From Iphione sp. A-MEVVRFRX5 (lineage: Eukaryota), in NCBI GenBank assembly GCA_976226885.1, contig OZ320319.1, positions 36,828,001 to 36,892,000 on the forward strand: a stretch of 64,000 nucleotides of DNA, read 5' to 3'. The stretch's first letter is position 1. Each line of letters begins with the position of its first letter. Shown piece by piece: positions 1 to 64,000 of this stretch. The notes below the pieces were generated by a model. That model saw only the letters and a list, made by a program, of their open reading frames with translations. It did no database searches and was not told the origin of the DNA. The translations under genes and the position numbers were made by a program.

Positions 1-14399: not shown

Positions 14400-15420
14400 C
14401 TCGTTTCTTGTGGCTTCCGACTTCATTCGGCCCGCAGGATTCACGACGGCCGCAGTGATGTATGCTGAGCAGGAGGCGAGCCGCTGGAATGGACGAGGGT
14501 CTAAACTTAGTCCCGAGCTTCAGGTCGGTGGTTAGCCGGGGTTTCTGCTTTTAAATAGATCCGGCGGAAGGTGCCGGTTAGTGCGGCTAATGAATTATAG
14601 GGCGGAATATGAGGGAGGGTAATCGGCTGAGGTTAGAAAGGCGGGAGGCAGGGACAAGGCCATGGCGTGGTCAGAATAGAAAAACAGTCCAAACAGGTCA
14701 CACGCGATACCAAAAAGCAGTCACGGAAGAACTGGGGGAAAAAAGGGTGTCTCTTGCTTCAGGTTTGCAGGTAGAATGGGAATAAATTGTCCTCCTTCTC
14801 TGGACCGCTGAGCAGCTGGTTTAGGTCTGTACACGCAGCCGAGCAGTTACTGCCTGTTACAGACAGCTGCAGGACAGGAGGACCAGAAAGTTTGGTCGGT
14901 AAGAACAGAGAAATAGTCGGGGTCGTGCTTGACGGCAGTCTGACGGTTCCGCCGACGTTCGCGTTCGTTTTTCTGAGCGACGGCGGCCTCCCCAATTGGC
15001 CGACAAGCGTCGCCATTGATGAATGTGTGGAGGCGATAGTGAGCAGGTGCGCCGAAACTTGAGCTGCTCCCCCTACCTCGGCATGATAGCCCTCAAGCGG
15101 ACGATTTATGCAACTATTCCGACACCGTTGAGGCCTGTGCCGACGTATCTATCTTACCGCCCTTGGCGCCCTCCCGCCCTGCACCGCCCCTCCTTCCCCA
15201 GCAGCGCTCGCTCCCCTCCTCCTCCTCCTTCTCCTCCTCCTCCTCGTCATCCTCACCGCCGGCATAGAAGGGGCAGATGCGTCCCGAAAAGTGCGCGCCG
15301 CGCGGTGAAAACAAAACGGTCTCAGGTGGAGAGTAAGTAGGCTCAACTTGCCGTGAAATGGGATTTTCACCGTGCGTAGGGCGAGAACTGTACAGTTTCC
15401 ACCATTTGACGCCTCCTGTC
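14400..15420. other. GC/CpG-rich island with a (CCT)n tract at about 15213-15255; possible promoter or first-exon region
   Basis: High CpG density, GC boxes, and a strong + strand donor (GA|GTAAGT) at about 15334. Confidence 0.4.
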
Positions 15421-17429
15421 CATATTTCTCCTTCTAGCAGCCCGACCGATGCTCGTTGGGCCCTTTGTGGCAGTGCGGGAATATTGCATTTTGTTGCATT
15501 ATTAACGACTTCATCTCCATGCTGCTGTCATAGCATTGCCAGATAAATCACACTCCATTACAAGGAGGGAAGCGGGTACAGTGAGAATAAAGGCAGACAG
15601 TGGCATTGACGAGTCTAATAGGAGGAAATGAATCCCTGTAGCAGGTTTATATCCCCGAGGTATAATTGGACCGGTATACCACTGCAATCGTTCAGCCGGC
15701 TTAAACGTGCCATTTTTTTCTCTTTTGCATACATCAAGCATATAGATTTAGATCGAGGCTGATTATTTTCAAGATAAATTATTTTTGTGTTTGATGAGGA
15801 TTTGTGAAAATAATTATCACTTGGCCGTCGCTCAATCTAAATTGATAACAAAAACCCTCTCGTTATAAAAAAAAAAAGTAAGATGCCTTTTTATTTGTTT
15901 TTGCAGTTTTGTGATGGGGTTTGAAGTTCCCTTGCTGCACCATGGCTGAGGCCTAAAGACGTTTACTTACACTGGGAGTATTTTATGAAAGGTGGAATAT
16001 TAAACAATTACTTAAAGGGAATCCTGATGTGTGTTAGGTCTGGTTTCAATACCTACGTTGGTATCTGTGTGCGTTTGTGTGTGTTTGTATGGGTTTTTTA
16101 CCAGCACACTGATTTCAATGGAGGGTGTCCTTTGTGTGCGTGAGGTGTCGGTGTGCATTGCCCGTTTTCGAACCAGGTTCGATAATTTGCTGCACATGGA
16201 CACCAACACAGAGAAATGCACTGCTGCTTCTTCATATTTACTCATTTTACTCACTTGTGCTCACTTCTTTGCATCATGACTGCACATATCCGCATATATC
16301 GGCATAATTCTGTCCTTTTTCCCCATCATTTTCTCTGATTTCCATGGCTTTTACCATTACTTCTATCTTTATTCATAATTTTACCCATTATTTTTGCCGA
16401 TTTTCGCAGCTTTTAGAATAACTTCTGTCCTTTTTCATAATTTTTGTCATCATTTCACACACACAACTGCACATACACATCTCAAAGAATACACCTGTGT
16501 GTGACCGTGTGGGAAAGCAAAAACGTATGTGAAACACATGGTGATGCACATGGACAGCAAATGCAGGTGAACACACCTCAACGCATGTAAGGAAACTGGG
16601 CCTTTGGCCAGCTTTCAATGCATGTGGAAATTGTCTCCAGAGTCTGGACTGCGTGGTGTGGAAATTAATGACTCTATGACTCTCTACACGACTCTTTTCA
16701 TGCATTCAGGTGCATGGTGCATGGTTGGTAGGTCAAAAACGGACCTGGGCCATAAAGTTCCATGTTCCATAGTAGCATATGTAGATGGTTGTTTTCAGCT
16801 GGATAGACACTGTCAATCACATGATAGAGGATATGAAATATTTTCTAATTTGCATATCATTTGGATAAAAACTGCACAATTTCCACCGATATGCTTGAAC
16901 CTCTATACATACATACCTATATACTCTCTCTGTCTCACTGTCTCTCTCTCAGAGAGTATGTAGCTAGGAAATTTTATAGGGAATACACACATATATGGAA
17001 AACACCTCTGTGGTGAGGTGCGGAAATTTGGCCGATTTTCCGGACAGCTACGCAGTGGGCAGTAATCTCATACAAGGAAAGCTGGCCTTAAGCGTGTACT
17101 CTTCTGTTGCCCTTAGCGTTGATAATTCGCCTGATAAAAAATAACCTGATAGTGTATAAGGAGATCACCGAGGACCCATTTAGTCATATATTGTAACGAA
17201 AGTCATACAAATAGCTAAGCTACAGGAACTAGGGAAACAACAGTCAACTATTATATTATCTATAATTATATCCGATGCATCGTATTTAAGAGGCGTGCAT
17301 AGCACAGTAGCGAGGACGAGCTGGGAAATTTGGTCAGCTTCCTTCGTATCCATACCTCTTGCGGTCGTCTCTCCTTTCATGACGCAGGTAATGAAAAGTC
17401 TAGCCTGAACGGATCTGGTGGCATGCCCA

Positions 17430-17900
17430 GCTCGGCCGTATCGATGAAGCGATTCGTTTTTCGTCGACCAAACAAGATAAGAACTTCGCCTGTCCTACAC
17501 TGTGTGCTCACGCGCCAAGCTGTGGACTGGAGACGCTATGATGAATCACCTTTTTGCATGGATAGCAACATTGGTCGCGCCTCTTTTCTCCCAGTAGTGG
17601 AGCCACGCCGAACGAACTTGTCTGTTGTCAATGGATGGAATGTGTAAGGAAAGTGCTAGTCCCCAAACAATTTTTTCCCCTTTTGGAATAAGGCCGCCTA
17701 GGTTCACTCAAAGGTCACAAGGTGGCAGAGAGGGATGCCATATGAGACGTCGTAGAGAGTCAACTTTGCCTGTCCAGGTGGGAGGACGATCGCTCCCAGA
17801 CGTGCCTTTCATCATGAACAGGCGTGAACATGGAGTAAATCAGTGGTGCCACCTAGCCCACGCTCTGTGCACTAAACATTGAACTCTGTCGTTACTGGCA
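17430..17900 (+). mobile_element. Heavily decayed Tc1/mariner-type DDE transposase remnant
   Basis: RRPNKIRTSPVLH...RQAVDWRRYDESPFCMDSNIGR resembles the Tc1 RRP.KKP.L...W.....DES.F......GR region. Nucleotide ghosts of the QDNA.PH and WP..SPDL motifs occur downstream in shifted frames. No TIRs were found. Confidence 0.45.
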
Positions 17901-20900
17901 CGGGAGACAATTGTCTCAGACGTGCTTGGCTGTGTTTCGGTAAAACCCTTTCTTTCAGCAAAAAATAACCTTCTCCGCTATGTTCACTTCTAATTTAGAA
18001 GGTACACACATGCTAAAAACCTGTTTCTTTGCGACTGAATTTCGAACGTTGAAAAAGATATTGCAATTATACCTCTGCTTTCAAACCTTTCTCGTAGTAG
18101 TCTAGTATTCCGTGATTCGTCTTCGTTAGTGGGTACATAGAGGAACTATTTACCACAATCTCCCTCTGATTATTCCATAGAATGGCTGGTTTTCCTTCGA
18201 AGCTACGACTGTGAGGAGGAACCATTAGACCAATGCCTAAAACTGGCCACACCAACTCCGCAACTCGGAGAGGATCTCCCTTAAGCAAGCTGTGCCCATA
18301 TCGGTTGATTGGAATCTTAACCTCTGTGATTTGTTCTAGCGCCCTTGGGATGGCCCGGCTGTAAGCCTTTCACTGATTGGCTGATCAGGTCCTTGCATTG
18401 GCGATATGTTATCTGTCCCTGTAGTGTCTTCAGCAATTTGGACCTGGCACCGAATCGTGAAAACGTCTCTCGGTCTTTGTATAATTTACACTTCACATTC
18501 GTGAAAATCATCATAGCATTACGGCAAATACGCAGCTAGACGTACACGAAGTTGACCAATTGTAAAGAAATTTTATTTCTGCCGTCAGCTGTTTTTATAA
18601 ATCGGCAGTTTTCTTTGCATTTGTCGAAAATCATTAGAATCAGAACAGAATAGATCATTACAGATACCTCCATAGTATTATATACCTGCATCTATTTTGA
18701 CACATGCCTTGGCACAGCACTAAATTTGTGTATTCAATTCTATATCACTAATATTCTTACAAGGAAGAAACTATTCTGTTCACCGCGATAACACAGTGAG
18801 GGGAATAAGATATCCCTGCAACGTAAATTGTCATATTTGAAGTCGTTCAATCGAGTAATGTATCATTGTATGGTTTATTAATATGGTTAGGTCTTTAAAT
18901 TATATGCCTAATTTTCCGGTTGCGATAACCACCGTTGAACAATGAGCGTTCAGTCATACATATTTATTGTGTCTAAATGAAACATGTCTGCAGCTCTTGT
19001 GTATGTCGAAGGGTTGGATAACCTCAGCCCGATGAAAACAGGAAACTGGATAAAACCCTCATCCACACAATTGATAAAATGATGGCTTTTATAGCGGTGA
19101 AAACCTTTTCCTCAGAGGGTGAACCGCACTCCCATCCTCTCAATTTTGAGGTTGCTGAGGATTTATGTCAGTCGACTGTAGGCTCAGATAACCTACTGTG
19201 GTTTCAACCCTTCCCACCTAAAAAAAAACTGCATCCTATCCTCTCGCAGATGTAACTTTGCGGTGGGATTTTAACTAAATCAGCGCCAGGGCCGCGCCAC
19301 CCGCTCCAACCTACACAAGGCCTCTACTTGTCACATATATTCTCATCAAAAGTGGTACCAACAGAGTAGCAAGTTTAGCCTGCGCAGACGCGGCTGGTGG
19401 CAGCAGCCAATGGGAGGCCTTGGTTCAGCCAGGCTTGTCTGCAGAACGGTCACGTGCTTTAGCCCTGTGCATCGAAGCAGTGTGGACAAGGTTACTGGGG
19501 TTTACCTACGGCCCCCAAATGGAAAGAAAAACCAACCGCTAGCTCACACTCAGAGGCCTTCTAGTTGAAAATAACTCAAAGGCTCATGAGATTCAGGAAG
19601 CCACCCGCCCGACGTGTGGTCATATTGAACTGCTGCAGTGTGTTCATGTGGAACAAGAACATTATTGCATGATTTATTGAACAGATAGATAGCAGTAGTA
19701 TGACCACAATAAAGGAGCAGTTAGCACATATCCCTCGCCTCACCACCATTCCAACCAGCCATCAAGCCATCCACAGATCATTAATAACTAAATAAGGTCG
19801 ATCACTCACAGCAAAGTATCGGGAATGATGTGCTTTGTTAGTCGGTGACGAATGGTCCTACATGTCTAGAACAGAAAAAGAAGTAGATGTGAAAAAGAAA
19901 GCAGTGGCTCCACCTCTGTGCTTGGCCATGAAATGAGTTTCGCCTCATTTGGCGTTCATGGTGCGCATTATCTTCAAATCAGTTATTTTTCGCTTTGGGT
20001 GATTTTGTACAGGGAAGGCTTTACAATCATACTGCCCTAGGTTCCACGTGGACGATAGCATTTACTCTTGCAGACGCGTGTTACATCGCCCTTTACAAGG
20101 TAGGGTAATGGTTTGGCCTTGAAGGAATAACCTTTCTACAACGTCGACTTTAAAAGATGCCCTGCCTCTTACAAGCGCAGTGTTTCGGAAAGGACGTAGT
20201 GGCCTCATGTTTGAAACGAAAAGAATGTCTGAGGGAATTCATTATTTTTCCAGATTCAACATTGCAGCTTTCTGGAGCTCCGATAAAACTCTCGGTAGCA
20301 CGTCGGATAACCAAAAATGTTCTTCAAAAAGTCATACCTTTTAACTTTTTTCCCCTTTTTTGGGGGGGGAGGTCGGTTACAATTATGTTGCAATCAACAA
20401 AACTCGCATAGGCGGCGTAACAACATCGCTATTAATGTCGGCATATTTATCGACTGAACCTGATTCAAGGACATTGTTGTCTCATCTATCTATGCCTAGT
20501 GGTGTCTAACGGCGACCGACCTTAAGAGCTGGGACGAAAAAGTGCAATATTCAGGAAAAATGAGATCCCCAGTGGTTCCTCTCGCCCGCACAGGCACGCC
20601 GTGGATTATGGATCAAGAAATATCACTATAAAAACAGCGACGCAGGTTGTCCAATTATCTTTTCCCCTCACTCAGGCGTTTTTATCCAACCCTAAACAAA
20701 CAAGAAAATGTCAGCATATCGTAGTGAAGATGGTCGCGAAAGATGGAATGTGAGACGTAAATATGACGAAAGAACTCGGTTTTAGCAAAAGGAGGAATTA
20801 TTCTAAACACGTGTCATTCAGGATGCCATTCAACCATAATAGTTTGACGAACAGAAGAGTCGATGCACTTATTGTGTGTGGGTCCTTTGTATAAACTGCA

Positions 20901-23900
20901 TTTGAAATGACATTATGCCGATGCAATTAGTTTATGCATTGGCCAAAAAGTTTCAAACTTTATGGAGGTTCGACTGTGAGTGTCAAATGGCTGTAGAGAA
21001 ATCACTTCAGTCTAGGCCTGAGGTATTGAGCACTCCCCGGCCCCCCGCTGTGAGGTCTGATTGGTTAACACCGAGCGCATGTATGTTGTATCACCCATCC
21101 ATTATCAGCATGACGCAAGGTGCGACGGTCAAAATTGACAGCATACCTGCGAGGCTTGTGGCGCTTTGTCCCGCCCGGAGGACTCCGCCCTGTCAATGAT
21201 GTCTGATCGCACCTGACAGTGAGCTAGGAGCCACATCAATTAGTGATAGCCGATTGGCGTGGCCTGTGGTACGGCGCCCACCTTCTGTGGGGCCACTGTT
21301 CAATATTACGACCGAGAGTCGTAAATTCAAGTGAATAATCCCATCGGACCGGCCAGCCTCACCTCAGGCTGGTCAGGATGGATCCCCTTCGTCGCCTTGA
21401 CCCTGTATGTGTGATCATTACGCATTACGTAAAGAGGTTACGCAGTAGCCAGGCGCACGTTACTGCCCCGCCCCTAGTCTCTCCTCCCGTCGTCGGGCAC
21501 GATCGTGCCGGCCACTCCCGCCGGTGCCACCCGCTTCAATAATACCTGGGCGGACTGCGATCGGAGAATGCCCCCCACACAGACACACACACGATGAAAC
21601 ATTGATCACCCACGCTGCCACTCCCCATGTTAAATTCGTCGACGTGGCTGGTGCCGCCTCGCTCCCCTTAATCCACAGTACATGGCCCTGAAAAATGATT
21701 GCATGCGGCACACACCCAGGGTAAGAGGATTGGTATAGTTAATAGGACACCCCACTGTCCATCCTGGATATCGCTGAATGAGGTACTCATATATATGCAA
21801 AAATATTCGTTAAACTTATATCATTAGTGGTCAGCGCACTCATTTTCTGTGTAAACGGTATGTAAGCGAGCAGCAAATCATTTTTGGTTCTTAACGTATG
21901 AAATAGACATTGCGCCAAAACGGGAGGTGGAGCGTTCATGATAGCATCAGTGCATTGTGCAGCAGGTTTCATCGTAAACAGATTTACTCGAAGGGGGGGG
22001 TGGTGGGACGGTTCCTGCTTATGAACTGAACAAACAACTAATTGTTCAGAAGAGTCGGACATCATGTCATCGCGAGGTCCGGCCATTGGCATGTCGCAAC
22101 GCAGATGTCGTCATACGTTAATTACCCGGTCTGGGGTGCGGCCGTGGTCACCATCGAGCGATAATATGGCACCGCGATGACCTGGCGGCGTGCTTAGGCC
22201 CGGAGCAAAACGGTTAGATGGGTGTTGATTGGCCATTATCGAGGTTGCCGGCCAGGCCCGATAACATCGGTGATGGAAGGAAGGTGACAATACCCACCGT
22301 AGAGCTCGATATGGTGGCGTTTATTGAAGCATACATTGACCTTGGCACTCGTGAAAGTGCCGGCGGTTGGGGATTTATATGTAGAATGTGACGGAGATAA
22401 TTACATTCACTGTAGTTATGCAGGGCCCTGCCATAAAATAAAAACAGTCGAAGTCATTCGCTACCAGCGTCAATAATTTATGGCGGGTAGGACTCGGTCT
22501 AAATTGTTATCCAGCCCTTAGCTGCCCTGTTGGTCGCATTCTTCATCGTCTCCCATATCCTTTCTGTTGACTGCTCGTAGAGATTACTGATTGATGCGTT
22601 TCCTTCATGACCCCGAGGCTTTATGGCTGCAGCCGACATGAAATTGTCATTTGATACAAAGTGCCTGCCGACGCTTTTCCATTCAACAAAGAGGTGGTCC
22701 TGGTATCAAGAGTCTTCGGGTGCCATGAAAGGGCGGCGGGATGAGGCCCCACAGCGACCCGCAGCATCATCCGCACCACCTCAGCATGGGCGGACTGTTT
22801 TATGAGCCGGCTGCTAGACACTTGTGGACGGTGCTCTGGCGGAGAGCGAGTCAAGGGGCCAAAGGATACACTGAGCCAAGCACTCCAAGAAACACGAGCA
22901 GCTCGTTTGATGTGCACTGCTCTTGACCCACCCTGGCGAGCAGTCAGTGGTAGAAATGCCACCAGAGGTGCAGATGCTGCGGTCCGCAAAGAAATTCACA
23001 AAGTGGTTCTGCCCTTCTGTCAGCGAGACTCCCCTGTATTTTATGAAGTTAACTTTCTACGTATTAAAGACAACGTAGAGATAGGGATAGAATTAAAGAC
23101 AGACAGGAAAGAAAGTACAAATTTCAGTATTTTACTACGTATTTATTTCCATTCCTTTCTCCCATATAGCTATAGCGATACATGTACACTTATCTACCAA
23201 GAGGATAATTTAACATAGCTTTCATCAAGAGATAAGTAAACATGTACACCAATTATATTAAAATCTTTGATTTTTTCGATTGGCAGGTTCCTATGTACAG
23301 AGTGCATGTACACCTGTTCTGTGATCCCCCCCCCCCCCCACCGGTAATTGTTGAATTGCATCGAGTACATTGTACGGTACCTTGCAGGGTCAAAATGACA
23401 CTGTTTTCCCACGTGTTTCGGGTATGCTTAAGTTGCCTCCCCTGCATTATCTCTGCATAGAGTCTGATGGATGGCTCTTCCGTACTTGGTGCCCAGTTAA
23501 TGCTCCGTCAGAGCCCGCAAGCTGCACTAACTTGCACGCTTCTAAATGTCCGCATATTCCGGTAAAGGGACATGTAAGTGCACAATAAATGGATCTGTGT
23601 CATTAGGGACTTGTCAAAGGCATACTTGATAGCCATTGTTTCCGCACGTGTCTAAGCCAGCTGCTGATGACAAATCCACGTGATGCCACACTTAAAACCT
23701 AAACGTAAGCGGCACATCAAAAGTACGGAAACGAACGTGCAGTTAATACTCCGACGTAATTATTTACGGACGCAGTCGATGTAAATTTACAAATTCTCAA
23801 ATCGCCAATTCGTGATAGATAGCTTTTGGACTTAGGTGGAAAATGGTATCTTTAGGTAGTGTTTAAAACGGAATCACCAGTTTTCAAAGCTGTCCTGGTG

Positions 23901-24288
23901 CGACATGGATAATTATAAAGGCTTCCATATTTTATGAAGCAGTCAAGTGCAGTTGATGTGGAGGGAACAAATGCATGGTAACACGCTCTTATCGGCTGCA
24001 TACAGAATATGTAAAGCGGACGTGTTCCATTCATTTAGATTGAAATAATGTCTTCCTTACATTACAGAAACGTGATTCCATTATCGGGTGGTTTATCTCG
24101 ATTTTTTAAATGGGATATTGAGGAGGGATATCCTGGAAGTGCCTGAATGGCTGTCGCTTAGTATTTCGTTCATTTTTGGGGGGATAGAATTAGGCAGCAA
24201 TATTATCTAAACCCCTTATAGATACAAATGTCTTTCTATAGGATGCCGGTACTTCTGAGGAGCTGTGATGAGGGTAGGGAAAACTTAC

Positions 24289-24415
24289 ATACAAGGCTGG
24301 TGTCTGGCCTGATATAATCACTGATCTACTGTAGATAGTTTCAGATGTGGACAGAGGTCTCCGCCTTGAGATAGCATTAGCGTGCCACTGAATCCTTGCT
24401 GGGCTCCATGCATCA
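24289..24415 (-). CDS. Candidate exon 2 of a putative minus-strand secreted-protein gene
   Basis: Context ttccttacattgggcag| ... tat|gtaagt. Phase 2 to 0, open (DAWSPARIQWHANAISRRRPLSTSETIYSRSVIISGQTPALY). Phase-compatible with 26324-26547. No homology recognised. Confidence 0.22.
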
Positions 24416-26323
24416 CTGCCCAATGTAAGGAAAGTTGTAATACATGTGTGCCCCCCAGTTTTCCATGTGCTTCATTTGACATCGATATCTCAGGGTACTA
24501 ATGAAGTAGAAGGTCCTGTCCTCATGACTGCCCCGCTCATTGGCCTCCCACCATTCCCATCTGATCTGATTAGGGTCCTCATTGTTACAGCTTTTGATAC
24601 AACCACACTTGGCTAAAAGCGTCTGACTGGGCAATGTCCGTAGCTGATCACAGAAAGAATCAGTGTAGTCACGCATGCGTGGCCACCCGCTGGGACCCTA
24701 AGCCACTAGTAGCTGATGGCTGGGTAGTGGACCAAGGCTGCTGGCAGCAGCCTGTGCTGCTATGGCGGGGGCAGGGAGGGAAGGAGGGGGTACGTCCGGC
24801 TCATGTTGACGGCTGAAGGCTGGCGGTATAGGTGGCGCTTCGATGACAAACTACTCCCCACGGGGATGTAGAGCGGTTATCGCCGGGATGCCACGGCACA
24901 GATCCCTTACCCCTCACGCTGGCCCTGTCCCGGTCGGCAGTAAGTCAGCCTGGGCCGCCCGGAGGATGGCCGGCGGTTAGTGGCCAGCCACACAACCTCC
25001 ATGGAGGACCCTGTATGTTGCGTGTATGTCTGTATGGGGGGGTGGGCTTAGACACCACCGGTAGGATGGAGGCTGTGCCAGTGTCATTCCACGCTGACGA
25101 AACTTGTAGATGCTGTAAATCTCTCAAATAGCGGATATTTAGAAAGGCAGTATTGTTTGCTGTAAACAATACCCTGATGCAACAGAGTGCCGCATTCTGG
25201 AAAGAGGTCTATAATTGCTCGGATACAAACTGGTCTATTATGACGTTGTACACTTTGGGGTCACATATCATTATTATTTTCATAAAAATTGTATATTCCA
25301 GACATACCTGCTTTCTCGGCATTGTTCGCTCCATGGTCTGTCAGCGAAATAGGTTTTACTCTATGTTCCTATCAAAAGCATTGGACTTACATGTACATGT
25401 ATACAGAGCACACTTTAAATTCATCCGCACTGTTGCGGTTCCCGTGTGTTCCCCATTACATTCTCTATCAAGCCCACTTTCTATCCCCCTGTACTATTCA
25501 TCTCCATATTTACTATATTACTCAGGGTCTGTCGTCTTTCACCCCTTACCTCGACCAGAACGTCCGGAAGACTCCCTAGGGGCTTACTGTTAAAAAGACA
25601 TAGTCCACCATCTCGCTGCTCATTTCTTACCATTTTGGCTGACCAAATTGCCTTAGTTTCTCATACGTGGCAAAAGCCTTCTGAAGGCTAAGCAGAATGT
25701 ACGGCTTTCACGGGACAGGAGCTGCTTCATCCGCAACATCCACTGACGAGTTAAAAAGACCGGCAAGGAGTGGGAACGTAGCTCACTATACCCATTGATA
25801 AAAGTAGGTGTAGTATACGGAATTGGTGATTTGCTACGGGACCTTTTCTTCATCATGCAAGGAGGCGTAGCTGTTATATTTCACACGGAAGATTCTGTAT
25901 CGAAATGGTCGTTTCCAGTTTGGTGGTATATCGTGGACGTTATGGATGCTGAATAATGACTTTCCAGACTCGTAAAAGTAGGAGGGAAAAAAGATCCAAG
26001 ATAAAAACAAAAAAAAGATGACGCTTATCCATCGGCGGCACCTGGCGCTGAGATTAAATTGATGTCTTTCGCATACCGACTCCTGAGGGAAATGCCAAAT
26101 TGATTGACGAAGTTCCTCAGTCATGGTCATCAACAAACGGTTACCCACCCAAAGGATCTTACCAGGTTTCTGCACTGACATGCCCACACCCCTGTCTGTA
26201 AACATCCCATATCACCCCGTCAGACACTGCTTCATCTGTCACGTTCGATTCGTCGATGGAGTTTGAAGTCGGGGTTCCAGTCCCCGCATCACACAGGTAT
26301 GCCCTTGGCTAACGAGGTGTTAC

Positions 26324-26547
26324 CATGGAGAGGCCAGAGCAGCCTGTGTAGTACACCTGCTCTCTGCGCTACAGGTAGAAGGATTACTTAACGCGAGGAG
26401 GTCAGTCAGTTCGGAAAGCCTAGACGAGCTGTCGCTGTCAAAGGCATAAAACCTCCTCTGAGGCTTTCTCGTGCGTTCAACAGGTAATGAAATGGAACCT
26501 GGCACGAAGCAGCATAGAAGCAGCAGGGCTAACTCCTCTTGGATCAT
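26324..26547 (-). CDS. Candidate first exon or small ORF with a signal-peptide-like N-terminus
   Basis: MIQEELALLLLCCFVPGSIS-LPVERTRK... A at -3 of the ATG. The ORF stop overlaps a possible donor TG|GTAACA (phase 2). It begins about 0.85 kb from the motif cluster at 27380-27520. Confidence 0.3.
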
Positions 26548-27379
26548 TATGAATTATTTTCAAGTAACTATTCACGTGTGTTATGTCCTCGGCGTGTATC
26601 CATGGGCTGTAAGGGCATTCTCTCCATCATGTACCTTGTATATTTCTTTTCCCTTCTGCGTAAGCTAGTAGTTACCCTAGTTGCATCAAAAGAATCATGT
26701 CTATCAAGTCAATAAAATAAAATGTTTTTCCCCCTTTGATAAAACTACCTTTGATATATAAGGTGAAATTCAGGACGGTTGATCGTGAAGGAAATCTGAT
26801 TCGAATAGATTTAGCTATTTCAAAACTAATGTCGACCGGGAGTTGAATACTTCTTTTTAAGCTATCACATTCATGCTTTCAGGGAGGATATTCTCGGTGA
26901 TGAATGTCATGTCAAAGTCAGAAGCGCTTAGTCTACAGAAGCCACCTCCACCTGAGGTTATATTCTCTGAGCGCCAACCGTCGGTAATGCAGACGCGAAC
27001 ATTTTTCAGTGCCACTACGGAAGCATAGATAATGATTGATCTACCTTCAAAAAGAAACTCGACAACAATCATGCGTTTTTCCACTGCCGTGTAATTTCGT
27101 GCTTTACTGCTTCATATGATTTTGTCGAGAATGATCGGTACTGCGCACAACTGATAAAGCCTACTATTTAAAAAAAGTTACAGAAAGATTAAAAAAAAGG
27201 AATATTACATGTTTCGGGATGACCTTCATCGATTGCTTCCAATAAATGTAAAGGTCATACTAACAGATATAAGCCGACAGTTATAGCCCTCATATTACTC
27301 CTTTATCAAGCAGGCAGCAAAGTCATCTGACATTGATTGGAATTGAACGACCTTGGGACGGCCTTGCCAACAAAGGTGG

Positions 27380-27520
27380 TGACGTCAGAAGAGTAGTAAA
27401 CCGGGAATGACGGAAGAGACATGCGCATGAAATAACATCCCCCGGCTCCGCGTCTTGTCACTTGGGGTCAGCGAGGTTAGCATGGCAGTGCATGGCCATG
27501 CCTGTGGTTGCCGTAGCAAC
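27380..27520. promoter_or_regulatory. Promoter-like motif cluster: CRE, CGGAAG, CATGCGCATG and RFX X-box
   Basis: TGACGTCA at 27380-27387, CGGAAG at 27411-27416, palindromic CATGCGCATG (NRF1-like) at 27420-27429 and GTTGCCGTAGCAAC at 27507-27520, all within 141 nt. Confidence 0.55.
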
Positions 27521-30500
27521 CGTCGCTGGAAGGTCCTAATCCTCCGTTACTGAAGCACCTCTGGGCCAAAGAGTCCTGTTAAGTTAGACCGGTGTCTCTT
27601 TTCCTCAAACGGTTTCTGTCGTCCTCCTGGATACCTAGTGTCCTTGCAAGGTAGCTTATGCTATCGTATGTACAGGAAGCATTCACAGTAACGCTAGAGA
27701 ACTGTCGCAGGGAAGGAAGGCCGTTTTGACGTGGCAAGCCTACTGATTCAGCTCACAACGTAGTATCACCGGTAAAAGCTCTACATGTATACTATGCTGC
27801 CCGGTAGTAATGAGATTGGATCAGGGGTAGTTCGCGTGACGCACCATAGAACGGGTCGCCACATTATGAGTATACATTGACAGCAACACCAACACATGCA
27901 TTACAGGTCATTCATTTCTCATTGATAAGCATTTCACCCGTAGCAGCTCTTTAGGTGCCGCCCATAGATGCCTCTATCAAGTGCTCAATTTCAAGTGAGG
28001 TGAATAGTTAATGCACATGGACATTTCAAATTACAGTAATTGTTAGTGTAGATTGGTGGTTGGAGGTGCACCCTCTTCCATTCTGGCATTCTGCCGGTGT
28101 CCCTCAGTTCATCACTGGTTCGGCCGGTGCAGTGACGAGGAGTTAATGTGGCACGACCACTGCAGGCACAAATGAATGTGACCTTTTCTGAAGAACCAAC
28201 ATGGGAAGGACCCTACAGAAGTGTCGCATAGGTGCAGTCTAGCCTTCTGATGTAGCACTGTGCGATGCGCAGCTTTGTTTTTCTAAAAGTTTTGCTATAT
28301 TGTCCACCTTGTTGCATTTTAGAACTTCATAGGTGATACGTACAATGTAGATCGTATGTATAATGCTTTATCAGGTTAATTTATACCCATATGCTATAGC
28401 GGCCTATGGAATGTTAAATTGCCCCAAAATTGACAAAGCAACATCGCAGAAAAGGTTAAAAAAAGTACTTATATAAAGATGTGATTAGTTGTAGACTAAA
28501 TGTAAAACATTTCTGAGACTGGCTGTGAGATTATGTATATTACATACATGTATATAACATGCATTGACTCTTTGTTTGTTCATGAAGGACGAGCGACTGC
28601 TAGCCTCCAGCTTTCGACTGTGTGCATCCTCTCGGAAAACAAGAGATATTTCTATTGCTCTCGCTAGCAGGAATTTTTTTTCATGTCTATTAGTCCCGCC
28701 TGGATGATGCAGGTCTCATCATGATCATGAAGTAAGGGACACGGTCCGTACGTGACCTATCCGTGGAGAAGCAAGCTCAGGCAACACTCCACGAGTTACT
28801 CGTGGAGGTCACGTAGCCTCATCAAAAGAAGGGAAATAGAGCATAACCTCAGGCTCCCGGAGATGGGGCCGATGACCCGCCAGACTCATCAATCAACAAA
28901 AAAAAGGCGAACACTCCTCTTTACACAAAGCTAGCCATCTAGAACCTGCTGGCATGGCTGATTTGATGATGTAGGCCCATCAATAGGCATTGTAATATAT
29001 TGTCAGGCGTGTGCTACATATAAACGGCTTAAACATTGGCATAAAGTGCAGCTATCCACATAAACCACTCATGTTCAGTCTAACAACCGCTCCCTTGATG
29101 GATTTTCGGTTCTGTTTTAACTGTCTTAATTTTTCCCATGTTCAATGGCTCATTAAATGGCACGTATTAAGCAGGCAGTTTGACACAATGAATGGCTACT
29201 ACTTCTGATAGCCCACTGTGAAAATTACGAGTTTTAACGCTCAGAACTTTGTCCTACGGTTGTCTTTGGTGTTGGTGGCTATGATAGGTTCTTGGGCTAA
29301 CCTTTCCTCAAAGATTTCAGTGTTAATCTTTTCCAAAGAGTGACATGTGGTAACAATGCCTACAAGTAAGGACATTTGCCCACATTATGATGGATAACTA
29401 TAGGGTTAAAAAAAAGATTAAGTTTATATATCGTGTTATGAAATTGAGAGGTCCCATTGGAGTGAATTACAGAAAATATTTCTTCGAGTCTCCTATATCA
29501 TAAGTTGGTCGTTTGATGTCATAGGTATTCAGATGCCTTGACTAGTGATTCCATAACGGCAGAGCATTGAAATTGTCGAAGAACCCTTTACAAAAGGTAT
29601 TTTTCCATTGCTGTATCGCAAGTGTTCATCGTTTAACTTTGCAAGTTACTATTGGACTCGTAAGTCAAGTGGGAAATCATACTCTCCTGGAGTTTTTTCC
29701 TTCCATTAAATCCACATAGTACCTTATCTAATGTTTCACTTAAAGTGAATTGGAATTCAGCCTTTCTTTCTAAAATCATCCCACTAGGTCTTTTTATTCG
29801 ATCGAAAATGAGTCATTCCAAGCGCTTGCCAACCTTTTAGGTGATATTCAACACCCCCCTGACTGTGGACGTCTTGATCATGCCTTACACCCACGCAAAG
29901 ATCAATGTCAAAGTGACTGCGGATTAAATCTGTCGATGTCGCCGTCTCTCCTAATGCCTGTAATTTGGCACGTAGCCCGTGCATGACTCTCAATTTCGTA
30001 ACTTAGCGAACGTATCAGGCGGACAATTTACCTCTAAATCAGAATTCCTGTGGAGAACATCTTTTGAAGAGATAAAACAGGGACGTTTGGACGTACGATC
30101 CCTACCTATCCAGTGTGTGAATGAGCCTTCAAGTGGTCTATAATTATTCCTTCTTTTTCCTTGATGCTACACTGAGCACAACGCTTTTACTCTCTACAAG
30201 TTCAGGCGGAAGAGCATAAATAAAGACAAACATCTTGTGCTGCTGCACTATACACGCAAGCAAGTCAGGCGTGAGGTGGGACAGAAGGCGATGGTACTCG
30301 CCGCTATACTGGTAATAAGCGTTGTTTTCTTTCCTTATAGTCCATTGCCTCCCTGTGCTCAGTTATAATGTACCACAGGTGCATCCTTCACACGAACGCC
30401 ACGACCGTCTTTGCTTGTGTGGTTTTTTTTAATGAGAGTAGAGCAGACGTGAATCCGAAACGGTCGATTGCCATCTCCGTGGCATTGAGAGAGAGCCAGT

Positions 30501-33268
30501 ATCTGACTCGTGTCCAGTGGCTATAATTAAAGACACGCGGGCCAGCACATACAGACACACTGACAACTCGACACGGCTGCATTCAAGCCCACACCCCTGC
30601 CCAGAGGGCTGGTTGACAGAGATGTACTGCTCCCTTGAAGTACACCTCCCCATTCTGCATCAAATGGAGAGACTCTTGACCTCTTGAATGTTGGCGAGCA
30701 AACCAGCTGGGACAGGAAAGGCCTTGGGGGGAAAGGCGGCAGTCCCAGACAGCGCGTGCCTATTACGTTGGGGCATGAAGGTAAATTCTGCCATCATTAG
30801 TCTCTTGTCATGCAGCAAGATAGATCTTCATAGGGGGCAGTCCCAAGATGGCTAGACTGGTCCCTTGCCCACCACATGTAAGTCAACCATTCAACTTTGT
30901 TTATTATATAGGAGCTGCTTGCATTTGCTTTGATCTATGTGTACTGGAGTTGGACGAGATGAGAATCAATGCTTCAAAGGGGTCATTACTTCCGACTTGT
31001 AAATCATGAATTTTTGTTATGGTTCAAAAACCAGTTTTATCGTTTGTCTTGAACAGACGAGCATCGCGAAATTATGAATACACCTCTTTGTTATAATTGT
31101 CTACAATAATACACCAGGTGTCTATTATCCTAGAAATGGACGTAGTCTAACAATGCCCTGCATCGTTTGATGTGTGATTTGCACACTTTTAATTTCACAA
31201 GAATTTATTTCGAAAGTTCGAATAAGAAAACTGTGTGGTTCCATGAACAGATCTGCAGAGGAGGAGTACCCTCAGTGAAATCTGTACACACGTATGGAAG
31301 TATTTATAATACTCAGCCTATAATTTCGTGATCAATACTCAGTCGCAAAGATATTGCCAGCATCGGCTTGCGCCACTCTCTTTCAAGCATGCAATAGGTA
31401 TGTATTAGTTAATAAACTGGCGCTAAGCAGCAACCGATCCTAATGCTGGTATATGTATGTAATATCGAAGAAGCATTTGATGATTTACTACCAAGAAACA
31501 AGATATCGCTAATTTTTCGTCAGTACTGTAATGAAAATGACCTGCTTAAAATTTATAGTAAGTCCCACGTTCCCGGTCAAGAGAAATACTAAAAGTTTTG
31601 AACTAAGTCTGACGTATGGAAGTCAGCAGGTCGGACCATTTTAAAGAAAAGTCTTTTAATTGGTACGTTACTTAGTCCTCAGATATGTTGTTATTGAATG
31701 TTATCGGAATTTTAAGCAAAGACAACAACGAAAATATCCATTATTTTACTGTGTCTTGAGGCAACATCCCTGGTTTCTTGACGTGCTACAGGCTCTTGAC
31801 GTGAGACAACATGGCCCATATATTATGGCCAGTATTTAATGATTCAAGCCTTGGTATAATCATATATTTGTTTTCCAGGTATAGCGATTATTTGCATTTT
31901 ACCACTAAGATACAATATCCTGTCCTCAATACAGGAAGATCGCCAATCAAGTATTGCATGGCTTAGGTTGGGTTATTGTTATCGTTTTAGATGACAGTAT
32001 TTGGACAGCTTGACGTGAAGGAAAGCAAACAAATAACCCCATAACGAAATTTTATGTGTAAGAGAGGATGAAGGGGTTGGTGGTACTTTGCTTCGTTTCT
32101 GACACCCCTGCGCATGCGTGCAATGTGGATGAGGACCCGCTTCTTGCCTGTTGGTAGGGCAGGGCCGTGATCAGGCAGAAGCGAGATAACACCGTCTCCG
32201 AGGTTCAAGGAGCGAGATGGACCTGTGGAGGTTTTTTTTTAGTTTCATTAAATAGGCGAACGCCTGCTGTTGACAGATAAGCCGGGGGCCAGTGGAGGGT
32301 GGCAACATCTGCAGCCGGCCTGCCATCTATTTCACGTCCCACTGCCTCCTGAAAGATCGCGTGACGTACCCGCAGCGTTGACAGGATCAAGCCGGGGTCT
32401 TTTATGTCTTACACTCTTTTAATACTGTCCTCGGAGCCACCCGGGCGGTAAGAAGAACCATCTCAGCCATTACCGGAGCCGTGGCAGGGCCACGTTAATA
32501 GATATTCCATCCCTGGTGGATCGCTGTGCCTCTACCCTAACTCCTGGGGTGACCCCCAATCAATGGGGATGGGAGGAGGAGGAGAATTCACATGGAACTA
32601 ATTGTTTGATATATCGTTAGTGGCGTACATCTTTACACGTAAGCACTTTTTGTAATTAGGAACCATATCGATAAGATGCAGCAGATGACCTCCTCTTTAT
32701 AATTTCTACTGCTTGCCTCGGAAGCTCAAACTCACAGTTTTTAGGAGTGGGGTATCAGTTGCCATCGGCCTCGTCCTTTGTCGCAGAATGGATTCCTTGT
32801 TCACAATCATGCCATGGACCAAAGCAAAAAAGGTCCTAGTTGTCCTAAGCCATGACAAGCCTCTTGCCTTCATATGTTATATACATGATGCATGGCGAGC
32901 TGCGGGAAGGTGCTCATTGTGTGTGGAAGGGAGAGAGCTACGGCCCTATACCTGTCACGAGTTGCTCATGTAGATGGCAAGGCCGGTGTAGCATGGACAG
33001 GTAATAAGGGCGTCTATATTTAGAAATTATGCACATATTTGCTCTTGTCAGGAAAGCTCTGTCTTGCCGTGACAGTCTGCCGTTACATTACATGTACGTG
33101 TTGCGTGTTACAGCCGTAACCTGTCGCGAGATAAACCAACTGATCTCATCATTGGTGTTCGAATTTGACCCATTCATCAAGAGATCTTGCTGTTCAAGTT
33201 ATAATTATCATGTGACCACTGCTTTGTTTATCGGTGTTTAAATTTTGCTTTCTCTTCTGTATTTGCAG

Positions 33269-33384
33269 AGGGGTTCATGGGAGAAAAATGGAAGCGAGTC
33301 TACTGTCGTCTGTACAAGGACTCCTCGTTTTTCTGGTTCAAGAATCCCGACGACCCCACGTCGAAAGGAAACGTTATGCTCAAG
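33269..33384 (+). CDS. PH-domain exon (beta2-beta4): xGFMGEKWKRVYCRLYKDSSFFWFKNPDDPTSKGNVMLK
   Basis: Context ctcttctgtatttgcag|AG...AAG|gtgagt, 116 nt, phase 1 to 0. Carries the PH signature WKRxYxxL...L/FxWF...KG. Confidence 0.92.
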
Positions 33385-36300
33385 GTGAGTTACTTTTAAT
33401 GATTCCAATTATTTTAATAACGACCAACATCTCCTTGAAAAGAGTACTCTTATTTTACTCAACTGCTATCCGATTAATGGGCTGTCGCATGTACATGTAT
33501 ACCACAATAGAAATCTATAGGCACCCTTCGGTGGGTATTTTTGGAAGTGGTACGGCGTCTTTTATTGAGTTATCGTGTGCTTTTGACGTCATTTAATTCC
33601 ACAGTTTGGAATCCAAAGATAACCGAAAAACGGGATTGGTTTGAGTTTTTTTTTCCTCGTCGTGAAGTTTTTGCCTTGGCCAAAGCCCACAAGATCGATG
33701 GGAGACGTGTCATGACAGGGCGCTTGTGTACGCTGCCGGTAGAATGACGTCAGTAATGGCGCCCATCTTATGACAGTTTTTGGTCTTTCCGGCTGTCCAC
33801 CCGCTGGATAATGAAGAAATCAAAGTGGGAGAGGCTGGAGGCCGGTTGGGTAAGGACACGGGTTCACTCATGGTTATTATCTCGTCAATCACCGGCAAGC
33901 TCTGCTAATTAATTATTGTTCTAATTAATGGTCGTCTCAAACCCGTCCCCAGGTGATAGGAGCTCGAACTGCCAGCCCCAATGCTCGTGGAAATTAACGA
34001 TTGTAGTTCGATTTTCTAGACGTAAATGTTGGGGGAGGTAGGGGGAAGACAATTTGGGAGAGTACCATTTCATGGCCAAGCGCGCTTTAAAATCCTGCCA
34101 ATTACTTTAAGGTCCGCGAATGATGTCATTAATTCAAGTGCACATCGGCCCTCAACTTGCCTGTTAATTACTTGCAAAACGCAAACAGGTCATCACGAAA
34201 GTTCGTGATTGGAAAGACCTCCGTGAGGCAGTTGCACAAATAAAAACCAGTGACATGATCCATGCGGTATTTGTGATTGGGAAGGCCTTTTCTGGCAATC
34301 ACCGCACCCTATGTTGGCACGTGTGTATTTATGTTTGCCGAGCCAACTGCTCAAACCCTGGCCTATCTTCCCTGTGGCCACATGAATAATTCAAAACATG
34401 TTACTGTGGTCACCTTATTTTCTATGTGATGCTTATAATTAACTTCGCTGTAATCAGTGATAGAATATTTGGGTGGTGCTGCTTCACTACATTATGTGTT
34501 GATTCGTACAACATAATGATTTAACGTTTGCAGTTTTGGGTCTCTGTTGTTTGAATAATATTGTTTACTGCACACGAAGAAGACATTGATTCCACTTTTG
34601 AAACGGAGCCAGTCAGGTGTAAATAAAACTGAAGTTCCACCTGAATATAAATGCACAGTATCGATGATAAACACGTTTGTAGGTATTTCCCATACTGAAT
34701 TCCATACACTCGCCATACATGTAGTGAAGTCTGTGTCACAATGTTTTTAGGAAGGGATTACTTGTTGACCCGTCACACAGCCCTTGGTAATAGCTCTAAA
34801 ACCTCAGACCGAAGGTCCCGTCACCCACCATGCCATGCTGCTTTCGGCAAGCTGCCCCATAAAGAATATTTGACCAGCCGACGTCAGCAGGTTTTAGCCC
34901 ACCCAGTAGATTCTGTCGAATTATTCGCTCGGCCGTAAACCTGGCACTTTTTGTAGAGGCATTCCTGTTGGCCGAACTAATTATACAATAGCCTGTGTCC
35001 CTTGTCAGACACTTGGCACAGCGCTTGTACTTAACTGTGGACAATGTTGATATATGGCGGGGACCAAGTAGCGACCGTCGCTTGGAATTCCGGTCCAGAG
35101 GTTCCGCCTTGTAGAAAGAGCAACATCTATCTTTGTTAACGAAATGGCTTTTCTTGGACTGGGGAAAACGCATTAATACAGTGCCACAGTTGCATCAATT
35201 TGGAGGATGTTTACTCGTCTAAGCTGTGCGCCAAGATGTTGAAACCCATCAGCCATGCTTTTCGGTAGGGTAAAAAAAATGAGGTCTTCCTACCGGAGAG
35301 GGTCAAGCCTCACAAGCCGAACAGGGAATCTAACGTAATCCGGAGCACGCATTTGTCAGGCTTGAAGGGATTAGTTTCTTTTTTTTTTCATTGACTCTTG
35401 CCATAAAAACTTGCTGGACAGAGCAGTTGGCAGCCTAGGTTGTCTAGAAGTTCACTGCCGAGCCATATATATTTCGTCGAGATTTAATCAACTTCAGTTT
35501 GCTATCATTGTGGAAGATGGCCGGTGTCCAGGCTAAAATTATTTTAGATCAGCCGGACGGACTTCGGCTAGAATGGATACCAACGCACGATAAGACCTAA
35601 ATCGATACGACCTACCCGGGTAATGAGCTTCATACTGGATGATAATATAGACAGTGGAGAGGCCAGGGAATTATGCTATCATCTCTCACTCAGTGATATT
35701 TCGAATAAACTATTGATTTAATGCTTTTCCCTATTCCTTTACCATTAAAAAAAACAAGTGAAACGGAGCAGGCGGGCCAGCCCTGGTGGAAAAGGGTTAT
35801 CGGGAGATATTGCCTTCATAAACTGCCTTGTCTTATACAGCCCAGTTCATCTTTGCGTGTCGCTGCCGCCTTTGTGGGTTTCTTCCGCTGAACTCAGCAG
35901 TTGGCCTCTACCTGCCAGCCGCCGTCGAACACCGTACATGCCTGCCATTGATCTGGCCGGGGCCTTAGCCATTGAAGACTGAGCTCAGCCAATATTGCAG
36001 TGTCCCTCGCGCCTTGGCGCCTTGTTCGGCCTTTCGTGGAAATGGCTTGTTATTCACCGGAGGTTTCTGAGGTTCCCCCACCCCTCCACCCAGCTAGCAC
36101 CCCCGCTAGCCGAAGGTCTGCGCTACCATAGAAAGCCAACACTCTTCTCCCCTTCGGCCCGAGCCCAGTGCCGGCTGCCCGGCCGAGTAGGCGTCTTTGA
36201 GAGTCGGTCTTTTCCGTGTCCATTGGCTCAATCACACGCCTCTGTGGTCAATATGACGCCACGCCTTGCGCCTAAGCAACAGTCCAGGGTTGAATGCCGT

Positions 36301-37278
36301 AAAGGAGAAAGTGGAGACAGTGGCAAGTGCTAGAGCACTGAGTGTGGGAGAACTTGTCGTGGGCACGAAGACGCATGTACGCAGCACTTGCAAGCCAGAT
36401 ACAGGCTATGCTAATCACCTGCGTGACAGTCTTAAGGCTGATCTCATTTTTAGGGGAACTTCGACTCCATTTTCCCTTTCACTTGCGTTATTGCTCCATT
36501 TTCAAAAAGAACCAACGTTCTGATTTTATTTAAAACATAAGAAATGTTTTGATATGTCTTGTGTGTTGACATTGTGTCTGAGGTTACAAGAGCAGCTATC
36601 CTTCACCATATTTTTCTTTCCTACGCTTCATGGTGTGATGCTAGGTACGTAATGTAGAAGTATAAAGGTAATTTGTCTTTGTTATACTCATTATTTGATT
36701 TCCCACGTACAATGTATACCCCTTTACAAGATTCAAAGGGGTTTCAATCTCAGTTGGTAGAACGTTTAATCATTGTTTGCGTTCGTTATCCCCGTCAAAA
36801 ACTTCCCTGGAGTAAACTTTGCCTGCTGCATTTCATTTGCAGTGATTCATATCATATATCTGACGGTATAGCATACAGCGTATGCTAAAAAGTTCCTTCT
36901 GCGATTAATTAATTACATAGGACACCAGCCAGACCTCTGACACACATTCCCACAGTTTGCCATCGCTTCATCACTGAGCACCTGACGGGGGGGGGGGGCG
37001 CTGTCTCCCCGGGGTTTGACCCCCTCCCCCGCCCCAAATGGCCTTTTGTCAAGCGTGACTTCCTGCTCGGCTGCTAACCGACCCGGAAGGTGCCACAGGC
37101 TGGAGACATCCATCATCTTAGTAAACCAAATTGCGCAATCAGGAGGCGCCAGACTGTGACCGGTCGGGCGTGAAGGAGGCGTGAGGAGCGGCGCAGTCAC
37201 AGCCCAGCCTGCCGCGGGCCCATTTGGCGCCTTTGGCCCCTGAATAGGATCTTCCGCATAATTTAGCTTCTCCCACAG

Positions 37279-37367
37279 GATATATGCCAACGCTATGCAA
37301 GCTGGGCCGGGTGGGCGCGTTGCTTCCCTTGGCCGCGAGCAGCTCAAGTGTGGCGGCCGAGTCCTTG
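37279..37367 (+). CDS. Candidate mutually exclusive (or pseudo) PH exon: DICQRYASWAGWARCFPWPRAAQVWRPSP
   Basis: Context tttagcttctcccacag|G...TTG|gtgagt, 89 nt, phase 0 to 2 (same as 44989-45152), open. DIC...WARCFP aligns with TIC...YVRAIP. Confidence 0.4.
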
Positions 37368-38173
37368 GTGAGTTATCCGCGAGATGGAGAGGAGGCGGCA
37401 TTGCAGCAGTCGTCCGTAAACACCCAGTCATTGTGCCGATATTTACCTCTCGGAGGCGCCTTATTGTGTTAACGTAGGTTGCAGATTGTATTTGATACAA
37501 TGAAATCGATCGGTCTAGAATCATTACGAAGGAACGGGATTAATATTGCGTTACGTAATGCCTCTGCCAAGAGGATGAGAATTTTATATCAGGTTTAAGA
37601 CCATCTCTGATTGCTGGGTCGTACCTAGTGATCAACTTGTCTCATCGGCTCAGACGCGTTCAGTCTGGTTTAATAGCTTCCAACTCCAACACAAATCCCT
37701 GTTTAAACACGGACTAAACAACCAATCACTGAGCCAGACGTATTATATTTAGTGGGGATAACCACCGCCTACAGAACCAATTAAATCCATGATGTACCTC
37801 GCTAGCTGAACGGAGATCGTTTTATGTGACTGCGTTCAGATATCGACTGCTTTGGCATCCGGAGTCTTATTTGTTCCACGACTTAAACGGGGAGCTTTCT
37901 TTCTAATTGATCTATCTCCTTGATATCTTAGGAGATTGGCCTGAACGTTTCTTAGTGAAAAATATCATTGGGTGATTTTGTAAAGGATTCTTGAAATACA
38001 TGTATTATCAAGAGGTCACTGTGTCGTGTGTATGCGTATAGATTGACTCAATCCACCTTTTCCTCGTTGTAAAAATCTAGGTAATGTCAATGAAATTCGT
38101 TTGGAATGTGCGGATATCAATACTTAATTGAATCCCCAACCCTACCCCTTACGATAAATATTGGTAATGTACC

Positions 38174-38175
<2 letters not shown>

Positions 38176-38223
<48 letters not shown>

Positions 38224-38242
38224 TGTGTGTGTGTGTGTGTGT
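38176..38242. repeat. (TG)n microsatellite
   Basis: About 33 TG units with one GA interruption at 38221. Confidence 0.98.
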
Positions 38243-38863
38243 CTCATCCCTCATTCCAAATCTTCGGTTCCCCGCTACATCGAAAGGGGCCATAGGAACA
38301 CTGTGGTTTGCCTGTCCGACCCTCTGTCATAACTTTGTGGGTGTACCTCCTACCGAACCATAGGGTCAAATGAAATGAGCGTCTCTATATTGGAGCTTGG
38401 TACTGGCGTATTTTAGTGTAATGTAAAGCATTAAAAATAACAGTGAGGGGAAAGCATTTAGTTTGAAGAGCCCCCCACCATGATCTTGTGGGTCTATCTA
38501 CTCTCAAACTATAAGGTAATTATTTTGTAATATACTATTCTATATGCAGGCTTACAACTGGCTTATTTTGGTATCATTTCAGATATTTCAAGTAACAAAG
38601 GCAGATGAAAACTTAAAGTTATAGGAGAGAATATGAAGTTGTACATATTGTCAATTTGCTTAATCAAACCGGAACAATTACGTCCACTCGATCGACCAGC
38701 TGCCGGGGGGGGGGCACAGACCTTACAGCTTACCTTTTTCGTTACTCCTGTTTTTGTCTTTTAAAAAACTAACTGAGCTGCAAGTTTACTGCAAATTTAC
38801 CTGTAATTTCGTCATCATATTATAGTTATGAAGGTGGACTGTACGCGTAGCATAGTTGATCAT

Positions 38864-38902
38864 ATCTAACAGTGCTGTCCTCTCTTGTTCTTTCAGGTGA
38901 GT
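38864..38902 (+). other. Recursive-splice (ratchet point) motif: branch point, polypyrimidine tract and CAG|GTGAGT
   Basis: atctaac (38864-38870)...gtcctctcttgttctttcag|gtgagt, junction at 38896/38897, sense to the PH gene, near the middle of the 33385-44988 intron. Confidence 0.5.
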
Positions 38903-41900
38903 TACGTACCCAGGCTCTTGCATTTTGTCGATTTCCAAATCATTCAACGTTGACGTGTTGGTGGTAAGTGTTCCACATGACGCATGTGGGACTCCGTATG
39001 CCATTCTGTAACGGAAAGAACAAGCATTGAACCAAAGCAGCTTCAAGTAAGCGTTTCGAAGAAAACCAACGAACTCTTTTTTGAACAAAATATTTTTGGA
39101 ACACATTAGATCCTCAGAATTATATTTATTTCGAAAGAAACAAAAATGATGATTGCATTGAAAGGAAAAAATTCGGTGAAAAACTGTTTAAAACAGTTGC
39201 CTTGGACTTTTTACCTACCATGAAGCAAGTTTTGGCACAGATTATGAAAGTATCGTGTCTGTTTAAATGGTCTCCCTCCGATTATCATCGTGAATTTCGA
39301 CAGCGGTATTCATTACGTTTTGCTCGTCTTGATGTTATCAAAGGGTTAAGGGCATTCGTTATTTTCTTTTTGCACCTTGCAATGAATACCAATCTATCAT
39401 AGATATCGAGAACTGACCAAAATTATATTTCATGTCACGATGAAAATCTTGGGTAACCAGAAATATCTGCATTTATATGTGGAACAGATAGAAGAATCTG
39501 TGCTGAATTAAAGTCGTTGTGGTTTTCTCATCTAGATTTTAGGCGAAGAGGATGATGATGATTTAGAAGTTTGTATCAATTTTGTTTGTCTCATGAACTA
39601 GCCAATAGGAATAGACAACTTTAAACATAACCGATTAGCAAAAATAAAGTATCTTGGTAGAAAATGTCTCATATTAGCCCTGCCTCCACCCAAGCTCTAT
39701 ATACACTTGCATTTTTTTTCATCTGAACCCCCACCCCCACCTATAGGCAGTGTTGATAGTAACGATTTAGATATTATAATTGCTCGATGAATGACTTCTT
39801 TGTCGATCGATGTTTCTCTGGTGCCCACTAAGGTATCCCACCCGGCCCGAATCATCATATCCAGAAGCCATATTTTGATTCTGGTCCTTGGTGGCTTGTT
39901 GTCGAGTTTTGTCGTGGCTCCCAAGAAGTGAAGTGACTGCCACAAGGCACTCTTAACCGTCGTGGAAAGTGAAACTCCCATTGTTTGCTATAGTTGTTCA
40001 GGACACGTCTTGCACCTTTTGCCCAAACACAATCACCCCATGTTATCATTCGTTTAAGTCGGACCTATAGATTCCAAGACTATTCGAATATATGCACAGC
40101 GATCGTACATAGTGTACTCAAAACAGAGAGTTTGTCACAGCTCAGTGGGGAAGAGCCGCTCATTTCGGGTATTTCGGCGACATGGTTCATTTGCATATAT
40201 CAGACAAACGTGTTTGAACAGATGGTCGGTGCTGAGAATCTATAGGTCGGTGCGATTTAAGGAATGATTGATAACAAAGATGATTATTAAAATTGGAGAA
40301 ATATTGACTTGCTGTTCTACTTGTAGTTCAAGTGGCTAACTCTCATCACGCAGGATATAGTACTGATTCATCCAGCATTTTCCTTTAATTTCCATTCAAT
40401 TTTTGCCTGACCAGACAGGACTTTTAACCAAAGGACTAGCCCAGAAACACAACAAAAACTACGTTTTGCATACCAATAATTTTAAGTTCATTTAAGGAAG
40501 AATTGTGTGGAATTAACAGAAGGTTCCTGTCGCTATTTTTCTCATTTCTTAATAAATTGGTCATATATTTACTCTTACAAATAATATTCCATTTCAATAT
40601 TAGACAAAGGTATTTATTTTCCGAACACCTCTAGGATAATTCCGCTATTGTGACTGTTTGGACTCATTTTTTCAATGTGGAGCAAATTTTATCATGACTA
40701 TGAACAAGCGGATCAACAAGTTTAGAACCTGTTTTTATTTTTGATCTCATAGATCGCGAAATGTGTTTTGACCCTTTTTTATATGTTATTATGGTCGTCC
40801 TATATAGACATCATCGGACCTTCCTTTTGGTAACAGTTAGACGTATGCTGACACACTTGCACAACGAACACATGACCTCGACAAAGGACAGCAATTCCAT
40901 TTCAGGCCGAAGTTTTAGATGGTCCAACTTACATCTAAACCAAGCATCGCACCCAGACAGACAGCGGGCACTTTACTCACCGTCTTTTGTTTCAGGACTG
41001 CATGAGTGTTTAGCTTGGGCGTTTCATGTCATTCATATTTTTCCTACCATATTTGTGACTGTGGATTTTACATTGCTGTGGTCATTTGAAGGTTTACAGA
41101 AAGAACACGGGCCACTGTGTAATTCAGCCCTTGTATTTCTACTATAAATTTGACTGACAGTTTGGACGATGACACTGTCGTGCTTTTTGCATTGTTGGAC
41201 AATGGGAGAAATAACTATTATTAAGCAGTAGTAATTTTTAGACGGTAATTAGTTTAAGTAAGGAAGTCCCATATGACCGTTTGTATACCCGCTTTCTTTA
41301 TGGTGATTTAAAAATCAACTCCAAAATCCGTAAAATGACAAATCAGTCTTGATGATTATGATAAAGATACGATGATCTTCCGACCATGGGACTATCCTCC
41401 TTTAGTATTAAATTCACCTGAAGCCGATTAGTATTGGTTGTCATCAACAGTCCTGCCCTTTGATGGCTACGATTACGATACCGATTTATATCCCGTATCT
41501 GATTTCTAATTTGTGTTTGGCCAATTTATATCAGTTTCAGAGAATAACAGTTTTACCAGTAGGTATACGGTGTATCGTAGCTCACCCGACATCGCTTCAC
41601 GTTTCTTTGTCTTTAATCACCTTTGGTTTAATTCTGCTCCTTGTCCCCCCTCCCCCATAGACCTACCCCCGACACCTTATACTGTGTGGGTTGACACTGT
41701 CCGTGACCCGACATCTACCTAGTGAAAACCTTACGTTTACCCTAGTGCACCGAGCTGTAGATATACTTCTATCCACAAGTACATTTAGGGATTGCCCATG
41801 CCACCTCGGTATGCCGTTCACTGGGGGTGATCATATCAAATGTTCAAATCTAAATCTAAATTTGTCTATGCCATCGGCCAGAGATGAGGGCAAATAATAA

Positions 41901-44900
41901 CTCCTCGTCAAGCTCAATTTGAACGTGCTGGCAATTTTCTTAATTGGTTCGGGGCTCGTGTTATTTTTTCTTCTTCTCTCTGCCAAAATAATGAACTTGA
42001 GTGCAAGAACCTCAGTGGATCAGCGCTAGAACTCAAGAGGAACAAAACCAAACTGAATGCCTATTTGTCTTAGCGACCTGCTCTATCACTGCCATCCGTC
42101 CTGGCTCCTGACCCTTACCTCCCTTACATCCCAGAACGATGAGTATGTGCTGTTCTCTGTGTATTGTGACTCTTGTTCCACTACTGCTACAGTCTGACCC
42201 GTGCCTCGTGACTAAACAACTCTCGCTGCCAGGTGGCATTTCGATGCAGACTGATCCAGCCTCCTTCTGAGCTGACTTTCGCCTGACCCACTGTGACCTC
42301 TGACCTCAAGATATCTCGACCTTCAGGTTCTCACTTATTAGCACTGGAGCAGACACTCGGGACAAAACTAGATACTTAAACAAACTAACCTATTTGACTT
42401 GCCCCATATACACACACGCCCTCCTTATTTGCGCTATATCTTAAAAGTGTTTGATGCTAAACACTTCCCTGTCCACATGGGCATGAGTTTTCCAGGAAAG
42501 TACAAATGTCGTACAGTCTTCTGAAACATGCCGTTTTCGCGCATATCATAATTCTTTCTCATTGAATACCTCTTCGATTTCGAGTGTGTGTATGGAGGGG
42601 GGTGGATCTTTCCTCAATAAAGCGATCGCTATGCGGGACGAATCAATACCATGTGTGTAGCATCAAACACTTCAGCTCTGCACTTTTTACCCGACATGAC
42701 TGGCCGCTCTTACTTCTACCTGCATGCTACTCTCATCACATTTTAAAAAGCGCTTCTTTCCGCATAAAACAATAGGTTGCAGTCAACCGGAGGGCCCCCA
42801 ATATACGCCTAAATATAATTTCTAGTGAAACCAATCTCCTTTTGCCGTCTTTGATGAGGTCTATTAATTTTGAGGAATATGCTGAATTTGATGGATTTTT
42901 GCACCTTTTTTTCTCGTAATGTTGTTGGAGTATCATTGGATCCTTCCTTATGATAAAATAATGGCTGTGTGCATTGAATTTTGTGGAAAAACATGCAACT
43001 AGATTTATTACCTTTTGGCTCACCAAAAATGTGCAAGCTTTGTTCCATATGTCACCTCTACGTTGTGACATAATTATATCGTATAGCAAACATATTGTAA
43101 AATTGTAAATATAAATTATATATATTTACATACTCATAAATGTATATATCCTTTGTTGCACCAAATTTGACTTTTCAAGAGTAAAGTATTCCTCGTAGTT
43201 TAAAAAAATTTCTTGTGGGATGTAGTAGCAACTCAAGATAGCACGGAAGTTCAATTAAGTCACTGGAAGATAAATATCTAGTAACAAAGCGAACTGATCA
43301 CATGCTAGTATTAAATGCAAAACCTTTCTAGTAACTATCCTTAAGAAAAGAGAGGAGCTTTAACAAAACTATACCCCGATTTTTAAAACGTCGGAATCTA
43401 ATATTTCAACACCACCTAAACACCAGTCACTATTCCAATGACATTCAGGATCGGGCACATTTTACTTTAGGAATCCACAAACCCAAATACTGGATCTATT
43501 AAAAGCCTCCCAAACAGCTCCCTGTGTTTGTAAACCATTTCTTAACTATAAGCTTTCGAAAACACTCTCTTCTTACTTAAAACCATAGGCACCACCTACG
43601 CCATCCTCTCCCCAGCCAGCATGACCTTATGACCTTGGCATGACTGCTGCTTCCTGATGAAATTGAAAACGCTGTCTACTGACCTATACCCTGTTGGTTG
43701 TGTATGACGCAATTCTTGCTATGATTTTGACATTTGTACTAAGTAGCTTACAGTTAGATTTTGTCCTTCTCTGCCCAACTGTAATTTTTTAACATTACCG
43801 ACTGTGTATCTAGTGTGACTGTATATACCTACATTGACCATTTTGTTTTATGATGTACATAATTTATAGTGTTGCTAACTGATAACGTGTAACTTTACGG
43901 ACTTAACCGAATATGGACTGGTCACGTCAACATGACTATTGCTTTAATAAGGATAAAGCCACAGAGACTACAGTAAATTATGTAAGACTACAGTACCACT
44001 CGTACACCTACGGCAACTTTCAAAGAACAGAAGTATAGACGTAAACGATCATGTAGCGTAACAAACTTTGAGTTATATTTGACCTGATTGACTTACATTT
44101 GGTAAAGAGAATGATTGAAGGACTTACGCTGATTAACCGAGATTGTGACTAACCTGCTACGCAAAGTAACCGATTGACTACACCAACTACCACTGATATT
44201 TCTTGCCTTAATGTTACCGACTGACTTGATTGTAACTGTTTTTCGTTGGCGAGGAGCTCTCAGCGGAGCAAACTAAGTGCCTCGAGAGACGGACCCTTAT
44301 GTCATATGTATGTATGAGACATTGTGTTCACGTTGTGTTACATTGCCGCTCAATGACGCGGTCTTTTGTTTCCCTTTCCTGCTTTCCCTCATGAAGACAA
44401 TGGCCGTAAGCGTTCACATTAGTCTTTGCATGCTTCCTCAATGACTATATTATAAATATATGTATGTATCTATATATATCTACATTCACTTAGACCAACT
44501 GTTATTGCCACTGGGTGTTTTTTTCCTTATATGATGAGAGAATTGAGACACTGTTCGACTGATGATGAATGTGACGTTTCTTTAGTTTGTAACACGTGGT
44601 ACCGGTTTAGTGGTCACATGACTAGCTTCTGGTAGCCGGATCAGATTTGATTGGCCCACGTTTCAGACGCTTCGCGCGTAGGATCAGTGTTGTTTGTTGT
44701 CAGCTCTAACTAGACCTTGACTACTATTTGATTTCACAACTTGAGAACTACCTTTTTGTTTCTTTCCTACCTAGACGGAGTTGATTTCTGTTCGTTTTTT
44801 CTTCTAACCTTGCTGGTATACTTGACGTGTGTCTCATTGTAATGACGAGGCGTCTTCTTTCAAGTTCGCATACAAACTTCCCCCCTTGCGCAGTGACCCC

Positions 44901-44988
44901 CCGGCGACTAAAACTAAGTATTTTTCTTGCAGGCGACGGTCCAGCCCAAACCTTTTACTTATACCTGTACACTTACCCTTTCTTCCAG

Positions 44989-45152
44989 ACGATCTGCAAT
45001 TTCCTTACGGTTGGCTCGTACGTGCGCGCAATTCCTCACAGCCCTGAGCTACCGTCTGGTGCTCGAATTGATCACGTCATTGCAATCCCCCAAGAACCCC
45101 GAAAAAAGACGAAAATCCATTGGTTTCTCTGTGAAAACGATGACGAACTCAA
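44989..45152 (+). CDS. PH-domain exon: TICNFLTVGSYVRAIPHSPELPSGARIDHVIAIPQEPRKKTKIHWFLCENDDEL
   Basis: Context ttaccctttcttccag|...AA|gtaagt, 164 nt, phase 0 to 2. Encodes the PH beta5-beta7 strands and the start of the helix. Confidence 0.92.
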
Positions 45153-45498
45153 GTAAGTTAGCATGAGTCAAGTGCGTAAGTATCTTAGTAAACGAACCAT
45201 GATCATAGCTGTAGGGAAACAACATTCATTTGCAAGAATGTGATGAAGATCTCTATTACATCTATTATAAAGAAATAAATGGACATCTGTACTTTATCCA
45301 GCAAGGCTAAGTCTGAGGAAGAATAAACACACCAGGCATGTTCATTGTACTCTCCTTAAAGAAAACCAGAAATGTACCACCGAATCGTTTCAAGCTCGGA
45401 GCTTGAAAACCATCTGGTGCATTACCGTACCTTAGATTCGGTGTTAAAATGAACGTACCGTGAGTCCATGTTATCCACAAATTTCTGTTTTATTACAG

Positions 45499-45526
45499 TG
45501 AATGGATGTCTGCTATTTGTAGTACA
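45499..45526 (+). CDS. 28-nt microexon encoding the PH C-terminal helix (N)EWMSAICST
   Basis: Context tttctgttttattacag|...ACA|gtaagt, phase 2 to 0. It supplies the invariant PH helix Trp and bridges the phases of the flanking exons. Confidence 0.87.
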
Positions 45527-45784
45527 GTAAGTGTTATTTTAAATATCTATAAAGCGATCAAACTTGAAATCTCTTACTGAACATGAATTCTCCAAACAAT
45601 ATCCATTTCGCCCTTTCAAGGTGAACGTGAAATATTATATGATAAAATATATATTATATAAATCAACCCATAAGAGTTGATCTACAGACGTAAAATTTCA
45701 CTATCTGTCCCTTTCGCAAAGATAACCTCTTGTTCCGATGTGATTTTAATACATGTACATTGTTTTCTTCGTTTGTCTTGCCAG

Positions 45785-45968
45785 TTACCCGAGCCCCCGA
45801 AAGAACCGGAGCCAGAGAAGGCGGCACCACAGCCCCCGGTGTCGCCATCTGCTCACAAGGGTGTGTCCCACTCTGGTATGCCCCCTGCTACCCTTTCCGG
45901 TCACATTCCCCCATACCCCTCCGCAGGAAGCCACCCTGCCCAACTAGGCTTTGAATCCTTCACGTCAA
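45785..45968 (+). CDS. Pro-rich linker exon: LPEPPKEPEPEKAAPQPP...HIPPYPSAG...FESFTS
   Basis: Context tcgtttgtcttgccag|...A|gtaagt, 184 nt, phase 0 to 1, open. Confidence 0.88.
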
Positions 45969-47350
45969 GTAAGTACCATCTCATTTTGAGCTCTCGCTTC
46001 TTTAATTTACATACGAACCTGAATTGCCGGCCGTCGGTAGAGTGGTGCCCTCCAGCGGCCAGTCGGAGAAGAGGTTTTATTTTCAAGAAGGCCCAACGTC
46101 AGTATCGTTTTCTTGGAAGTGTCCAAGTCAAACATGATGCCCTAGATTCTTTCCTCTTTTACGATTAGATAGACCAGTTGCTGTTTCTTAATCTGAAATC
46201 TGAAACCCCTCCCCCTGAAAAAAAAACACTTCCGTGTCCTTAATAAAAGTACAGTGTAGAAGAATTTTGGTTCTTACGCTTAAAGAACTAAAAGTACACA
46301 TTCTGTCACAGATGAATACATGGCAGGTATCATTCGCACATTAAAGTTGCAATTTTGTGTGTGGTGTAGCTTCTGAAAGAACTGCAAATATACTAGCAAG
46401 CTACAATATCTTTTACATGCCTGACAGTTATTTAATGTAGAGTACTTCGAGTATCTTTACACAGTTCGGTGATTTTCTTCTATCATTAAGGGTGATGTAC
46501 TTTAGACCACATTGATTTGAGTCAATAATGGGAAGTATTCTATTTTGTTAGTACTATTTAATTGTTTGTGTAAGAGTAAGGTTTTCCCGTCAGACGGGCG
46601 TGCATATCATTTCATAATTATCAGATTATCTTATTTTTTGTTCGTCAGTATCTTGAACTTGTATATTTGTGTCACAATTAAAATATCACCATGGTGTACT
46701 GTCATTTAACCTTTTCAACTGTAAAAAACACTTATGTATTGGAATGTAACAGTTCCTCGGCTTCGGGCCTTCAAGAATGAAGGGGATCCGAAGTAGTATT
46801 TTTTTTAATATGTTACACACTTTGCTTTTGAAAAGGTTAAGTGCTCATTATATTTACGGCTGATTGAATAAACTGAGAAGAATGGTAAAGACTCCTTTAA
46901 GCCAAAGCCCAAAGCATCAATACCTCACACACGACAACCACAGGCATATCCCAGCTTGCCTTCTATAGCGAAAGAAACAACTGCAACCGTCACACTACAC
47001 ATTATAAGCAATCGGATCTTTCATTATCTCATTAAGGTATAGATTAAAGTTAGAGTAGCTTCATGAGGCACCCCATGACGACTTTAGCAAAACATAAGAA
47101 ATTTAATCAAGTATCAAAATATTTATATGGTATGCACTAAGGTCTGGTGAATTTTCTTTTTCGTTTGTTTAGTTCTGTGTTTTGGGAGGGACTCGTTGTT
47201 TTCACAGTATATATAGATGTTGTAGTATTTTTCTCCAGACTTTAGTGGCACATTGTCTCGTACCGTGGTGGGTATCAAGGATAGGGCAGGACATGCGGAC
47301 AGTCGTGATGGACATCCTGGACCACTGTGTATAACGGGGACCTACCTAAC

Positions 47351-47475
47351 GGACCGTGATGCCCAGACCTCAGACTGTGACGCGCACTATCACGGACGGT
47401 GACTTTGAGACCTTGTGACCAGGACAGTGACATGCACCCTGCCAGACAGTGACATCTTGCCTGGACTCGCTGACC
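47351..47475. repeat. Degenerate minisatellite, period about 21-22 nt (core GGAC/AGAC-N-GTGA)
   Basis: Cores at 47351, 47372, 47394, 47422, 47444 and 47463 (spacings 21, 22, 28, 22, 19). Confidence 0.4.
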
Positions 47476-47651
47476 ATGTCCTTGTGTGTCTCTGGACGGA
47501 CACTGTGTGTTTGGGGAAGGGCTTTCCTTCGTTCCCTTCACGGTACTATTGCTGAAAGGTGTACTTTTTTGGTGTCATATATCATATATAAGTCAATGGT
47601 TTTCTTGCACCCGCAGTGGGGCAGATGTTATAACATGTCTGTTGGTTACAG

Positions 47652-48095
47652 ACCCACCGCCATACAGTGCGGTCCCACCGCCAGTCTCTGGGAATGCCTC
47701 TGCCCCTCCCGCCCCTTCCCATGCCCCTCCCCCGCCAGGTGGCCCCCCACCCCCAACTGCCACCTACGTCCAGCCGATGCAGGCGGCGCCGTTGCAAAGT
47801 CAACCCTATCCGTACGCCAGTGCGGGAGGGCAGCCACCCTATGGGCAGCAACCGCCCTATGGGCAGCAGCCACCCTATGGCCAGCCACCACCGCCTGGCC
47901 AAGTGCCCTATGGTCAGCCGGCTCCCTACCAGCAGCAGCCTTACCAGCAGCCCTATGGTCAGCCTCCGTATGGTCAGCCACCATACGCTGGCCAGCCACC
48001 CTATGGCCAACAGCCCTATGGCCAACAGCCCTATGGCCAACAGCAGCCCACTGGCCAGCCACAGTACTACCCTCAGCAGCAGCCACCACATCCAG
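47652..48095 (+). CDS. PPPY motif plus (GQ/QQ)PPY low-complexity exon
   Basis: Context gtctgttggttacag|AC...CCAG|gtaaag, 444 nt, phase 1 to 1. Reads [11 protein letters not shown]...[18 protein letters not shown]...[10 protein letters not shown]. Confidence 0.92.
47829..48043 (+). repeat. Coding tandem repeats (15-18-nt units; CCCTATGGCCAACAG x3 at 47999-48043)
   Basis: Exact 15-nt triplet plus imperfect GGGCAGCA(A/G)CC(G/A)CCCTAT units, all in frame. Confidence 0.9.
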
Positions 48096-51000
48096 GTAAA
48101 GTATTCCCTCTCCCAGTCTTAAATAAGTCAAGTAAACAAAACAAAACCATCCGTCACCAAGCAAACAGCTGACACCACCTCCCTTAAAAATCTAGAATAT
48201 TCAGTATCAGCTTACAAAAAAAAATACATGAACACCTCTATCCTTCTCCTTCTCCCGTTGATTGTGATGAGATGTCTCAGAGCAGCTGTTTGTTTGTGAT
48301 CTTCGTTAACTCCCCAAATAACAAGTTGCTAAACACACTAACACACAAGAGAACAATATGGACTCCCTCAACATCTGATCGGGCTGGGCATACTATTCGT
48401 CTGTGTGTCACTTTGGGCGATTGGCTTCTTCTTCCTGCTTGTGGCACAATACTTATAGCATTCAGTAACATGACCTAATCAGAGAACCCCCCTGTACTAA
48501 CGACCATTAGCCGTCCCGTATAACAGGTTTTAGAACAGAACGACACAGATATTTCGAGTGTCTTGGATGACTGCTATGAATATAAAGCCACCGTCTTGCT
48601 TCAGACAGTGTCGTCTGCCGCGCTCTTGCCGTTTGCAAGCCAATCCACAAGATTCCTTATGGAGTTGGCTTAGTCGAGTGTGCTGCCGCCTTGTGTTGGC
48701 TTGTGAAAACAGGCCTCCTGTGTGAGACACTAGGTGTCCCTTCAGAGAGCCCAGAAAGCAGACGCCGGTGGAGTCACCCGGAGGGGGAAGAATGTCCCGC
48801 GTGCGGGAAGGAGCATGCATTTGAAGCTCCGTCGTCAGCCACGGAAAGTTTAGACGCTCCATGATGTGTGACATAGTCCAACGCTTTGTTCACTCAGGTC
48901 CCAAGACTCGGCGTCACAGTGCCGAACCAGCAGTAGGCCGCCTGATGGTACCAAAGGTGTTGGGTTCCAGTCTGAGCCTGTGTTCCTGGCGGCCCAGCGA
49001 ACACTGGCCCGAGACGAAACAAAAACCCACTCAGGGCGAGAGTCCCGGCTCTTTACCCGGTCGTTACGGAGAACAGCCACACTTCACTCACATATCGTTG
49101 TCTCCCAACCTGGAGAACAGTTGTTTTCGTGGTCACTGGCCAGGTACTGATCGCCCCCAGCTACCGCTACTGCTACCGCTGCGGCGGCGGCGGCGGTGGA
49201 CACCCAGCCGCAATCCTTGTATTTCTGTCTCATCTACCTCGCTGTACATTCTTTCATCATGTGTAGCCACAGCCACCCACTGGCCCTATTTAAAACCTGG
49301 CAGGATGGTCTGCCGGAGCCGAGCGGTCCTCGGGATCGCAGGGCCCTCCCTCTCGTCCTCTGCGCCGTAGCGGCCATCTTGAACAGGGCTTTAAATAGGC
49401 GTCACCTTCACCACTCTGTGTGTGTGGACCACTCTGGCTTGGTGGTGCCGATACCATCAGAAAAATTAAAGACGCCATTATCAAGCTTTTTTGGTAAAAA
49501 AAAGAAACTGCCTCGTTTGCAGTGATCAGCGGCGCCACCAGCAGCCATATTCGTACCTAGGGCTTGCACTGTGCCCATGACAATGAAGTCATGTGACCCG
49601 CTCTTCACCACAGCGGCCCTCGCTAATCCAGCCCGTTAGATTCCCTTCATTTCTCCTCCAATAGCAATCTCTTTATCAAGCTCCCTAGAAATACGGCAAA
49701 TTATCTACCTGTTTCTTATCTTTCCATAACAAAAATGAACCCCTTAGAAAAAAAAAACATTTAGAAAAACAACTAGAAACAATGTCTACCACGTTATAAC
49801 ATATTTTCAGATTCTGTCCTTTATTCCATGAACATTGTATACAAAGCTTTTGTCTAATACTCTCAATTGTATTCCTATTGGTGGAGAAACTGAAGCGTCT
49901 GACACCGTGCACACAGTCAATGTTGTCCAGGGTTGAACCAACAAATCACCATCCTTTCCTACGCAGGCATGGTTGATTGCTGCCTACGATTACATACAAA
50001 GACACTATAGTACCTCTAATCATCCCGCTGTTGCCCCTCCCCTACGTAGTGATACATCCAGATGCCGTGAGAACGAACCCCTGGTTTATACAGATGAGCT
50101 AGGCTAAGAACTGACAGCCGCATAACGAAATATCAAGAATTTATGTCATACCAATACTTGTCTTCCTGGGTTTCTTGAAGTTACTGTCGTCTCCTGACCC
50201 TAAACGCCAGAAGCAATCGATTTTGGTAGCACCACTTTTGAGAGGCCTCTATTTTCTATGCTCAGCGCCATCACTCTATAGGTTAAATGTAGTCTCGAAA
50301 ACTATTTTTGGTAAACCATCATTCAGTTGCCGGTAATCTGCTGCTCTGTTTTTTTGCATGCATTTTGCAGGTTTGTTTTTTTTCTCGTACATTTTGCTTC
50401 GTCCCAACGAACACTCCTACAGTTTTTGGTTCCGCCTTTAACATTTAACTATTTTAAGCTCATTGAAAAGAAACACAATTCAAAGTTTTCCATATCTTGA
50501 AGCATGATAAGCAACGTCAATTACGGCAACGCATTCTGTATTTAGTTTTTGTATTAAGTATTCACTTTTAGCCTAAAGTTTAAACGTATCTCACAACTGC
50601 CTCCTTATTTGAAATAACACGTTAAGAAATGAAAATTCATCAAAATCTTCACTTTTTCTCCTCGTGCTTCAGTATTTCTTAAAGTAGCTCATTAATTATA
50701 ACCCTGTTTCTGTGGCACAGTGTGTATGTCGCCATTAAAGACAGCTGCTCGATTCTAGCCCCTACGAGGTTGTCACGAAGTCACTATACTGTATGTATAT
50801 ATATGTTTATATACATGTACATATATACAGTGTCACTGCGCAGTAGGTCGATTCACTAGCTTACGATATAGCTGCGGTGACAACACAGGTGACACGACTA
50901 CCGCTGACAACGCAGACTCCCCCTCTCGCTTGTCATTGGTGGTGTACGCCCTGCTGCTAACTCCGCGGCGTTGTCCAACAGGCACGCTTCCTTCACCACC

Positions 51001-53007
51001 TGGTGCATGAAGAGGAGTAGGACGAGAGGCTGGTGCATGCCCAATTACAGCCGCCCTCGTCCTGCTGTTCTCTTAGTCTCTCTCTCTGTGTGTTGCTCGG
51101 CATAAAGGCCCCGCGTTTGCTCGTGCTGCCTCATCCCCATGCTCCTTCTGTTGATATACTGGGGCGAGCCACGCACGCCAAACGGAGGAGCACTTCTTAT
51201 GCCTCTTTATATATGCAGGACTGAGCTGATGGGCTCTGAGTGTGGCCGACTATGCATTGCATACAAGCGGCTTCAATAGCACTCCGCTTTTTAGTTTGCG
51301 GTCGTGTACTTATTTGGTGTTGGTTTATAGTATCTCCATTAGTAAGCAGTTATTTGTTGCGTCTGATCCTAATTTTTTTCTAATTAAACATCCTAGGATG
51401 TCTTAATGATATATAATATCAGTTGATAGCTGTTTAAGTACTGTTCTGATAAACACCCTTTTGAGAAGTTCGGCGTTTAATGCTAATTTACTGCAAGTCT
51501 TCGAATAAATCTTTTTCTCTGATTTGTAGATGCCTTTTGTCAACTTGAGTTTTTTGCGTATCGCATCTCTCGCTGATCCTTCTAGTGTTTCTGCACTGTA
51601 CTAATCTTTAAGGCTTGTAATTGAACTTTACCAAAAAAACACGTGGCCTCCCTAGATAGCGAGAGAGAACGAGCTATCCTGACAGCATGTATTGAAGACT
51701 AACAGGAAGACAGTATTGTGTTGACAATACGAAGCTTACAGCCGCTCACATGCTGGTCCAAAGACCATGGTTCTCCAAATTTAAAACTATGACCAATCTG
51801 AACATAATCTAAGTTATACCATACACGATGAACTCCTATTCAAATAAACAAGACAGCAAAAGTATTTTCATTGTACTAATTATTACCACCACAACCTCAA
51901 GAACAGACTAGCAAGAATATATCTCAATTACAGTTATTAATAAAATGATAGCACGCAGAATACATTTCTACATCATGTTTATGCAAACTCTTACTGGAAT
52001 AAGTGTTATTATAGGCATCATTGCAATATCTAGGGGAGCAGCTTTAGTATGGTTGAATCTGCTAATAAAGATCTTGATCAAGTTAACTAGCAGTAGGAAC
52101 CGTTCTACGGTGGATGTTACGTCTCTATGGAAACGATTGCATCAATATTGCACACTAAAATAAAAACATGCCACAACCCTTGTTCCATTCATCTGTTCTC
52201 TCATGCAAAAATGAAATTTGAAGATACGTAATACAGTGTCTAAAAATGATTTTAAAAATCTTAAAGAGACGCACCTGTAATCTCAAACATCAGTAGATAT
52301 ACCTGTTGTAAATATACAGTACATGTAATTTTAGAAGAAAATGGATCGCAGTGGCTTTCCGTCACAAATAGCTCTGTCGTCGTGGGATATATAAAGAAAT
52401 ATCAACCTCGATAATGAAATCGATAGCCAATGAGTTAAACATAAATATACCAGACTTCTAAGAAACAATCTCATTACCTTGAGACATATACGCGCCTGTG
52501 GTCTCTTGCAAGAGGACATATGTCGAAGGACGTGAACGTATCGCACGTGTCGTGCACACATTACGAAAAATAAAGTAGTTCGATCGGGAAGATATTAAAG
52601 TAACAGTTTATTCACGTTAACTGTTGTAGAGGGCACCGCTAGATACCCTTGGTGTCTTGTAGTTAAATCCTCCCCTACACATCCAGTATAGAATGCCTTG
52701 GTGAGAACAGCTGCCGACCTAGCGTCTTTGCACCAGCAAGTGTAGAGCGTCACCTTCCGTCCACCTCTTCCTCGTGACATCTCTGGCCACCAAACGATCA
52801 CGATTTATATTTATATTATATCTTATATATTCATTGCGAACCTCCGAAAACCATTGCCTTAAATTAATAAGGCAGTGGTAATAAGAATACCCATTGTCCC
52901 TTCGTGACAAGTTCTGATTACCCAGTGCCGATCCCGCAGCGCTCATGTCGTCCACACCGTTGAAGACTCCTCTAGCTCAGCTGGTCTCTTCCCCTCTCTT
53001 CTCACAG

Positions 53008-53178
53008 GGTACATGCATGGCTCGATGGGCAACGTGCCTCCCCCACCTGGTTACCAGCAGGGAGGCTTCCAACAGGGGGCCTATGGGCCAGCAGGAGGCC
53101 AGTTTGGTAATTTCCGCGGTGCTCAAACGCAGGCGGCTAAGGACACCGGCACTAAAGGTGTAGGGAAGATGGCAGCAG
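53008..53178 (+). CDS. Exon: GYMHGSMGNVPPPPGYQQGGFQQGAYGPAGGQFGNFRGAQTQAAKDTGTKGVGKMAA
   Basis: Context cccctctcttctcacag|GG...GCAG|gtatgt, 171 nt, phase 1 to 1. Contains PPGY (a PPxY motif). Confidence 0.88.
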
Positions 53179-55086
53179 GTATGTATCAATACAGCCGATT
53201 CTTGACCCCATTTCAAGAACTATATCTCCTTGAAAGGTTTGCGGCTGATGAGCAAGGTATGTGCAGACGTTCACGTAATCTTTTCTAAATCAGGACTTGT
53301 GATGGTGAGTATGCGGTGTAAAGAGTGGAAGGTAATTTTCAGTGATATAAACGGTATTCATTGTAATTACACTATGCAAATGTCAAGTTTCAAGCAGTTA
53401 TCTTCTCAAGAGAAACAGCTCGTCTCAGCTGAAATTAACCGTTCTCTACCCATTTCACTTTAATTATTATGGACAATAATAGAAAGATACGTGACAGCTG
53501 TATATAAATAGAGTCGACAGGTGTTAGATTCAGGCGGTAGCACACAAGGACAAGAGGTTTGTTCCATACATGTATAGCTTACTATTGTGTCTATGCTGTC
53601 CTCTGTGGTGCCCTGAAAGCAGATGGCCTTGCTTTTCTTGAGGTGTGAATGTAATATTTGAGTATGGGACGTAAGACTGAATGGTCGGTAAAATGGGGAG
53701 GCGTTTTCTCTTTCTTTTTGTACATGTACTTTATATAGCCAAAATATGTGGAAGTAACGAAATACGTATGCTTTCAGGGTGTCTCCCTAGTTGTTTCCTT
53801 TATAGAATGAAGCTGTAATTTGGCTCCATTGATAACTGCGTAATTGAGACAAGATTCTATAACAGACACAAATTTATCTATGAATGGATATGTCGCCGTT
53901 AGATTCTTTTATTGTTTTTTTTCCACTGTAATAATCCTACTGGTTATGCTGATTAACGTCCGAGTGGGTTGTGCTTGAGTGCATACTTGTTGTGGTGTCT
54001 TCTAAATCGTCTCTCTTCGTAATGAGATTATTTGTGGTAAGTACGAGTAGTGCAGACATTCTTCCAAGTTCGTTTTCTTTCATCTTCAAATACTTAGCAG
54101 TCGTAGTATTGACGAGATGTATACATTTTCGACGTTTTATTTCCTGTGCAACGTAATTGTTACATTATAGTCAAGCCGACGATAATATCTGGACAATCAT
54201 AAAGAAATATAAAACTGATTTAAAACTAGACGCAGTCTGTCTTCACGGCTGGTACTTATGCGACCACAAGACACTTAACGGCAAAGTAACAGTGATTCTA
54301 CGATATACAAATACATAACGAATAGAGACAACTTTTAGAGACACACAAAGTAGAAACTCGCTATCTTTGAAGATTCTGTGGAGCTAAAAATCCAAAGAAG
54401 GGTTTTCTCAAGAAATGCCTTGCCAATGCTAAAGGGCCCCAGGGGACCGCCAGAACAATTAGCCTGGAATCCCAGACCAAGTGTCAGTAATTCAGACATT
54501 TGTTAAAGGATAAGCAATCGCCAAGCTAAGTAATGATTTCAAAGCAATTGATTACTTAGATTTGATGATACTGATTCGATAAGGATGATCGGACGGGACA
54601 CACTTTGATATCTAAAGGTCATTATTCCCAGACAAAAATCATCACAGTAAAATTTTATTCCTGCTGTATAGTATGAAGGGCCCCTTCCTTACAGTGGAGG
54701 GCCGAGTACATGTACTTTTTATTAATATAACTTACAGACACGCACGATGTGTCTGGCATACCGTCTATGTTAGACTTTTTATAAACCTCGTACATTAAAG
54801 ATATTTACGACAATAATAATTACAACATAAGACAAAACATGAACTGTTTAGTACAAAACTGATCATGTAAATGAATGACCTCAAACAGCAGTGTAATTTG
54901 TCGGTAATACGGACCTCATAGATGTCAATGTGCGCATTCACAGGACTTAAAGACCTGTCGACCTGGTGCCTTGTACGTGAAACACCGGCACACCTGACCG
55001 ACCCCTAGCGACTACCGCTACCCACTATACCTGTGAGCAGCATAATATCTGTTCCCAGTTACAAAGCCAGTTTGGTATGATTGCAG

Positions 55087-55247
55087 GGTTAGCAGGAGGG
55101 GCACTGGCTGGGTACCTGGCGGGTCGCGTGATGGGTGGTGGGCTTGGTGGGTTTGGGGGCTGGGGCAGAGGCTTTGGCTTTGGCGGCTCCTGGAGCTCAG
55201 GATCCTGGTCCGGGGGCAGTTTTGGCAGTTTCGGCAGCTTCGACTAG
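55087..55247 (+). CDS. Last exon A: (G)LAGGALAGYLAGRVMGGGLGGFGGWGRGFGFGGSWSSGSWSGGSFGSFGSFD*
   Basis: Acceptor ttgcag|GG, phase 1, TAG at 55245-55247. Encodes a hydrophobic Gly-zipper resembling the evectin tail. The upstream AGs at 55058 and 55070 would shift frame. Confidence 0.85.
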
Positions 55248-55599
55248 TTGCCCAGAACGTAGATGACCGTGAGTTGACATGTGACTTTTGAGACCTCTAC
55301 TATACCCAATGACGATAAGATTCGAAAGCATACTTTAAAAAACAGAAAGCATTTTATTCAGAGTGTGACCAAATCTGTTCGTTAGTACACACACACATGC
55401 CTGGTTGCTTTTTTTCTTTCAAGTGTGTTTTGTCTATACATGAGATGTTTCTGTGACGTACTATATAGGTGAGTGCACACTGTCTTGAGCAATATAGGAC
55501 CATAAATTGAAGCGTTTAGTATCAGCTTTTTGTACGTTCAGCAATTGCATTTTGTCAAGTTTTATGCAAGAAAATTATCCAGCCATTGAGCCAAACAAC

Positions 55600-57800
55600 A
55601 TCCAACATTTGTTCCTCTTTTGATCACTATTTTCATCCTCATCACTTGTATACTCCTATCAACTTTATTTCATACCGGCATCATTCATTTTCGCAAATAC
55701 CATGTTGATCGCCAAGCATTTACACATTATTTTCCTTGGGCTATTCACGTGTACAATTGTCTATTGCTTTTCTGTGTATTCATAAGTCTTTTCCTATTTC
55801 TGAGTCCATCATTTATTTCTTTCATCATGAAGATTTGCCACATCACCATTATTCCATTATTATACCGCTCATTTACCTATCACAATACATGTACACGTAT
55901 TTCATATTCCTTTTTTAACGATATTCATGTAAATGATCTGCTGTAATGCGACATATCATAGTATAATCATTTACAAAGCTGCACCATTATTCTCACCATT
56001 CAAGAAATCAATTATAGCAGACATAGAGTTTCCATATATTTCTCAGTAAAAATAGAATATGCACGTAGTTCAATAACTATTGGGCATACTGTCATATTCT
56101 CGGCTACGCGTATTTTTGATTGTCGCCATTTTTTGACTTTTTCATTTTCCTTCTTTGAGGTACTTTTTAACCGTAAATTCTAACTTTGCCACAGTTTCCT
56201 TTGCATTTCCAAAACCAGTCTTTCAACTGAAAATAAGTTATTCTTCAAAAGATTTGGTGACACTTGTGTTTTTTGAAAGGTGAATCTTTTTTGTCGATTA
56301 AGAATTTACACTGGAGAGAGGGTTTTGGGGGTGACGCTTTTCAAGTGGGTGCAGCTTTGTAGGCGCCGTGAGTTTGGTTCGGGTTGTAACATTCTTCTCT
56401 CCCACAGCCTCCGGCCTCAGCGGAGGAGTCGTCGGCAAGGACAAGGACGTGTCAGGTAGACCACTCGCGATCCCCGCGCCCCCCAGCGAGAGAAAGACAC
56501 ATCCAATAGCCCCTCCTGGTCACCGCGCCAACAGAATAGCCCTTCTCACCATAGGAACCGTCGCAAGAGTCTATCCTTTCACAACCTCAGTTCCCCCCTC
56601 CCCCCCCTCTCCTCGCCTTCTTCGAGACCTTCACCACCTCCTGTACTCGCCCTGTTTTCCACTTTGCCTTCATTCGTGTTGTCACCATTATATATCTCTC
56701 CTTCCACCACCTCATCGCAATAGCATTTATATTTATCTTGACTTGATTTTCTTTGGTCTCCTCCTCGTGTACTACCCCGTCCAAATCATCGGTTTCTCTG
56801 TGTTGTTGAATACATATTCTGTATTGAATGCTACTCTCCGGCATTCGACTTCATTTGAACATTGGTCCGGAAAGCTTAGTTTCATTTCATAATTCAGTCT
56901 TCGCCACTATCATTCGGAATTTTCTTTTTAGAAAATTGGGTGATTGATCATCACTGAACTTTGCTAAAAGGTTTAAATTTAAGCCTCCCTCCTTTCTGAA
57001 TCCCTCTTTCCTCTCTTTTCCTGGAAGCCTGTTTCTGATTTCGCTCTTGCTTCAATTCTTCAATAAACATTGCCGACTTTGCACACTGGCTCTTTTTCGA
57101 CTCTCAGAATCGCCTTTCGCTAATGGAAACACTATGGAGTTTTCATTGCTTTGAAATATTTCTTGTCGATATATTAAAATTATATTAAACAAACCGCTAC
57201 TTACTTTCTCCATATTTCATATTACATTGCCTCAGCTTTACCTATGTTCAAACGTTTATAATAAGCATCGACATTATGTCTTGTAATTAACCCAATTATC
57301 CTCTCCCTCTTACTCCATTTCCTTGCATCTTTCTTGAAAATCAATATTGTTATGAACCTTTCCCATTTCTAAGTGTTTTCAATACTCTTGCTCTTACTAT
57401 ATTTTCAACATGAACTTTTCATCTTTATCTATTAAATCAGGCAATAACGTGCGATTTATGTCTGTAACTGCCACTGTATATATAGTAATACACGGAGCAT
57501 CCAACTGCCGTTTCCTTCTTCCATTTTCAATTGCTTCGGTAACAGTTTGCCTCAGTATACTGTCAGTTAATTCTGATAGTTTTTTTCTGACCTTGTCATC
57601 GTACCTGTCTCGAAAGCCAAGTACCTCTCTCCTAAGGTTTTACTTACCATTTGATTGTCTCTGCATGAACATATCATTTTCCTTCCTGCCTTCTCTGAAC
57701 AAGACTCATGTGTCATAAAAAAACAGTTCTCCCATTCCGCCTGGATGTCTGAAGTAGACTCTTTCACCACAAAGTCTCCGAACCATCCTTAATTGGTTTC
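55600..57800 (-). mobile_element. Decayed non-LTR retrotransposon (CR1/L2-like), AP-endonuclease C-terminal half to RT N-terminus
   Basis: Strongly purine-rich minus strand. Ordered motif ghosts: GDFV...EWEN (GDFN..IDW), SELTDSILRQTVTEA...LD (L.Q.V.EPTR..LD), GKVHNNIDF (GKSDH.I.F), VSPNLLK, KKWRQSKI, IIDFL.GENN. Many stops and frameshifts, and a GC-rich insert at about 56350-56650. Confidence 0.5.
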
Positions 57801-60170
57801 TTTTTTACCTGGGTTTCTTTTTACCTGCCTATCTTCTCTCTCTTATATCCTGACCTCTAATGGCCATGGATTGCCCTACTCCTGTATTAATCAATCATGG
57901 TTCGCTATGTCCTGTCCCTGACTGCGCTGGCTGCTGTCTCGTATTCCGACCTTGTCTCCTTGCGCGGAAGATTGCATGGCGCTGTTGGCTGCGCGTGTTA
58001 CCATTGCCCTTCCACTACCACCGCCACCACCACCACCTCAGACATTTGACTTTAACCCAACCGCCCCCCTCCTGCCGCCCAAGATGCCACACTGGTTGCC
58101 TGGTTACCAGTGTTGAGCCCCCAGCCATCACCGACCGTCCTCCTCACGATGGGGACACCTCTGACTTGGACCCAGTTTCCACAGCCAGAGTTGTCCAGTG
58201 AATTGCCTTGACAAATGTTGTTGTGTCTCCAGCGCGATGTGGCCACACCGACTGTCAGCCCTCACGCCTTGCTGGGCTTGTGGTATATAATCATCCTGTC
58301 CTCTTTGACCTGCTCCCCTATAAACTAGCGCCTCACCTCCATCGATGATTACACCATTCATTAGCAACTATGAATGACGCATGCGTATCGCTCTCTGTCT
58401 CTCTCTCCGTCTATCTCGCTGTCTCGGACTCTCTTTATCTCTGCATCTCTCTACCGTCCACCTTTCCGGTGTGTCAAAATACATGATCAGTGTGTTTCCT
58501 ATACCCACCGATCCGCCCACGAGAGCATCAGCCAGCAATCTATCATTTTAATCGACACCAAGTTCGAGCCCCTCGCCTGGGAGCGCTAACTTGAACAGAT
58601 AAAACCAGAATGTCGCCATTGTCATGTATACGCAAAGGCGCATCCTAATGGAAAGGCAGTTCGAGGAGTCTAGCCATGGTTACCACACCCTCCCCTTGAT
58701 AGGTGTATGACGGTAGTCAACAACTGCAGTTGGTATAGGAATGATACCAACCAAGAGAGAGAGAGCTGCTGATAAAGATGTATACTGGGGACCACTGTTT
58801 CGAGGGCTCTGTATCAGTACAGCTTCATAGCGCTGGGCGAAAAACATTCAGATTTCAGAAATGTGTAAATTGGTTTACTGTGTCTTCAGTCTCGCGCGGC
58901 GAACTAGCAGCGCGTTAGGCACATATATGTACATGTATACGTTCTTCTTTTCATTTGCCATCTCCTTGTGAAGCACACTGGTACAAATACTGTGACACCA
59001 CGTCTTATGTAGTAGTCATACAGCTCTCGAGTAAGGTGGTTGCATCCTTTGAGAAAGTCCTAGCTGCATTAACAATGTATTAGTAATCATTTCTCACAGC
59101 AGTTCCAGTGCATTTTTTACCGTATGAACCCTTTGGCTCTCCAGGCAGGACACCTCCATTGCCCTTCCAAGAGAATGCGTTAGTGTGGTGTACTTGTTGC
59201 GCTTCTAACCCAAAGTGTGCATCTTGTTTACCTCAATACGCAACCACAACCGACGCATTGTCATTGTGCTGGTGACGTGTACTATACACCCATAAAGAAA
59301 ACGTAGACAGAGAAAATAGCGTCACAATATAAACAACATACACTATTTTTTGTCTTTAAATACAAATAACATTAGTCTACATGTATATCTTTTGAGGTAT
59401 GCTAGACAAATTTTTAACTTGATCTAAAAATTAGGCTGATTCAGATTTGATGCTTTCGAGGGTTGATATTTGCTTTTTCATTCAGTGATATCTAATTGGG
59501 CATTGAAGAGGCTCACGCGCACGAGGTATTACGGTATATTATGCATAATATAGATAGGTCACAGCGATTACTTGAACATATCCCTATCGAATTTCCTTCG
59601 TTCTGTCTCACTTGAAACAAAAAATACGACTAACAAAACCAAATTGATGCCTTTACCAAATTCAAACGGTGAAAACAAATTCCTCATGAATTTCCATGTA
59701 CTTCAAATCCTTTGAACTTTTCTGGTCGATGCAAATAGTATTTTTCCACCCGACTAGACGAACGAAGCAAATTTTACCAAAGGCGATACTGCAGAATCCT
59801 TAGAAGGCATTGTTGTTAGTTGAGCAGCTGTCATACTGGACTGGCACCTAGACACCCGTTGCGGGCACCCAGGCCATGCAGCTGTGGCGCCCTCTATCAT
59901 CTGAGCAAATGTCGTCTGTTTGATGCAGAAGACGGTCTGTCGGCGCTGTGGGAATTCCTGAAAGGCACATGATAAAAGATACCACCTTGTGGCGGCATTA
60001 TATTGCAGGCTGCTCGGCCGCCTTCCTGGCAATGACAGCGAGTCTCACTAACAACTTTGCATCAGGATACCGGTTGTATTAGCGCCGGGATGCCCGTATG
60101 ACCTTCGTACACAATTGTTCTCTGTTAACACTCGAGAGCTGTGCTAACACTCCACCTGGTGTGCTTTCAG

Positions 60171-60358
60171 GGCTGATGGGAGGAGTGACGGGTGTCCAAC
60201 AGAAGCAGGAGACGAGCATGAGCGAGAAGCTCTGGGGCTGGGGCGTGGGAGGGGGGTGGGGTTCGTGGGGTTCGCACAGCTGGGGCAGCAACAACAGCTT
60301 TGGTAGCATCGGCGACCACAGCGTACCTTCTATGGGAAGCTTCGGGAGTTTCGACTAA
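60171..60358 (+). CDS. Alternative last exon B (paralog of exon A): (G)LMGGVTGVQQKQETSMSEKLWGWGVGGGWGSWGSHSWGSNNSFGSIGDHSVPSMGSFGSFD*
   Basis: Branch point gctaac at 60143-60148, acceptor gtgctttcag|GG, phase 1 as in exon A. Starts GLxGG and ends GSFGSFD* as in exon A, with synonymous codon differences. Confidence 0.72.
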
Positions 60359-60710
60359 CACCAGCGACATCCGGTGGGCCGCGCGCGACGTTGGCGACGA
60401 CGACGTGGGCGACGGTGGCGACCTCGACGACGACAGTATCGACGACCTCGGCAACGACGACGACGAAATCGAGATCGGCATCGACGGTCACAGCGACGGC
60501 ATCGACGGCGGCCAAGTCGACGGCAACAAGAACTACAGCAAGAGCAACAGTAACTGCGCCAAGGGTTTCTACACGGCAGATCGCTTTTGTATGCAGACAA
60601 CGAAGCAGACGAGGACAAGAATCAGGATGACTTATGGAAGAAAAAAAAACACCGATGCATATACGCTGAAGATTTTAGATAACGAGAGGTGTTTTCGGAA
60701 CGCATGCTGA
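60357..60710 (+). CDS. Asp/Gly-rich reading frame starting +1 inside the exon B stop codon
   Basis: NTSDIRWAARDVGDDDVGDGGDLDDDSIDDLGNDDDEIEIGIDGHSDGIDGGQVDG... Most codons to about 60575 end in C or G (GAC/GGC/ATC/AAC). Open to TGA at 60708-60710. Confidence 0.45.
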   Translation, partial: NTSDIRWAARDVGDDDVGDGGDLDDDSIDDLGNDDDEIEIGIDGHSDGIDGGQVDGNKNYSKSNSNCAKGFYTADRFCMQTTKQTRTRIRMTYGRKKNTDAYTLKILDNERCFRNAC

Positions 60711-60744
60711 TTTATTATTATTATTATCATCATTATTATTATTA
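60711..60744. repeat. (ATT)n trinucleotide tract
   Basis: tttattattattattatcatcattattattatta, immediately after the TGA at 60710. Confidence 0.9.
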
Positions 60745-62810
60745 TAAATATATTGTCATTTGAGAAGAGAAGTTAGCTCAGTGAATACTTTATGGCCGAT
60801 ATTTTGTATCATTATTATGTAAGAATCCCAGGAGGGAGGATCATGGTTATTTACACTGTTTAGTGTTTATGTTGTGTTATTCCAGTGCTGAAATGTCGAT
60901 TCACTGGTGTGTCGAACACATATAAAACACAGTTTATTTGTTTGAACACGAATGTAAACATATGTAAGAACATACATCAAGACATATGTCAAAAACAAGT
61001 CTCAAAAACAAGTATTACAAAAACATAAATATATCGAAACAAACTAAAAAAAAGAAAAAACCACTATGCACGATAGCCCGTAGAGCTGTCAGTCTTTGGA
61101 ACATTGAACCATACAAAACAAAGGAAAACTCAACAAACAAAAACAGAAAACAAACGATCGAAATACGTATAAAATGCATCCAGCCTTACAGGAAACAACA
61201 ACAAATAACTTAAGCATTCCAAGATCTTGTAACCTTACTGTGAAGAATCTGTAGTAGCGAAAGTCAGTGTGTAGATTCTCTCTGATCTTGGATCCCTATA
61301 TCCTGCAGATGGGTAGCTTCCGTGGTATTGGTCTGACGGTTAAAAAAAATAACGTTGTCAAGACAACGCTGATGGTACACATAGCTGCTAGAGCCTGCCA
61401 AACGGGTGCCCTCACACGTGTAAAAAGATATGCATGCCTTTATATAACGGTTTCGAAAGAGTTTCATGGGTTCTTCACCATGCTTTATCCTATAAAGTGT
61501 TCCGTTTCACAACCAATGCCCCCCCCCCCCTCAGCACGACCCATGTACAAATATTTAACCAGTGTATGATACACGTTTTCGGATATTGGCTTGTATACCT
61601 CAGGAGCCAGGGTCAGAAGCTTCGAGTACCCATAACCCCCTTCCCTCTTATCGAACCAAACAACACACATATTTTTAAACTGTTTTGTAGTATTCGCCTA
61701 GATGATAAAACACCCAAGTATTTTCTACCGTTAAGGGGGATTTCTAAAGAGTCAGGCATGCTCTTCCTATTATTACACCTGTTCTGGCACCGTGGGGTGT
61801 TTCCTGGACTTTTCTTTTCTGGTGGTACTGATGTCCCCAGCAGGGAGTGCCAAAGGTACTAGCATCTTTGACGATGGCTTTCACTGGCCCGAGTGAGTTT
61901 TTCCTTTCAAAGGTTCAGATGTTCTGAGGAGATGGAGTTTTTAGTCTGTAGGAAAACAAGCTGTCCGCAATTGTCAACCACATTGACTGTATTTGATAGA
62001 GTTAATATTTTTCTCTACGTCAACTGCGATGGATTCACCAAATATTCAATCATATCGCAGTGTATGGTTGGTGATGTGAAAAAAAACAAACCATTAGTAC
62101 CTGGTAATCATAGATGGTAAATTAACACAGGTCGGATGATGTAGATAGCTACGCAATCAAGAATACGTTGGAAATAGCTCCGACCACTAGTGACGGCGTG
62201 TTACCCTTGCGGGTGATATAAAGATTTTGAGTTATATATTTTGTGGTTGCAGATGCGGATAAGCTGACCCTGCTCAGTTGTAAAAAAGGAACTTATTCTC
62301 TAATATTTACGAGTGAACATGTACATAACACACTACTTATGTTATAAACACGTGCTCGCCGCACGACCCAATGTGCTCAATTCCCATGTTCCCGACTGGT
62401 CCTCCAAGACCGTGACCTTCCTTGGAGGTCTCGGCTCAAGGTGACCCTCCGGCCCCAAAGGTCGAGGTGTGAAGGTCATCGTCCTCCTTATCTCAGCCTC
62501 GCGTACTAACCATCAATAGCGTAACTCTGATGGTTGGATGGCAGGTCCGCCTACTAATCGGTATTTCAGTAGATTCGTGTGAAGAATTATAGTGTTTCCA
62601 TTCTTGCAAGTGGAATCGGACGTAGGCGTTCGCCTCTTGTGTGATTGTGCACCAACTAGCTGAGTGTAGTGAAACTTTCCACTTTACAAACATCCAAACA
62701 GCTGGTAACTTGACTATGAATTGCTTGGTTATGCTGAACCTGCAACAGTCTCTCACTAGTTCGTTTTTTTTTTTTATACAGAACGTGCCCAAGTTCATGC
62801 CCGTATCCAA

Positions 62811-62945
62811 GGGGGTATCGGGCGATACCCCCAGAGCAATTAATATTTATTGGCCTTTATGGGAATAGAAAAAAAATAGTTCCACCTCTGTGGTATCAGG
62901 GGTATCGTCCGATACCCCCCACAAAACTTCCTGGCTAGGGGCCTG
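62811..62945. mobile_element. MITE/foldback-like fragment with two copies of a GGGGGTATCG-NN-CGATACCCCC hairpin
   Basis: Hairpins at 62811-62832 and 62899-62918, followed by CTGGCTAGGGGCCTG (possible terminal repeat). No matching left end was seen. Confidence 0.4.
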
Positions 62946-64000
62946 AAGTTGTTCCTACAAAAGCACTCGGTCTGTTTTGTGTTCGTTATCTTTTCAGAGA
63001 ATCACGAGTGTGTGGAACAGTGCTTCAGCCTTAATTGCTACTTCTTTTTAGCGAGTGTTTTCAAGATCGCCTTTCTCGTTTTCTGTAGTGAAGGTCTTAT
63101 GTCAACGTATTGCTTCATTTTTGCTCTTTGTTAACAACAACAGCAACAATTACAAATTTACATCGCACAGGCAGCAGAAAGCAGAAAAGAACACATATAA
63201 AATGAACAATACAAGATGCTTAAAATGACAGCCTTTTACAAAATGATGCCGCTTTGGCTTTCACTTAGCAAAACTTGTTATGTAGGTCACAGCCAATAGT
63301 TTGCATATTTTAATAAAGCTTTACGCTAAAGCTGTAAGTAGTGTTTACCACAGGGCGGAGGGAATACATGTATGTACTTTGGCATCTGCAAATACTTCAT
63401 ATATCTCGTAGAGAGGTCACTAAATTTAGCATTTTTAACGGTTACTAGTACTGGTCTTGGCTGTATCTCAACTTGTGGACATCGCCTGTGGTGTGTTGAA
63501 GTCCGTCTCTTAAATGTCACGTGCTTCAGATGCAGCTAAGTATAACTGGGAAAATACTGTTTCGAGTTAAACACCCCAAAAAAAAGAGAGAAAAAAAAGC
63601 TCGACGCGCTCAAGATTCAATTTTCAGGAAGTCCGCCTAGTGTAAAGAAAGAACATATGCAAACTTATGAGACATTATGCAGCTTTGTAGAGTGCCAGAT
63701 ATTCGACTTGACTTGACAGCGGAAAGGTGAATATGTAGATCTAATTCTCCTGCTTTGTGCCAGTCTCAATCTCGTTCGTGGGATGCACAATGTGTGTTCC
63801 TTTACTCGTACCAGCCTGACTCAATGGATCACGCAGGAGCTGCATTAAGAGGCTTTATTCTGGCTACATAAACACGTACAGACAAGATATACACGCAGAA
63901 ACGAAAGATCAGATGAGTTGTGCTTTTCATCCTTCCCCGTGAAGTTCCCCCCTCCAGTTTTGTACAAATCCACATGCCGTTTTCAGAGAAGTTAATCATT

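What the first reader, a model, noticed from the sequence alone, without database searches (positions are those of the whole stretch)
55087..60358. Duplicated alternative last exons: a membrane-anchor versus WG-hook switch
Both exons follow the same phase-1 donor (53178), start GLxGG and end GSFGSFD*. They differ at synonymous positions, which argues for duplication followed by selection on both. Exon A encodes a hydrophobic Gly-zipper (GLAGGALAGYLAG) like the evectin tail anchor. Exon B replaces it with polar QQKQETSMSEK followed by five WG dipeptides (WGWGVGGGWGSWGSHSWG). WG/GW repeats are the established Argonaute-hook motif. One gene could therefore yield a membrane-anchored isoform and a soluble isoform that might link PH lipid binding and PPxY ubiquitin-ligase recruitment to RISC. 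This is the best candidate for a novel system in the window; the function is inference.
Basis: partly seen in the sequence, partly recalled or inferred. Interest (0 to 1): 0.82.

Follow-up and report, generated by a model that had tools for sequence, protein, structure and literature searches.

The report
Duplicated last exon, evectin-like gene
An invertebrate gene for a lipid-binding adaptor protein carries two ancient, still-intact copies of its last coding exon, one with and one without a glycine-zipper segment; this is probably an ordinary alternative-ending arrangement, and the proposed link to Argonaute is not supported.

Summary
Exon A (55087-55247) and exon B (60171-60358) both fit the phase-1 donor at 53178. 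Both begin GLxGG and end GSFGSFD-stop. They are true paralogues (alignment z = 5.5), and synonymous sites between them are saturated.

An orthologous mRNA (P0032) fixes the gene model: PH domain, PPPY, a Pro/Gln/Tyr-rich linker, then the tail. Only the last exon is duplicated in the window.

A-type tail exons turned up in about 15 other species. No B-type exon was found anywhere else, including within 10 kb of the tail exon in two species.

Exon B keeps every family-invariant position of the distal tail and lacks only the conserved zipper (GAALGY.A..MG). This argues that B is a selected coding exon. Expression could not be tested, because no RNA run was listed.

Two parts of the interpretation fail:
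- The "membrane anchor" is only weakly hydrophobic (Kyte-Doolittle 0.7-1.2).
- The Trp/Gly cluster is not a B-specific replacement. Exon A and the orthologue carry the same tail, and more distant relatives have Phe where these have Trp.

The Argonaute-hook reading is therefore unsupported. An FGSF motif, matching the published G3BP-binding FGxF core, is conserved in most of the orthologues. Exon A may be a cassette exon, since GTGAGT lies 22 nt after its stop. The scan had not found this on other DNA.

The parts
33269..33385 (+). PH-domain exon (GFMGEKWKRVYCRLYKDSSFFWFKNPDDPTSKGNVMLK). It enters in phase 1 and leaves in phase 0. The first coding exon was not located in the window.
   Evidence: Pfam PH E=0.048 on the exon alone. 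It aligns to P0032 residues 13-54. P0032 itself scores Pfam PH 1.5e-11.
44989..45152 (+). Second PH-domain exon (TICNFLTVGSYVRAIPHSPELPSGARIDHVIAIPQEPRKKTKIHWFLCENDDEL).
   Evidence: tblastn with P0032 residues 54-108, E=9e-15. The same exon is present in orthologous loci L002 and L011/L013.
45499..45526 (+). 28-nt exon for the PH C-terminal helix (N-EWMSAICST).
   Evidence: Motif search and sequence reading. It matches ELNDWMNAITST of P0032.
45785..45968 (+). Pro-rich linker exon (LPEPPKEPEPEK...). Alternative phase-1 donors lie after 45860 and 45875.
   Evidence: Sequence reading. Weak tblastn match to P0032 residues 127-179. Which donor is used is not known.
47652..48095 (+). PPPY exon with PYGQQ-type repeats, phase 1 to phase 1 (444 nt).
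   Evidence: tblastn E=1.4e-26 to P0032. PPPY sits directly after the PH domain, as in evectin-2 (PMC5665887).
53008..53178 (+). Penultimate coding exon (GYMHGSMGNVPPPPGYQQ...GTKGVGKMAA + G), phase 1 to phase 1. Its donor serves both tail exons.
   Evidence: There is no second copy of it in the window.
55087..55247 (+). Tail exon A: Gly-zipper plus aromatic/Gly/Ser tail, ending GSFGSFD*. The acceptor is weak (45% pyrimidines).
   Evidence: 62.5% identical to the P0032 tail. A-type exons occur in about 15 other species.
55269..55274 (+). GTGAGT donor-like site 22 nt after the exon A stop. A second one (TAG|GTGAGT) lies at 55469. These are possible donors that would make exon A a cassette exon spliced on to exon B.
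   Evidence: No such site follows the single tail exon in L006 or L007, and none lies within 1.5 kb after exon B. Its use is inferred.
60171..60358 (+). Tail exon B: vestigial zipper start (GLMGGVTGV), polar linker (QQKQETSMSEK), Trp-enriched aromatic/Gly/Ser tail, ending GSFGSFD*. The acceptor is strong (70% pyrimidines, CTAAC branch-like site at 60144).
   Evidence: It keeps all family-invariant positions of the distal tail. No counterpart was found in other species.

Best explanation
The window holds most of an invertebrate evectin-like adaptor gene. Its parts are an N-terminal PH domain, a PPPY motif, a long Pro/Gln/Tyr-rich disordered linker and a conserved C-terminal module.

That module has two parts: a Gly-zipper segment (GxxxG repeats, family consensus GLIGGAALGYGASRMMG) and an aromatic/Gly/Ser tail ending SFGSFD-COOH. 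The exon encoding it was duplicated in tandem long ago.

Copy A keeps both parts. Copy B keeps the distal tail, which is Trp-enriched and carries a 5-residue insert, but has a polar linker in place of the zipper.

Both copies accept the same phase-1 donor. One gene can therefore make two proteins that differ only by the presence of the zipper.

I infer that the zipper gives membrane embedding or self-association, by analogy with the C-terminal hydrophobic segment of vertebrate evectins. The shared tail would then serve the same partner in both isoforms.

The splicing mode is open. Either A is a cassette exon joined to B through the GTGAGT 22 nt after its stop (a stop less than 50 nt from the junction should escape nonsense-mediated decay), or A and B are alternative last exons with separate poly(A) sites.

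Shown: the anatomy, the homology, the age of the duplication and the pattern of conservation. Inferred: that both exons are spliced in, and what the zipper does.
For: - Sequence and phase of both exons.
- Homology beyond composition, z = 5.5.
- Synonymous sites are saturated while the termini stay identical: pS 0.73, pN 0.10 in the last 8 codons, 17 of 25 same-residue codons differ. This excludes recent duplication, gene conversion and haplotype artefact. It also makes neutral survival of a 62-codon frame, its acceptor and its stop unlikely.
- Gene model from orthologue mRNA P0032.
- Only the tail exon is duplicated.
- The A-type module is conserved in about 15 species, and exon B retains all invariant distal positions L1, G4, G20, G28, S34, W35, S37, G42, S44, G46, S47.
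- Exon B also keeps SFGSxG, which exon A has lost.
- Exon B has the stronger acceptor and a branch-point match. Exon A has donor-like sites after its stop that single-tail species lack.
- Evectins are PH proteins with a C-terminal anchor, and evectin-2 has PPPY at Pro129 that binds Itch, WWP1 and WWP2 (PMC8740049; PMC5665887).
- Human PLEKHB2 is alternatively spliced at its penultimate exon (PMC12602317).
Against: - There is no transcript evidence: no RNA run was listed.
- No B-type exon was found in any other species. All 15 word-search hits are A-type. Two species show a single tail exon within +/-10 kb. P0032's 64-nt 3' UTR is not B-like.
- The closest relative (Logan runs behind L008/L009, 86% nucleotide identity in the PH exon) could not be examined at the tail.
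- The zipper is too weakly hydrophobic for a standard transmembrane call, so its role is uncertain.
- The middle of the A/B alignment is unreliable, so rate estimates rest on few codons.
- Similarity to PLEKHB PH domains is weak (E = 0.003-0.04; IPCEF1 and SKAP55 score better).
Confidence: 0.55

Rival explanations
1. Exon B is an unused relic of an old exon duplication. Only the exon A isoform is made.
For: No B-type tail was seen in other species. No RNA evidence is available. The G-rich composition lowers the chance of stop codons arising.
Against: Synonymous sites are saturated, yet the frame, phase-1 acceptor, polypyrimidine tract, branch-like CTAAC, all invariant distal-tail residues and the stop position are intact. 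Exon B also keeps ancestral residues that exon A has lost.
Confidence: 0.17
2. Isoform B is a soluble protein whose five WG dipeptides form a GW182-type Argonaute hook, linking PH lipid binding and PPxY ligase recruitment to RISC.
For: Exon B has five W, all followed by G, in a Gly/Ser/Asn context. Seven WG/GW dipeptides are counted in exon B, against two in exon A.
Against: The same W/G tail occurs together with the zipper in exon A and in P0032. W and F interchange across orthologues, and only one W is invariant. The cluster spans 18 residues, whereas described domains span 92-654 residues. Phe is disfavoured in such domains, and Gly-rich segments are typical false positives (PMC2910046). 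No AGO data exist.
Confidence: 0.04
3. Exon B belongs to a separate downstream transcription unit, or is an assembly or haplotype artefact.
For: A CpG-rich, GC-rich stretch lies at 60.2-60.6 kb. An in-frame ATG at 60098 gives an 86-codon ORF.
Against: No copies of any other exon of the gene lie between A and B or after B. Exon B begins exactly at a phase-1 acceptor with the same G|GG junction codon. A and B share only about 40% of residues and have saturated synonymous sites, so they are not alleles.
Confidence: 0.05
4. The conserved C-terminal FGSF(D) is an FGxF-type ligand for the NTF2-like domain of G3BP. If so, the protein would tether RNP granules to membranes, and the splice choice would set how it sits on the membrane.
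For: The published core motif is FGxF with x = D, E or S. Both F and the G are essential, it is often followed by acidic residues, and it is sometimes C-terminal (PMC4450067). Exon A ends FGSFGSFD, exon B ends FGSFD, P0032 has FGSFGSWD, and most orthologues end FGSFD.
Against: FGSF is expected fairly often in a G/S/F-rich tail. One clade (P0054, P0056, P0057) ends FGSIGSFD with no FGxF at all. No binding data exist. The link is motif-level only.
Confidence: 0.1

Closest known systems
Evectin-2 / PLEKHB2 (and evectin-1 / PLEKHB1)
   Same: Both have an N-terminal PH domain and a PPPY motif directly after it (Pro129 in evectin-2). Both have a Pro/Tyr-rich linker and a C-terminal small-residue-rich hydrophobic segment. 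Both show alternative splicing near the 3' end (PMC8740049, PMC5665887, PMC12602317).
   Different: PH-domain similarity is weak (E = 0.003-0.04, not the best PDB hits). The zipper here is much less hydrophobic. It is followed by a conserved 30-residue aromatic/Gly/Ser tail ending GSFGSFD. The alternative endings come from a duplicated exon.
GW182/TNRC6-type WG/GW Argonaute hook
   Same: W is flanked by G or S in a Gly/Ser-rich, probably disordered segment. Exon B has five WG dipeptides.
   Different: The segment is very short, contains Phe and is not specific to isoform B. The W positions are not conserved across orthologues. No silencing-related domain or context is present.
Tandem exon duplication giving alternative or mutually exclusive exons
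   Same: The two exons are adjacent and homologous, have identical phase, and are interchangeable in frame.
   Different: These are terminal coding exons, each with its own stop. The copies differ by loss of one sub-module rather than by point substitutions. Usage is unproven.
FGxF (FGDF) G3BP-binding motif of alphavirus nsP3, USP10 and HSV-1 ICP8
   Same: The terminal FGSF(D) matches the published core, including the Ser variant. It is tandem in exon A and lies at the C-terminus.
   Different: It sits in low-complexity G/S/F sequence where it may arise by composition alone. It is absent in one orthologue clade and is untested.
Glycine-zipper (GxxxG-repeat) membrane or oligomerisation segments
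   Same: Exon A has nine Gly in i, i+4 register. The family consensus is GLIGGAALGYGASRMMGG.
   Different: No Pfam Gly-zipper family matched. Hydrophobicity is below transmembrane thresholds.

Membership tests
Evectin/PLEKHB-like adaptor | N-terminal PH domain | tested here: met
   Pfam PH 1.5e-11 in orthologue P0032. The window exons align to it.
Evectin/PLEKHB-like adaptor | PPxY motif just after the PH domain | tested here: met
   DPPPY/NPPPY at 47652 onward. Evectin-2 has PPPY at Pro129 (PMC5665887). WW-domain binding was not tested.
Evectin/PLEKHB-like adaptor | C-terminal transmembrane anchor (type IV topology) | tested here: inconclusive
   The best 19-residue Kyte-Doolittle mean is 1.18 in isoform A, 0.62 in isoform B and 0.7-1.2 in orthologues. 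Thirty conserved residues follow the segment.
Evectin/PLEKHB-like adaptor | Sequence orthology of the PH domain to PLEKHB1/2 | tested here: inconclusive
   PLEKHB2 E = 0.0027 and 0.013, PLEKHB1 E = 0.039. IPCEF1, SKAP55, myosin X and pleckstrin score better.
WG/GW Argonaute hook | Extended hydrophilic domain with many WG/GW motifs | tested here: not met
   Five W lie within 18 residues of a 62-residue exon. Described domains span 92-654 residues (PMC2910046).
WG/GW Argonaute hook | Tryptophans conserved among orthologues | tested here: not met
   W counts range from 1 to 5. F or M occupy the other aromatic positions, and only the W of GSW is invariant.
WG/GW Argonaute hook | Binding to Argonaute PIWI-domain Trp pockets | not testable with these tools
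   This needs pull-down or co-IP with W-to-A mutants.
Alternative terminal exons from tandem duplication | Homologous adjacent exons with the same phase and intact frames | tested here: met
Alternative terminal exons from tandem duplication | Both exons joined to the common upstream exon in transcripts | not testable with these tools
   The look-up of sequencing runs listed no run, so read laying could not be used.
FGxF G3BP-binding motif | Core F-G-[DES]-F with both Phe and the Gly present | tested here: met
   FGSF occurs twice in exon A and once in exon B. The consensus comes from PMC4450067. It is absent in P0054, P0056 and P0057. Binding is untested.

The most novel reading that the evidence does not exclude
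The shared aromatic/Gly/Ser tail (GSW.S...SFGS.G..FGSFD-COOH) is a cytosolic docking platform for RNP-granule proteins. The likeliest partner is G3BP, through its FGxF groove; Argonaute, through Trp pockets, is much less likely. On this reading the PH-PPxY adaptor tethers RNA granules to acidic-lipid membranes. The duplicated-exon switch would then decide whether the tether also carries the Gly-zipper, which would make it embedded or oligomeric.
Probability: 0.1. Interest if true: 0.75.

Novelty: new variant of a known kind. Interest (0 to 1): 0.36.

Why it matters
If both exons are used, a single splice choice adds or removes a conserved Gly-zipper on a lipid-binding adaptor that can recruit ubiquitin ligases, while keeping its conserved C-terminal motif. 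That would be a clean natural experiment on what the evectin-type C-terminal segment does.

The work also defines an invertebrate protein family with no Pfam model for its tail: PH, PPPY, a Pro/Gln/Tyr-rich linker, a Gly-zipper and a tail ending GSFGSFD.

It removes an attractive but unsupported link to RNA silencing.

Tried and rejected
- **RNA evidence.** The look-up of sequencing runs on exon B plus its 3' flank listed no run, so read laying was never usable.
- **Word search with the Pro-rich stretch**. It returned only low-complexity hits.
- **Word search with the P0032 PH region**. It returned only P0032 itself.
- **Walking an orthologous 64-kb contig** (L002-L005). It showed the PH exons and the PPxY exon, but no tail within 27 kb before the contig ended.
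- **A compact orthologue** (L011/L013). Its penultimate exon is followed by a convergent LRR-TIR gene, and the contig ends before any tail exon.
- **Metagenome scan with the tail alignment**. 600 pattern matches were found and none was confirmed.
- **ESM Atlas and our-findings look-ups with exon B**. Both were blank.
- **A third acceptor-like site at 53780**. It opens only a 10-codon unrelated frame, so it was rejected.
- **A prion-protein-like reading of the zipper**, recalled from memory. There was no PDB sequence hit for the tail, so it was dropped.
- **Pfam on all exons and tails.** Only PH matched.
- **Rfam and tRNA scans of the window.** Both were empty.
- **Poly(A) hexamers.** The scan was uninformative.
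- **Structure prediction.** It was not run, because the tails are low-complexity.
Full report
**Observation.** The donor ...GCAGCAG|GTATGT ends the penultimate coding exon at 53178, in phase 1.
- After the acceptor ...GATTGCAG, exon A (55087-55247) reads GLAGGALAGYLAGRVMGGGLGGFGGWGRGFGFGGSWSSGSWSGGSFGSFGSFD-stop.
- After ...GCTTTCAG, exon B (60171-60358) reads GLMGGVTGVQQKQETSMSEKLWGWGVGGGWGSWGSHSWGSNNSFGSIGDHSVPSMGSFGSFD-stop.
- Their global alignment scores 90, against 28.5 +/- 11 for composition-preserving shuffles (z = 5.5).
- Of the 25 aligned codons that encode the same residue, 17 differ. pS is 0.73, which is saturation. The last eight codons have pN 0.10.

The duplication is old. It is neither a haplotype artefact nor a product of gene conversion.

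**Gene model.** A phmmer search with the PH exon found fragments from related species and one full-length orthologue. That orthologue is P0032, 384 aa, from a metatranscriptome mRNA contig.

P0032 consists of a PH domain (Pfam 1.5e-11), PPPY, a long Pro/Gln/Tyr-rich region and the tail GLDLASGAALGYLAGSMMAPRPMFGGWGGGYGGGWGCHGSWSSHSWSGSFGSFGSWD.

Aligning P0032 to the window places these exons:

| Exon | Coordinates |
|---|---|
| PH, first part | 33269-33385 |
| PH, second part | 44989-45152 |
| PH C-terminal helix | 45499-45526 |
| Pro-rich linker | 45785-45968 (alternative donors after 45860 and 45875) |
| PPPY and repeats | 47652-48095 |
| Penultimate | 53008-53178 |
| Tail A | 55087-55247 |
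| Tail B | 60171-60358 |

The first coding exon was not found in the window. No other exon of the gene has a second copy there. Exon B is therefore a lone duplicate of the terminal exon, not part of a second gene.

**Comparison across species.** A word search used an alignment of exon A, exon B and the P0032 tail. It returned 15 ORF fragments from other species. All are A-type, for example GLIGGAALGYGASRMMGGFGHFGGFGMGRCGSWSSLSSFGSCGSFGSFGSFD-stop.

Two of these were fetched with 10 kb on each side (L006, L007). Each has Pro/Gln-rich exons upstream and a single tail exon, with no B-like exon.

The 13-sequence alignment shows two things:
- Exon B keeps every invariant column of the family (L1, G4, G20, G28, S34, W35, S37, G42, S44, G46, S47). 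It even keeps the ancestral SFGSxG block that exon A has lost.
- The nearly invariant zipper positions (A5, G8, Y9 and others) are the ones B lacks.

Exon B is thus the family's distal tail with a polar linker in place of the zipper and a 5-residue insert. An intact frame, acceptor, stop position and invariant residues alongside saturated synonymous divergence argue for long-term purifying selection on B.

I could not see exon B in any other species. The closest relative available is represented by L008/L009 (86% nucleotide and 100% protein identity in the PH exon). It is covered only by a 3-kb contig around that exon.

**Membrane anchor.**
- The best 19-residue Kyte-Doolittle mean is 1.18 for isoform A (MAAGLAGGALAGYLAGRVM).
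- It is 1.18 for P0032, 0.7-0.8 for the other A-type exons and 0.62 for isoform B.
- All of these lie below the customary 1.6 cut-off.
- The 30 residues after the zipper are the best-conserved part of the tail and are retained in both isoforms. If the zipper crossed the bilayer, the same conserved motif would face opposite compartments in the two isoforms.

I therefore treat the zipper as a membrane-embedding or self-association element of uncertain topology, not as a proven tail anchor.

The architectural likeness to evectins is still good. Evectins are PH proteins predicted to be anchored by a C-terminal segment (PMC8740049). Evectin-2 has PPPY at Pro129 that binds Itch, WWP1 and WWP2 (PMC5665887). 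Human PLEKHB2 is alternatively spliced at its penultimate exon (PMC12602317). PH sequence similarity to PLEKHB1/2 is weak.

**Argonaute hook.**
- Trp counts in the tails are 5 (exon B), 3 (exon A), 5 (P0032, with the zipper present) and 1-2 in the more distant orthologues. In the distant orthologues F or M fill the other aromatic positions.
- Only the W of GSW is invariant.
- The W/G cluster is therefore ancestral to the tail, is not specific to the zipper-less isoform, and is not conserved as Trp.
- It spans 18 residues and sits among Phe residues.
- The published WG/GW study reports domains of 92-654 residues. It finds Phe the most disfavoured residue relative to Gly and names Gly-rich segments as typical false positives (PMC2910046).

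The reading is not excluded by experiment, but nothing here supports it.

**A lead found in passing.** The terminal FGSFGSFD (exon A) and FGSFD (exon B) match the published G3BP-binding core FGxF with x = D, E or S. In that core both Phe and the Gly are essential, and it is often followed by acidic residues (PMC4450067). It is present in most orthologues but absent in P0054, P0056 and P0057. In G/S/F-rich sequence it could be compositional. I rate it as a testable lead only.

**Splicing mode.**
- Exon B has the better acceptor: 70% pyrimidines and CTAAC 27 nt upstream.
- Exon A has a weak acceptor: 45% pyrimidines and no branch-like motif.
- GTGAGT lies 22 nt after the exon A stop, and TAG|GTGAGT lies 222 nt after it.
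- No such site lies within 1.5 kb after exon B. None follows the single tail exons of L006 and L007.
- No AATAAA or ATTAAA occurs within 1.8 kb of the exon A stop.

This fits exon A being a cassette exon spliced on to exon B. Its stop would then lie 21 nt from the junction, which by the usual 50-nt rule is too close to trigger nonsense-mediated decay. That is an inference from signals only. Separate poly(A) sites remain equally possible.

**Limits.** No RNA run was listed for this sequence, so expression of either junction is untested. Rate estimates rest on a small number of reliably aligned codons.

**Verdict.** This is a real, old tandem duplication of the terminal coding exon of an evectin-like PH-PPxY gene. 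It most likely gives two C-termini that differ by a conserved Gly-zipper. The 'WG hook to RISC' idea is not supported, and 'membrane anchor versus soluble' is plausible but weaker than stated.

Noticed in passing
window 60358-60530 (ORF 60300-60710 in the +1 frame): Directly after the exon B stop lies a CpG-rich (o/e 1.0-1.7), GC-rich run of GAC/GGC-type units. It is open in several frames on both strands. The +1 frame would give an Asp-rich peptide. I saw no evidence that it is coding.
   Followed up: partly
It has no counterpart in orthologue P0032. Its only PH-like frame needs two carried-over bases, whereas the preceding exon ends in phase 0.
   Followed up: partly
L013 3383-6763 (minus strand): In a compact orthologous locus, a 1126-aa single-exon LRR-TIR (Toll-like receptor type) gene lies convergently just after the penultimate exon. 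It is apparently inside, or abutting, the last intron of the PH-PPxY gene.
   Followed up: no
P0043 (Larinioides sclopetarius, CAL1292229.1): A spider protein carries two copies of a related PH-plus-proline-rich unit, separated by Cys-rich EGF-like repeats. It may be a fused or tandem gene model of a paralogous family.
   Followed up: no
window 38160-38250: A long (TG)n microsatellite lies in the 11.6-kb intron between the PH exons. Reverse-transcriptase and endonuclease fragments fill the corresponding introns of the orthologue (L002-L005).
   Followed up: no
window 47800-48095: The [10 protein letters not shown] repeats of the linker resemble Tyr/Gly/Gln-rich low-complexity domains. No family matched, and a database search with the stretch returned only compositional hits.
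   Followed up: partly
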